A DNA stretch of 63,631 nucleotides, the filler included. It is 13 parts of 13 records of this genome, joined end to end, with 100 filler letters (N's around TTAATTAATTAA, not from the genome) between each part and the next. Parts side by side here need not be neighbours in the genome. Positions count along the whole stretch, not along the records: positions 20,795 to 24,163 come from SRR7504441_9667; 12 more parts are not named here. The stretch is one strand, 5' to 3'. Positions 1-63,631 of this stretch are shown piece by piece. Below the pieces are notes generated by a model, which did not search any database, was not told the DNA's origin, and worked only from the letters and a program-made list of their open reading frames with translations. A program made the position numbers and the translations under genes. Positions within the stretch are counted from its first letter, which is position 1. Each line of letters opens with the position of its first letter.

Positions 1-13245: not shown

Positions 13246-16200
13246 AGGAAGGCCGATAAGCTCTCCATGACCATCAGCACAGCAATGGTGCAAGCAAAGA
13301 AGACAGCGTAGCACACAAAGATAAATGCAACGCTACCTGATGCGATGCCAGGATACTGGCCACCCAGCAGCTCAATCTCGTATCCTTTGAAGATGTACTC
13401 CCAAAACACCTCTGATAGCTGAGAATGTGCCAAAGACAGAGCCCACAACCGCAGGTACGAAGCTGTGTTTGAGACAGCACCCAGAATGAATTCGATTGCA
13501 TGAATGGCTTGCCCAACAATTACGTCACCCATTGAAAACTGATCCTCCTCTACCTCACCAAACTCGTCCTCATCCTCGTTTTCCTCTGCCGAGTCTTCAG
13601 ATGTGTGGGCTGATAGCCCCCTATGCTCCCTCTCTTCCACCTCTGCAGTGTGTTCTCTGTAGACTAGGACTGGCTCCACCACAAACAGCCAGGGGACGCA
13701 GATCAGTGCAATAATGAGGAAAACTACTTGCACACTTTCCTGAGATTCAAAGAGGTAGAACCTTACAACAAGACAGTCAGAGCATGCACAATGGCAAGTG
13801 CATAAAGATCAGGCATTCTATTAACTCACTTGCACTTGTCGGCAGCAACTGTCTGATCTTGGCCAACGGCACCCATTGACATGAACATTCCGATCAAAGT
13901 AGTGATGATCATGGGAGGCTCCCGGTAGCAGCCAGGCTCCACATCTGGGCAGCTTGCAAAGCATAGTTCGCCACCCCCCTCCCAGCCATTAGTGTAGTTG
14001 GTGGACCACTTAATGAAGATCAGGAAGCACATGTAGCCGAAAGTGCATGTCATAAAGAGAAGTTCAGGGATGCAGACTGCGACAAACTCACCCCACTTCT
14101 TGAAATGAATCACGTTAAACCACTTGAGCAAGATACCGACTATCATCTGGGAGACACCGAGGATCACTGACATCTTCATCTTGAGCGAGTTGGTGAACTG
14201 AATGTTTTGAGACGAGTACCGCCATACCGGATCGACTCCGAAGATGTAAGGTGTGTAGATTGCCTTTGCAGCGCCTTCGGTAATTGTGTTGTTCATCTCG
14301 GAGCCACTGTGAGGCTGCCCAACATCACTTGGGAGGAAGCCACGCTCGCCGTGATCGCTTGGCACAACAAAGGGCTCCATCTTGAGCATAATGGATGTGC
14401 CAGCAGTGTAGTCTGGAGCAGTAGGGCACAGTGTCTTATCCGTGATGCGCTGGATGATTTCGTCAGGGCACGGATACTGGGAGTTCACTCCACAAGGCAG
14501 CTGCTCAAAATACTTCTCCTCCCCAAGCAAGTGCCAACAGTTACTGGTGCTCCTCGCTAAAGTCTCCACAGTGCAGCCCTCAGCGTAGACCTGCGTCTCA
14601 CCAGCAAGGCCAGTGGCTAATGTGTCGATACCACCAAATTCGGGGTACGGGGCATCAACACCAGTACCACCAAATGAGGAGGAGCAGAAATACGAGTAGT
14701 GGTATGCTGAACCAAACAGGTCCATCGAGCACGAGAGCGCCTCATTGTAGATCAGTCCCATGTACGTAGCACAGATTCCCATCACAAAGATGGTGTAACG
14801 TCCAGAGAATAAATAGTCAAAGATCTCATTCCTTTCCTCCATTGCGTTCAGCTTCTTTTCATAGAAGATGAGCAGACCAGCAAAGATGACCATCATGGTA
14901 CCGTGGACGAAGTCTCCAAACATGACACCGAAGAGAAACGGGAACATAGCCGTTGCAAAGATCGTTGGGTTGACTTCCTTGTAGTCAGGGATCCCATATC
15001 CATCGACAATTGCCTAACACCCAGCCATCTCAGTGGCGGCAGTCTAGACTAGAGCCCACCTGGAAACCCTCTGTGAATCTGTTGGTCGGGCTGAAGGTAG
15101 GTCGGACCACATCAGGCTTGACGTTGAGTTTCTTGACCAGTACCAAGTCCCCAGTTGCATTACCAGCATCCATGCACTCGCGGCTCGCGCTCTGGCATGC
15201 CTTCTTGACCATTGTGATTGCAGCGTCAGGAACCCACACGTTTGCTCTGAGCCGGGTGATGGTCCGATTCTCAAGTTCAGCCCCATCTTCAGGCCTGTCA
15301 GAGCACTTGTTGAGCGTGTAGTATATGAGCTTCTCCTGTGTGATGAACCGCTTGAGCGTGATTGCATGCTGATAGAACTCCTGAAGCGTACGGTACTTGT
15401 CCTTGAGGGTCATCTGCATCGCCTGGTCGCGGGCAGAGATGGCCTCCCGCAGCTCTGCCATCTTAATCCCTCGGGACCCTTGAGTCTCCGGCGGGGTGTA
15501 GATTGTGGCACCAAATGCCTTAGCAAACCGCAGAATTTTATCCGAAAGCGCCTGAGCCGTGGTGAGTCGCTGGACAAGCCGCACAAGGGGTGCCTGTCCG
15601 TGGTAATAGACGACAAACACACATTTTTTGATCAAGTCGCCGGTTGCTGGGTCGCGGATGTCTTCCTCAATCTCGTGATGCTTCACAATGGCCAGCGAGC
15701 GCATCGCTGTGTATAGTTTCATCCGCATGCCCTCGAGGCTGACCAGCGGGAGGCAGCCAACAATGTGCCCAATGTGCCCAAGACCACCCATCAGTGAATT
15801 TGCTTCCAGGTCTCCTGTTGCCTGCAGTTCCACAGACTCCTGTCAAAAACATTCATGACTAATGGGGGCCTGCCTAAGGCAGGCATTACCAAGAGAGCTA
15901 CCTTCCCCGCCGCAGTAGGAGAGAGCGGGAAGCTCTCCTCATCAATGCCCTGGCTCTCGACACTCAGATACAGTGCAGCCTAATGTGACATACCCCAGAA
16001 GCTATCACCGCATGGGAATCCACAAGCTCGCGCAATAGGTTGTCCGACTTTTCGAGCACGTTTCGCTCCTCGATGAAGCGGTTCAAATCGGTGGTGTACT
16101 GGGCGATCACGTTGTTGGATCGTGTCACACTCTCCAGCCAGCCACTTAGTCTCTCCTTGGCTGTCTGCAGGTTCTGAAACACACAACGCGATCAGATGCA

Positions 16201-16762
16201 CTGGAACAGAGTGGTACTTACCTGCCGTCTGACTTCTTCGACGCCATCATCGTTGGCCATAAGCCACCATTGATCTTCATCGAAGCCTTCACGGGTGAAT
16301 TCCGTCTCTTCGGCTTCGTTGCCATCACCTATGGTGCCACGCTCCCACATCGTACTGATCTCGTCCCTCAGGATCCGGAGAACCCGCCCGCCTGTTCGAG
16401 CGTGAGGTGAGTCCGCCCCCTAGGCAACGTACAGTCCTGAGCCGTCTGCATCTCGCGACGGAAGCGGCGTTGGGTGAATGGTACCGCCTGTTCCTTGCCA
16501 TCCTTGGACTTGACGCAGAACATCTGCCCCGCAGCTGTTCGCACTCAGTCCCGTGCGCGCGGCGCACATCTTCGAATTGGCAGTTCTTGGTTTCCGCGAG
16601 GGCTTTGATAACCGCGTGAGGTAAGTCGCCGTCGTCTGGGAAGGATATGGAAAGCTGGCTCATATCGGCCGAGCGGAAGGCGTCCCAGGGAATGAGGCTC
16701 ATGTCGTCATTCTCGAGATCCTCGTACTCGGCCCATCCGCCTAGCCCGTCGTCCGGCTTCAT
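13246..16762 (-). CDS. V-type H+-ATPase V0 subunit a, 3'-truncated, multi-exon
   Basis: FRSADMS N-terminus, PTNRFTEGFQ, YGIPDYKEVNP, FPFLFGVMFGD, FGVDPVW, NSLKMKMSVILG, IEFILGAVSNTASYLRLWALSLAHSQLS (essential Arg present). Confidence 0.95.
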
Positions 16763-17189
16763 GGAGAAGCTGTTGGCTGCACGTTGTCTGAGCAACGTGC
16801 TGAGTTACGGTACCGGTATACCGGTATAGACCTACGTACCGGTACTGTAATTACGTTGCAAAAAAAATAAGCCCGTAGCCCCATACGCTGTGTACTCAAC
16901 AGCGCCTGCCTGACACCGGNNNNNNNNNNNNNNNNNNNNNNNNNNNNNNNNNNNNNNNNNNNNTTAATTAATTAANNNNNNNNNNNNNNNNNNNNNNNNN
17001 NNNNNNNNNNNNNNNNNNNCGGGTTCTCGTGTCTCTGGACACGGTGGCGAGCGCACCAAGGAGTGCTACCAGCTCGGGCTGCAAGTGCAGCACCAGACCG
17101 GTGGGGCTGCCACCGAGGAGGAGCGACGGCGGCTCAAGAAGAAGGCAGCCAAGCTGGCCCAGGACTCGGACAAGAGAGCCCAGCTCATG

Positions 17190-17390
17190 TGGCAGCCCGA
17201 TAACTTTGGTAAAGAAGTCAGTGAAGTCAATACACTGTCGCTTCTTGTCTCCGTTGCTATTGAGGAAGCGCTGCATGAACTTGAGAGCCTCCGGCTGGGA
17301 AAGTTCGAGGCCGAGCGAGTGGAGCGCCTGGTGAAACTCTCTTTTGTTCAGCACACCGTCCTGGTCCACCACGCCGAAGTGCGCAAACAC
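17190..17390 (-). CDS. EF-hand pair fragment; gene limits unclear
   Basis: DQDGVLNKREFHQALHSLG...CIDFTDFF, preceded by an acceptor-like TTAG; upstream exon ambiguous. Confidence 0.4.
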
Positions 17391-17886
17391 CTAAGTTGTT
17401 CACACCGCAGAGCCAGAGATCACCAAGTGCCAGGTCCCATCGTTCTCTTCCGGGCCATTTATCTCAAAGGTCTCTACCAGGACAGACACTGGCGTCGATG
17501 GTTACTCCTGATGTGACGGGTCGCCGGTCAACAGAAGGCCAAATTTGGCAGTCATCGTCCAAAATCACCGCTTGAGACTGGAGTGATCATAGAAAGAACA
17601 TGCATGCGCCATCAGCATTGTTTACGTTGATACTTTGGGTATTCAATCATGAGGTTCGCACGAGAAACCTTTACGAGTCTAAGTGTTAGGTTACATCCAT
17701 TATTTCGCTGAAAATGACTGGAAATCTAACCATGCGCACTCATACTCAAATCAAATCGTACGGTAAGGGAACCAAATGTTATATTTACATAGTTTATGCA
17801 ATTATTGTTAGACGCATGCTACATCCGCTACATACATGTTCGTACAATGATGTACATGTACATGTATAGATGAAAAGTAAGTTGAT

Positions 17887-19296
17887 CTAAAGACTGTCTC
17901 TAATGCTCGAGGTCTCATGCTGCACTTCCTTACCACGGCCAATGTCTGCAGCCAAAACCGGGTACCCATCCGCCGCAAGCTTTGCCTGGATCTGGTCCAT
18001 ATCAAAGCCCCACTTTTCGGCCACGGTGACATTTGCTGTCCCGGTCTCGAAATCGACTTCAGCGCTCACAACACCACTGGTCGCTTCAAAGAGCTTCTGC
18101 ACATGCACCTGGCACGCCTCGCAGCCCATCCCATCGAGCGAGAGGCTATACTTCACAGTCTGCTCGGTCGGTGGGGCCAATGCAGGCCCGCCCGAGAGAA
18201 GCAGCATTTCAGGAGCCATCATCAAGCCAAGTGTCACAGCGGTCTGCATGAGCAGCGTCAGTGAGCGCCGTCGCGGGCTCGCCCAGGCAGCCCCAAGTCC
18301 GGCCAGTGTGACCACTCGAAGCGGGAGTCGGATCGGCCCGAGTATCTTGTTGAATCCAGCGCACCCGAGTTGGATTACTTCGAGCGAGGCTAGAGCGTTG
18401 ATCGCCAACTGGAGCACACAGCAACTCGATGAGACCAAACCAGCCGCCATCGCTAGCAGCCACGAGTTGCCAGCTGAACCGGACCGCTCAGAGTCGGCAG
18501 TTCCGGCATCGCTTGCGGGTTGCACAGAGACCACCGTGGATTTGAAGTTGGCAGCAGTGAGTGCCGCAGCGCACTTTTCAGCGTCCAACTTGGCTTGAGG
18601 CAGCCCGTTGCGGCACTGGAGCACACCGAGCCCCTCATGGATAGATACGCGCATGCTGAGCATCGCACCGCCCTCGAGCGCTACCGCCTGTACCTTGGAA
18701 GCGCACGAGATGCAGCCCAGGCCGTCGATCTGCAGCCGCACCTCGGTCTGGGCAGCACCGCTCGGCCGGCTGGCCTCCCGATTGTAGAAGTAGAGCATCT
18801 CCGGTAGAAACGCCAGGCAGGCGGCTATCGCGCTCCCGCCCGCAGTGAGCCGCCAGTCGGCCAGCGGGTTGGCGGCCAGGACCGACCAGCAGCCGGCCTG
18901 GAGGATGACCGTGCCCGCAAGGAAGGTGGGCCGAGCCGGGCCGAGATAGGTGTTGAAGCCGGCGCAGCCCAGCGAGAGCATGTTCAGTACCACCTGGAGC
19001 AAGCAACATGCGGACGAGAGCAGCCCGAGCAGGCTCCACCAGGCCAGCGAGGACGTGGCCAGCATCAGCTCGATCTGCAGCCGCTGGAACCAGGGCTCCC
19101 ACAGCTGCCGGCCGTAGCTCGACAGCAGCTGGCCCAGCAGCCACAGACCACCCAGCGACCAGGCGAACGCCCTCCCGAACCCGGGTGAGAACACCAGCCA
19201 GGTCTTGCGAAGATCTTCTCCCATGGTGCGCAGCGCAGTGCGGCGTGCAGCCGACGACGCTGAGTCGTGAGGGTCAAGAACGACTCCAACGACCAT
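17887..19296 (-). CDS. Tandem (MerT-like membrane domain + HMA domain)x2 heavy-metal transport protein
   Basis: Intronless ORF with two repeats of S-S-x-C-C-x-L-Q...GCAGFN..LGP.R (MerT-like TM1), each followed by an HMA domain (IDGLGCISC; LDGMGCEAC..GVVSAEVDFETGTANV). Confidence 0.8.
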   Translation of the reverse strand: MVVGVVLDPHDSASSAARRTALRTMGEDLRKTWLVFSPGFGRAFAWSLGGLWLLGQLLSSYGRQLWEPWFQRLQIELMLATSSLAWWSLLGLLSSACCLLQVVLNMLSLGCAGFNTYLGPARPTFLAGTVILQAGCWSVLAANPLADWRLTAGGSAIAACLAFLPEMLYFYNREASRPSGAAQTEVRLQIDGLGCISCASKVQAVALEGGAMLSMRVSIHEGLGVLQCRNGLPQAKLDAEKCAAALTAANFKSTVVSVQPASDAGTADSERSGSAGNSWLLAMAAGLVSSSCCVLQLAINALASLEVIQLGCAGFNKILGPIRLPLRVVTLAGLGAAWASPRRRSLTLLMQTAVTLGLMMAPEMLLLSGGPALAPPTEQTVKYSLSLDGMGCEACQVHVQKLFEATSGVVSAEVDFETGTANVTVAEKWGFDMDQIQAKLAADGYPVLAADIGRGKEVQHETSSIRDSL

Positions 19297-19505
19297 GCAG
19301 AGTGGCGGGCCGGGCGCCGAGTCTCAGTGCCGGTCGCCTCTGACGAGCTCCACGGGCTTTATACGCGAGTATTAATTTATCGGAGGACTTCGTACGACAT
19401 GGACGATTTGATATTTAGCTAAGCTTATGCCATGCCACTTTGCGACAGGTACTCGAGTAAGTACTGTACTCGTGAAGTATAGCAAAGCGAAGCCGACTCC
19501 CGACT

Positions 19506-20694
19506 CTAGCGGCTTGACCCCCACCATTGCTTTGCCCGCTTCTCGTCTTTGCCACGGCTGTAGTCAACTTGCTTGGAGACCTCACACTCATGCATCATTG
19601 TATCGAAGTAATGCTGCAAGATTACAATTGCGTGTGACGCCAACACAGTGTGACCACCCAATGAGACTCGCAGCACCTCGGCGCCGGCCGCATCCGCCAC
19701 ACGAGAATATGCGACTAGCTCGCTCTCGGAGAGTCCTCTGTGGTCGCCCACCACTACCACCACTCCCTTGACAGGATCCCCACTCCGCATTTGATCGCGC
19801 ACCTGCGACATCGGAATCCCATCCGCATCTAGCACTAGCATCACCACTCGACCCTCCTGGATCCCGCGCGCCTCGCTGGTCGTCAGGGCCGACTCCAGAG
19901 CCTCCGAAGTGGTCCGTTTATGCGCTTCCACCCCTCGCAAATCACTCTTGCACCACAAATCGGGCTGTGTACTCGGGTCAGCGGCTCGGCACCGCTCTGG
20001 GGCCAATAGGCCGTCCAGGCCTGTCCTTAGCCGCACCGCCAATCTGCTCTCGTCAGGCACCAGCCCGCGCGCCAGCGAGCCCGAGACTGTGAGCGTGTGT
20101 CCACTCGCCTCGAAGGAGAGGCAGACCTGGGTCGAGTGCCGGAGGCCCTGGCTCCGGAACGCTGCTGCTGAGACACACCTCACCCCGACATCTGCTCGGC
20201 CGGAACCTCGTGGGTTGGAAGGATCGAAATCCGGTGCACTCGCGCGGCCGAGCGGGACCAGGAACCGACGCCAGAAGCACGCCATCGACGGGAGGGTGCT
20301 AGAACACGGCAGGAACCTCTCTGTGAGAGATGCACCGAATGTGCAGCGCTTGGTGGTGTGTGCGCTGCCACAGTGGCCGCATTCGCCAATCATCACAAAT
20401 GCAGGCTGAACTATCCGCCTGCTCTCCAGCTTCATCGTGTCCCTACCATCCTGCTCCTCCTTCGCCTTCTTCTTCTTCTTCTTCTTCTTTTCCACTGGCT
20501 CCTCCTCAACCTCGCCATCTTCGTCTTCATCAGTGGCACTTTTCTTGCTCTTCTTCTTCTTCTTGGTTTTCTTCTTGTCTCTTTTATTATCGGTCACCTC
20601 CTCCTCGGCATCACTGTCATCCTCATCAGCTGATTTTCTCTTCTTCTTCTTCTTGGTTTTCTTTTTGTTTGTTTCCTCCTCGTCGCCCTCCTCA
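19506..20694 (-). CDS. TrmY-like (DUF358) SPOUT methyltransferase with N-terminal Lys/Glu-rich region and CCHC knuckle, 5'-truncated
   Basis: GSGRADVGVRCVSAAAFRSQGLRH, LVPDESRL, VVVVGDHRGLS and VSLGGHTVLASHAIVILQHYFD match TrmY motifs (GRxDxxxRC, PDER, GDHxG, SLxxxxLHAxHxI). Confidence 0.8.
20430..20694 (-). repeat. Imperfect coding repeats rich in (AAG)n poly-Lys and acidic tracts
   Basis: KKKTKKKKK.K.A.EDD unit seen twice plus a KKKKKKKK run; (TTC)n on the + strand. Confidence 0.7.
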
Positions 20695-21103
20695 NNNNNN
20701 NNNNNNNNNNNNNNNNNNNNNNNNNNNNNNNNNNNNNNTTAATTAATTAANNNNNNNNNNNNNNNNNNNNNNNNNNNNNNNNNNNNNNNNNNNNGTACTA
20801 GAGTACTCGTAGGATCGAGAATAAGTATTGTTACAATCTGTTGCGACCATCAAGAGAAACCGCATTTAAAGAACCGAAGAACTACGGAACTAGGCCTTCG
20901 ATTCCTTGAAATGCACCCGACACAACCCATTAAAATCTGCGAGGTACCTAATTCAACAATTACAGTCTATGCAGTATGCATGCACATGGTTTATATTGCC
21001 TAATGATGTTGTGTCCGCGTGTACGGATTTGTGGAATCATCGCTAAATTTGTGGATCATGCGCTGCATGGTGCTGATTGGTCCAATCTCAATAGGCTAGA
21101 AAA

Positions 21104-21186
21104 GGCCCTGCAGCCCATTCAGATGCGAGACCCCACCCTCCTCTGGGCAATTTGGTCTCGCATCGTCATAAAGGTTGCACGCGGCC
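21104..21186 (-). promoter_or_regulatory. Eukaryotic SECIS element (type II-like) in 3' UTR
   Basis: Minus strand reads GGCCGCGTGCAACCTTT-ATGA-C-GATGCGAGACC-AAA-TTGCCC-AGAGGA-GGGTGG-GGTCTCGCATC-T-GA-ATGGGCTGCAGGGCC. This gives an AUGA/GA kink-turn core, a perfect 11-bp helix II, unpaired AAA, an apical mini-stem, and a lower helix from the GGCC/TGCA arms. Confidence 0.9.
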
Positions 21187-21192
21187 TAGAAT

Positions 21193-21810
21193 CTAATCAG
21201 GCAGCCTCAGCCGTATTGGGCCCTTGAACTCGGCCTCCGGGTGGAGCACGCGCCCGCGCTGCGTCACCTCCACCCGGCCCTCCCGAGCCAGCGCTCGGGC
21301 CGCTCGCCTCACCGGCTCCATCAGCGCCCTCCAGCCTGTCGGGTCCTGCCGTCGGGCCACTTCACTAGGTCAGCAGCTCTTCCCCTTATCGCGCCCAGCC
21401 AGCAGCTCCAGCGTGGCCCGCTGCAGCGCCGCCGTCCCGTGCTCTCCCGGCTGCCCGGGCGACTCCGGCTGCTCGGCAGGATCGTGCAGGCACTTGCGGT
21501 CGATCGCGCCGTTGCTGCCAAACAGGACACCCTCCGCCTCGAGCAGCGCCCGCTTTCGCTTGAGTTTGGGCTGGTTGGCGCCCCACTGTCCCCCGAACCC
21601 GCCCAGCCGCAGGTCAGAGGCCACTACTCGGTGTCAGGGCACCGCCCCGGGTTGGGTCTGATCGTCGTGTGGGTTACGCCGCATCGCCCCGCCCACTGAT
21701 CGGGCGGAGCCGCCGACGGCGTTGGCCAGCCCGCCGTAGCTGCTCACCTTGCCCGGCGGGATCGCCCGCACCGCCGCATACACCCGCTCAGCGTACGCCG
21801 TCGACGCCAT
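21193..21810 (-). CDS. Putative selenoprotein: O6-alkylguanine-DNA alkyltransferase (AGT/ATL-type) domain fused to DUF3253-like domain, two in-frame UGA (Sec) codons, 205 aa
   Basis: One frame reads MASTAYAERVYAAVRAIPPGKVSSYGGLANAVGGSARSVGGAMRRNP..AVP[TGA 21634-6]HRVVASD..KRALLEAEGV..RDKGKSC[TGA 21370-2]PSEVARRQDPTGWRALMEPVRRAARALAREGRVEVTQRG..KGPIRLRLPD-TAG. A SECIS follows immediately. Confidence 0.88.
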
Positions 21811-21894
21811 CCGCGAAGAGCGGCCGTGGCGGAGGGCGCAAAGTCGCGCTCGAATCCCCGAAAAGTGCCACAAGGCAACGCGCAGCAGGGCGCC

Positions 21895-22620
21895 ATGTCG
21901 CCGGCGCTGCTGTATGGGGGCGGCACCTACGCGGTGCTGCTCGGGTCGTGGCTGGCAGTGTGCCTGTTCTTCGAGGGCTGTGAGCAGTTCGGGCTGCTCC
22001 AGGAGTACAGGATCCAGCCCGGGGCCTCCCCGCCCTCCCCGGCGCTCAAGAGGCGTGCGCTCCGTATGGCCGGAATCAACTGGGCCTGGCTGCCGGTGGC
22101 GCTCGGGCTGGCCAGCCCGGTGCTCCAGGCGATCTTCCCCGTGGACAAGCCCTTCCCGCCGCTTGGGCTGTTCGGGCTCCAGGTAGCTGGCTGCTTCATC
22201 CTGGACGACATCTGCTTCTACGCGTACCACAGGGTGCTGCACGAGAACCCAAAGCTGTACGTCAGATTCCACAAGCCGCACCACGTGTTCACCGCTCCGT
22301 TCGCCTGGACCAGCCACGCTGTCCACCCGGTCGAGATGCTGCTCCAGAGCGTCGGGGCCATGCTGGGGCCGGCGCTGCTCCGGATGCCGCTCCCGGCACT
22401 CTGGTGCTGGCTGGCGGTGCGGCAGCTGCAGGGCGTGCTCGATCATACTGGGCTGGAGCTGCCTGTGGACCCGATCGGGTGGATCCCGGGGGTGGGCGGC
22501 ACCAAGTTTCACGACGACCACCACAAGTACTTCACTGCCAATTACGCCTCGTGCTTCAGCTTCATCGACGACCTGTTTGGGACCAGGTACCAGCCGACCG
22601 GTCCCAAGAAGATGGCCTAG
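21895..22620 (+). CDS. Sterol desaturase/fatty acid hydroxylase superfamily (methylsterol monooxygenase-like)
   Basis: His boxes YHRVLH, HKPHH and FHDDHH; HPVE, DHTG, NYASCFSFIDDLFGT; hydrophobic segments. Confidence 0.9.
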   Translation: MSPALLYGGGTYAVLLGSWLAVCLFFEGCEQFGLLQEYRIQPGASPPSPALKRRALRMAGINWAWLPVALGLASPVLQAIFPVDKPFPPLGLFGLQVAGCFILDDICFYAYHRVLHENPKLYVRFHKPHHVFTAPFAWTSHAVHPVEMLLQSVGAMLGPALLRMPLPALWCWLAVRQLQGVLDHTGLELPVDPIGWIPGVGGTKFHDDHHKYFTANYASCFSFIDDLFGTRYQPTGPKKMA

Positions 22621-22870
22621 TGGCGCGTGATGACATCGGTTGAAGCGGCAGGGTGCGCACCACCCGAGATTTACCGGTACGAGTACGTCAGGCTCGCGGT
22701 ATACGAGTACCGGTAGAAGTAACAATATTCGAGTTCAAATGCTGGGAGCAATTCAGCCCAGATACGCTACATATAAAAAATAACATACAATACTCATGCC
22801 ACATATATACCTCGACGATGCACCAGTCGTGAAAATCCGTTAATTATAATAATTAAAATATATACTCGAG

Positions 22871-24116
22871 ATGCAGGCGGGGCCGCCGCTGGTGGGAACT
22901 GCCCCGCCTGCCCAGCAGGACAAGTTCGTGCTAAGTCCGCCAGCCGCGCCGGTCCCACCGTCCACCGGGCTGCTGCAGTTCCGGGCGATCTGCCAGGAGG
23001 TCGGTCTGGACAAGTCGATCCAGCGCTTTGGGCAGCTCCGCGCCTGGGACCAGCTCGGCTGGCTGCTCATTCACCAGTGCCGGCTGCGCCCAGCGGAGGC
23101 CACTGGTCTGGTCGAGGCATTCGAGGCCCTGGCGCCGTGCCTGGATCCAGAGGAGGGCCGGTGGGTCCGGCAGCTGACCTTGTTCAACAGCTGCAGTGCT
23201 GAGAACGCGCCAGCGGTGGCGGAGGCTATCGGCGTTCTCTGCCGGAATAAATTCCAAATCGAGCACCTTGAGTACATACAAAACCACTGCGCCGGGCCGG
23301 TCCCCCAGCCCCGCTGCACTGGGCTGATGTGAGAGTACAGGCGGTGGGGCCGATTGGGCTCGCGCTTAAAGCAAACCACCGGCTGCAGCGGCTTAACCTT
23401 AGCTACAACCCGCTCGGGGACGAGGGAGTCCGGGTGCTAGTGGACGGACTCCGCTGGAACGGCGCACTGGCGGCTCTGGAGCTGGTCAGTGGCCCGAATG
23501 AGGCTGTCAGACTGACGGGTAGGTGTGCTGTGGGTTTGGTGCTGTGGGACTGCGCGAGCTGGCCGATCAGCTGCTGAGCAACGGCTACTCGGCGCTGACC
23601 GAACTGGACCTCAAAGGCAACCACGACCTCTCGTCTGAGCGGGAGGTGCGCTGTGGCCTGCCTTTTTGTGGATCCGGCCGCAGGGAATTGAGGCGATTGT
23701 GAGGTCGTTGCATCAGAATCGGCGGCTAGAGAAGCTCCGGCTGGGTGGGCCGGCCGCACGGCTGGCGGTTACTCGGGCGGGCAGCCGATACCAATTTAGT
23801 GATCGGGGCGAAGTCGTCTGCGCGGAGAGCGAGCATGCACAGAGCGCTGATCGATCATCCCACGCTCACGACCGTCGACTTGGCGTCCAATCCTCTCGAC
23901 CCGGACGACCTGGCCATGCTGCTCGAAGTTGTGAAGGAGAACGTTCGGATGGTCCAGATGCTCATAGATAGGCCCGAGCCCGGAGCGCAGCATGAAAGCA
24001 TGGTCGACCGCAGCCCGGGCGTGGGAGAGGTGCACGACTTGATCATCGAGAGGTGTGAGCTGAACGAGGCGAATCAGACGCGCATGAAGAAGAGCGGCGC
24101 GAAAAAGAAGCGGTGA
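22871..24116 (+). CDS. Leucine-rich repeat protein (RNI-like), 5 exons
   Basis: LQRLNLSYNPLGDEGV, LTELDLKGN, LEKLRL, LTTVDLASNPL; introns 23300..23340 and three more of 38-40 nt; ends KKKR-TGA. Confidence 0.8.
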
Positions 24117-24263
24117 GGCGCACGCAATAGTAGCTACAGTCCGACAAGCTAGAGACCAACTGCNNNNNNNNNNNNNNNNNNNNNNNNNNNNNNNNNNNNN
24201 NNNNNNNTTAATTAATTAANNNNNNNNNNNNNNNNNNNNNNNNNNNNNNNNNNNNNNNNNNNN

Positions 24264-24897
24264 AATGCAGCCAGTGCGAGCCAAAACACCTCAAGGTCTT
24301 CGATCTCGAAGCTGTGAAGCTCGAGTTTGATCTGTTCGAGCCCAGTGAGCCCCTCAAACGCGCTACTCATGGATTCTATCAGGGTGTAATCATCCTCCCC
24401 ATCGCTTTCAGATTCTCCGCTGCCTTCACTTGGCGCCCCTTGCTGCTTAGCGGCCTCTTCACCGGGTGCTGCTTGTGGGCCCTTGCCATCATTGTCTTCT
24501 TCAGATTCGTTCGCATAGAGCGGATGCCATTTATAGGGCCTTTAATGAGCTTACCGTCCCGTCACCGTTTTCATCGAGGCATTCTATGAGCTCCACTACC
24601 ACCTCCGGTGTAGCACCTAGCCCCCGGGCAGCCTCAGAAAGCTCGTGTATTCCTATGAGCCCATCGCTGTTTCGCCCAGCCTTCTGGAGTAAATCGCCCA
24701 GTGGACTCGATGAGACGACGGTGCGTTGGGGGGGGGGGCTTCGCGTTGTCTGGCAATTTCGCTGCAGCCGCGGTCTGCTTCCCACCTGGATTCGGCAGCG
24801 CTGCCTCTTTTGCCACAACCGGCGCTGCCTCTTCTGCTGCTGCTGCTGCTGCTGGCTCTTTTGTGGCGTTTGCACATGCTGAGGCCCCGCACCCCAT
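24264..24897 (-). CDS. N-acylated (MGCGAS) EF-hand-containing protein, partial; exon structure uncertain
   Basis: MGCGAS myristoylation/palmitoylation start and Ala-rich linker. EF-hand-like NSDGLIGIHEL and DENGDGTV lie in another frame beyond a G homopolymer (about 24728-24738). Confidence 0.4.
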
Positions 24898-25001
24898 TCA
24901 GGATCAGACACTGGCCGTTTCCGTTGTGCTCTCTGCCGTTTGATCGAAGAGCTCCGAAACCTTCTGGAACACGCTGCGGGAAGCGCTTGATACAATTGTA
25001 G

Positions 25002-26524
25002 ATGGCGGCCGACGAGGAGGAGGTCAGCGACGCGGATGTGAGCCTGGGCCGGCCGGGCGCCCCGCTGACCGACCGCAGCTGATTTGCGAGGCCTACAAGG
25101 TCGAACTCCGCAAGCTGTTTAACAGGGAGGGCCCCACCTTCGAGGCGATGAAGGCGCCCGCTCTATGCCGGCTGCGGCCGAGCCCCGGGCAGGAGCACAA
25201 GCTGTGGCGGCTGGTCTCGTCCGAGTTGACCGTCCCGCCCGACAACTATCCCTCCCGGGAGTGCCCCACGCACACCGAGTGCCCGCTGGCCAGACTTGAA
25301 CCGGAGGCGGCCAAATTCTCACGAAATAGCATCACCGACCGAGGGTTTGCGGTGCCCGCCCGGCCGAGCCTGCGCCCAACCCGAGGCAGGTGATACCCAA
25401 GGACCAGATCCGTTACTCGGCCGAGCCGAACTTGCCGTTGCTGGCTGAGCAGATGCAGCGGATCAAGCGGTACGGGTACCCGCCGGTGTTTCTGTTCATG
25501 TATGACGAGTTCTGGACGCTGATCGCCCAGCTCTTCGACGTAATGGAGACGTTCCTCGGTCGGCCTCCCCCGCGTGGCCGAGCTGAACCGTCTGCGCAGG
25601 CAAGGACTGCAGGCTGGAGGCCTCGGTCTACGGATGGGCTCTAGAGAGCAACAGCGGATGCGGCCGCACTGTCAACGGTGCCCCAACGGACTTGCTCTTG
25701 TAAGCGGGGCCAGGCAACTTCTCGTTGCCGCACCGGGACTACGCTTGCTCCGATTGCAACTTTGATGACGGCGAGCCGTTTATCCTCACTTGCTGGGTCC
25801 CGATCACTGATGCCACTCTGGACAACGGTGCTCGGCCAGCCGCTGGACCTGACAGCTGGCAGGCTGCATGCACGTGCTACCCAAGGAGAGCGACGTGCTG
25901 TTTGACAGGGAAGAGCACCCGCGGCACATGTGTGCGGCATACCAGCGCGGGGCAATGATTCGACCCGACGGTGAGGTCGATGAGGTGGGTCGGTGCTTCT
26001 CGCCCAGAACTGAATGCCGGCCAGCTCGCGCCGTGTGCCACACAGCTCAACTTTCCGCACGACGCGTCTCGGCCTCTGCCGGCCAAAGCAGGATCGATGG
26101 TCCTCTGGCAAGGGAACTTGATCCACTGGGGCAGCAGGTAGGCCAGCCTGGGCATCCTGTGGCTGAGAGCGCAGCAGGTGCAGTCCAATGGCCCCGGAGC
26201 CGCGCTGCTCGATCGCGATGAGCTTCAGAGTGTCGCCCAAGGTCAAGCCGCTCGCAGACTCTGAGCTCACCATCTGCGGCCGGCCTCCGATGAGGAAGGC
26301 TGAGGTACGTTAGGTTGGGTGCAGGCGCTGAGCGGGTGCGCTAGGTGCTGTCTCTGAGCATGGGCGACCGGTTGAGCATGATAGCCAAGAGCCTGATCAT
26401 GTACGCGCACTGGTTCCCGACCTTCCTCGGGTTCGATTCGACGCTGCTCGAGGTCGAGCTGACTGAAGTGCTTGGGCTCGATGACGAAGACGAGGATCAA
26501 GACAAGTCACTTAACCAAGCCTAA
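25002..26524 (+). CDS. Phytanoyl-CoA dioxygenase (PhyH)-like Fe(II)/2OG oxygenase, multi-exon
   Basis: After splicing short introns: PHRD (HxD), CWVPITDATLDNG-CMHVLP, AGSMVLWQGNLIHWGS, PRCSIAMSF. Confidence 0.75.
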
Positions 26525-27956
26525 CCTCATGGCTGCTACGCATAAACCACAATAATCAACCACCCTCCAGAGGCGCGCCATGGATAGATTGAGACTACCG
26601 GTAACAGCATGGGTGACTGACTAAATATTAATTAAATAGATAATCTGATTGTAAGAATTAGATTCTTAATGCAGTTCTACAGCAGCAGGCCCGGAACGAC
26701 CCTAGCACAGATGCGTGGATAAGAGACACTAGTCCTTTATCAGCCTTTATCAAACAATCATGCGCGCTCGTGTACTCGTCGCCGTCGTTACGCCGTCGTC
26801 GGGTCGTCGGGGTCAGCCGGTCAGCCTAGGTCAGCCGTACGCGTCAGCCAGTCTGACAGCATGCCGGTCGGCCAGCTGCAGGTGGCCGAGGGCTGATCGT
26901 TGAGGTTCCGTGTCGACCACGGTGGCGGGCACCGTGCTGAGTCGCAACCTAATATCTGGGTTGTCCTGTGGATGTGATCGCTGGAGCGCGATCAAGTAAA
27001 CTCTGAATCGGACTCCATGCTGATAGCACATGCTGACAACGGCGCCCATCGATCCACAAGGCTCTTGTAATGATCCCTGTTCGTAGCAAGTTCTTTCATG
27101 TTAGCGAGCATTCTGTTCTTGTATCTGAAATAGCAGTGGCCCAACGCCAAGAATCCACGTCTCAGATGATTATCAGAATCTGATGATCACTAAGTCTTGT
27201 TGTGCTCTCAGCATGCATATGGCTCTCAGTCGTCTATCAGTCGTCTTTTTCAGAGCAATGTCAGCAATCGTTGTGTGGTCTGGACAACGCATCGGTTAGC
27301 TCGCACGATGTCATGCGACAGCTGGTGCTGCGTCATGTGAACCGACTGGTTCGGATCGTTCGGATGTTTCGATCTATCTAAATAGCTAAATACTGACAGC
27401 GCCGCTGACTGACCGCCACAACGTGCTCTCACAGGAGGCGGCTCACGTCGCCAACATGCTCCGCGAGCTACCGAACGTCGTCGTGCTACGGGAGACTGGA
27501 CCGACNNNNNNNNNNNNNNNNNNNNNNNNNNNNNNNNNNNNNNNNNNNNTTAATTAATTAANNNNNNNNNNNNNNNNNNNNNNNNNNNNNNNNNNNNNNN
27601 NNNNNATTGCACCTGACATACACTCTATCCATGGTTGCCGGCCTGTTGGCCCGACAAGGGGTGACTGGAGCTAGAACCCCACAGCTTTATTACATTATGA
27701 TTACATAGCTTTACAATTGGCTTTAGGTTGGACCCTTTTTAATGCAACTAAATCTATAGGCAAACTAGCCTTCACTCGGTGCTAGCAATTGTTGATCGCG
27801 TAATAATTTGTCCTGTCCGTCTTCACGGACAACACGAGCACAAGAATATGAACAGTGAAATGGCCAAACAAGTTCAAACAAGTCAAAGTCGAGCTGATAG
27901 ATTTGATTACAAGAGCGTCGGCGGCAGCGCCTCTCGGCTGATGGCTCACTCGGGTC

Positions 27957-29991
27957 TCAGATGCAATCGTACAAGAACAAGTGGTCGCCCGCGGCCATCG
28001 CAACTAAGCTCTTCTGCGGGTGCCACGTGCAATGCAGCACCTTCTTCGAAAAGTCTATTGTCTGTACGGGCGTCCCGGCCTCGTTCTTCTTGCTGGCCGC
28101 AGTCCCAGTCCTCGAGAACGTGGTCGGCTGCTTGGGCGAGGAGAGCGAGGCCTGGCCCCAGTCAACGGCAAGCGGTTGGGGATTAACGAGACCTCGAGGC
28201 ACGTCTCGGTCCGACCCAGCCTGTCGTATATCTGGAACATGTTGGAGTAGCTCCCAGTTACTATGTGCGAAGCGTCGTGCGAGAACGCGCATTCAAACTT
28301 TTCAAAGTCGAGGCAGTCGTCCTCGTATAAATGCCGCAGCCGCGTCCTCAGCCGACCGTGCACCTGATAGTTATGGTTAATTGATCGCCATTTGATGAGC
28401 TGATAGTCGCCTGGATTGTCTTGAGCGGTTTACTCTCCATGTTAATGTCCCACACCTGCCGATTATTAATTAATAATGAATTAATTAATTAATTAATAAT
28501 CATGCCTTGAGCGTGAGAAAATCTCGTGACAGCAAGTATCGACCGCAATTTGAAAACTTGACATCCGACATGGCCGAGGGCGGGAGCACCTGCAGCCAGT
28601 TACCGGCACTAACTGCACAGTTAGCTCACCTCCGCGAACATCTGGTTGTTGAGGCAGTTCCGTTGCTCAAAGAACTCGCGAGCGCAGTTTGTTTCACACC
28701 TGCCGCCGAAATTCAGCCGAATTCGATTCGAAATTAGGCACATGGACGACATTCGCATATCGTTCATCCTAATTTGGCCGGAGCTGCCCCAACGCTCAGC
28801 CCTGCGGTTGGCCCAACGGACGGACCTGTTGCTGTGGATCATAAGGCTGCAGTGCGACGGGTGAAACTCGGCACATGTAATCACCTGAACACTCGCATCA
28901 GCTGCCACGCACAGCCTTCAAACAAACCTCGACATAGCCGTCGGCCTCGGGCGGCTTGAGGTCCATCACGTTGTAGCACCTGGAACCACTCAACCCACCC
29001 CACCCACAATCCGTTACTCGTCGCTCCGGCCGAGATTCCACATGTTTATTCGAAGCTCGTCGGCCGAAATAAACGTCTCGCCGTCGCTGCAGACCGAGAG
29101 CGAGTTGATGTGGTAGGTGTGCCCGTTGGCGAACTCGCGCCGCTTCTTGGCCGAGACCACCGTCTCGCACGGCTGTACGAGCGGCATCCTGAGCGAGCTC
29201 GAGCTGGTAATGTTCGCAGGAGCCAGCTGCGGAGCAAAGCTCGACACGCGGCTGTTGTTCGGCGGAAAGTTGAGCGAAGTGACCTGACCAAACAGTTACC
29301 CCCCCGCCCCCCCGGCCCGGGCGCCTTCTTCACCCGCTCCTCTCCGAATTTCCACAGCTTAATCACTTTGTCTGCAGCGAATCGTCAGCCAGAGCACTCT
29401 GCACTATAGTCGGACCGTTCGTGCTCAGAAGAAACTGGCCGCCGCTGTGCGGGGTGAGCCACTTGACCTGTGGCCCGGCTGGCCCCCGTTGTGGGGGGTG
29501 TGGGTTGCCTTATTTATGCGCTCCTCGATTCCGAGGCTGAGCAGGTAATCGAATTCGGGTTCGTGCGACTGGAACTGGGTGTACTGACCGACACTCACCG
29601 CCCGGTGTCGACCGGCCCAGGCACACCTTCCGGTATATCGGCGTGTCCCCCCCCGTCCGGCCGCCCTTGGGCGTGCTCGCTCGCCCATCGCGAGACAGCT
29701 ACCCCCCGCCCGGTCAGCCGCCCAGCCGCCCGGCGGGCTCACCCGGCCATTAGCCGCCCCGGCGTTGGCCGTTTTGTACACGCAGACCCGGCCGCTGATG
29801 TCGCCGGTGGCGAGGAACTGGCCCGAGCCGTCGAACTCTAGCGCGGAGATGTTGTTGACTACCCCCCGCCCGGTTAGCCCCCGCCTGCACTCTACTGGGG
29901 ACGGACCGAAACCCTCCTCGGCTTGCGGGCTGTCCGGCTTGTTGTGGAAGACGTGGTGCAAGCCCCAGTAGAGCCGGTGCTGGGCGGTCAT
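27957..29991 (-). CDS. Protein phosphatase 2A regulatory subunit B (B55/PR55, WD40), many introns
   Basis: [92 protein letters not shown]. Confidence 0.93.
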
Positions 29992-30281
29992 CGATCACCA
30001 GCCGAGCCGAGCCGCGGCGTCGCTGGCCAAGCCGCTCCAGACCATGAACGAATTCGTCTTATCTTCCGTTGCTCGCCGATCAAAAGCTTTGCAGTCAGCT
30101 GACCTAGACCGACTAAGACCGTATGAGCATGCGGCAGAGTAGCGGCAGTCTCGAGCTGAAGTAGGAGCGTGTAAACTTACTAAACTACGTTCTAAAGTAT
30201 TTGATAGCAACGACAGTATCAGTCTCGTTTAGTGAACATAGTATGACCAGCGGCATGATTCGCGTGCAGCTCTGGTGCAGC

Positions 30282-30730
30282 TCACGACTTGGACTCCCGG
30301 GCCGTCTGCACGCTCAGCCGGATCTGGTCGGCCGGCACTCCCAGTTGGCTGGCAAGTTGCTCCACAAATTCCATCTGTGCGATCGGACTCATCGCTGGCT
30401 CCGCGGCCCGCAGCTCCGCCCCGGCCTGCAGCTCCTGCCCGACAACCATCAACCACTCATCGCGGCCTAGAGCCCACCGACGCCAGCTCGGCCTCCAGCC
30501 GGCAATCCTCCGTGTCGGCCACACCAAACACGTGATTCCGCCAGCCTGCCCCCCCCCCCGCTCCGACCCGCGCACCCCTCCCAGCGGACCGGCGACGTCT
30601 TCACACTCCCTCGGCGGCCGGGGTAGCGGATCGGCGGTGGCCAGTAGCCCGCGGGCCGGGTCGCCGCACCGGATCGGCCGCGGGTCGGGCGGGGCCCCCC
30701 GCACCTCCCGCCTGCCCCGGCTCCCCTCCC
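30282..30730 (-). CDS. 3' fragment of hypothetical protein
   Basis: Coding-like FVEQLASQLGVPADQIRLSV stretch; truncated by linker. Confidence 0.3.
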
Positions 30731-30830
30731 NNNNNNNNNNNNNNNNNNNNNNNNNNNNNNNNNNNNNNNNNNNNTTAATTAATTAANNNNNNNNNNNNNN
30801 NNNNNNNNNNNNNNNNNNNNNNNNNNNNNN

Positions 30831-31780
30831 GCAGGGAGCGTTGCTGGTCGAGGCTAAAGAGCGGCCAGAGTATTCGCTCGATTGGAAGGCCAAGTTATCA
30901 CAACTCTTTGTGCCGGAGCGGCGCAGGCTGACCATCACATTGGGTGTGCTCTACTTTTTCCTACAGTGGAGCGAAATCTCTTTAAACACGTGACCCCGTT
31001 CACCAATCCTTATGAATTGAGCCGTTGCCAGGTGGGTGAACGAGTATTTTAGGCGGGACGGCCACAAGGAGCTCTCACAGCCTGCGTACTTCACACGCTT
31101 TGGTGCAAGTGCCCTGGCGGTGCTTGTCAGCTTGCCGTTAGTCGATCTGAAAAGCGTCGGACGCCGCTGGCTGTTACCTCCAGGGTTCGCAATGGCTGCA
31201 GGTGACTGGCCGTGGTCAGCTGAGTGGCATGCTGATCATTTGGTCCAGTTGGCACGTTTGGGATTATTTACTGGGGCGACGGAAGGCTGGTCGGAAATGG
31301 GCTTTACGGGTTTGGAGGGGAGCTCTGCTGGGTTGCAATCATGACTCTCATCCCGGAAGTGTACCCAGTCCATCTTCGCGGCTTTGCATCAGGGTGAGCT
31401 GCCTGGCTGGGCTCTATCTAGAGCCAAGACTTTATTCTAACGATTTGTTCCGCTGCAGTGTGTTGACGGCCTTCGGCATGTCTGGAGCCGTGCTTGGAGC
31501 TATAATCTCAGGGGTGCTACTCTCTGTGGCCATTGAGCTGCCACTTATTGTCTGTGGCGTCATCTATGCCATGGCGGCAATCGTCTCGCTTACCATAAAG
31601 GTCGAGACAGCAGGAAAGCCCATCGACTCCAAAGTGGTGATCTGCAACGAGGCAACTTCCATCTTTGATCAAAGAATAGCAGAGGCAGCCATGGAGCAAA
31701 GCGAAAGCCAAGATCAAGCAGTTAGCTTACCTGAAAGCAACAACTATCCCCAAACCAATAATTATCCAACTGTAGTTTAG
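30831..31780 (+). CDS. MFS transporter (SV2/SVOP-like), C-terminal part
   Basis: LSQLFVPERRRLT, LVDLKSVGRRWLL, PEVYPVHLR, TAFGMSGAVLGAII, IKVETAGKPID; short introns. Confidence 0.75.
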
Positions 31781-31843
31781 TTGTAGTTTACATGTAATTG
31801 TGCATAATTATTACACAGTTATCATTGAACCCACTTCAGTCAT

Positions 31844-33409
31844 TCAAGCGCGCAATCTCAGTTTTGGATTACAACATGTGATTACAGCGTGATGCGCATG
31901 AAGAGGGATAGGCATCGGTTCTGTACTCAGCTCCTCCCATTGCTCCCCTCCCTTCCAGCGCTCCACCGTCCGCAGAAATCCGCCAGCCGCATCAATATTC
32001 GTACGACCACTAGTCTCATCTAGCCCCCCCGAAGCCCAGAGCTCTCCTGCCAGTGCAGCAATCACGCCAAGCAAGCTCCTAGCGCCATACCCCCTGACGC
32101 TGCAAGACCGGCACCCATGCGCCGCTGCACCATGTCGGGAGCCCTGCGCCACCCTCCATCAGCCCAGCCGTCCGAGTCTGCAGGTCCGTCAAATCGGAAC
32201 AGCAGAACCGAGCTGCACAGGCACAGTCAAGAGTTCTCACACTAACAAAGCACCGTGGATCTGAGCATCGGCCGCCAGTGAGCACCAGCTGATCTCCAAT
32301 CACGGCGCTATTGGGAGAGGACCGCTTATCTATCAGGCTGTGCAGCTGGTTGTATCCCTTCATGGTCACCTGGTTGGGCTGGCCTGCTGTCAAAGGTGCA
32401 GGGCATGCCGTCTGCCATCCATCAGCTGGTCGAGACGGGTTGAAAGCAGCCATGGGCTGCAGTTCAGAAGACGGGTTCAGGACCACCAGCCGACCAGCCA
32501 CTGCCTCCACCTGTTGGCTCGGGCGTGAGACCCCAGTCAGATACAGAAGCCACCACACAGAAGGCGAGCGCCTGGCCCTCCACATCTCTTAGTGCCTGCA
32601 GTTCCGGTGCCCTGCCCTTATCTAAGCCCAGCCCATGCGGGCAGCCACTCAGTATCTGTGTCCTCCCACTCGCCGGATGCTACGTCCATTGACTCGAGCA
32701 ACGAGGCCCCTGGAGTGCAGTAGTTGCCCCCCACTACATACACTCTGCCATCGAGCAAGCAGCCTCCACACCCGTGCCGCCGGTGAGTCATATCTCCTAG
32801 CCGACTCCAGCTGTTGGTCAGCGCATCGAACACGACAGCGCTCTTCAGGAACCCGTCAGGCCGCAGCCCTGCCCGGTTCGGATGATCCTGGCACCCGCCT
32901 GCGAATAGCACTCTCCCAGCGCCCAGGTCCACGCAGGCGCAGTCGATTCGAACACACGGCTTGCCCTCGCCGGCCTGGCCATTGTCCAGCTGGCGCCAGC
33001 CGCCCGGATCCAGCCGGAGACAATCCGGGTAGAATCGTCTGTTAAACCCGCCAAAGTGGTAGAGCCGCTGCGGCGGTCCGAGCCAGCAGGCCACCCGCAG
33101 GCAGAGGCCGAGCTCCTCGTTGAGCCTGCTCGAGACAAACTGGCGGGCGGCCCGCAGGAGCGGGTGGCACTCCCAAGTGATGAGCTGCAACATTCGGGCC
33201 CGGTCGGCCGACCGGTCTGCCCACAGAATGTTGCGCGGCCTGACCAGCTTGGGCTTGGCGCGCGGTCTCAGCTGGATCGGGATCCGGTCGGGGGGCACGC
33301 CGGCCGGGGGTGCAACCACTCGGCCGGCCTGCAGGTTGAGCTCGGGCGAGCGCTCCAGCCCGAAAAGCCAGCAGTGGCGGCCGGCGCTGCTCATGCCGGC
33401 GGCCGACAT
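31844..33409 (-). CDS. Kelch-repeat protein
   Basis: LYHFGG, VLFAGG..VFDALTNSWSRLGDMTHRRHGCGGCLLDGRVYVVGG, LVLTGG, LWASGG..VERW..W..MP. Confidence 0.8.
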
Positions 33410-33532
33410 CCGGGTCTCGTGTGGTCGGGATAACGGACGCTTGAGAACGCTTCACCGGCCGTGAGACACCGGCGGGTTCAAAACGAGCGAGCCCGCGCGG
33501 TGAGTAGGCTAGGACCTCCGCCCCGGTGCAGG

Positions 33533-34967
33533 ATGTCCAAGCCGCTCGAGGAGTCCGATGAGGCGCTGCTGGACCCCGAAGATGGGCTGGAGCGCACCGA
33601 GCAGCAGGGAGCGCCGCAGGAGGGCGGAGTGCTGGCGACCACGCTGCTGCTGGCCTCGAGCGGGATGGGCAGTGGGATGCTGGCGCTGCCGTATGCTGTC
33701 AAAACCGCGGGCAGCCCGATCACGGCGCTGGTGATCCTGTTGGTTGGGTTCGGACTGTCGAGCGTCTCCACTATGCTGATTTTGCTTGGGTCGGCCCGGC
33801 TAAACTGCGGCACATACGGCAAGCTGATCACCACCGCGCTGAAGCAAGAAGTCGCAGTGTTCGGGCTACCGCTGATCGACGGGCTGTTCTTTGTTTACCT
33901 GCTGGCGTGCAACATCTCTTTCCTAGTGTTTTTGGGGGACTTCATACCCTCGCTGGCCCGAACGATGGGCTTGCACTATGACATCCGCACGATTGCTATC
34001 TTCTTCTGCGGAGTCGTGGTGATCGGCCCACTCACCACCGCTAACCAGATGAACTTTGTGAGCTACGTGGCTGGTGGCGGCGTCTTGGCGGTCCGATTGC
34101 CCGTGGAGCGGCTGAGCCGGCCGCAGGTGTTTTTTACTACAGTGGTGGTTGTGTATAAGAGCATCGACTTGATGGAGGCGCACAGTGCAGCGGTGGCGGA
34201 CAGCTGGACATCCGCCCCAGAGATCACCTGGAGCTCGTTGGGATCGATTGGGATATTCGTATTCGCGTTCTGCATCGGCTCAAATGTCAGCTGCTTGAGT
34301 GCTCCCAGCCTGCTAGCCCGTGGTTGGACAGGTCCCGCCGATCGCTGTTGAGATGAAAAACCCGAGCGTGACAAACACGGCGGTGGCGGCAGTGCTGTCC
34401 AATGGCATTATGGGCCTGGTGTACGGGGCGATTGGAGTTTGTGGCTACCTGAGCTTCCTCACCAGCGATCACTTTGTGAGTGCCTTAGCACTCGGGCTAC
34501 TGTACTGACAGTAATGACAGCAAAGCGACTTCATTAAGAATTACCCGGACCACGATACACTGATGATCATAAGCCGCACACTGCTTAGTCTGACCATCCT
34601 GAGTGTGTCCGTCCTGAACTTCCTCCCTGCGATGAAGTCGCTCTATGCGGTGCTCGCCCCGACGCCGTATGCGGACTTGCACACCAAGTTACTGCCTCGG
34701 ACCCTACTTACAATGTCCCTCGCGGCCGCTTGTTCCGGAGTTGCTGTCGTTGTCACTGACATTGGCCCATTCATTGGATGGATGGGTGCAATTTTAGGAG
34801 CACCGGAGCTAATACTTGCGCCAGCGGTGCTAGTGGCGACCGGTTATGTAGGCTCCGCGTATGAGACCGACACCAAGCCTGGGCCTTGTACGACGAACTG
34901 GACGATAGCTGCCACCGTCATACTCCTCGTTTTTCTGTGGATCACTGCAGTAGCGAGCAATTTTTAG
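33533..34967 (+). CDS. Amino acid transporter (Aa_trans / SLC38-AVT-like)
   Basis: N-terminal acidic dileucine, ASSGMGSGMLALPYA, about 11 hydrophobic helices, IFVFAF, GVCGYLSF, WMGAILG; 3 short introns. Confidence 0.85.
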
Positions 34968-34993
34968 TAGCTTAAATACGACATGTGGTACGC

Positions 34994-36058
34994 TTAAGCA
35001 CTACTCGTTGGTATTACGTCGGTATGCATCGGTAGAATCTCTCTAATTCTCATTCGGCATATGGGGCAGCCTCGCTCTCGCGCATCTCGAATCCGCTCTA
35101 AGCACCCCCTGCAGCAAGCTGCGTGTCCGCAGGGAGAGCACACAGCGTCCACCGTCGCCGTCATGCAAACCGCGCACACCATCCGCTCCGCTGCTTTGAA
35201 CACATTCTGTGGGCCTTGCCGGTGGGCCCGAAGCAATTCCTTGATCTGAACGGATTTCTCGGCTGCTGCAGCTGCTAGATTCGCATCACCGGCCAGCGCA
35301 GCGGCCTCATCAACGCTGTAGTCTCTGAAGTCTGAGAACACACCTTCGTCGGGGTCGAACAAAAGGTCATCGGTCTCATCGGCTGCCTCCTTGCTCGATA
35401 CTGTTATCAGTGCACTGCCGTCGTGATCCCGCGCACCGCGCTGTACAAGCCAGACCACCGCATCGTAGTGCCCGCAATGCGCCGCCAGATATAGCGCAGT
35501 GCGGCCGAGCAAACCTTGGCTCAGCGGCTCGGGCTGGTCCAGCAGCCCTGGACACTCTGCCACCATCCGCTCTAGGGCGGGCAGATCCCCGCGCCGGGCC
35601 GCCATCCACACTGTATCCTCCACCTCTTGCACTGGACCATTCGCTGCCTTCGACTCTCGCAGGCTGCAGCACCACGCGAGTACCAGCACCCCAACGGTGG
35701 CCACCCAGCCGCACCAGCCGGCCGATTGAGCCACCCCCAAGGTCGCCCGCCAGCCCAGCCAGCCGGCCACGAGCCCAGCCAGCACCAGCGCCAGGTGGAC
35801 ACCCCAGGCGGCTGGCTGAGCGCGCAGGTCCTGCAAGGGTGTGCCCATTTGCAGGAAGCCGCCCTCGATCTGGGCTGTGTAGGTGCCGTCCACGTCCCGG
35901 CTGCGTAGCTGCGCCGGATACCACAGCCCGTCCCACCGCCAGCGCGCCAGGCAGCCGCCAGCCCGGCCGTTGGAACTCGTCTGGCCCAGCGCCCCGTCGG
36001 ATGGCCGCCAGGTGTGCAGCGTGGCGGCCACTAGCCGCAGCCGCAGCCTGCTGGCCAT
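34994..36058 (-). CDS. Membrane-anchored ankyrin plus C3HC4 RING E3 ligase with N-terminal Tudor-like segment
   Basis: CLARWRWDGLWYPAQL..DGTY (Tudor-like), two TM helices, AARRGDL..GRTALYLAAHCGHYDAVVWLVQRGA (ANK), CAVC..PCGHAACCRGC..CPICR (RING). Confidence 0.8.
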   Translation of the reverse strand: MASRLRLRLVAATLHTWRPSDGALGQTSSNGRAGGCLARWRWDGLWYPAQLRSRDVDGTYTAQIEGGFLQMGTPLQDLRAQPAAWGVHLALVLAGLVAGWLGWRATLGVAQSAGWCGWVATVGVLVLAWCCSLRESKAANGPVQEVEDTVWMAARRGDLPALERMVAECPGLLDQPEPLSQGLLGRTALYLAAHCGHYDAVVWLVQRGARDHDGSALITVSSKEAADETDDLLFDPDEGVFSDFRDYSVDEAAALAGDANLAAAAAEKSVQIKELLRAHRQGPQNVFKAAERMVCAVCMTATVDAVCSPCGHAACCRGCLERIRDARERGCPICRMRIREILPMHTDVIPTSSA

Positions 36059-36104
36059 GGCAAAGTCCGTTACTGGAGGACGGCGAGCGTCGGAGGCGGA
36101 GACC

Positions 36105-37551
36105 ATGGACCGGCAGGAGCTGTACAGCATGGTCGTGAGGTGCGCCCGGGGCGTGACGGCCGTGCTCACCCGCTGGACAGCCAGCTGGTCGACGACGGCT
36201 ACCCGGGCGCGGCCGAGGCGGTGACCGCGGCCACCATGGCCGAGCCGGCCCCGGAGTTGGGAGCCCACCCGCTGGCCCGGCTGGCGGCCCAAGCGAACGC
36301 GGCTCAGCAGGCGCCGACCACCGGTGGCCCACCGGTCGGTCGCGGGCTCAACCGGGGCAGCGCCGGTCGGGCGGGCCACTGGAGTCAACCTGGAGACTAA
36401 ATTCATAACCACGCACAAGAACGCCTGCAGGGTGGCCTGCTTCAGCGCCAACGGCGCCCAGGTGCCCCCAGCTGCCCAGAGCGGCCGGATGGACGGGCCA
36501 GGTGGCGACCGGCTCGGAGGACACCTCGCTCAAGTTGCTGGACACCAGCCGAATGAGGAGCGCCCAGCAGACCCCGAACCCGGGCGAGGAAGCGGCCCGG
36601 CCAGTGACCCGCACCTTCTACGACCACACGCTCGGGGTCCGCGCAGTCGCCTTCAACCCAGCCCGACCGCTGCTCGCGTCGGGCGGGGCAGATCAGTGCA
36701 TCAAGTGACCAGCTGGGCAATGCAGACTGACTAAGCGTGGGGCAGATTCTTTGATACTCAGAAGCTGACAGCACGCCGGGCGGTGCGGCCCGGGGCGGTG
36801 GGAGGCTGATGTGCAGGGCAGATCAACTCGGTGCTGGACACGCACGCTGTCAACTCGCTGGCTTTCCATCCGCAGGGCGACTTCCTGCTCGCAGGGACGG
36901 ACCACGGGGCTCCGCACCTGTATCACACGGCCAAGCTGACCGGGCTCCAGCCGGTGTGCTACATCCCGCCCGACCAGGAGAGCCATCACCAAGCACCGAT
37001 TGCTGCCGTGGACTTCTCTGGAGGTGAGCACGGCCTGTTTAGTGGCGCGAGCGTTGGCAGATGGTGCTCTGTATGCGAGTGCAAGCAAAGACGGGTCGAT
37101 CAAGCTGTGGGATGGAGAGAGCAGCGCGCTCAGGCTGGAGCTGCCGAATGCGCACGACGGGCAGCCAGTGCATTCGATCTATTTCTCTGCAGACAACCGC
37201 ACAATGCTCTCTTGTGGTGGAGGTGAGCTGGCCTGGGGGCTGGCCTCACTGGGGGCAGATTCGCTGGCGCGGCTGTGGGATATCTCAAGTGAGAGCCAGG
37301 TCGGGTCATTTGCTGGGGCAGCGCACACAGTGCATCCAGTCAACTGCAGCTGGGACGCAACTGGGCAGCACGTGGTGTCTCACGACGAATCGTCGCTCTC
37401 GATTGTGTTTTGGGATATAAGGTCGGAAGGGATCGTGGCAAAGAAGAAGACGGATCACAAGAACGTGGTGCGCTGCATAGCGTTGTCAAAGACGGAACGA
37501 TGTCTTCTCACATGTAGTGATGACTTTAGAGCTCGGTTTTGGGTTTATTGA
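36105..37551 (+). CDS. CSTF1: Cleavage stimulation factor 50 kDa subunit (CstF-50)
   Basis: MDRQELYSMVV-SQLVDDGY dimerisation motif, ETKFITTHKNACRVACFS, ATGSEDTSLKLLD, VTRTFYDH, ASKDGSIKLWDG, TCSDDFRARFW. Confidence 0.9.
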
Positions 37552-37773
37552 GCGCGATGGCGGATGCGTAAGCGTAACTGTTGCCTAATTGCAAGCTTAC
37601 GCTATACGTAGAATAGAAGTTCTACTATTTTGATTTTTGAATGGTGTTGTTGAGGAGTCAGATCCGTGCCCGTNNNNNNNNNNNNNNNNNNNNNNNNNNN
37701 NNNNNNNNNNNNNNNNNTTAATTAATTAANNNNNNNNNNNNNNNNNNNNNNNNNNNNNNNNNNNNNNNNNNNN

Positions 37774-38056
37774 GACGACCAGGGCGCCGACGTGGGTGTC
37801 CGGATCGAACGCCGCTCCTTCCATCGGGCAGACAAAGGGGCCGGCCCCGCGCTCGGATCTTGATCCCCTTGTTCTTCTTTGCGAATTGCGACGTCAGCTT
37901 CTGTCTGTCCTCCTCGTCCAGCCCTACCGACTCGAAAGCGTCTCCAACATCCTCCATCGCGTACCACCTCGCCCAACACGGCACTCCTCGTCGCGTGTTC
38001 TCGATGGTTGGCATCCATTGATTCCAGAATCCGCTGTAGTCTAGAGCTGCGTTCAC
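37774..38056 (-). CDS. 5' fragment of hypothetical protein
   Basis: Coding-like ORF (EDVGDAFESVGLDEEDRQKLTSQF) cut by linker. Confidence 0.35.
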
Positions 38057-38191
38057 CGCCCGCGGTTTGCAGCCTGCAGGCGGGTCGCCTTGAAACTAAC
38101 GGACGATTTCGCAAGGGAGAACACAAACTCGCGACCCACACCTGCAGCGTCGAATGCCTGGTGCCGGTGCATGCCAGGCGTAATCGAGAGG

Positions 38192-41100
38192 ATGGCATCG
38201 CGCGTCGACGGTGCGCCCCCCAGCCCCCCACCCCGGCCGCTCACTGGCTGGGCTGCCGGGTCAGAGGCCAACTGGAGTGGGATCAAGGAGCTCTCGCTGA
38301 CCCAGGACGCGGCTCGCGAGCTGCTCGTCGGCTGGAACCTGAACGCCGATGGACCGCTCGGCGTGCTCGTCAAGCGGATCCGGGCCTGCCGCAAGTGCGG
38401 ACCGCCCGGCCGGTCGGCGGGCTGATCCGCTCCGGCAGGCTGCAGGGCTTGGCGCACGACTTCGACCTCGGGCACTTCGACGAGGCGGCGGAGTTCCTCA
38501 ACCGGGCGGTGCGCCGGCCGTCGGGGCTGCGGCTGAGCTGGGTGTGGTTTGGCGTCCACAGGAGTCGCCCAGCGCTGCCGCGATACTGACTGCAGACAAG
38601 TATCGGAACGCGACGCTGTCGGACGAGAACCGGCGGACCGAGCTGGAGAACGCGATGAAACACATCTGCATAGTGTACAACCTGCTGGCCAAGTGCGCCC
38701 GACCGCCGCTGACGGCCGGAGGCTCACCCTGGCTGGGCAGGACGCTGAAGCCCAAGCTCACGCTAGAATCTGACCTGGAGGACGTGATGCAGGCAAGCGC
38801 ACCCCGACCCGGCTGCTTGCTCCCGCCGGACCGTGTCCTGCCGTGTCGAGACGCAGCGCGCGAGCAGTGACTGACTGGCCGGCAGGTTCTCAAGGGCATG
38901 GAGCACATCGTCTTCGACATCCGCCGCCCGAGTGACCGGAAGAAGAAAAAGGAGATGGCGGCCGCCGACGAAGTGTCTGACATGTTCCTCGGGTTCTCCC
39001 GGGACGACATCCTGTCGCTCCCGCAGGACGCGCTGCTCGAGAAGATCTCGGCGCCGCACCCGAAGCGCGAGTCGCTCTACCGTGACGAGTACGCTGACAA
39101 CGAAGGTGCGGCCACGCGTGTGTTGGGGTGAGCCTGGCTGGGCAGAGCACCTGCGGCGGAACATGACGCTGCTGTTGGATAAGATCACCAAGGAGCTTCA
39201 GAAGTCTAAGAAGCTGCTCGAGGATGTGGTGAGCTCTCTCCCGCGCGAGTACAAGAACCGGAACCTCGACGAGATCCACACTTTCTTTGACGACTTCAAG
39301 GAGGCCAACGTGGAGGTGATTCTGAACACCGCGATGGAGCTCAAGCTGGTAGACGAGGACGCGGACGAGGACGAGCTGATCGACGAGATCGACGAGTGAG
39401 TCTGCTGGTCGGGCCGGGCTCTGACGCGGGACAGCCTGCTGGACCTGATTGGCCAGTACTTTGAGAAGACGGAGTCCAAGTACAAGGCGACCAAGATCAA
39501 CGTCAACCTAATGCACGACAACCTGCCCACCGCAGACTTCTACGAGCAAGCATCCAGTCCGCCCGCCAGCTAGCACTCCGGGCTGACCCTCGCGACAGGC
39601 CGTACCTCCAAGGCGATCATTCGGGATCAGGCAGTAGTTGTCAAGCACAGCCGGTCCGGTGTGTGCGGCGTGCCTGCCGGGCGTACTCACGGGCTCGCAG
39701 CTGACTATGTGGACATCGTGGAGGTCGGGGTGCGCTCGGACGGTGTGTTTGTCTGGGAGGAGCTGCCGCCAGATGACGACGACGCCTCGGTGCTCGACGT
39801 CGGTTATGCATTGGTCTGGCACCCGCAGAGCTCCGGGCGGGAGGATGGGCACGTGCTCGAGCGGGTGCTGTCTTCCAAGACCCCGGCATCCCAGCGGATG
39901 ATCTCTCTCACTCTCAAGGATGGCGAGGATGTGTACGTGATCAGCAACCCAGGCCAGGAGAACGTGGAGTCGACCGGGAACAGCCCCGGATTCCGGATGA
40001 TTAAATCCAAGCCGCTCTACATGTCCAAACAGACTGAGGGGCTGCAGAGGCACACAGACACCACTGTGGTGCCGTTCTATCGGTTCGTGGTCCAACTCAA
40101 AGTTCTCGAGACCCTCCAGGCCTCCGAGGCCGGCAGCGCTGTCGACAAGATGGTGCAGTACAAGGAAGCATTCGCTGAGAGCGGCGAAGTGCTGGCCCAG
40201 GCGCTTCAGCTGGACATTGAGTCGAAGGACGCGGCCAGCTCGATCACTGAGAAGCTAGAGTACATGCCACTGCTGCTTTATCATTCATCCAACCGGCTGG
40301 TCCGCGAGATCTTCCCATCATTCCACAGGATTTTTAAGAATAAGTGGAACAAAGTGCTTGAGGTGGAGAACAAATACGACCCGCCGCACATTGCCGAGGT
40401 CAAACAAATGCTGCTGCATATGTTCCTGGCTGGTCCTGACGACAACCACATCGCTGTGGTCCGAGAGGACCAACTGACTGAGATTGAGAAGCTGATCTCG
40501 GTACACACGCATCACCAGTATGTCCGTATTCATGTCGAGCGAGCCAATTTGCAGGTAAGCTGCCCAGTTGGCTGCAACTCATCGGGTTGTGCAGGTGGTT
40601 TTCAGGCAGCTGAAGCGGCTCAACAGCACCAGCGGTGTCGTGCTCGTGTCGCTGCATGTGCTGGGCACTCTCTCGCCACTTGATCTGGGAATGATCATCG
40701 AGGCCACCCGGCTGGGCTCTCTGCGGATCTTCATCGTGTTTTTCCAACAGCTGCTCTACATGCTGCAAGTGATTGGCCGCAAGAAGGATGTGCTGATCGC
40801 ACAGAGCCTGGAAGGCGTCCAATTCACCAACAAGGTCACTGCCTTGTTAGGTCTGTCCGCAGGACTTATCTGTTGGGCAGATCACATACGAGAGGAAGGA
40901 CTTGGTCGGCTGTGCAGTGCTTGAATGCGAGGAAGCCTTCTTCAGGGAGCCTTGGGAGCTGCGGCTGGACACCAGCGTGCCAGGGATCGAACAGATGCTC
41001 TATGAAGGCACCAAATGGCAGCAGTGGGAGTCGCGCTGGCGGCTTGAACAAATCCCAGCCAACCCAGCTGATGCAGAGAAGGCGGTGTATGGCTTGCTGG

Positions 41101-44100
41101 TGGGCGATGTCTCGATTGTGCAGCAGTATTATGAGACTCTCCAGACACAGGAGGCTCTGACCAGAAAGCGGGGCAATTCTACTCCTCCGAGTCTGATCAT
41201 CATGGACTGGCTCAAGCACAATGCAGATGACATTGTTGAAAACTACCTGCCTCTGCCCGAGACGGATGACACACTCACTACGCCACTTGGGAATGCAGGC
41301 AATAGCAAGGATACGGAGCTGCCCAGTTTCTCCGACAAGCCTATTTGTGTGGTTGTGCTGCATGCACATTTGCTTTCGGATGCATTGAGGCGGCACATCG
41401 CATCGCGGGTGATGATCTTGGGGTACAAGGTGGTGTTTGTTGTGCCCATCTTCAACCCTCGAGACAAGACCATCAGCGTGGAGGAGTACAACAAAGCTGC
41501 ACTCACTCTCGATGCGCAGGTCTGGTCTGTGGAGCCCAGCAATGACGACATCACTCGGCTGATTGACGACAGGATGGAGAAGTCGCTCAGAGAGATGGAT
41601 ACCCCTCCTCCGAGTGATGTCATCAAGTACAAGAAGCAGGCGCTGCTTGTGTACCGCTCGCTCAGGCTCTTGGCCGGCCAAAAGTTGACTCATGCCCGGG
41701 CACTGGCGCTCATCACTCGATCAGTGATCTCTCCTGCGCGTGAGAAGCTGCTGATCTCGGAGATTGCCAACGTGATGGAGCATTCACAGATCTCACCGTG
41801 TGTGCTTTCTGATGTGCTGCGGACCATCTTCACGCTTGCACTGCAGTACATCGAGATTGAGAGCAGCTCAGACCTTGCAGCAAGGTTGGAGGCTGACTTG
41901 AAGCAGAAGACACTCCATGATTTCTTGGCAGTGCTCTGCGTTCAAAAGTGCTTCCGCAGTGCCTGGACAATCGAAAAGGAGATTCCTTTCGACACGTTCA
42001 TCTCTAACACACCAATGTGCCAGTTCCTCTCTCAGCGGCATCGAATTGAAGCATGGATTCGCACCATTCTGATTCCTGATGGTGTGGAGCCAGAGCACAT
42101 TGTGAGCTCGCGGTTCTCACCGGGCGACAACACACACACCCTTAGCATCCTGCATTATTGCGTGGCCGGCGACGAGAAACGTATCATGTCCGACCGGCCA
42201 TCTTTTGAGGCAGTGGAGCGGCATTCATCTGTCCGACAGTCGGATCTGTTCCTGCAGCAGTGCATGCAATCAAACGAGCTCAACTGGCCCGAGCTCTCGC
42301 AGGAATGGCGCGTTTTCCCATTCAGCCTAGACTTCCTGTTTGAATTGCTGAGGGTCTACCACCAGCCGCTGAAGCTGCTCTCGTGCATTGGGCTGTCGAA
42401 TCTGCACAATCTGTTCGAGAATGTGGGCGAGGCGTACGAGGACGTGATCGAGCGGATTAAGAGCCAGGTCTCGTTTGCCATGAACAGCCAGATGCTCTCC
42501 ATCTGCTGCGACAGCTCGCCTGGGTTTGCTGCCTTCATCTCGGTGCTCAAGTGGTGCCTCCTGTCCAACGGGCACGCCAGTGTGGACGAGTTGATGTTTG
42601 AATCTCGCGACATTGAGCTGCTGCTCGAGCGACACATCCCAATCAAGATCAACGCAGAGGCTGAGGAGACGGTAGACTTTGTGATCCCAATCATCCTGCA
42701 GCTGGACGGCCCAACCGACATCATCTTCAAGTTCGTTGGGCTGCGCGAGTACTTTGTGTCCATGCCTGAGCAGCACGTCAAGATGCTGCTCGACAAAGAA
42801 CTGCCGCTCGGCGCTGCTGTGCTCGAGTTTGTCTTCAATGTCCAGATCCGTCGCCAGATCGCGCTGAGCAGAATGTGGGATGGGGCGCCTGGCACTATGC
42901 CACACGAAGCCCGGTACCAGCCATTGCCCCTGAGCTACTTGACGCTTGTTGTGCCAGGGGCCGCTTCATCAATCATCCGTTCTTCTCTGCCTTGGTGGTA
43001 TGGTTGGAGAAGGGTGAGCCGATTTCAGAGGACTTCACACCATTTGTGCAGCTGCTGACCACCTCAACATTTGGCTTTCTACTCAGCAAGTGCACAGCTC
43101 ATGCACAGACAGCAGCTGTGATGAAGGCGCTTGACGAGAGGCTGGACGCCCTCGACGACGAAGCCGAGTGCTCACAGTTCTTGTCCAGCGTGCTGAGCGA
43201 TACCCTGAGCCGGAACCCAAATGAAGGGCAACTGGTGTATGCAGTGACGATGCTTATGAAGGGTGATCTGACTCATGGGGTGCTGAGCAGCGACATGGTG
43301 ACTGGTGATCGCTTCATGGACAGCTTGATGGTGTCTCTTGAGACCAAGTCGATGGATCCTCTGATGCAGTGGTATGAGATGCAATCAGCCATCACCACAC
43401 TGCCTGTGCTTACTTCACCAGCACTGAGCGATCTGTACCTTGAGTCCTTTGCTGATGAGCGCATTACAGGCTACCCCAACGTCACTGGACCCAAGCTGAT
43501 CGAGGAGATCCAGCGGCACACCCGGTGGATCTCACGTGAGGGAGTGGACAGCATCCTGTATGCCATCAAGCAGTCGCCAACTGCACATTCAAAGAACCGC
43601 TTCCTGATGTTCCTGTTTTGGATGCTTGCACCCTTCCAGATGCTGCCACATCCACCCACGACTGCAGAACTGCCACTGTTGATCGAGATGGCCCACTCCA
43701 AGGCGATCAGCTTGACCACAACCGTGAAGAACAACCTTGCATCTGTATCCAACTATGCCTTGTACCTCGTGGCACCATATTTCCTCGACTTGAGCTCGCT
43801 CAACAACTTCAACCGCATGCATGGTGAGAAGGAGGTGCGCGAGGAGCCGTTTGTGATCTGCCAGCAGTCGCATGAGTACCTGAGCGCATATGTGATCCGC
43901 GTCCCTCTCCGGCCTTTGCCGCCGCAGGTTTTGGATGTGTTTGACTGCGAAAAGTTCATTCTCGATCCATGGATTGAGATCCACACCAACTTTGACCTCA
44001 AGTTTGACGTCACTTCTGGAGTCGACAAGGTGGGCGTGCCTTGTGTGACCCATTGCACTGACCTTTGCCGGCTTACCAGGGACTGATCGAGCTCAACTTG

Positions 44101-47100
44101 ACTGCTCTGCTCAACCTGGACCGCTGCCACTTTATGGACTTCAATGATGACCCAACCCAAGAACCACACACAGCCATCTTTGTGCGCAGTGTCATCTTGG
44201 CCTGGTTCTATGCATTCGGTGCCACCCGTGACAGGATCGCTCGGTGGGTCGAGAACTCTGGCTGCTCATTTGATGTCAGCTTCATGGACGAGGGCAAAGT
44301 CGACGACGACAGCGTCCATAAGGCCACCCAGCACCCACTCCCGAGCTTCATTGATGTGCGCTTTAACCGGTCGCGATCTGCGTTCCATCTCTTTGGCCTG
44401 TCCCCAGAGGAGGCATCGTACACGCTCCAGTACTATCTGTCGTTCCTGGAGGTGCTGCCTGTGGTCGAACGGAACCAAGTGTTTGCAAAGCATGGCTTCA
44501 AGCCACCTAGCCCTGGCGAGATGCTCCAGGAGATGGATTCATTCGACTCAGACTCAGGTATCAGGAGATACATTGGCACGGCTGCGTACAAGACCCTGCA
44601 CAAGACAGCGTCGTACGTGTTTGGCGACTGTGTGCGGCACATCATCAACCAAGTCCCCGAGTCTGGGGACCCTGAGGCGCCCACCTATGAGTTAACCGCA
44701 GTGGAAGTTCTCTTCCAGCCATTTGTGGACGCTCTGGCAGTCACGTTTGATGAGCGAAGCGACAACGTGGATGGCCCAAAGATGGTACTGGAGATGATTT
44801 CATCGCTCGTCGAAGGGCCCTTGGAGAACCATGGCAAAGACAAGCTGCGCGAGGCGCTGTTCCACCGGGCTCTGATGAGCAGGATTGGCGTGAGCTCGTA
44901 CAGTGCACGGGTGGCCGGTCTGCAGGATATGCTGCTCAATGCCTTCAAGATCAAGGGCCACGCGGTGTGCCACACCTCTCTGATGGAGCTGGAGTTCTGC
45001 TCTCACGGCTTCATGGTGCTAGACTCTCTTAAGGGCGGACTGGAGGGATTCGAGGTCTCCAAGATTGTCTTTGATGACAGTGGCACTGCTCTGACCTATC
45101 GCAACCTGGAGAAGGTGCTGCCGCTCGAGTATGCAGCTGCCCCTAAGGTCTCGGATATCATCATTGATTGGCCCAGCCGCGTCAGTGCTCAGGCACAGGG
45201 CGACTCCATTGATGGTGCTGTGGAATCAGAAGCAGTTGTAGCCCACAACGCGAAAGTCATCGAGTTTTTCAAGGCTGCAAAGACGTCGCAGGACTCAGAA
45301 GTTGGCAAGCAAGGTGTCCAGTCGAGCGACCGCAAGTTCATCCCAGTTTCTGCCACCAAGAAGGTTTCTGTGGTCCATTGCAACGAAATGCTCGAGGTGA
45401 TTCCCAGTCAGAGCTATGGGCTGCTTCGTGTCAAGCCAGGCAACCTAGGTGAGCATCGCGCAGCCAATATAGCCACTTGTGCAGCACTGAGTGTCGCCTG
45501 GCAGGGTTCCTGGTCCGTGGTGTGCAGCACGAGAAGGCCAACTACCCCTTCAACGACGAAGGTGCGCTCTACTTTGTCCAGAGCGAGTCGCCACTGCTCC
45601 GCAAGTGGAAGCTGTCGCCAGCCCAGATCGAGGCGTCCTTCCCTGACAACGGGGTGGCCTGGGAGACCATCTCAAGCTTGCCCCCTCTGTCGACTCTACT
45701 GCTCGACGGCCTGGGCCTCAAGAAAAGCGTCGATGGGACACACTGGGCAGGGATTGTCTCCGCTTACGACATTCCGAGTGTTCCTGACTTCCGTTCCAAG
45801 TCGGTACCGCTGCATGATGAGTTCTACCCATGGAATATCCTGGACTGCGCCCACCTGCTTCCATTCCAGCTCGACTCCCGGGTTCACGACTTCCTCATGT
45901 TCATCTCGCGGGCTGTGCTTGCTTATGGCGATTGTCATCCGCAGCACGACGCCCGTGCAATGGACGAACAGAGCCTGGTTGAATCAGAGCTGATACACAT
46001 CTTCCGTCGGATCGATCAGGGGAAAGGCGGTGGCAACCAGACCAATGCACGCAAGTACTGTGACGAATTCACCAGCGTGGTGATTGGGATCATGGAGACC
46101 ATGGCCTCCAAGCCGACCCGGATCGACACAGTGGTCAAGTCACTGGGCCAATCGCTCATTGCAACATTCCAGAGCGATTCTGAGCCAGCGGTGGAGAAGC
46201 TAACCTACCACCTTTCCAGGACCATGGCATCCACAACCCAGGCACAGCTCAAGGAAGTGCTGACCAAGAGCTTCCGGCTGGATGCATTCCTCAGCAAGGA
46301 GGCTGTCAAGTCATTCAAGACCTTTTTCTACGAGATGGAAGCCACACCTGATTCGACCGCAGGCTTGCATGAGGAGGAAGAGGAGTACGACGACTTTGGA
46401 CCTGACACGCCACTCAATTCTCCTCAGCCGAGTGCAGCTGGAGAGGAGTCAGCCGAGCCAGCCCAACCTACTGGCGATAGTGCACGACAGCGCTACGCTC
46501 TCAAGGACATCAAGCACTCGCGCAAGTCTGCATTTGAGGGTCGTCTTGGCTTCGGCGATCCACTCACCCCAGTTGGAGCAGTGATGGCGGCAGTTGGCAA
46601 GCGCCCACCAGTTCGAATCGCTTACTTGGACTCAGTCAAGCACAAGAATCGGTACAACATGTCCCAAGGCAAGCAACTAGGCTACCTGTTGCACAAGCAT
46701 CTCTTCCTGATCAACGATGCCGAGAAAGATGGCGCAATGAGAGCCTTTGAGAATTGGCTGCTCGACCTCCTGCGCTCGCCTCTGTCTGAGGAGTGGAAGC
46801 AGTGGTTTTTGGCCGTTTGCCGTAACATGGTTGGTCAGAGCCCGCCCATCACAGAGTCCACCACAGTCACTGGTACACAGCTGGTTGCTTCCTGCTTGGC
46901 CCGAGCCTGTCCAGACTCGCGGTTCCAGGATATTTTCACTGGAGCATGCCGGCTGCCTGAGGAAATCGAGCCATTCGTGGAGCGGAAGGATGGATATGGG
47001 ATCTTCTTCTGTGACTCAGGCACTCTCAATCGGATGGAAGAGGTCGGGATTAAGGTGGAAGACATCGACTTCAGGCAGGAATTCCTCTCAGGGACTGTGT

Positions 47101-47508
47101 CGAGCGATGAGTACTACTTGCGCATCTTGCAAAAGTTCACTGGGTTCACATGCTGTGTTTACATCCAAGGTATCCCATCTGAGGCTGGCCTTATCGGCTG
47201 ATGTGCTGCTGTGACAGGGCTGCCTGTCGTGAGTGACTCCTTGCTGAAGTGGTGCGCAGAGTACACTGAGAGGTGCCCGTGGCGATTCATTTTCTTTGAG
47301 AACACCGACTCGACCTGGAACTTCTCAGAGAATCGTGACCGGTGCAACTACAAGTTCTACACCCGGCCGAGCCTGGAAAGCTGGAAGTATCAGACAGACT
47401 TCTTGCACGAGGTGTACTCAGTCCAGTACAACTCGCGGGACGACATGACCCTGCCAGCTGAGGATCCTGTCCTGACGCTGATGAATCAGGTGCGCCAGTT
47501 GCTACATC
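38192..47508 (+). CDS. Very large (roughly 2,900 aa or more) hypothetical protein, 3'-truncated
   Basis: Chain of same-strand ORFs (39661, 40568, 40902, 42875, 44065, 45477, 47211) linked by about 40-nt GT/GC-AG introns; consistent codon usage; no domain recognised. Confidence 0.7.
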
Positions 47509-47608
47509 NNNNNNNNNNNNNNNNNNNNNNNNNNNNNNNNNNNNNNNNNNNNTTAATTAATTAANNNNNNNNNNNNNNNNNNNNNNNNNNNNNNNNNNNN
47601 NNNNNNNN

Positions 47609-50600
47609 GTCTTCCATCAGCGACAACGGCGTTTCTTCATCATCGTCGCCAAACGTCGTGTCGCTGTTGCGTCCCGCCTCATTATCAGTCTCATTGTCGG
47701 TGTCCATCTCGATGGTGGCACCTCCGAGCTCATGTTGCGATAGGGACTTTGACATGGCCAGCGATTTCCTCGGACTGGGCATCGGTCGCGCAAGGGAGGA
47801 GCCCTTCCGCGGGCTCCAAAGTGCGGGTGAATGTCTAGGTATCGACGAGTCGTCGAGTTTGCAGCTATCGAGCATCAACTGCTCTAGCACCTTGTGGTCG
47901 GTGGTGTTGACCATCTTCTTTCGCATCGACTGCGGCCCTACCCTGAAGTCTAGAGACCATTTGGCTAGCCTGATCCAATCTGCGTCGGGCCAGATGCCAT
48001 GATTATGCACTAGCGTGAGCCTCAGATCGGCCCAAGATGACCGCACCTCGATTGGCCTCGCAGCATAGAGCAGCCATTCGTCCTGGGCATGGCCAGCCTC
48101 AAGCGCATTTGCCACCTCATACGACTGCAGCTGTTCTCGCTTGGCTTCATTGTGCAATTTCTCCGCTCTGGTCAAGCGCTCTGCTATGCTCTGCAATTCA
48201 GAGCAACGCAAATACTCTAATGATCCCTTTGATCGAGATTGCCGGGTGGAAGATTGCGATTCTTGACGAGAAAGTGTCAAAACGCCCACACTGTCGAAGA
48301 ATGCGTCCACAAGCTCGATGTTCTCATAATGCCATCGAGCGAAGTCAGACATGGAGCCTTTCAGCATCAGATCAAACCCGTCGGTGTACAGGCTTTGGCT
48401 ATGGTCTGGCACTCCGTGTCGCGGGTCTTCGGTTGTAGCTACCAGAAATCCCTTCATAAAATCTACATACGTGACAAGCAAGTGCCGCCACATCTTGTGG
48501 GACAAATCGCGAATCTCAGTACTGTCTGCCATCAGAAACGAGTACAGCCAGTACGATATTGAAATGACCGCGTTTTGATCAACGGCATCTTTCACGTAGA
48601 CAAACTTTGCAGCTTCACACAGACCTTTGAGCACTTCGGTCGTGAAAACTTGGCCCTGTTCACGAGCCTGAGACAGGAGAAACACCATATATGAGTGGAA
48701 AGCATTCCGCAGTCCCTTAAGCACCGAATCGTCTAGCGGGGATGCCTGCAAAGTCGTAGACCCCGATTCCCGACCAGTTGCAAGGATTTTCTGCAGCGAT
48801 TCTACGAGTAGATGTAATAGAGGTATTATCTGCGATGGGTTAAGGCCGGTCTTTGCCCGGTTGACCAGCAGAAGGCAAACAGATCCCATATTGCCAACCA
48901 ACAATTGACTGCGAGAGAGATCAATTGCACGCAGCCCTCGCAGCCCTCGGGTCATTAAACCGCAAAGGGCCGATCGGGCAACCTCTTGCTTCTCGAAGAG
49001 CCCGAGGCATCCCTCCACTACATCCTGGGCATTTGGCCTCCCCAACATCGCGTCTTCAATCGCTAGATACAGCCAACTGAGCAGTGTAGGCATACTCCTA
49101 CTTATCAGTGACAGTTCTGCTACAGGTTTACTCTCTTCTTGCAGTTGCGTGTCAATCCCTTGGAAGCTCGAATCAGAAGCATGATACATGATCATAGCAA
49201 GGAAGTCGAGCATTAACTTCAGGTCTGCCTGAATGAGTTGTCGGAAGCCTGGACAGGCCTCATGCAAGTGTGTTATGAAAGCCAGCACTGTGAGGGACAC
49301 AGAAGCCTCCAATCTCTCCTCGTCGCGTGCAAGTGGACTCCAGAGCCCAGACAATTCAGTATGGAGCATTGCCAGTATGACGGGCAGCACCTGAGGTAAT
49401 TCTATGGTTTGTAACCCAGAAATATCGCAATTGTCCTCACAGAGCTGGATGAGGGAGAGAGATCCGGTAGCACTACACGATTCAGCCGGGAGTTGCTTCC
49501 CGAGCAGGCATGCGAATAAGATGCGATAGCACATTGGGTCATTGGCACATAGAGGATCAGTCAATGTGCCTCGCAGAGAACTCCATCCATTGTTCAGTGC
49601 AAAATGCGCGAGGAACACGGGCTGCGTTTGAATTAGCTGTGATAGGCCATGCAATACTGCATAGACAGACTTGGGGCACATCTCGAGACTGCACAATGAG
49701 AGAAGAGGCCTGAATGGGCAGGCATTCCAGACATGAGATATGCTCTCCTGTGTTGAAAAAAGAGAATAGAGCTGGACCACCACTTGGATAAGAGCACAAC
49801 GTAGTGAGGTACGGTTGCTAGGTCCTGACCTCTCACTCGTTTCATCAGGAGAAAGCGATGCACTGAAATTCTTAGTGCCAAACATGGCGCACGTGTGTCG
49901 ATATAGGGCAGTTGCATGGTCCTGCAAGTCCTCCGGCCGCATCAGTAGAGAACGCAATAGAGTGCACGCAGAATTGATCATTTCGGGAGGAAGCGCAGAG
50001 CCCTCACAGAACCGAATCAGCCACTCAAAAACATTCACCTGCTTGAATCGAACTAGGTTCACCTTATGGTGGATGTTCTCAGCAAGCATGCTCAGCCAAC
50101 CAAGCAGCAGATGCTGCAGCTCCGTTGAAAGCATTGCCCAAAGCTCCATGTCGAGCACTACGTGCTCCATCACCCCGATGTTAGCTACTTGATCCATTCC
50201 TACCATCTCAAACAAGCGATGCACCACTACGTCACTCACCAGTGCACAGCGCTGCTTGAGCAACTCGCCTAGTATCTGAAAACCATCGCATGCTTCCATT
50301 GCCGCTAGATTCTGGATGCCGGTTACGAAGTTTTGAGTGATGAATGACAGTGCTGTGTGGAGCTTCTCGGAGGAATTTGCTGACTCTACGAGCAACAATG
50401 CACAGGATGGGCCGCCAAGTCGTGCCATGACGTCGCTCAGGATCTGAATGGGACACATGGTAACACAGCCCTGCAAAGTACCAAACTCTGGAGTGCGATC
50501 GAAGTCTGCAGGCCGCTCCAAAATGCAGTTTCGAACAGTGCTGGGGTCAGTGCCTCGCGTGTGGATTGGTGGCCAAGTATCACTGTCGAGATAGCACTTC

Positions 50601-53600
50601 GAGTTGCCCATATCTGGATGATAGGCCATCAGGGGCACCAGAGCAACTCCAATACTCACTGATTCCGCCCACTTTCCCTGCTCCAAGAGCTGGAGGTATC
50701 GCTCCAAGTTTGACTCCATGTTGTCACCAATCCGGTCCATCATCGTAGAATGAGTCAAGATCACCTCGTGGTGCTGCAAATGTGGCGCGTTCCACAGGGG
50801 GCATCCGCGGACACTCGGGCCAAGGTGAAACAATGATTGCATCCCTGCGACACTGAGAGGGGTTTCATAGAAGAGAAAAGGGCCGAGCTGCCATTCAGCG
50901 AGACTATCATCACTGGCATGGTGCCCAGGGCAGCCCAAGAAAGGCCAGGAACGCCGCTTTTTGTCATCGGGCAGACCACAGTGCTCTGTCTGCTTCAGTT
51001 GACCGTTGATGATTAATGAAAGCGCTACCCGCTTCTCTTTGGACTTGCGCTGCACAGACACTCCAACATGGTACCATGTGTTGACTTCGAACTGGAATGC
51101 TGTGAAGTACGCCCGCTCAGGGATGCCCCGCTGATCCCCAAGGGTCGCCACTAGCGTGTTACTCTCGCAATCAATCACAAATGAGACCAGATCGGGCTCT
51201 CCTGAGGCCAACTCTGTGTATGGACAAGCATGGAATAGGTGTATCAGTCCAGTGTTGCCGGACTTGTTATTGCCTCTAAATGTGACAACTCGGAGCCACC
51301 AAATTGCAGTGAAATTGTGTGGAGGCCATGTTCGCTTAGCTGTCTCAGCCAATGCCACACAACAATGCGGCTCCATCTGATGAGCCGATCCAGTTACAAA
51401 CTCCCATACATCACAGGAGAATTGCCTTTTGGACGTAACGGGCAACATTGTGAATAGCTCATCCGGACAATGTGGTTTCATTAAGATTTTCCATAGTCGC
51501 CTCGCGTCTACAGCGTCGCAGTGGCTCCCAAACAACCTCGTCAACAGTTGCACGCAGGGCTTATGACAGACCAGAGACTCGTTGAGCAAGATAGGCTCGC
51601 TCCAATCAAGGAAGTCAAGGATGAAGCGAGGCAGCTCCGAGAGAGCTTTTACATTCCGGGCTCTGACGAGCAACTCGGCTACTGCGTCACAGATTGTTGC
51701 TGTGAGCTGAGGGTCTTTGCAATGGGTTAGCGCTGCCTCAAGCAATGGCGGCACCAGCTGGCTCTGAGCGATGTCTGTTACGCAGACCTGCATTCAGAAT
51801 AGGTCAGTGCTAGTTATGAGGTCTTTGCATGGCACCTCGGCAGCCTCAATGCTTGTGCCAAGGCAAGCCGCGAGGTCGCACAGCTGCTCAGCCTCATCTT
51901 CGTCAACAGCCAGACTAGCACTCTTTTCCGACTTGGAGCCCTGCCACACTGGACTGGTGTCTGTAATGAGCTGCAGCAACCCATTGAGTACAGCATTGGC
52001 ATGCTGGCTGGTGTAGACTCCAGATTTGCTCAAATTATCACACAGGTCGACCACTGCCCCAGATTCTCGGAAGTAATTTGCATTCTCAGGGTCGTTCTTG
52101 AGGGCGCCTCCAAGCGTGCATAGCAGCAGCAGCAGCAGTCGGGCGCAATCCACGTTGTCCTCGTTCTCAGTGAATACCTGTTTGAGCATACCAAGCGGCG
52201 ATATTGCGCACTGGAAGCCCCCCAGCTCCCTGAACGCCGCCCTGATCTCAGTCCGGTGATGCAGCACTGCCCAGAGCGTGCTGAGGATGTCAGCCTGCTG
52301 CCCAAGCATCTGCCCCCGAGCGTTAGCCGGCTGTCGCAGCCCGGGCACCTGAGCTCGGTCCTGCAGGTGGCCGGACGCCACCAGCTCTCGGATGAGGGCG
52401 CCCATGTAGTCTTCGGTGTGCGCCGAGTCCTTGAGCAGCAAGTTCCTCAGCAGCTCCAGGCAGGCGGCCCGGCACTCGGCCACAGATATCCGGGGCAGGA
52501 TGTGCGACGGGGCGTCGATGCTGTGCAGCAGCGTGGCGTTCTCGCTCGAGGATCGCACCAGCAGAGAGAGCAGCATCATCACGTCGTTCGCAGTCCGCGT
52601 GTCCTCGAGCGGCAAGTTGCTCAGCACGTGCACCAACGAGTCGAGCAGCGACACCTCCCGAAACACATGCACAAAGGTAGGCCGGCAGCCGATCCACTTG
52701 GCGATCGCGTTGATGATCAGCGAGCGCGAGATAGCAGAGAGCTGGCCGCCGCCCTGGAGCGCCATCGCGAGCGTGCCGAGCTCCTGGTGCGGAATGTGAT
52801 CGAGCACGAGCAGCTGGTACTCGAGCAGGTTGATGATCATCGAGCGCACCTCCGGGCAGAACGAGTCGAGCTCGACCAGCATTGCGGCGAGCGGGTGCAC
52901 GATCTCCACCAAAGTAGCGTTCTGCGGGTCGTTCATGTAGACACCGTACATGTGCTCCAGGATACGGGCCTGCAGCCACGAGCTCCGGCAGGCCTTGAGC
53001 GCCTCGGGCAGCACGCGGAACGCCTCGACGCACTGGACGCAGTTGGGGTGCGCGCCCTTGTTCCCAAACTGCTGCTGCTGGTCCGGCGGGAGCTGCCCAA
53101 CGTACACCAGCTGGCTGACCACTTGGAGCACCAGCTCGAGCTGCTGCTCGTGCCCCGGGCTGCCGGCCAGCCAGAGCAGCAGCTGTGTGAGCTTGTCGAA
53201 CCCTCCGGCCTGGATGAAAGCCTGGAGCATCTGACGAGTCTGAGTGCAGCTGGCGGCCAGGTACCGCGCATACAGCTGCAGCACAGTCAGCCGGAACTCC
53301 AAGCTGAACGGCGGCAGCTCGGCCGGGCTGATCACGCCCAGCTGGTCGGAGACGCACTTTGCTTCGCACAGGTACGACACTTGCTTGCCTGTGAGAGGGT
53401 GCTCGCACACTGCATCGAGCGCAGCCAGTGCGTGCTCTGCCACCCTCGCGCTCCCGGGCCCCGAGGCCGCCGACACCATCCCGAACAGGCTGCCGATCGG
53501 CCGCGGGTTGGAGAGCAGCTCCTTGATCCCGGGCTCAGTCCCACACAGCCGGCACAGCAGCGCGGCTGCCCTGCCCTCAGCCTCGACTGCCTGGTTGTCC

Positions 53601-54232
53601 CACTCCTCGTCGTCGTTAAACACCATATCCGCCAGCGCCGCCAGCGCCTCCACCAGCGTGGACGGCAGCCCGGCCGAGCACACCGCCCGGCCGGCCGCCG
53701 GTGAGCCCGCCAGCGCCTGGAGCACCTGGCCGGGGTCACAGGCTGCACAGGCTTGGGCTCACCACGAGCTGCTGGTCCGCCAGCATCCGGACGAGCAGCT
53801 CGGCCACCGCCCGGCCGCCCTCTAGCTCGGCCTGCTTGAGCTGGTTGATCAGCAGCTTGGCCAGCTCGCCCAGCAGCAGCTTGATCTCGATCACCTGCCC
53901 GGCGCTCGCCCGGCAACCGGAGCCCAACCCGCCTCTCCGAGCTCGTCGATCCGCTCGGGCCGGTCGGCCACCACTCGGCAGAGCACCGGCACCATCTGGG
54001 CCCAGGCGGCCCGCTGCTTATCCTGCTCGCGCTTGCCGAGCTTGGTGTACTCGCCCCACAGCGAGTGAAGCTTGAGCTCCGCCCGGCTGAGCACCAGCTT
54101 GGGCCGATCCGGCCGGGCCCCGGCCGCAGGCTCCGGGGATCGGTCCGTCTCGGCTGACGGGCTGGCGCTGCTGTTGCCGTCGAACGCCTCGTCGAAGAAC
54201 TTGCCCACCGAGTTTTTGAGCCGTTTGAACAT
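47609..54232 (-). CDS. BEACH-family protein (WDFY3/ALFY/LvsA-like), N-terminal portion, 3'-truncated
   Basis: Long helical-repeat N-terminus (AFRELGGFQCAIS), LamG/ConA-like domain (WPPHNFTAIWWLRV..NTWYHVGV..IINGQL), LGGPSCALLLVE, and pre-PH WSLDFRVGPQSMRKKM motif. The BEACH domain itself lies beyond the contig end. Confidence 0.8.
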
Positions 54233-54483
54233 GCTCGCGAGTCCCGCCGAGCCGCCGGCCCAGTCGGGATCCGGGGCGGCTTCTGGTCCTAGCGGGGCGG
54301 CCCTCCCTCCGCACTAAATCGGTACGCCAGAGGGGCAGCCTGCACCTCTCGAGCCTCAGCAACCGGCACCTCGAAGCCGTCAGGGCACACCGAGCTCAAG
54401 CTGCTGTGAGGTCCGTTGGAACTTGGAAATCTTCAATCCGCACCGCAGGTTGCCCAGTCAGCCAGTCTTGCCACACCACAAGC

Positions 54484-55339
54484 ATGGGGAAGAACTCGTG
54501 TTGTGGCGAATGTTGTGGATGCCTCAGCTCGGGGCTTGTCAAGCTCACCGCGGGGGGCATCTGCCTCTCGGGGCTTGCGGTGATTGGATACGGCCTGTTC
54601 CTGGGCATCAAGCACGCCTGGGGCGGCATCGCCTACTTCATGCTGGCGGTGGGCGGGTACGCCTCCCTGTGCGGACTGCTCGGGCTCTGCCTCTCGTGCA
54701 CCACCGCCCCCTCGTGCACCACCCGGATGTACTCCGGCTTGCTCATCCTGGCCTCGCTCGTCGAGCTCGCAGTGGTGCCCCGCCCCTCCGGGCTCTGCCC
54801 ACCCCCCGCAGGCCATCGCCCTCAAGGTCAACCCGACATGGACCGAGAAGGTGCCGAGCCGGCCGGGGCCGGGCTTGACCGAACGCTGCTAGTTCTTCTC
54901 TGAGCATTGCGGCGGCGGCGACGACTGCAACAAGGACACCCAGGTGCGGCCGGGGAAGGCCGGCCCTGAGCCCCGGCTGGCAGTGGATCGATGACCACAC
55001 CAACAGCGTCTTCTTCTGCCTGCTGATCGCGGCCGGCGTCCAGGTGCCGGACGAGCCGGCGGCTCGGTCAGACCGGCTGGGCAGTTTTTGGCGGCGCTGC
55101 TCGCCTGCTGCTACCTGTCCACTCACCAGGAGGGCGACGAGCTCGACTTTGACGGGTACTCGGACAACCGATACGCCACGCTCAGGACCAGCGGGACCGG
55201 GATGGACTGCAGGCCGCTCAACCCGACGGGGGGCGGCCCGCCCTCATCGCACAAGTCCTACGTGGACAGCCTCAGGGAGAAGTACAACATCCCACCCAAG
55301 AGCGGAAGAACTTCACGAGGCAGCGACGCCAACCTCTAG
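54484..55339 (+). CDS. Tetraspanin-like protein (TOM2A-like), 5 exons
   Basis: Cys-rich N-terminus, four TM helices, short large loop, C-tail with SLREKYNI resembling the MREKY motif of plant TOM2A-like tetraspanins; introns 37-42 nt. Confidence 0.7.
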
Positions 55340-55890
55340 TGGTGCAAATTACTATCCCTATCATCCGTTCCCGTACATATTGGCATGCAAAGCTTAGATC
55401 TCAAACGACCAATTCATTTCTTGAGATACGTTGACACTTTTGGTAACTATTAGGGGCGCTAGATTGTGCGAGTATCTACTACGAAGGGTCATGGCCAGTC
55501 CCCAAGCCCCCAGCCCCCATCAGCGCAGTGAAGCTCAGATCCATCAAATGTTTTTTGTATACGTAAATACGTGCAAATGCATCAGTATTCAGCCATTGAC
55601 GATGTCCCCCTACTGTTCAGAGTGATGCACGTACGCTTCTTCAGTCAAGTCTCCTCGGTTGCTGATCCGCGCGCGAGCACCTCGGGCNNNNNNNNNNNNN
55701 NNNNNNNNNNNNNNNNNNNNNNNNNNNNNNNTTAATTAATTAANNNNNNNNNNNNNNNNNNNNNNNNNNNNNNNNNNNNNNNNNNNNAGTGTTTGCTAGC
55801 ATGCAAGTGAGCATGCATGTGCATCAGTAGTGCATCAGCGTGTTCATTGATTTTAAAATTATTTCTTTATGCATAAACCTCTGAATTTTA

Positions 55891-58800
55891 TCAAAACCGC
55901 CGCTGCGCACGAGACAAGCTAGAGTATTGCATGAAATCGTCCCCGCCTTGAGAACTATTCGAGCTATTCGAGCTATGCCGTTGGCACAATTGGTCGTGCC
56001 TGTCTCGCGCACTCATTCCCCTACGTTGTCCACCTTTGCCGTGATCGTCCCCCTTCCTTTGGCCATGACCACCCTTAGGCTTGCTTCCTTTCCCCTTGCC
56101 GTACGATTGACCCTTTTGTTGGGCCTTTGCGGCTTTCATAGCCTCGTATTGGGGGCCCTGCCTCAGAAAAGCTGGCAGGTTGTCTAACGACTTCAAGCAC
56201 TTGTCAGGCAGCACTGCCTGACCGATCGGCTCTGGAGCTGGCAAGGGTGGTGCTGTGAGGCAGCGGAGGATGGCTCCCTGGAGAGGGAGGTCTTGGGCAT
56301 CTGCACTTTCGGGCTGCTGTATCTGTGATGCGGTAAAGACATGTATTCTTTCTCGAAGTGCAGCAATCTCGGAGGCCAGCTTCTTGCCACACGCGACTTT
56401 GGCCACTCCAGCGATACAGATGTCGCCGTTGTCAATCTTCACGAGCCCGTGGCTCCCAAACAAAACAAGTGCACGGGCAGACACGGGCGAGAGGTCGCGT
56501 AGATACGGCTTTGTGGTGCGAACTAGCTCGTTGAAGATCCCGAAGGGGTGTTTCAATGTCTGGACAGAGGAGTTGTGAGCAAGCGAGGATGGATGACAAA
56601 AGACCTCGACAGGTGCCGCTTCATCGACAGAAAGCTGAGCGCAACGTGCAGGCTGTCCAGCACCACTGCTAGAGAAGAGTACAATGTTTGGCTCGAAGCC
56701 GCAAAGGAGCACAGCCTTCACAAGATCTGCATTATCTGAGTTCACATCGCAGGACTGCGGAACTTCACTGTCCCTGTTGGGTCGCCATTCAGTCACAAAT
56801 TTGAGTTTCTGAAGTTCTGAAGCCAGCTGCTGTCTCATTGAACCAATCATTCGAAGGCTGTTGAAAGAAAGAAAGCTGGACTCGCAAAAGTCGCGCTCTG
56901 CCCGACGGCCTTGAACTCGGACTTCTTGCCACTTATCAAAGGCGTTTATGCAGGTGAAATGATCGCTCAGGTCCCCTTCGGGTGCAAAGCGTCGGCGAGC
57001 TTCATCCGCTGCTGTTCGCTTGTCGATTGGAGAAAAGAAGGGCGAGCGATGTGACAGCGTTGCAGCAACAGTGAGAACCGGAGACAAGCACTTGAAAAGT
57101 GCAGCAATGATCAGCATCTTCCCAATCTTAACATCGACAGGAAGCTTGGCTAGGTGCTTTCCGAGGGCGGTCAAGGGGCCGTCTGCAGCTACAGCTCCAA
57201 CGCGTTCAAGAAACTTAACTGCGGCATCGACAGAAGCTGGCTCTGGAGGCTGGACCGCCCGCTGAAGGAGCTCGTTGCAGCTGAGCGATAGGTCCATCGC
57301 TTTGATTTGCAGAACCAGTGAATCAAGCGGCACTCTAAGAATCTCCGGGGTCGAATGAGGCTCCAAGAACGACTCAAAGTGCCGCCGGGTGAACATGCGG
57401 TAAACATGACCTTCTTGGCATCGCCCAGCCCTGCCTTTGCGTTGCTGCGCACTTGCCTGGCACACCCATTCGTCTTCCAGGGATGCCATAGAGGTGCGTT
57501 GATCAAACTTATTCTGTTTGACGCGGCCAAAGTCGACCACATGTATGATGTCATCAATTGTGATTGAGGTCTCAGCAATGTTAGTGGCAATCACGATCTT
57601 GGTGACTCCGGAAGGAGGTTTGATAAATACGGCCTTCTGCTCCGCCGTCCCTAGTGAACCGTGGAGCGGTAGCAGAAGGTACTGCGACTTGTTCCCGAAA
57701 CCGTTGGCCATCAAACGATCAAATAAGGCAGTGATTTCTGCAATACCGGGCAGAAACACCAGTACAGCGCCATCCTCTAGATGACTCACAATGTGCAATA
57801 GAAGCTCTTCTGCAAGCTCGTAGTTTGGGACCTCTGGATCCATTTCATCAAGAGCTTGGCAGGTGGATGAACTAAAGCCAGGGAACAGTTCCTGCGTCGT
57901 AGGCTGTTCCTGATCGGTAGCATCATCCCCCTCCACTCGACCCCCCCATGTCTTCACTGCAGCCGTGCCAGCATCCTTGGGAGCAGCTGAACCAGTGGGC
58001 GCGGTCTTTTTGACAAAATCAGGACTTGGCAAATAGCGTGTCATCTCCAAGATATCGTCAAGATAATTCTCTTGGACCGGAAACGTACGACCAGGGATAT
58101 GCAATACTGGACAACCACCAAAGTAGGACGAAAAAAGGTTTGCATTGAGAGTTGCTGACATAAGTATAAGTTTGAAAGGCTTGTTTGGCCGCTGCCGCTG
58201 TACAAGCTCACGCAGTAGAATCAAAGCGAAGTCAGATTCAATTCCACGTTCGTGCACTTCGTCGACGAACACATGCGTCACATCATTAAGGTCGGCATCC
58301 GATTGTAATCGACGCAGCAGGACGCCAGTGGTGACATAGAGCAAGCGGGTGGCTGCCGAGACCTTGCTCTCCAAGCGGATCTTGTAACCAACTGAATGGC
58401 CAACTTGCTCACAGCGCTCCTGAGCGACTCTGTCTGCAACGCCGATAGCTGATATCCGCCGCGGCTGTGTGACTATGATGTTGGTCTGTTTACACCCACT
58501 CGCCATTGCGTCTTCTAGCAGGAACTGTGGCACCTGTGTTGACTTTCCACACCCGGTATCTCCCGAGATTACAACAACACTATTGTTTCTTACGGTATCC
58601 AAGATCTGGTCTCGCTTGGATGCTGCCGGTAGCGCTGCTCGCTGTCGCTGCATCTCCTTCAATCGGGGCAGTTGCCTCGCAGGCGCAGGTACGGGCGGAG
58701 CGACCTCTTCCCGCAGGTTGAGACGGCTCCTCGGAGCTGCTCGCTGAGGTGGTTGCTCAGCAGACTCCCCCTCCCCATTGTACTCCCGCCAGCACTTGGC

Positions 58801-59214
58801 ACAGTACTCAACCCCATCCTCCTCGTCTACTACCAACCCATCACGGCCACCGCAGCCAGCGGTTCCACAGATTCGAGACGCCGCCTTGGAAACCCGAGGC
58901 TTGGGTAGCGGTCCAGCATCCGCCAGGGACTCGGAAGCTCTAACATTCTTAGACTTCTTGCTTTTGACCTTGGAGTTTTCAGCTGCTGCGCCCTGTGGTG
59001 CGCTGCTGATCTGACTCTTCTTTGTGGAGCCTCGGTAGGGCGCATCGACCTGCGCTGGTGGCAGACCCTGCTTGCGCTTTGTATCCCCTTGCGGCACTGC
59101 TTGGGTACTCTCACTACTCGCCTCGCCCTCCCCTTGGTACTCCTGCCAGCACTGGGCACAATACGCGACCCCGTCTTGCTCATCGATTTCTAATCCATCT
59201 CGCCGTCGACAGCC
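55891..59214 (-). CDS. DEAH-box RNA helicase (DHX57/DHX36/DHX29 group), 5'-truncated, intronless
   Basis: GDTGCGKSTQVPQ, TQPRRISA, DEVHER, MSAT, ATNIAETSITIDD, QRKGRAGR; HA2 and OB-fold regions. Confidence 0.95.
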   Translation of the reverse strand, partial: GCRRRDGLEIDEQDGVAYCAQCWQEYQGEGEASSESTQAVPQGDTKRKQGLPPAQVDAPYRGSTKKSQISSAPQGAAAENSKVKSKKSKNVRASESLADAGPLPKPRVSKAASRICGTAGCGGRDGLVVDEEDGVEYCAKCWREYNGEGESAEQPPQRAAPRSRLNLREEVAPPVPAPARQLPRLKEMQRQRAALPAASKRDQILDTVRNNSVVVISGDTGCGKSTQVPQFLLEDAMASGCKQTNIIVTQPRRISAIGVADRVAQERCEQVGHSVGYKIRLESKVSAATRLLYVTTGVLLRRLQSDADLNDVTHVFVDEVHERGIESDFALILLRELVQRQRPNKPFKLILMSATLNANLFSSYFGGCPVLHIPGRTFPVQENYLDDILEMTRYLPSPDFVKKTAPTGSAAPKDAGTAAVKTWGGRVEGDDATDQEQPTTQELFPGFSSSTCQALDEMDPEVPNYELAEELLLHIVSHLEDGAVLVFLPGIAEITALFDRLMANGFGNKSQYLLLPLHGSLGTAEQKAVFIKPPSGVTKIVIATNIAETSITIDDIIHVVDFGRVKQNKFDQRTSMASLEDEWVCQASAQQRKGRAGRCQEGHVYRMFTRRHFESFLEPHSTPEILRVPLDSLVLQIKAMDLSLSCNELLQRAVQPPEPASVDAAVKFLERVGAVAADGPLTALGKHLAKLPVDVKIGKMLIIAALFKCLSPVLTVAATLSHRSPFFSPIDKRTAADEARRRFAPEGDLSDHFTCINAFDKWQEVRVQGRRAERDFCESSFLSFNSLRMIGSMRQQLASELQKLKFVTEWRPNRDSEVPQSCDVNSDNADLVKAVLLCGFEPNIVLFSSSGAGQPARCAQLSVDEAAPVEVFCHPSSLAHNSSVQTLKHPFGIFNELVRTTKPYLRDLSPVSARALVLFGSHGLVKIDNGDICIAGVAKVACGKKLASEIAALRERIHVFTASQIQQPESADAQDLPLQGAILRCLTAPPLPAPEPIGQAVLPDKCLKSLDNLPAFLRQGPQYEAMKAAKAQQKGQSYGKGKGSKPKGGHGQRKGDDHGKGGQRRGMSARDRHDQLCQRHSSNSSNSSQGGDDFMQYSSLSRAQRRF

Positions 59215-59314
59215 NNNNNNNNNNNNNNNNNNNNNNNNNNNNNNNNNNNNNNNNNNNNTTAATTAATTAANNNNNNNNNNNNNNNNNNNNNNNNNNNNNN
59301 NNNNNNNNNNNNNN

Positions 59315-62300
59315 TGCCTGCTGCAGGCGGCCGTGGCGGGCTGGCCCCGGCCGGACGGGCGGTCGCGCCCGGCGTTCCACGTCGGCGGTTTGGACGGGAC
59401 GGCCGGCTACGTTGGGGACGCGAACGGGCTGATGTACAGGGGCGGGCTCTTCCACCTGGCCTGGCAATGCGTCCGCCGGGCCGCTGGCGGGCTCGAGTGG
59501 TGCCACGCGGCCAGCCGGGACTTTGTCCGTTGGATAGCGCTCCCGCCGATGATCCGGCGGGCCGGGGCCGAGTCGGGGGGGGTGGCCCAGCTGGCGGATG
59601 GGGATGCGGTGGCCATTTTCAACCAAATCGGCGGCGGCGGGCACTGGCAGGCTCGGCCGGTAGACCGAACCGACCCGTACCTAACAGACTGGCTGGACAC
59701 GCATCCCAACGGCAGCTGGTGCGGGCTATCCGCCTGCGAGCCCACCCGAGGCATCCCGGGCACCGATCTGTCCCAGGCATTCCTCGACGGCAGCGGCGAC
59801 GGGTTTTGGCGAGTGATAGCCGACCGGCCGGACGCTGGCGGAGGGCGCGGGGCGGCGATGCTCGCCCGGACGGCCGACTTTGAGAAGTTCGAGCTCGAGC
59901 CCAACCTGGATAACGGGACGTTCCACCAGTACGAATGGTCGCGGTGTGAGACCCTGCCGGCACTCTGTGGGTTCGGGCCGTACCCGCGGGACCCTAACGC
60001 GTTCCAGATCCCAGGGACGGACCGGCTGTGGGTGTTCTACGGCATGCAGAAGACTTGCGGCTACTCGGGCCGAGAGTTCTACGCGATTGGCCGATACGAT
60101 CGGTCGAGTCACTGGTTCAGCATTCTAAATAACAGAAGCGACTATGCGAACAACCTGTGGTGGGTCTGCCGGATGCGGCGCCGGGCTCAGGCGGGGCCAG
60201 GGACGGTGGCGAGGGGTACGCTGGGATGCACGTGCTCGACCCAGTCAACTCCCGTGTGCTCTGGATCCCGGCAGTTATCGAGTCCGATCGCGACCCGTGT
60301 GCCCCTGGCGGGTCCGGGTTCTACTCAGAATGGCTCGCCTCTCGATCGATCGGGGCCGGCTGGTTCGGAACACTCGGGCTGCCCAGGGAGGTTTGGCTCG
60401 AGGACATGTCTGCACACTTTGGCCCGGGCACCACCGCATTCCTCCGTACTCCGGCTCTCCCGGAGCTAAGCCGGCTCAGGGAGCCCGCCGGCTCGTTTGT
60501 CAGCACGAGCTGGTTGAATCTGCGCGCGCGCGGCGTGTGGCGGGCGGCGCAGCTCCCGAGAGGGCGGCAGGTCGAGCTTAATATCACTCTGGCCGTGCCG
60601 TCGGAGGCCGGGTGGGATGTCGGGGCACTGGTGCTCGAGAGTGATGATGGCCGTGAGCTGACACGAGTCGGAGTTCGCGATGGCACGGTGTTGGACGCAA
60701 TCGACCTGTGGGATCAAGTCAACGGAGATCTAACGGCATTAAACAGCAGCGGATACCGCCAGTGCCAAGCCGCGTGTGCAGCCAGTGCTCTGTGCACGGC
60801 GTGGACCTTCTCGCCTCCCGGACTGTGCCGTCTCAAACAGTTCGCTCAACACTGTCTCCAGGCGGCTAGTTCTAATGGGGCTTTCCAACCTTACCGGAAC
60901 GGATCCATTTCGGGATACAAGCAAACCTCGGGGGTGCGGTACGGCTCTCTTTACGTCGACAGGTCGCACCATCATTTGCCAGACCAAAGCGCGCGCTTTC
61001 CGATGGAAAGATACGGGTATGCCAAGACCTTAATCATCCTACCGCACGAGTCAACTGTGCAACTGAGCGTGTTTGTCGACGCCACCATTGTGGAAGTATT
61101 TGCACAGGCGGGCCGGGCGGTCGTCACGGCTCGAGTCTACCCGTCACTGCCATCTGCCACCGGCATTGCGCTCTTTAATAACGGAAACCACACAGCTGTG
61201 ATCGAGCAGCTGGCTGTGTGGCCGCTCGGCAGCGCCAAAGCGTTTGTGGACTCTCGGGACATCACCAAGGCCCGAGTCGCGCTCGAGGAATCGTATACCG
61301 ACCAACCGTACTGCGCCCAGTTACTCAGCGGCCGTTGGTCGTGCGTTACCACCATAACTGCAGGGCATGGGGAAGGAGGGTTTGGTGAGCATGTCGTGTC
61401 TATTATCAGTGACGACTTTGGCACCAATTGGGATGGACCGTTCACCATCGAAAAGCCGGACGGTACACCCGGAGGAGTGCCGAACTCGTATGCTACCATT
61501 GTGGCCTCGACGAGGGGGACAGGAACAAATCAGACCACTCGGCTGTTCGCGATCTACAATCTGAATCAGTTTAATGTGACCGTGCCGGGCAGAAACGACG
61601 AGATGGGCTTCTTTTTCATGCGGTACAGCGACGACGGCGGCGTCAGTTGGTCTTCCGAGCGCTTCGAGGTGCCCTATCCTAGTACATGGATCGATCGGAA
61701 CAACAGAATTCCGTACAACGGCAGCCATCACCCTCGGTTGATGTGGACAGTTGATCAGGTCAAAATATCTCGCGGCGCCGCTTGGTTCGCCTTCACTAAG
61801 ATCGGATCTTACGTGCAGAACCCGCCGCAGGAAATATTTGTGATGAGGAGCAGCTCCCTCCTGAATGCGACTCTGAACGCTTCGGCTGTCAGCTGGAAGA
61901 TGCTCCCTGCAGCTGATCATGGAGTCAAGTGCGTGGCTGGCTACAACTGCAACACCACAGTGAATGAAGAAGGCCACGTGCTTCCGCTCTCCGGCTCGGA
62001 CTCGGTCGTGGTGATGGCGCGGACCAGCACTGGTTACTTGTCGATTGCAACCCGCGGTCCAGACCTCGAGCCGATTCAAGGCCGCCCGGAGGGCCAAGGG
62101 GCTCTTTTCGCCCAGTACTGGAATAATTCCAAAACCGCCAAATCGCTCGAGCCTCTGTCTGATGTCGCAGTGACGACAGCATCTGGGCCTAAGATCGTGC
62201 ATGCTGGAGTCAAGCAGCCGCGTGGGCCGTTCACGCCCAAGGAGATCTCGCCAGGGAGTGGGCGCTACCTGATGCTTTACTACAATAACATGGGCAGTGG

Positions 62301-63399
62301 CAGCGGGTGGTTCGGGCGAGATCCGTATTTCCTGTGCAGCGGGGTGGAGGTCGGCGATACTATCCTGTGGTCTCAGCCTGAGATTGCGCTCTATGACCGA
62401 ATTTACCGAGGGGGCACCAGTGGCGGAGGATACCCTGACCTTATCATAACCGGACAGCTACCCAGCAACATCAGTGTGAGCATAATCGCGGCACAAAAGG
62501 GGCTCCCGCAGCCACAGAAGAGCCGAGTATACCTAGCTCGGGTCGGGTCGGAGCTGGTGCGCGGTTTGCTCGCTCAGCACCACAGCGTGGAGCTGCCCGA
62601 TGGCCTCGTGCTCCACCTGACCAGTTCCCAGGGCGTGCTGCCTCCCTTGGCGGCCACAGGAGCCAACGGCGGTCCTGAAACGCCACAACGTGGCTTCTCT
62701 CTGAATGTGCTATTGAGCGGTCACTCAGAGAGCAGGGAGGGAGAAGTGCTTTTGAAGAGCGAGCACCTCACCCTGGCTGTTGGCTCGACACCGGCCAGAC
62801 CACTGTTGTTTTCGCTTGATGATGGCAGCGGTGCATACTTTAATGCTTCTCTCGGGCCTGTTTGCATGGGCATGCTGTCTCCGAGCTGGGGCGGCGCTCA
62901 CAACCTTGCGATCGTTGTCGATGGCGGCGCTGGGATCGTTTTCTTTGTTGTCGACGGTACCTTCTGCGACGACAGTTTCTTTTGGGTAAACAACTCAATG
63001 GGTGTCGTACCTCAGAGCATGATCGAGCTCGCGCCCAGGTACAGTGGACGAGTCCACGCCTTGCGGGTGTATGCCAAAGCCCTCCGCACTTCGGAGGCGG
63101 TCTCGCTCAGCAGAGCTACTGCACAAGCCGAATGCGAGGTGTCGTGCAGTGGGCTGAATAAGAGGAGTTCTGGTACATGCGGCTGCGAATTCAATTTGAT
63201 GCATTTGGTCTGGATCATTGGGCTGGCGGTGCTGGCGGTGGTAGCGGCCGGGCTGGCAGTGTGGAAGTGGAGAAGGTCTTCTAGTAAGGCGCCTGCCGAG
63301 CTCACATCGACTAAGGGTCTGCTTTCGGATCATGAAGGCTCGGAGGATGGTCCAGCGAGCACCCGCAGCGCCGGAGATGACTACTGGCTCCGTCACTAG
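59315..63399 (+). CDS. Type I membrane multidomain glycosidase: GH32-like propeller + PAN/apple-interrupted GH32C + BNR sialidase-like propeller + LamG + TM
   Basis: GYVGDANG..FHLAWQ, WCHAASRDFVRW, LGLPREV, VFVDATIVEVF..TARVYP (GH32); CQAACAASALCTAWTF..CRLK (PAN); Asp-boxes SDDFGTNW and SDDGGVSW; HNLAIVVDG (LamG); TM LVWIIGLAVLAVVAAGLAVW. Intron 60160..60200. Confidence 0.8.
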
Positions 63400-63631
63400 G
63401 CGGACCCAACCGAAGCCTGCCTAAGTAGTGGCTAGACCACTCTCTAAATACTGTAGAGTGTGGGATTGAAGTACTTGTATAGAATAAGCTATTCTATACT
63501 ATTGTATTAACGCACCGTACGGCCATTGATCAGGCGCAAAATTCTAGAGACTATTGTAGGGTGGACCGGCCCTGCCGGATCTGCCGCTTGTCCCCAAGCA
63601 CTGCAGCCTTGTAGAACGGCCAGCCCGCCAC

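Follow-up and report, generated by a model that had tools for sequence, protein, structure and literature searches.

A probable form-2 SECIS element downstream of an alkyltransferase-DUF3253 fusion gene with two in-frame UGA codons

In known SECIS elements the AUGA/GA quartet is the core that is bound by SBP2, and for eukaryotic selenoproteins with two Sec residues (MSP, the SelW-like protein and UxxU SELENOW) a single SECIS is present in each mRNA. MSP and the SelW-like protein of O. lucimarinus are described as two-Sec selenoproteins in one study (PMC2375036) and UxxU SELENOW in another (PMC7539508). In the eukaryotic form-2 SECIS (RF00031), the quartet is accompanied by helix I and by a helix II roughly one turn long, the 5' strand has unpaired A's and an extra mini-stem is present. 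Long mini-stems are described for the SECIS of Ostreococcus and Chlamydomonas and an unpaired AAA for Dictyostelium, and according to the same source the base preceding UGA is G in all but one SECIS of each Ostreococcus species (PMC2375036). Selenocysteine has also been found in alkyltransferases. MDP, a Sec-containing family of methylated-DNA-protein-cysteine methyltransferases, is reported among the algal selenoproteins (PMC7539508) and has been matched in Picochlorum as well (PMC11092101), while for the marine prokaryotes of GOS one Sec form is given against 2,879 Cys forms (PMC2398784). The engineered human AGT C145U carries Sec at the alkyltransferase active site and protects E. coli cells from MNNG; it is an artificial protein made by UAG suppression in E. 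coli and, as described there, uses no SECIS (PMC4150793). Since this engineered Sec-AGT is protective, Sec chemistry is feasible at the active site of an alkyltransferase.

The locus described here was found in a window (the whole stretch of DNA analysed, 63,631 nt) that consists of 13 contigs joined by N44-TTAATTAATTAA-N44 linkers, with 12 junctions within 6266-59314 (e.g., 20695-20794). These linkers are artificial and therefore sequences on either side of one are not linked. The 12-mer TTAATTAATTAA also occurs at 28481-28492, there as part of a natural AT-rich stretch with no N flanks. On the contig at 20795-24163, the hairpin at 21187-21103 of the minus strand is most probably a functional eukaryotic form-2 SECIS, located in the 3' UTR of a selenoprotein gene of 205 codons in which both UGAs are read as Sec (Table 1); we give this reading a probability of about 0.88. 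It draws on the architecture and rarity of the RNA, on its position and strand, on the correspondence of Sec and Cys at both UGAs and on the coding signal across both of them, all directly observed. The hairpin shares every feature of the form-2 class listed above, including the long mini-stem and the unpaired AAA, and differs from most Ostreococcus elements in that A precedes the UGA. The gene is MDP-like, as judged from the description of that family, in being an alkyltransferase homologue of a eukaryotic microbe with a Sec codon at the alkyl-acceptor Cys and a SECIS on its 3' side. As in the two-Sec selenoproteins, more than one UGA would be decoded per mRNA; in the SelW type, however, both Sec residues belong to one short UxxU motif, whereas here they would be 88 codons apart in two unrelated domains. 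SECIS elements of this class and Sec-containing alkyltransferases (MDP) of algae are already known, and the new part is possibly the second Sec, the one in DUF3253.

Table 1. Coordinates of the SECIS hairpin, of the candidate poly(A) signal and of the gene with two in-frame TGAs
Feature	Position	Strand	Basis
Whole SECIS element, form 2 / type II	21103..21187	-	MFE fold, Rfam SECIS_1 match, descriptor
Helix I, 5' arm	21172..21187	-	MFE fold
AUGA, 5' side of quartet	21166..21169	-	sequence; aligned to AUGA of SECIS_1 model
Helix II, 5' arm, GATGCGAGACC	21154..21164	-	sequence, fold, arm search
Unpaired AAA bulge	21151..21153	-	sequence, SECIS_1 alignment, fold
Mini-stem, UUGCCC (21150-21145) / GGGUGG (21138-21133), loop inside	21133..21150	-	folds
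Apical loop AGAGGA, 6 nt	21144-21139	-	sequence, fold
Helix II, 3' arm, GGTCTCGCATC	21122..21132	-	sequence, fold, arm search
UGA, 3' side of quartet (GA 21120-21119, U 21121)	21119..21121	-	sequence; model alignment
Helix I, 3' arm	21103..21116	-	MFE fold
TGTAA, candidate poly(A) signal, 139 nt past SECIS	20960..20964	-	inferred
Intron-less coding sequence, 205 codons + TAG (21195-21193), two in-frame TGAs	21193..21810	-	
Alkyltransferase domain PF01035, residues 7-95	21526..21792	-	Pfam E 2.1e-24
First TGA, codon 59, catalytic Cys position of PCHRV (P-U-HRV here)	21634..21636	-	alignments
DUF3253 domain PF11625, winged helix, residues 128-204	21199..21429	-	Pfam E 6.8e-25
Second TGA, codon 147, invariant Cys of DUF3253 'CPS' motif	21370..21372	-	alignments

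The AUGA and closing GA of the quartet, the AAA on top of the stem and the mini-stem TTGCCC/GGGTGG are all present on the minus strand, exactly where the original prediction had placed them. Helix II, in which GATGCGAGACC pairs with GGTCTCGCATC, is indeed the perfect 11-bp stem that had been proposed, with Watson-Crick pairs at 11/11 positions. The mini-stem comprises 6 bp (3 G-C and 3 G-U) and appears in the MFE structure as well as in the centroid. The lower helix arms that had been noticed in the sequence are recovered as helix I, whose 13 pairs between 21187-21172 and 21116-21103 are added by the unconstrained MFE fold. RNA folding had been named as a check of the element, and the unconstrained fold of 21192-21100 returns the full SECIS architecture at -43.2 kcal/mol (z -4.11, equalled by 0/200 shuffles); the upper part of the SECIS alone gives -26.9 kcal/mol (z -5.21, again equalled by 0/200 shuffles). 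The AUGA starts at the 24th nucleotide past the TAG and lies 201 nt downstream of the second TGA, in agreement with the predicted distances of about 24 and about 200 nt, and 465 nt downstream of the first TGA. Both UGAs are thus located beyond the minimum UGA-to-SECIS distance, which is quoted as 51-111 nt (PMC8659212).

In the SECISearch pattern the quartet is separated from the unpaired AA by 10-13 nt and the AA from the GA by 15-39 nt, with energy thresholds of -12.6 and -3.7 kcal/mol (PMC2375036). Here the two spacings are 12 nt and 31 nt, both inside these ranges, and the energies of -43.2 and -26.9 kcal/mol are far past the thresholds, although they are ViennaRNA energies and may differ somewhat from those of the program used in that paper. 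The spacing and the energies support the assignment of the architecture to the eukaryotic form-2 (type II) SECIS, as had been predicted. A covariance-model scan with Rfam, also suggested beforehand, gave a mixed result. The SECIS_1 model (RF00031) matches 21177-21107 over its full length (model positions 1-64 of 64), and the alignment puts AUGA, AAA and UGA on consensus positions. It is the sole Rfam family matched within 20850-21450 (E 0.023) and the single SECIS_1 match in the whole window, where its E of 2.5 over 4227 families corresponds to approximately 6e-4 for SECIS_1 alone, the family having been named beforehand. The score of 24.4 bits, however, does not reach the SECIS_1 gathering score of 35, and for this reason an Rfam scan of the window at gathering cut-offs returned 0 matches. 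This value is the curated cut-off of one model and not a structural feature of the SECIS class; accordingly, we avoid the term Rfam-grade match for the element, yet class it as a SECIS because its structural features are present. The term "near-textbook" used in the original prediction holds in that all elements of a SECIS are there, but is slightly generous given an Rfam score under the cut-off and a mini-stem with as many G-U as G-C pairs.

The rarity of such a structure was estimated with a SECISearch-style descriptor (ATGA, one base, a stem of 9-13 bp, AA, loop, the stem complement, one base, GA). The hairpin is its single match on the two strands of the window. When applied to 300 first-order Markov windows, any site with a perfect stem appeared in 4/300 and a site with at most one mismatch in 42/300, and from these simulations approximately 3e-5 sites are expected to start in a given 300 nt of a given strand. 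Allowing 2 mismatches adds one site in the window at 55364-55313 (minus strand), which was treated as a chance match; its stem of 9 bp includes 2 mismatches, and a suitable gene end is missing upstream.

With both TGAs read through, the product of the upstream gene is a single-domain O6-alkylguanine-DNA alkyltransferase fused to a DUF3253 winged helix, and each of the two Pfam matches spans one TGA. The scores are 85.6 bits for PF01035 (cut-off 27) and 87.5 bits for PF11625 (cut-off 22.1), while the N-terminal domain PF02870 is absent from the gene according to Pfam. The domains are joined by a Pro/Gly/Glu-rich linker of approximately 30 residues (21468-21443 region, residues 115-123). Alkyltransferases in the PDB match the protein down to E 1.9e-09, with active transferases at the top and Atl1 at 6.5e-05. 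The first TGA coincides with the Cys of PCHRV in ungapped alignments to 4wxc and 1mgt, in a column that is Cys in 11/11 aligned homologues; among the stored homologues covering this site, 229/232 have Cys and 3/232 have Trp. At the second site Cys is found in 75/77 of the stored homologues that cover it and in the same column of PDB 2ns0, and in the other two, both alkyltransferases, the alignment extends into an unrelated tail. The codon before the second TGA is TGC, giving a Cys-Sec pair if the TGA is Sec. Codon usage continues across both TGAs, as GC3 is 0.86, 0.85 and 0.79 in the three segments that they delimit, against a GC of 0.46 over the 398 nt past the stop. The original prediction regarded the hairpin as evidence for UGA recoding, and this stands up well: the hairpin is on the coding strand past a gene whose TGAs match the invariant Cys of two Pfam domains.

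Alkyltransferase-like (ATL) proteins have a Trp (TGG) replacing the active-site Cys, which gives the motif PWHRV. This assignment was rejected for the present gene, where the codon at the site is TGA and not TGG and the best PDB matches are active transferases; the PCHRV nucleophile is retained only if UGA stands for Sec or Cys. Approximately six extra residues are observed in the alkyltransferase domain between the conserved NP and VP-U-HRV in comparison with the aligned homologues. The closest full-length relatives of both the alkyltransferase and DUF3253 are mostly bacterial or metagenomic. No UGA-truncated orthologue was seen among the 14 aligned of 39 shorter-protein matches, all 14 being complete Cys forms, and the protein collection searched contained no exact matches for three window proteins. 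A combined alignment of both domain families was left out, for it was misaligned and had approximately 20% identity to the query.

If the hairpin acts as a SECIS, the AUGA/UGA quartet at the base of helix II would form a kink-turn in the mRNA that is recognized by SBP2, and SBP2 would in turn recruit eEFSec, together with Sec-tRNA(Sec), to ribosomes that pause at a UGA. The UGAs of codons 59 and 147 would then be decoded as Sec instead of stop, with one SECIS for both. In the resulting protein Sec would replace the alkyl-accepting Cys and also the invariant Cys of DUF3253, in the latter case with a Cys directly before it. We infer the action of SBP2 and eEFSec, the inclusion of the hairpin in the mRNA and the Sec machinery of the organism from established eukaryotic Sec decoding. 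The remaining 398 nt of the contig past the stop contain no second SECIS-like match, and thus the proposal that one SECIS serves two UGAs fits the locus. ARAGORN found no tRNA, and hence no tRNA(Sec), in the window. No other selenoprotein or SECIS candidate is present in the 63.6 kb either. Within 20800-21200, the minus strand contains neither AATAAA nor ATTAAA and has TGTAA at 20964-20960 and 20835-20831. UGUAA is a poly(A) signal in green algae, and for an organism of that group the copy closer to the SECIS would be a plausible signal of this kind.

Several other readings of the locus have to be considered, all of them poorly supported. Cys codons are one substitution from TGA, and the gene might accordingly be a pseudogene with two nonsense mutations followed by a hairpin that arose by chance, in line with a window that holds no Sec machinery and with an Rfam score under the cut-off. 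This is highly improbable, given that the 205 codons offer 56 single-substitution nonsense paths and that two independent ones would strike both invariant Cys codons with a probability of approximately 6.5e-4, a figure that excludes the intact downstream domain and the SECIS. The domain past the first TGA still matches at E 7e-25 with GC3 unchanged, and a full SECIS at the right place and on the right strand would be a further coincidence (approximately 3e-5). Reassignment of UGA to a sense codon would equally do away with the stops, either as Cys, as in the euplotid nuclear code, or as Trp, which would turn PCHRV into the PWHRV of ATL; both sites are Cys positions, and the Trp in 3/232 homologues at the first site has been noted above. 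Against this, 10 Pfam-supported ORFs (4288 codons) of the window use 120 TGT/TGC and 95 TGG codons in frames that stay free of TGA over as many as 1057 codons; the way the ORFs were defined itself excludes TGA, and the evidence lies in their length. TGA ends 5/10 of them, some perhaps at exon ends, and in the present gene the two remaining Cys are encoded by TGC and both Trp by TGG. Trp is found at the second site in 0/77 homologues, and a reassigned code would leave the SECIS unexplained, so that we consider this reading hardly probable. The numbers of frames obtained by reading through TGA (234), TAG (80) and TAA (32) reflect only GC richness and were not taken as evidence.

It is also conceivable that the TGAs are spliced out or are assembly errors, in which case the gene would encode an ordinary Cys protein and the hairpin would serve mRNA stability or 3'-end formation. 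The assembly is fragmentary, with 13 contigs in the window, and another of its genes has a probable in-frame intron of 48 nt containing a TGA. Both TGAs of the present gene, however, are within ungapped conserved motifs (VP-U-HRVV and SC-U-PSEVAR), from which splicing would remove conserved residues, and two independent errors that both yield TGA at Cys codons are unlikely. The hairpin does not resemble an intrinsic terminator (0 such sites found), and the helix II arms have no further copies in the window at up to one mismatch. We regard splicing or error as very unlikely. The contig might finally be bacterial, with a SECIS of bacterial type directly 3' of each UGA; most of the nearest full-length relatives come from bacteria or metagenomes, the genes are closely spaced and the present one lacks introns. 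The 67 nt from or one base past each UGA, however, fold no better than shuffles, with z +0.73 (150/200 shuffles as good) and z -0.71 (49/200), the best matches of the neighbouring gene include eukaryotic transcriptome catalogues, and the contig also has a leucine-rich-repeat gene that is broken up over several frames, as introns would give. A bacterial origin has a close to negligible probability, and a selenoprotein gene with a eukaryotic SECIS remains the preferred reading.

To our knowledge DUF3253 is a domain with a solved structure (2ns0) and no known function, and the term "DUF3253" is absent from the searchable literature. PDB 2ns0 matches the domain of the present protein at E 3.7e-15. 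An AlphaFold2 model of the domain (pLDDT 92.6) superimposes on 2ns0 with a Foldseek TM of 0.88, and 2ns0 alone is retrieved at E <= 0.001, the weaker matches being generic winged-helix DNA binders. In the model the Sec/Cys site is predicted to directly precede helix 2. A metagenomic protein of 252 aa, P0002, contains the same two domains in one chain, with 48% identity over the alkyltransferase part; it differs in the reversed domain order (DUF3253, then alkyltransferase) and in having Cys at both sites. Fusions of the two domains are rare, P0002 being the sole other one among the matches listed (120 in one list, and 150 of 11,703 in another), and it provides independent support for a functional link of DUF3253 with the alkyltransferase.

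An alkyltransferase gene was detected by HMM within 4 kb of DUF3253 at 0/80 bacterial loci; the same HMM matches 232/306 stored homologues as a control, and the loci were read as stop-to-stop frames, by which DUF3253 itself was recovered in 80/80 (greedy ORF calling: 23/80). A Pfam scan of the nearest neighbours, covering 150/154 frames at 78 loci, identified a photolyase-family gene beside DUF3253 at 3/78 loci, namely L001 (4235-5785), L014 (4235-5860) and L027 (4413-5648), and in L001 this gene starts 7 nt past the DUF3253 match on the same strand. Other neighbours are Fpg in L027, a LigD 3'-phosphoesterase in L065 and an AlkB-like 2OG oxygenase domain in L078. Such DNA-repair neighbours are scattered (5/78 loci) and the remaining neighbours are unrelated; hence there is no conserved DUF3253 operon, and the bacterial gene context points to no firm function. 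We tentatively suggest, as a possibility that is rather doubtful at present, that DUF3253 is a so far unrecognised Cys- or Sec-dependent reactive domain, in which the invariant Cys, capping the N-terminus of helix 2, acts as a catalytic, redox or alkyl-accepting nucleophile. In that case the gene would encode a natural protein that carries Sec in each of two unrelated domains under one SECIS, and the fusion, found here and in reversed order in P0002, would point to a second acceptor or sensor of DNA damage beside O6-alkylguanine repair.

Recognition of the SECIS changes the annotation of the locus, as the gene would otherwise be predicted as a fragment of 58 residues; the organism, too, should be regarded as a user of Sec. 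Alkyltransferases are single-turnover proteins, and thus a Sec form spends one Sec for each lesion repaired. A natural Sec-alkyltransferase would be a useful counterpart to the engineered Sec-AGT, and the second Sec singles out the invariant DUF3253 Cys as a residue of chemical importance, with a Sec/Cys pair that makes the function directly testable. The SECIS itself is ordinary for its class; the value of the locus lies in annotating a fusion selenoprotein with two Sec correctly and in the lead on DUF3253.

The selenoprotein gene is arranged head to head with a divergent fatty-acid hydroxylase gene (21895-22620, plus strand), and 84 nt (21811-21894) separate both ATGs, a spacing which suggests a very compact genome and a shared promoter region. 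The best matches of the fatty-acid hydroxylase are eukaryotic metagenome or transcriptome proteins with at most 72% identity. The leucine-rich-repeat gene split over several frames is situated downstream on the same contig, which looks eukaryotic. On the neighbouring contig, an intron-less ORF of 469 aa (17887-19296, minus strand) carries a heavy-metal-associated domain at its C-terminus and two hydrophobic segments, internally repeated and each with Cys-Cys, and may encode a metal transport or binding protein. Elsewhere in the window, the plus strand carries four long ORFs (687, 321, 619 and 434 aa) over 40995-47201 with no Pfam match at E <= 1e-5; a sub-threshold match to manA RNA at 43537-43714 (24.5 bits vs 55.2) inside these ORFs is probably noise. 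A frame of 2071 codons with Armadillo-like repeats extends over 47609-53821 (minus strand) and has TGAs only at 51796-51794 and at codon 21. The former TGA is inside a stretch of 48 nt that starts with GT, ends with AG and holds CTGAC, and this stretch is probably a very short in-frame intron and its TGA not a Sec codon.

What the first reader, a model, noticed from the sequence alone, without database searches (positions are those of the whole stretch)
21193..21810. Candidate novel eukaryotic selenoprotein: DNA alkyltransferase with Sec at the catalytic site, fused to a second Sec-bearing domain
Seen in sequence: one 205-codon frame with two in-frame TGAs, family-like sequence continuing past both, a true TAG stop, and a SECIS hairpin just downstream. 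Established: O6-alkylguanine-DNA alkyltransferases (MGMT/Ogt) use the PCHRV Cys as alkyl acceptor, and inactive ATL proteins have PWHRV. Here the motif is P-TGA-HRV, with the HTH Tyr (SSYG), Arg finger (SARSVG), Asn hinge (RNP) and Glu (LEAEG) retained. The domain is ATL-sized, without the N-terminal Ogt domain. Inference: this is a selenocysteine alkyltransferase. I do not know this family as a standard eukaryotic selenoprotein, and spending selenium on a normally single-turnover repair protein would be surprising. Standard gene callers would split or discard it.
Basis: partly seen in the sequence, partly recalled or inferred. Interest (0 to 1): 0.95.

Follow-up and report, generated by a model that had tools for sequence, protein, structure and literature searches.

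The report
Two-selenocysteine DNA alkyltransferase fusion gene
This is a real, conserved gene of marine microbial eukaryotes that puts the rare amino acid selenocysteine at the active site of a DNA-alkylation repair domain and again at the key cysteine position of a fused, uncharacterised DNA-binding-type domain; the repair-domain selenoprotein family is already catalogued, but the second selenium-bearing domain appears undescribed.

Summary
On the minus strand, 21810-21193 is one 205-codon frame with in-frame TGAs at codons 59 and 147 and a TAG stop. A canonical eukaryotic SECIS-like hairpin starts 16 nt downstream.

Residues 7-95 match Pfam PF01035, the MGMT/AGT DNA-binding and active-site domain, with U in the P-C-HRV position. 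Residues 128-204 match PF11625 (DUF3253, PDB 2ns0), with U at its invariant Cys (CPSE).

Six metagenome loci (four distinct sequences, about 40-50% identical) carry the same domain order and both TGAs. Of the other 74 relatives returned, 70 have Cys, 4 gave no motif match, and none has DUF3253. Independent marine DNA contigs keep each TGA and one RNA-library contig keeps TGA147; strain differences are mostly synonymous.

The selenoprotein reading is therefore well supported. The "novel family" claim is not. Sec-containing methylated-DNA-protein-cysteine methyltransferase is a listed algal selenoprotein family ("MDP", Jiang 2020) and a listed prokaryotic one. The DUF3253 fusion with a second Sec appears in no text I could search.

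Most likely mechanism: Sec59 is the alkyl acceptor, and DUF3253 is a winged-helix partner whose Sec sits at a helix N-cap. Its role is inferred only.

The parts
21193..21810 (-). Whole coding sequence: 205 sense codons, single exon, including two UGA-Sec codons, ending in TAG
   Evidence: Translation with TGA=U; coordinates checked
21808..21810 (-). Start codon ATG. The frame stays open upstream, but that stretch is antisense to the divergent FA_hydroxylase gene at 21895-22620(+).
   Evidence: the PF01035 match begins at residue 7
21526..21792 (-). MGMT/AGT C-terminal (DNA-binding and active-site) domain, residues 7-95. No N-terminal AGT domain is present.
   Evidence: Pfam PF01035 E 2.1e-24; matches to solved AGT/OGT chains; Foldseek matches to ATL and AGT structures
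21634..21636 (-). UGA codon 59: Sec at the alkyl-acceptor position (P-U-HRV)
   Evidence: Aligns with the invariant Cys of PCHRV in 12 of 12 aligned homologues and in solved OGT/MGMT chains. TGA is conserved in L001-L005 and L068. Unchanged in DNA contig X2.
21430..21525 (-). Inter-domain linker, residues 96-127. Lowest model confidence; holds all 3 non-synonymous strain differences.
21199..21429 (-). DUF3253 domain, residues 128-204, with a winged-helix-like fold
   Evidence: Pfam PF11625 E 6.8e-25; PDB 2ns0_A E 3.7e-15; Foldseek 2ns0 TM(target) 0.90, rmsd 1.3
21370..21372 (-). UGA codon 147: Sec at the invariant Cys of the DUF3253 'CPSE' motif, immediately before helix 148-155 of the model
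   Evidence: Aligns with Cys in 2ns0 and with the invariant Cys in alignments A4/A5. TGA is conserved in all 6 orthologous loci. Unchanged in DNA contig X1 and polyA-library RNA contig X7. Secondary structure.
21193..21195 (-). TAG stop codon
21107..21177 (-). SECIS element in the 3' UTR (form 2, with an extra apical mini-stem). AUGA 21169-21166, helix arms 21164-21154 and 21132-21122, AAA 21153-21151, UGAA 21121-21118.
   Evidence: Rfam RF00031 24.4 bits, below gathering 35; fold z -3.4; unique strict-pattern hit in the window; coordinates

Best explanation
This is a genuine nuclear selenoprotein gene of a marine microbial eukaryote. One mRNA carries two UGA codons, both decoded as selenocysteine through a single 3'-UTR SECIS.

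The N-terminal half is a single-domain O6-alkylguanine-DNA alkyltransferase (MGMT/AGT-type, ATL-sized). Sec59 replaces the acceptor Cys. It most likely flips out an alkylated base and takes the alkyl group irreversibly onto selenium. The low pKa of the selenol would give a faster acceptor that depends less on an activating residue network.

The C-terminal half is a DUF3253 winged-helix-type domain. Its one invariant Cys, at the N-cap of helix 2, is also replaced by Sec. It most likely acts as an auxiliary DNA-binding domain with its own reactive nucleophile, coupled functionally to the alkyltransferase.

What is shown: gene anatomy, domain identities, both Sec positions, SECIS, conservation. 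What is inferred: alkyl transfer to Sec59, and any chemistry at Sec147.
For: (1) Anatomy is established.

(2) Both TGAs align with Cys in homologues. The PCHRV Cys is invariant in alignment A2 (13 sequences) and in solved OGT/MGMT chains. The CPSE Cys is invariant in A4 (15 sequences) and A5 (8 sequences) and present in 2ns0.

(3) Orthologues: 80 metagenome loci were kept. Six of them (L001/L002, L003, L004/L005, L068; four distinct sequences besides the window) have U at the catalytic site, 70 have C, and 4 gave no motif match. The DUF3253 motif occurs only in those same 6 loci, always with U and always downstream of the MGMT domain. Both Pfam domains score E 1e-20 to 1e-26 in the three orthologue translations submitted to Pfam, at 45-49% identity to the window protein.

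(4) SECIS: my strict pattern gives exactly 1 hit in the window (both strands). It gives 1 hit each in L001, L002 and L068, all just 3' of the stop on the gene strand. Background is 14 hits in 1.89 Mb. Rfam SECIS_1 scores are 24.4, 24.6 and 19.3 bits.

(5) Reads: independent marine DNA contigs cover TGA59 (X2) and TGA147 (X1) unchanged, and a polyA-library RNA contig (X7) covers TGA147 unchanged. Of 10 strain differences inside the CDS, 7 are synonymous. The 3 non-synonymous ones all lie in the linker.

(6) Catalytic-network columns Y25, R37, N46, H60 and R61 are invariant, and E93 is nearly invariant, in A2.

(7) An engineered human AGT with Sec at position 145 protects E. coli from MNNG and tolerates loss of Asn137 (PMC4150793, abstract and passages).

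(8) The model has pLDDT 92.3. Sec147 directly precedes helix 148-155. The DUF3253 half superposes on 2ns0.

(9) A Cys/Cys protein with the two domains in the opposite order exists (P0003). This argues for functional coupling of the two domains.
Against: No SECIS reaches Rfam's gathering score of 35 bits. For L003 and L004/L005 I found only bulged, hand-picked candidates. Rfam found none in L003 and none in the pooled scan of the six loci, and my pattern found none there.

The Sec machinery could not be checked. No genome is held and the window has no tRNA gene.

The RNA evidence is one short contig in a polyA library, which does not prove transcription or translation.

The protein lacks the AGT N-terminal domain. 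From recall, the isolated C-terminal domain of human AGT is inactive on its own, so alkyl-transfer activity is not guaranteed.

There is a 5-residue insertion just before the active site compared with relatives.

The tree does not resolve the Sec forms as one clade.

No experiment bears on DUF3253 function.
Confidence: 0.75

Rival explanations
1. It is a selenoprotein but not a suicide repair enzyme. The two Sec residues (with Cys146 next to Sec147) form a redox couple, and the protein is a redox-regulated or oxidoreductase-type DNA-binding factor built from an MGMT-fold and a winged-helix domain.
For: Most known selenoproteins are thiol-oxidoreductase-like (PMC2398784 passage). C-U or C-C pairs occur at the DUF3253 site in the window, L003, L004 and some bacterial homologues. 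Spending selenium on a single-turnover protein is costly.
Against: The residue before Sec147 is Ala in L001/L002 and Val in L068, so the C-U pair is not conserved. The full AGT catalytic and DNA-binding signature is kept. Neither domain has a Trx-like fold or a CxxC/UxxC motif.
Confidence: 0.1
2. UGA59 is not Sec but is read as Trp or read through. That would give a PWHRV alkyltransferase-like (ATL) damage sensor that hands lesions to excision repair.
For: The protein is ATL-sized and lacks the N-terminal domain. Its best structural matches for this half include Vibrio and S. pombe ATL (2kif, 3gva). Trp is a common near-cognate reading of UGA (recalled).
Against: A SECIS sits in the 3' UTR here and in the orthologues. 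The second UGA aligns with an invariant Cys, not Trp. The closest relatives all have Cys, not Trp (70 of 80 loci). TGG is used normally, and ORFs of 1068-1410 codons contain no TGA, so TGA is not a general sense codon.
Confidence: 0.04
3. It is a pseudogene or an assembly/sequencing error: a once Cys-coding gene with two chance nonsense mutations.
For: The window is stitched from short metagenome-bin contigs. Gene callers would truncate the gene.
Against: Both TGAs recur at the homologous codons in four other divergent sequences and in independent DNA and RNA contigs. Substitutions are mostly synonymous. A SECIS is present.
Confidence: 0.02

Closest known systems
[quoted passage not shown] 2020, BMC Genomics (PMC7539508)
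   Same: A eukaryotic (algal) SECIS-dependent selenoprotein with the PF01035-type domain, linked by the authors to DNA repair. Cys and other-residue homologues also exist (passages).
   Different: The text I could read mentions no second Sec, no DUF3253 and no fusion for MDP (sections 5 and 11). The figures, supplement and the SPDB database, which might show it, were not available. I cannot say whether published MDP entries are this same two-domain protein.
[quoted passage not shown]
   Same: Sec in a PF01035 protein, listed with one Sec (table rows seen).
   Different: Bacterial Sec-decoding system (bacterial-type SECIS expected from general knowledge, not examined here). One Sec only, with no DUF3253 noted. 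I did not examine these sequences.
Canonical AGT/MGMT/Ogt/Ada-C (e.g. PDB 1eh6, 1sfe, 4bhb, 1mgt)
   Same: Same C-terminal fold and signature: the helix-turn-helix Tyr, Arg finger, Asn hinge, P-[C/U]-HRV and Glu.
   Different: Sec instead of Cys. No N-terminal domain (PF02870 not hit). A 5-residue insertion before the active site. A C-terminal DUF3253 domain.
Alkyltransferase-like proteins (S. pombe Atl1 3gva/3gx4; Vibrio 2kif)
   Same: Single-domain size. Among the top structural matches for residues 1-110.
   Different: ATLs lack the nucleophile (Trp or Ala at that position, recalled). Here a stronger nucleophile is present.
DUF3253 (PF11625; PDB 2ns0, Rhodococcus RHA04536) and bacterial DUF2256-DUF3253 proteins
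   Same: Same domain, 47% identity to 2ns0 over 81 aligned columns, TM(target) 0.90. The invariant CPSE position is occupied.
   Different: Sec instead of Cys. Fused to MGMT rather than to the DUF2256 zinc-ribbon-like region. Eukaryotic. The function of the family is unknown, and the terms DUF3253, PF11625, IPR021660 and RHA04536 occur in 0 papers.
Engineered human AGT-U145 (Haruna et al. 2014, PMC4150793)
   Same: Sec at the AGT acceptor position gives a functional repair protein in vivo (abstract and passages).
   Different: Artificial (UAG-encoded, EF-Tu-delivered), full-length two-domain human AGT.

Membership tests
Eukaryotic selenoprotein | In-frame UGA at a position where homologues have Cys | tested here: met
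   U59 aligns with the PCHRV Cys. U147 aligns with the CPSE Cys.
Eukaryotic selenoprotein | SECIS element (AUGA...AA...GA kink-turn hairpin) in the 3' UTR | tested here: met
   All core motifs are present. It is a unique strict-pattern hit. However, Rfam gives 24.4 bits, below the gathering score of 35. SECISearch3 is not available.
Eukaryotic selenoprotein | UGA conserved, or alternating with Cys codons, in orthologues, with sequence conservation on both sides | tested here: met
   6 of 6 two-domain loci keep both TGAs. 70 single-domain relatives have TGY.
Eukaryotic selenoprotein | Sec machinery in the genome (tRNA-Sec, EEFSEC, SBP2, SEPSECS, PSTK, SPS) | not testable with these tools
   No genome is held. 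No tRNA in the window.
Eukaryotic selenoprotein | Selenium actually incorporated (75Se or mass spectrometry) | not testable with these tools
   Experimental.
AGT/MGMT (PF01035) alkyltransferase | PF01035 domain above the curated cut-off | tested here: met
   85.6 bits against a cut-off of 27.
AGT/MGMT (PF01035) alkyltransferase | Nucleophile in P-C-H-R-V plus Tyr, Arg finger, Asn hinge and Glu | tested here: met
   U59 replaces Cys. Y25, R37, N46, H60 and R61 are invariant and E93 nearly invariant in A2. The mapping to human numbering is recalled for Tyr114 and Arg128; C145, N137, H146 and E172 appear.
AGT/MGMT (PF01035) alkyltransferase | N-terminal AGT domain (PF02870) | tested here: not met
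   No hit at E<=1. The nearest Cys relatives also lack it (Pfam column).
AGT/MGMT (PF01035) alkyltransferase | Stoichiometric alkyl transfer from O6-alkylguanine | not testable with these tools
   Biochemical assay needed.
ATL (alkyltransferase-like) | Acceptor Cys replaced by a non-nucleophile (Trp/Ala) | tested here: not met
   The codon is TGA with a SECIS. Relatives have Cys.
DUF3253 (PF11625) | Domain match above the cut-off and the fold of 2ns0 | tested here: met
   87.5 bits against a cut-off of 22.1. 2ns0 E 3.7e-15. TM(target) 0.90.
DUF3253 (PF11625) | Invariant Cys of the CPS[E/D] motif | tested here: met
   The position is occupied by U147.
Algal MDP selenoprotein family (Jiang 2020) | Sec-containing methylated-DNA-protein-cysteine methyltransferase homologue in an alga, with a SECIS | tested here: inconclusive
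   The features fit, but no MDP sequence was available for comparison (supplements and database closed). The host lineage of the window is also unresolved.

The most novel reading that the evidence does not exclude
DUF3253 is a second catalytic domain whose helix-N-cap Cys/Sec is a nucleophile in its own right. One possibility is that the protein is an Ada-like dual acceptor, with Sec59 taking O6-alkylguanine damage and Sec147 taking another alkyl lesion such as a backbone methylphosphotriester. The other is that Sec147 takes the alkyl group (or resolves the Se-alkyl adduct) from Sec59. That would turn a classically single-turnover suicide protein into one that can be reset. Either reading would also assign a first function to the widespread bacterial DUF3253 and DUF2256-DUF3253 proteins.
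Probability: 0.15. Interest if true: 0.85.

Novelty: new variant of a known kind. Interest (0 to 1): 0.55.

Why it matters
AGT/MGMT is the textbook suicide repair protein. A natural version that spends selenium on the acceptor site, conserved across several marine eukaryotes, shows that faster or more pH-independent alkyl capture is under selection in the sea.

The parallel Cys-to-Sec replacement in the fused DUF3253 domain is a strong natural pointer. It marks that domain's single invariant Cys as a reactive, functionally central nucleophile, and it ties the domain to DNA alkylation repair. This gives a testable handle on a domain of unknown function that is widespread in bacteria.

Practically, standard gene callers split or drop this gene. 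Marine eukaryote MAG annotations therefore under-report it.

Tried and rejected
(1) Rfam at gathering thresholds on the window gave 0 matches. The pooled E<=10 scan of L001-L005 and L068 gave no SECIS_1 hit, and a small scan of the L003 3' region gave none. The L003 and L004 SECIS candidates are hand-picked. Their folds are not better than shuffles (z -1.0 and +0.4).

(2) The search for related loci with the single protein on metagenome contigs found no relative among 215 pattern matches. The alignment-based rerun succeeded.

(3) The viral-contig scan returned 2 single-domain relatives and no two-domain protein.

(4) The shorter-protein search returned 37 hits, none from a named alga.

(5) Host identification through the DExH helicase ORF gave best named hits of only 46% (Micromonas pusilla) and 44% (Pedinophyceae). 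The lineage is unresolved. That ORF also lies on a different contig of the bin.

(6) The MGMT-domain tree (57 rows, 107 columns) did not resolve whether the Sec forms are one clade. L001 and L003 group with one Cys protein (98/88 support), and the window and L004 fall elsewhere without support. L068 was left out.

(7) Bacterial DUF2256-DUF3253 neighbourhoods: the largest blastp cluster of neighbours covers only 6 of 74 loci analysed. A looser tblastn finds a photolyase-family gene within 5 kb in 14 of 80 loci. This is a hint, not an operon.

Model coordinates are not exposed, so the Sec59-Sec147 distance is unknown.

(10) The Aureococcus selenoproteome papers (Gobler 2011 and 2013) are not held.

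(11) In one search, three short partial matches have unlike flanks and were not used: X1 record 2 (35 nt), X8 record 7 (37 nt) and X8 record 8 (47 nt). The X8 contig over 21000-21131 shows only that part of the 3' region occurs in a polyA library. It overlaps the SECIS by only 25 nt (its 3'-most part) and does not reach the CDS.

Full report
WHAT IS THERE

The feature lies on the minus strand. The coding sequence runs from ATG 21810-21808 through 205 sense codons to TAG 21195-21193. In-frame TGAs lie at codon 59 (21636-21634) and codon 147 (21372-21370).

Pfam finds two domains, each spanning one TGA:
- PF01035, the DNA-binding and active-site domain of O6-methylguanine-DNA methyltransferases: residues 7-95, E 2.1e-24.
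- PF11625 (DUF3253): residues 128-204, E 6.8e-25.

The AGT N-terminal domain is absent.

The frame stays open upstream of the ATG. That stretch is antisense to a divergent gene at 21895-22620(+) with a clear FA_hydroxylase domain (E 2.7e-28), so ATG 21810 is the sensible start.

THE SECIS

Sixteen nucleotides past the stop lies a hairpin (21177-21107, minus strand). It has AUGA, an 11-bp helix, an AAA triplet, an apical mini-stem and UGAA.
- Rfam's SECIS_1 model scores it 24.4 bits. This is below the curated 35 bits, so it is not a formal Rfam call.
- It is the only SECIS_1 match in an E<=10 scan of the whole window.
- It folds better than 200 of 200 shuffles (z -3.4).
- A strict pattern of my own (ATGA, 9-13 nt, AA/CC, at least 8 paired positions, GA) hits it and nothing else on either strand of the 63.6-kb window. 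Background is 14 hits in 1.89 Mb of unrelated loci.

ARE THE TGAs SELENOCYSTEINE?

Both codons align with Cys in homologues.
- Codon 59 aligns with the acceptor Cys of PCHRV in solved OGT/MGMT chains. It is in an invariant column of a 13-sequence alignment of the closest relatives.
- Codon 147 aligns with the Cys of the CPS[E/D] motif in PDB 2ns0 (E 3.7e-15). That Cys is invariant in DUF3253 alignments of 15 and 8 sequences.

The decisive evidence is comparative.
- Six loci encode the same two-domain protein in the same order, with TGA at both homologous codons. These are L001/L002 (6 differences in 690 nt), L003, L004/L005 (identical translations of the matched region) and L068.
- L068 has a frame change or small intron in the linker.
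- The orthologues are 45-49% identical to the window protein. Both Pfam domains score 1e-20 to 1e-26 in the three orthologue translations submitted to Pfam (L001, L003, L004/L005).
- Of the other 74 loci, 70 have PCHRV with Cys and 4 gave no motif match. None has the DUF3253 motif.

In this sample, Sec at the active site and the DUF3253 fusion therefore go together completely.

SECIS-like elements follow the stop in three orthologous loci:
- L001: Rfam 24.6 bits, E 0.0068 in 200 nt.
- L002: strict pattern hit.
- L068: 19.3 bits.

For L003 and L004/L005 I found only bulged candidates by eye, which no program supported.

READS

Logan contigs from four public marine runs were laid on 21000-21900.
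- A DNA contig (X2) covers 21556-21706 with TGA59 unchanged.
- A DNA contig (X1) covers 21176-21433 with TGA147 unchanged.
- A contig from a polyA metatranscriptome (X7) covers 21355-21601 with TGA147 unchanged and 9 other differences.

All of these come from slightly different strains. Of the 10 differences inside the CDS, 7 are synonymous third-position changes, including codons downstream of each TGA. The 3 non-synonymous ones all lie in the inter-domain linker. This is the signature of a translated frame under purifying selection. The RNA contig is consistent with expression but does not prove it.

TGA is not a general sense codon here. ORFs of 1068-1410 codons lack it, and TGG is used normally for Trp.

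CONTEXT

The window is not one piece of chromosome. Twelve N44-TTAATTAATTAA-N44 six-frame-stop spacers show that it is a string of short contigs from a bin. The gene's real contig is 20795-24163, and only the FA_hydroxylase gene and one unassigned ORF are true neighbours.

Other contigs in the window carry eukaryotic genes: V-ATPase subunit a, a DExH helicase and a RING finger. The helicase's best named relatives are only 46% (Micromonas pusilla) and 44% (Pedinophyceae) identical, so the lineage is unresolved. No whole genome is held, so the Sec machinery could not be checked.

THE TWO DOMAINS

The MGMT half belongs to a group of single-domain, Cys-containing proteins with a GGFxGxWG segment. 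Many of them look eukaryotic.

The AlphaFold2 model is confident (mean pLDDT 92.3, pTM 0.68). Its N-terminal half matches ATL and AGT structures. Its C-terminal half matches 2ns0 (TM 0.90, rmsd 1.3) and, weakly, winged-helix proteins. In the model, Sec147 sits immediately before helix 148-155, at a helix N-cap, which is a classic site for an activated nucleophile.

Among 1.84 billion representative proteins, the only full-length protein with both domains among the 150 best-scoring hits listed is P0003. It has Cys at both sites and the domains in the opposite order. Fusion in both orders argues that the two domains work together.

In bacteria, DUF3253 is usually fused to DUF2256. A photolyase-family gene lies within 5 kb in 14 of 80 such loci from several phyla. 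This is a modest hint of a DNA-damage context and not an operon.

MECHANISM

Best supported: Sec59 is the alkyl acceptor of a stoichiometric O6-alkylguanine repair reaction. The DNA-binding Tyr and Arg, the Asn hinge, and the His and Glu are all conserved. An engineered human AGT with Sec at the acceptor position is functional in vivo and no longer needs Asn137 (PMC4150793; abstract and passages).

The DUF3253 half most likely supplies extra DNA binding and a second reactive selenol. What that selenol does is inference.

Rivals considered:
- A redox couple.
- Trp insertion giving an ATL-like sensor.
- A pseudogene.

COMPARISON WITH WHAT IS KNOWN

The claim of a new selenoprotein family fails.
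- Jiang et al. [quoted passage not shown]
- Prokaryotic Sec forms of pfam01035 are tabulated in PMC1976440, PMC2398784 and PMC13188914 (passages).

None of the text I could read mentions a second Sec, DUF3253 or a fusion for this family. The terms DUF3253, PF11625, IPR021660 and RHA04536 occur in 0 papers of the library. Searches combining selenocysteine or selenoproteome with alkyltransferase or O6-methylguanine returned only the engineering paper.

The figures, supplements and database of Jiang et al., and the Aureococcus papers, were not available. They may already show this architecture.

VERDICT

This is a real, conserved, two-Sec selenoprotein. I rate it a new variant of a known kind: MDP plus a Sec-bearing DUF3253 domain. 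Interest is moderate (0.55). It would be higher if DUF3253 proves to be a second catalytic acceptor or a resetting partner.

Noticed in passing
window 6266-6365, 9965-10064, 13146-13245, 16920-17019, 20695-20794, 24164-24263, 27506-27605, 30731-30830, 37674-37773, 47509-47608, 55688-55787, 59215-59314: Twelve identical spacers, N44-TTAATTAATTAA-N44 (six-frame stop linkers). The window is a concatenation of short contigs of a metagenome bin, so gene order across spacers is meaningless. The finding's true contig is 20795-24163.
   Followed up: yes
L001:3-443 and L002:347-1108: In the L001/L002 orthologue, a GNAT-like (my reading, not tested with Pfam) ORF runs in the same frame directly upstream. 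It is separated from the MGMT domain by a single TGA and 24 codons with no in-frame ATG. This could be a third Sec codon, a larger fusion, an intron, or a start I could not place.
   Followed up: partly
L068:3-575: This orthologue has the MGMT half (N-U-HRV) and the DUF3253 half (V-U-PSE) in different frames. This indicates either a small intron in the linker or an assembly indel.
   Followed up: partly
P0003 (JGI metagenome protein, 252 aa): The only other two-domain protein found has DUF3253 first and MGMT second. It has Cys at both key positions and a basic C-terminal tail.
   Followed up: partly
L081-L160 (bacterial DUF2256-DUF3253 loci), e.g. L099:5548-6780: A photolyase-family gene (Pfam FAD_binding_7) lies within 5 kb of the DUF2256-DUF3253 gene in 14 of 80 loci, often immediately downstream on the same strand. 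The loci span Actinomycetota, Planctomycetota, Gammaproteobacteria and Rubrivirga. A YjbR-family gene recurs in 7 mostly acidobacterial loci (Acidobacteriaceae, Granulicella and relatives).
   Followed up: partly
window 17887-19296 (-), on a different contig of the bin: A 469-aa ORF with a C-terminal HMA heavy-metal domain (E 1.2e-12). It has two copies of a Cys-rich membrane-like motif (..CC.LQ.. then LGCAGFN) and a second GxxCxxC-like site. It looks like a metal-handling membrane protein.
   Followed up: no
L004:1600-1602 / L005: In this orthologue the ORF appears to end at a third TGA, just after the DUF3253 domain. UGA would then serve as both Sec codon and terminator in one mRNA. Its SECIS candidate (L004 about 1637-1697) lacks the usual AA.
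   Followed up: partly
window 21811-21894: Only 84 bp separate the start codons of the selenoprotein gene (-) and the divergent FA_hydroxylase gene (+). This implies a very compact bidirectional promoter region.
   Followed up: no

What the first reader, a model, noticed from the sequence alone, without database searches (positions are those of the whole stretch)
21196..21420. DUF3253-like domain carrying a vicinal Cys-Sec (CU) motif
Seen in sequence: LLAGRDKGKSC-TGA-PSEVARRQDPTGWRALMEPVRRAARALAREGRVEVTQRGRVLHPEAEFKGPIRLRL. From recall of the family, DUF3253 reads roughly TICPSEVAR...WRxLM..VR.AA..L...G.VEITQ.G......GPIRLR, so the TGA replaces its conserved Cys and an extra Cys precedes it. 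Inference: Sec at this position marks that Cys as chemically reactive. Fusion to an alkyltransferase points to DNA-damage handling for a family of unknown function. A CU pair resembles the redox selenylsulfide of animal thioredoxin reductase; a role in sensing or recycling is speculative.
Basis: partly seen in the sequence, partly recalled or inferred. Interest (0 to 1): 0.8.

Follow-up and report, generated by a model that had tools for sequence, protein, structure and literature searches.

The report
Two-selenocysteine DNA-repair fusion gene
A marine protist gene joins a DNA-alkylation repair enzyme to a small DNA-binding-type domain of unknown function and writes the key cysteine of both as selenocysteine, which marks that unknown domain's cysteine as chemically reactive.

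Summary
The minus-strand gene 21193-21810 (205 aa, no intron) encodes MGMT (PF01035) plus DUF3253 (PF11625). It has two in-frame TGA codons. One lies in the MGMT active site. The other (21370-21372) lies on the Cys that all 154 other DUF3253 proteins examined carry.

A eukaryote-type SECIS sits 16-24 nt after the stop codon. It is the only such site in the 63.6-kb window. Frame-specific GC3 and all 23 highly conserved family columns continue past the TGA.

A DNA pattern scan found three more DUF3253 genes with TGA at this codon:
- a spliced eukaryotic gene with its own SECIS;
- a second eukaryotic contig with no SECIS found;
- one Verrucomicrobia MAG that has selA, selB and selD.

DUF3253 is therefore a Sec/Cys family that I found in no paper; Sec-MGMT is already published.

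The domain is a basic winged helix, and the Sec caps the first helix of its helix-turn-helix.

The "vicinal CU" idea is weak. The preceding position is aliphatic in 134 of 155 proteins, Cys in 9, and Ile in all three other Sec forms.

The repair link is moderate: a second, reversed, apparently independent MGMT fusion, plus photolyase and glycosylase neighbours in a minority of bacterial loci. The chemistry remains inferred.

The parts
21193..21810 (-). Whole coding sequence: 205 codons plus a TAG stop at 21193-21195. No intron. It encodes MGMT, a linker and DUF3253, with two in-frame TGA codons.
   Evidence: Translation. GC3 is 0.86, 0.85 and 0.79 in the same frame before, between and after the two TGA codons, against 0.46 GC in the 3' flank.
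21526..21792 (-). MGMT / O6-alkylguanine alkyltransferase catalytic domain (residues 7-95). The N-terminal MGMT domain is absent.
   Evidence: PF01035: E 2.1e-24, 85.6 bits. TIGR00589 ogt: 61.4 bits. Matches to solved MGMT chains. All 13 invariant columns of 56 aligned homologues are kept.
21634..21636 (-). First TGA (residue 59), at the active-site Cys of the P-C-H-R-V motif. Here it reads P-U-H-R-V.
   Evidence: It aligns to the invariant C59 column of 56 MGMT homologues and to the PCHRV motif of solved MGMTs.
21430..21525 (-). Variable linker, rich in Pro, Gly, Glu and Gln (residues 96-127).
   Evidence: No family match. All 4 non-synonymous differences seen in contigs of other samples fall at residues 106-119.
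21199..21429 (-). DUF3253 winged-helix domain (residues 128-204).
   Evidence: PF11625: E 6.8e-25. 2NS0: E 3.7e-15. AlphaFold2 model: pLDDT 95.2, TM 0.94 and rmsd 1.3 A to 2NS0. All 23 columns conserved at 85% or more are kept.
21370..21375 (-). TGC-TGA: Cys146 and Sec147, the 'CU' of the finding. The TGA (21370-21372) replaces the invariant Cys and lies just before the start of helix 2.
   Evidence: The TGA is unchanged in one poly-A RNA contig and one DNA contig of other samples that differ at nearby bases.
21107..21177 (-). Eukaryote-type SECIS element in the 3' UTR. It has an ATGA core, an 11-bp helix II, an AAA, an apical mini-stem (type II shape) and a TGA on the 3' side. The match begins 16 nt after the stop codon and the ATGA core 24 nt after it.
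   Evidence: Rfam SECIS_1: 24.4 bits, below the gathering score of 35; E 0.047 in a 1.2-kb search; not listed at E<=1 in the whole-window search. Fold: -38.6 kcal/mol, z -3.43, 0 of 200 shuffles as stable. It is the only hit of my strict SECIS grammar in the window on both strands; 2 of 100 shuffles had any hit.

Best explanation
This is an intact selenoprotein gene of a marine microbial eukaryote. One 3'-UTR SECIS recodes both UGA codons as selenocysteine.

The N-terminal half is a suicide O6-alkylguanine alkyltransferase with Sec in place of its acceptor Cys. That selenoprotein family is already published.

The C-terminal half is a DUF3253 winged helix. It is strongly basic and probably binds DNA. 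Its one invariant Cys sits immediately before helix 2, the first helix of the helix-turn-helix, and is also Sec here.

Shown:
- the gene anatomy and the SECIS;
- the alignment of the TGA to the invariant Cys;
- the recurrence of TGA at this codon in other lineages.

Inferred: the residue is a low-pKa nucleophile that does chemistry, because selenocysteine costs extra recoding machinery and normally replaces reactive cysteines only.

My preferred mechanism (about 25% on its own) is a second stoichiometric acceptor of alkyl or other electrophilic groups, held against the DNA backbone. MGMT plus DUF3253 would then work like the two-site Ada protein.

The Cys next to the Sec is most likely an incidental core residue.
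For: Gene and coding continuity:
- Both domains score far above Pfam cut-offs.
- GC3 stays at 0.79-0.86 in one frame across both TGA codons.
- All 23 highly conserved DUF3253 columns are kept, most of them downstream of the TGA.
- Of 10 differences in contigs from other samples, 6 are synonymous and 4 lie in the linker. The TGA at 21370-21372 is unchanged in one poly-A RNA contig and one DNA contig.

SECIS:
- The fold has z -3.43.
- It is the only grammar hit in 63.6 kb on both strands; 2 of 100 shuffles had a hit.
- Rfam SECIS_1 gives E 0.047 in the local search.

TGA is not a general sense codon here: 18 of 29 open frames of 250 codons or more end in TGA.

Recurrence of Sec at this codon:
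- L001 is a three-exon eukaryotic gene with TGA at the same column. A SECIS-grammar hit lies in its 184-nt 3' UTR; 1 of 2000 shuffles had one.
- L002 is on a eukaryotic contig.
- L010 is in a Verrucomicrobia MAG that carries selB (272.6 bits), selA (522.4 bits) and selD (301.1 bits).
- For each of the four Sec forms, at least 11 Cys forms score higher than any other Sec form. The nearest Sec form ranks 12th to 42nd of about 160.

Fold and charge:
- The model has pLDDT 95.2. The Sec lies between strand 22-23 and helix 25-32.
- Only generic winged-helix matches appear beyond 2NS0.
- Median pI of the domain is 10.9, and 62 of 68 domains have pI above 8.

Repair link:
- P0002 is a natural DUF3253-MGMT fusion in the reverse order with Cys at both sites.
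- Its domains are not the closest relatives of this gene's domains: 35% identity for DUF3253 against up to 64% with other proteins.
- Bacterial neighbours include photolyase at L021 and L023, an overlapping HhH-GPD gene at L022, and UDG at L062 and L072.
Against: - No protein-level evidence for Sec exists.
- The Rfam SECIS score is below the family's gathering score, and the hit is not listed in the whole-window search.
- Rfam scores neither the L001 SECIS candidate nor anything in L002. No SECIS was found in about 400 nt downstream of the L002 gene.
- The bacterial case is a single MAG. It is 1 of 71 strong DUF3253 matches read in 860 genomes.
- Its post-UGA hairpin is no better than shuffles (z -0.15). 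Three of 10 Cys homologues fold at least as stably.
- The fusion is rare. Only P0002 appeared among the best 150 of 1.84 billion representatives. No fragment of a like double-Sec gene was found.
- Repair genes flank only 5 of 53 bacterial loci. L021 and L023 share one gene order. Other recurring neighbours are rhodanese, a YeeE-like sulphur transporter, GST, flavin enzymes, DUF599 and DUF218. These point equally well to thiol or sulphur chemistry.
- Nothing here tests DNA binding or alkyl transfer.
- I ran no control scan for TAA or TAG at the same codon.
Confidence: 0.6

Rival explanations
1. Redox or electrophile switch. The Sec/Cys is a sensing residue. Its oxidation, persulfidation or alkylation changes DNA binding of the winged helix, or it reduces and protects the oxidation-prone active site of the partner enzyme. 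It would not be an acceptor in repair.
For: - The fold resembles one-domain winged-helix regulators, including Fur/PerR, PadR and MarR types.
- Proteobacterial neighbours include rhodanese (L046, L052, L059), a YeeE-like sulphur transporter (L055) and GST (L052, L065).
- Verrucomicrobial neighbours include a flavin reductase (L024) and flavin amine oxidases (L036-L038).
Against: - The fold matches beyond 2NS0 are weak (E 0.067 or worse).
- A transcription-factor role fits poorly with a fusion to a stoichiometric repair enzyme in a eukaryote.
- The three rhodanese loci show similar gene arrangements, so they may be one event.
Confidence: 0.15
2. Cys146 and Sec147 form a vicinal selenylsulfide redox pair like the C-terminal pair of animal thioredoxin reductase, used for sensing or recycling.
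For: - The pair is really encoded.
- Cys-Cys occurs at the same two positions in 8 of 154 other family members from several groups.
- 'CU' motifs are listed for several prokaryotic selenoproteins in the table of PMC13188914 (passages read).
Against: - The preceding residue is Ile in 3 of 3 other Sec forms.
- It is I/L/V/M/A in 146 of 155 family members.
- In the model it lies in a beta strand, directly before a helix start. That is a structured site, not a flexible tail.
- Neighbouring side chains in a strand normally point to opposite sides (general knowledge, not measured here).
Confidence: 0.1
3. Metal or organometal site. The Sec/Cys, with Cys146 or across a dimer, binds a soft metal.
For: - Most bacterial members are fused to the Cys4 zinc-ribbon DUF2256.
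- The CU-motif families listed in PMC13188914 are mostly metal-binding: CopZ-like, MerB-like and MbdU.
Against: - Only one Cys is invariant in the domain.
- Stand-alone members without DUF2256 or a second Cys are common.
- The solved structure's record gives no hint of a metal in its title. I could not inspect its coordinates.
Confidence: 0.05
4. Not a selenocysteine. The TGA at 21370 is a real stop, a decaying gene or an assembly error, and the DUF3253 part is not made.
For: - There is no protein evidence.
- The window piece is a 3.4-kb contig of a metagenome-derived assembly.
- The SECIS match is below Rfam's gathering score.
- L002 lacks a detectable SECIS.
Against: - Full conservation downstream of the TGA, and unchanged frame-specific GC3.
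- The TGA is kept in two other samples' contigs that differ elsewhere.
- The SECIS lies after the downstream TAG, not after the TGA.
- The upstream TGA in the same frame sits on the MGMT acceptor Cys. That Sec position is already published for algae and marine microbes (PMC7539508, PMC2398784; passages read).
Confidence: 0.07

Closest known systems
[quoted passage not shown] 2020, PMC7539508), and the Sec-MGMT listed for marine microbes (PMC2398784; tables of PMC9312934 and PMC13188914)
   Same: MGMT catalytic domain with Sec at the acceptor Cys. In eukaryotes it is decoded through a 3'-UTR SECIS.
   Different: The passages I read describe no second Sec and no DUF3253 domain. The paper calls a GST-MSRA gene the first fusion of two selenoproteins. 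Its supplement could not be read, and Fig. 4c, which lists domains, is not held. A DUF3253 domain in some algal MDP therefore cannot be excluded.
DUF3253 (PF11625), solved as 2NS0, protein RHA04536 of Rhodococcus sp.
   Same: Full-length family match, the same fold (TM 0.94, rmsd 1.3 A), and all conserved columns kept.
   Different: - Sec replaces the invariant Cys.
- The gene is eukaryotic.
- The domain is fused behind MGMT, not to the DUF2256 zinc ribbon that most bacterial members carry.
P0002, a 252-aa metagenome protein with DUF3253 followed by MGMT
   Same: The same two domains in one chain. It is the best overall hit (E 1.6e-30) among 1.84 billion representatives.
   Different: - The domain order is reversed and both sites are Cys.
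- Its DUF3253 part is only 35% identical to this one, whereas other proteins reach 64%. The two fusions therefore look independent.
Ada of Escherichia coli (two-site suicide methyltransferase; mechanism recalled, not read here)
   Same: One chain with an MGMT-type acceptor plus a second DNA-binding module that carries a reactive Cys. This is the working analogy for my preferred mechanism.
   Different: No Ada zinc-binding domain was matched by Pfam. The NCBIfam Ada model (NF011964) matched only through its MGMT part. DUF3253 has a different fold and a single Cys that is not a zinc ligand. No transfer activity has been shown.
C-terminal Cys-Sec pair of animal thioredoxin reductase (recalled)
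   Same: Adjacent Cys and Sec in the sequence.
   Different: Here the pair is internal, at a strand-to-helix junction of a winged helix. The Cys is not conserved among Sec forms (0 of 3 others). No partner redox centre is present.

Membership tests
DUF3253 (PF11625) | Profile match above Pfam's gathering score over the whole domain | tested here: met
   87.5 bits against a cut-off of 22.1; profile positions 3-81 of 81.
DUF3253 (PF11625) | Invariant C-P-S at the start of helix 2 and W-R-x-L-M at the start of helix 3 | tested here: met
   P, S, W, R, L and M are all present. The C column is occupied by the TGA codon.
DUF3253 (PF11625) | Fold of the solved member 2NS0 | tested here: met
   AlphaFold2 model with pLDDT 95.2. 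Foldseek against 2NS0: TM 0.94, rmsd 1.3 A, E 5.7e-08.
MGMT / O6-alkylguanine-DNA alkyltransferase (PF01035, TIGR00589) | Profile match, the P-C-H-R-V acceptor motif and the other invariant residues of the catalytic domain | tested here: met
   85.6 bits and 61.4 bits. The motif reads P-U-H-R-V. All 13 invariant columns of 56 homologues are kept.
MGMT / O6-alkylguanine-DNA alkyltransferase | Alkyl transfer from DNA to the active-site residue | not testable with these tools
   Needs an assay.
Eukaryotic selenoprotein | In-frame UGA aligned to Cys in homologues, with conservation continuing downstream | tested here: met
Eukaryotic selenoprotein | SECIS element in the 3' UTR | tested here: met
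   ATGA core, 11-bp helix, AAA and GA at 21119-21169. Fold z -3.43. It is the only grammar hit in the window. Caveat: the Rfam score of 24.4 bits is below the gathering score of 35.
Eukaryotic selenoprotein | The organism has the Sec machinery (tRNA-Sec, eEFSec, SBP2, SPS2) | not testable with these tools
   No whole genome is held for this window. An earlier unchecked note reports another SECIS-bearing gene in the same assembly.
Eukaryotic selenoprotein | Selenium in the protein | not testable with these tools
   Needs 75Se labelling or mass spectrometry.
Thioredoxin-reductase-type vicinal selenylsulfide | A conserved Cys next to the Sec, on a flexible C-terminal tail that serves a second redox centre | tested here: not met
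   Ile precedes the Sec in 3 of 3 other Sec forms. Cys is at that position in 9 of 155 proteins. The position is internal, at a strand-helix junction. No redox domain is present.
Ada-type two-site methyltransferase | N-terminal Cys4-zinc methylphosphotriester acceptor domain | tested here: not met
   No Ada zinc-binding domain appears in the Pfam scan. The Ada equivalog NF011964 scores 35.9 bits against a cut-off of 345. The resemblance is functional analogy only.

The most novel reading that the evidence does not exclude
DUF3253 is an unrecognised class of DNA-bound stoichiometric acceptor. It would be a zinc-free winged-helix counterpart of the Ada N-terminal domain. Its helix-capping Cys/Sec would take alkyl or other electrophilic groups from the DNA backbone or from a partner repair enzyme. 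This protist would then have built a two-site, all-selenium suicide repair enzyme.
Probability: 0.2. Interest if true: 0.8.

Novelty: new member of a known kind. Interest (0 to 1): 0.55.

Why it matters
DUF3253 is widespread. It was found in 44 of 401 sampled Pseudomonadota genomes and 17 of 401 sampled Verrucomicrobiota genomes over the family cut-off. It has had a solved structure since 2006. Yet no paper in the searched library mentions it.

Natural Cys-to-Sec replacement is one of the few sequence-only signals that a cysteine does chemistry. Here it turns a domain of unknown function into a concrete hypothesis: a basic winged helix with one reactive nucleophile, repeatedly joined to direct-reversal DNA repair enzymes.

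This can be tested with the Cys forms from culturable bacteria.

The finding also adds a family to the selenoprotein catalogue. It gives a compact natural case of two Sec codons served by one SECIS, and it warns annotators that this gene is cut into three pieces by standard gene callers.

Tried and rejected
- **Whole-protein locus search.** The search of metagenome contigs matched 215 pattern stretches, but none was a relative. I replaced it with a degenerate DNA pattern for the Sec form. Of its 12 hits, 9 were chance matches with no DUF3253 reading frame (L003-L009, L011, L012).
- **Viral contigs.** The same pattern gave 0 hits.
- **Rfam on other loci.** L001, L002 and L010 gave no SECIS family hit, even at E<=10 on short stretches.
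- **L002 SECIS.** My own grammar found none in L002, even relaxed to 8 pairs with 2 mismatches.
- **Bacterial SECIS in L010.** The hairpin is present but not distinctive.
- **Bacterial-type hairpins in the window gene.** The 70 nt after each UGA fold no better than shuffles: z 0.17 and -0.21.
- **Whole-genome searches of the window's own assembly.** No genome is held.
- **Domain-domain docking.** Whether the two Sec sites meet stays open.
- **ESM Atlas with the natural fusion P0002.** It returned only MGMT clusters at 0.84, and no fused cluster.
- **Inter-TGA fragment.** A search for called fragments of like genes, using the 84-aa ORF between the two TGA codons, gave no hit.
- **Sequencing runs.** All holders had small shares (0.20 or less). 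Laying four runs gave only contigs of 151-381 nt. They show that the TGA is kept, but they say nothing about transcript ends, expression level or uncovered parts.
- **Supplement of the algal selenoproteome paper.** It could not be read.
- **Bacterial origin of the contig.** Considered and rejected because of the eukaryote-type SECIS, AT-rich spacers around GC-rich genes, and cover by poly-A RNA contigs.
- **General TGA reassignment.** Considered and rejected.
Full report
**What is there**

The window is a chain of 13 short contigs joined by linkers of N44-TTAATTAATTAA-N44. The finding lies on the 3.4-kb piece 20795-24163.

On the minus strand, an intronless frame runs from ATG at 21810 to TAG at 21193-21195 (205 codons) if two TGA codons are read through. 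Pfam gives two domains:
- MGMT catalytic domain PF01035: residues 7-95, E 2.1e-24, 85.6 bits, cut-off 27.
- DUF3253, PF11625: residues 128-204, E 6.8e-25, 87.5 bits, cut-off 22.1.

NCBIfam agrees on the MGMT part.

The first TGA (21634-21636) is the acceptor Cys of the P-C-H-R-V motif. The second (21370-21372) is the one in the finding. It is preceded by TGC and followed by PSEVAR.

**The TGA sits on the family's invariant Cys**

- The solved DUF3253 structure 2NS0 aligns at E 3.7e-15, with its Cys under the TGA and an Ile under the preceding Cys.
- The column is Cys in 46 of 46 aligned sequences and in 68 of 68.
- I ran a motif over the 387 proteins stored at that point, leaving this position free. 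It picked 155 DUF3253 proteins, this gene included. All 154 others have Cys.

**The TGA is read through as selenocysteine**

1. Coding signal is continuous. GC3 is 0.86, 0.85 and 0.79 in the same frame before, between and after the TGA codons. The 3' flank is 46% GC.
2. All 23 columns conserved at 85% or more in the family are kept, and most lie after the TGA.
3. A eukaryote-type SECIS match begins 16 nt after the TAG, with its ATGA core 24 nt after it. It has the ATGA core, an 11-bp helix, an AAA, an apical mini-stem and a TGA on the 3' side.
   - It folds at -38.6 kcal/mol, z -3.43, and 0 of 200 shuffles fold as well.
   - A strict SECIS grammar that I wrote finds this site and no other in 63.6 kb on both strands. 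Two of 100 block shuffles had any hit.
   - Rfam SECIS_1 scores it 24.4 bits. This is below the gathering score of 35. E is 0.047 in a 1.2-kb search, and the hit is not listed at E<=1 when the whole window is searched.
4. TGA is not a general sense codon. It ends 18 of 29 open frames of 250 codons or more.
5. Contigs from other samples carry the TGA unchanged while differing nearby. These are one poly-A RNA contig covering 21355-21601 and one DNA contig covering 21176-21433. Of 10 differences, 6 are synonymous and 4 fall in linker residues 106-119. The contigs are short and their word shares were small, so this is modest support.
6. No bacterial-type hairpin follows either UGA (z 0.17 and -0.21).

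**The same replacement elsewhere**

A degenerate DNA pattern for 'TGA-P-S-[DE]-x-x-R ... W-R-x-L-M' gave 8 metagenome loci and 4 genome loci. Nine had no DUF3253 reading frame. Three are real.

- **L001.** A three-exon eukaryotic gene with GT-AG introns for a 160-aa stand-alone DUF3253 with a basic N-terminal tail. The motif reads G-C-T-I-U-P-S. Its 184-nt 3' UTR holds the only SECIS-grammar hit of the contig, and 1 of 2000 shuffles had one. Rfam does not score it. A repeated hexamer allows an alternative pairing.
- **L002.** This lies on a GC-rich contig beside a eukaryote-type Rpn10-like gene, which I identified by reading its sequence only. It encodes a stand-alone domain reading K-S-I-U-P-S. 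I found no SECIS in the roughly 400 nt downstream, so this case is open.
- **L010.** An 84-aa stand-alone gene in a Verrucomicrobia MAG, reading A-T-I-U-P-S. That genome has selB (272.6 bits), selA (522.4 bits) and selD (301.1 bits), all over their cut-offs. However, its post-UGA hairpin is not distinctive, and it is the only case among the bacterial genomes read.

Tally of bacterial DUF3253 matches and in-frame stops:

| Sample | Genomes | DUF3253 matches | With TGA |
|---|---|---|---|
| Verrucomicrobiota phylum sample | 401 | 13 strong | 1 (G001) |
| Relatives of G001 | 61 | 16 | 1 (G001) |
| Pseudomonadota sample | 401 | 45 | 0 |

Three genomes occur in both Verrucomicrobiota samples. The total is therefore 71 distinct strong matches in 860 distinct genomes, of which 1 has TGA.

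A profile built from the family without this gene aligns all four Sec forms end to end, at 94.5 to 112.7 bits. For each of the four, at least 11 Cys forms score higher than any other Sec form; the nearest Sec form ranks 12th to 42nd of about 160. This suggests several separate switches, although an 80-residue domain resolves little.

**What the domain is**

An AlphaFold2 model of residues 124-205 has pLDDT 95.2. Its elements are helix 3-15, strand 22-23, helix 25-32, helix 37-53 and three strands, which make a winged helix. It matches 2NS0 at TM 0.94 and rmsd 1.3 A. Everything else is a generic winged helix at E 0.067 or worse: kleisin C-terminal domains, Fur/PerR, Z-alpha, PadR and MarR.

The Sec is residue 24 of the model. 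It lies immediately before the first helix of the helix-turn-helix. Cys146 is the last strand residue.

The domain is strongly basic. Median pI is 10.9, 62 of 68 domains have pI above 8, and this one has pI 11.0 and charge +6.9. Arg occupies six of the 23 columns conserved at 85% or more, five of them in 68 of 68 sequences.

From general knowledge of helix-turn-helix proteins, not tested here, the start of that first helix usually faces the DNA backbone.

**The 'CU' pair**

- The position before the Cys/Sec is I in 107 proteins, L in 15, V in 12, C in 9, A in 6 and M in 6, out of 155.
- The other three Sec forms have Ile there.
- Cys-Cys forms do exist (8 others, several groups), so the pair is not unique.
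- The pattern is that of a small hydrophobic core position.
- I therefore rate a thioredoxin-reductase-like selenylsulfide as unlikely. I cannot exclude it without coordinates.

**Link to DNA repair**

- Among 1.84 billion representative proteins, the best hit overall is P0002, a 252-aa protein with DUF3253 followed by MGMT and Cys at both sites. It is the only true fusion among the best 150. The two other two-stretch hits are MGMT-only.
- Its DUF3253 part is 35% identical to ours, against up to 64% for stand-alone proteins. The two fusions, in opposite orders, therefore look independent.
- Most bacterial members are fused to the zinc-ribbon DUF2256.
- In 23 Verrucomicrobiota loci, the neighbours within 1.5 kb include a photolyase (L021 and L023, same gene order), an overlapping HhH-GPD glycosylase (L022), flavin amine oxidases (L036-L038) and a flavin reductase (L024).
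- In 30 Pseudomonadota loci they include UDG-family genes (L062, L072) and NUDIX (L069). They also include rhodanese (3 loci), a YeeE-like sulphur transporter, GST (2), DUF599 (2) and DUF218 (3).
- Repair genes thus flank 5 of 53 loci. This is suggestive for photolyase, which is a rare gene, but it is not a general rule.
- Earlier notes of this scan on other genomes report DUF2256-DUF3253 genes inside photolyase operons of actinobacteria. I confirmed only the Verrucomicrobiota photolyase cases.

**Mechanism**

Shown: the gene anatomy, the SECIS, the alignment and the recurrence of TGA at this codon.

Inferred: the Cys/Sec is a reactive nucleophile, because Sec normally replaces only such cysteines. 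This principle is recalled, not read here.

My committed reading is a DNA-bound winged helix whose helix-capping nucleophile is a second reactive site beside the MGMT acceptor. It most plausibly accepts alkyl or other electrophilic groups stoichiometrically, in analogy to two-site Ada. My odds:
- Sec insertion at residue 147: about 0.85.
- A chemically active residue: about 0.75.
- A role in DNA-damage handling: about 0.5.
- The acceptor mechanism itself: about 0.25.

The rivals are a redox or electrophile switch, the vicinal selenylsulfide, a metal site, and a non-Sec artefact.

**What is known**

- Sec-MGMT is published. It is the 'MDP' family in algae (PMC7539508, passages read). It has one GOS sequence (PMC2398784). 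It appears in the family tables of two reviews (PMC9312934 and PMC13188914).
- An engineered Sec-MGMT is in PMC4150793 (search listing only).
- 'DUF3253' occurs in 0 papers. 'PF11625' and 'IPR021660' have 0 occurrences. 'Selenoprotein' together with 'Telonema' occurs in 0 papers.
- The algal paper's supplement and figures could not be seen, so a DUF3253 domain in a published MDP gene cannot be ruled out.

**Verdict**

This is a new selenoprotein family member with a useful functional clue. It is not a new kind of system.

Noticed in passing
window 6266-59314 (12 linkers, e.g. 20695-20794): The window is 13 contigs of 3-10 kb chained by N44-TTAATTAATTAA-N44 linkers. Features on different pieces are therefore not neighbours in the genome.
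   Followed up: partly
window 21634-21636 (-): The first in-frame TGA replaces the acceptor Cys of the MGMT motif, which here reads P-U-H-R-V. This Sec position is already published as the algal 'MDP' family and in marine microbes.
   Followed up: partly
L002 1156-1700 (-): A stand-alone DUF3253 gene on a GC-rich eukaryotic contig has TGA at the invariant Cys codon. No SECIS was detectable in about 400 nt before the next gene. The frame also ends at another TGA.
   Followed up: partly
L010 1381-1635 (-) = G001:C103: Candidate bacterial Sec form of DUF3253 in a Verrucomicrobia MAG that has selA, selB and selD. It is the only one among 71 strong bacterial matches read. Its hairpin after the UGA is not distinctive.
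   Followed up: yes
L046, L048, L052, L053, L055, L057, L059: In Pseudomonadota, DUF3253 genes recur beside DUF599 (with shared stop/start), rhodanese, DUF218 and once a YeeE-like sulphur transporter. This context points to sulphur or thiol chemistry, not DNA repair.
   Followed up: no
L001 1708-1760 (+): The SECIS candidate has a repeated AUACUC. Helix II can therefore pair in two registers. The minimum-energy fold uses the register that swallows the 3' UGA of the core.
   Followed up: no
window 21826-22620 (+): A fatty-acid hydroxylase gene (PF04116, E 3.3e-28) lies head to head with the selenoprotein gene. Their possible start codons are only about 15 to 85 bases apart, which makes a very short shared promoter region.
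   Followed up: no
window 19506-20597 (-), neighbouring contig piece: An ORF matches the putative SAM-dependent RNA methyltransferase family PF04013 (E 7.8e-12). It has a long Lys/Glu-rich N-terminal tail that runs into the linker.
   Followed up: no
P0122, P0164: Two MGMT proteins in the representative library carry an internal insert that interrupts or repeats part of the catalytic domain. They are probably unspliced introns in gene calls from eukaryotic contigs.
   Followed up: no
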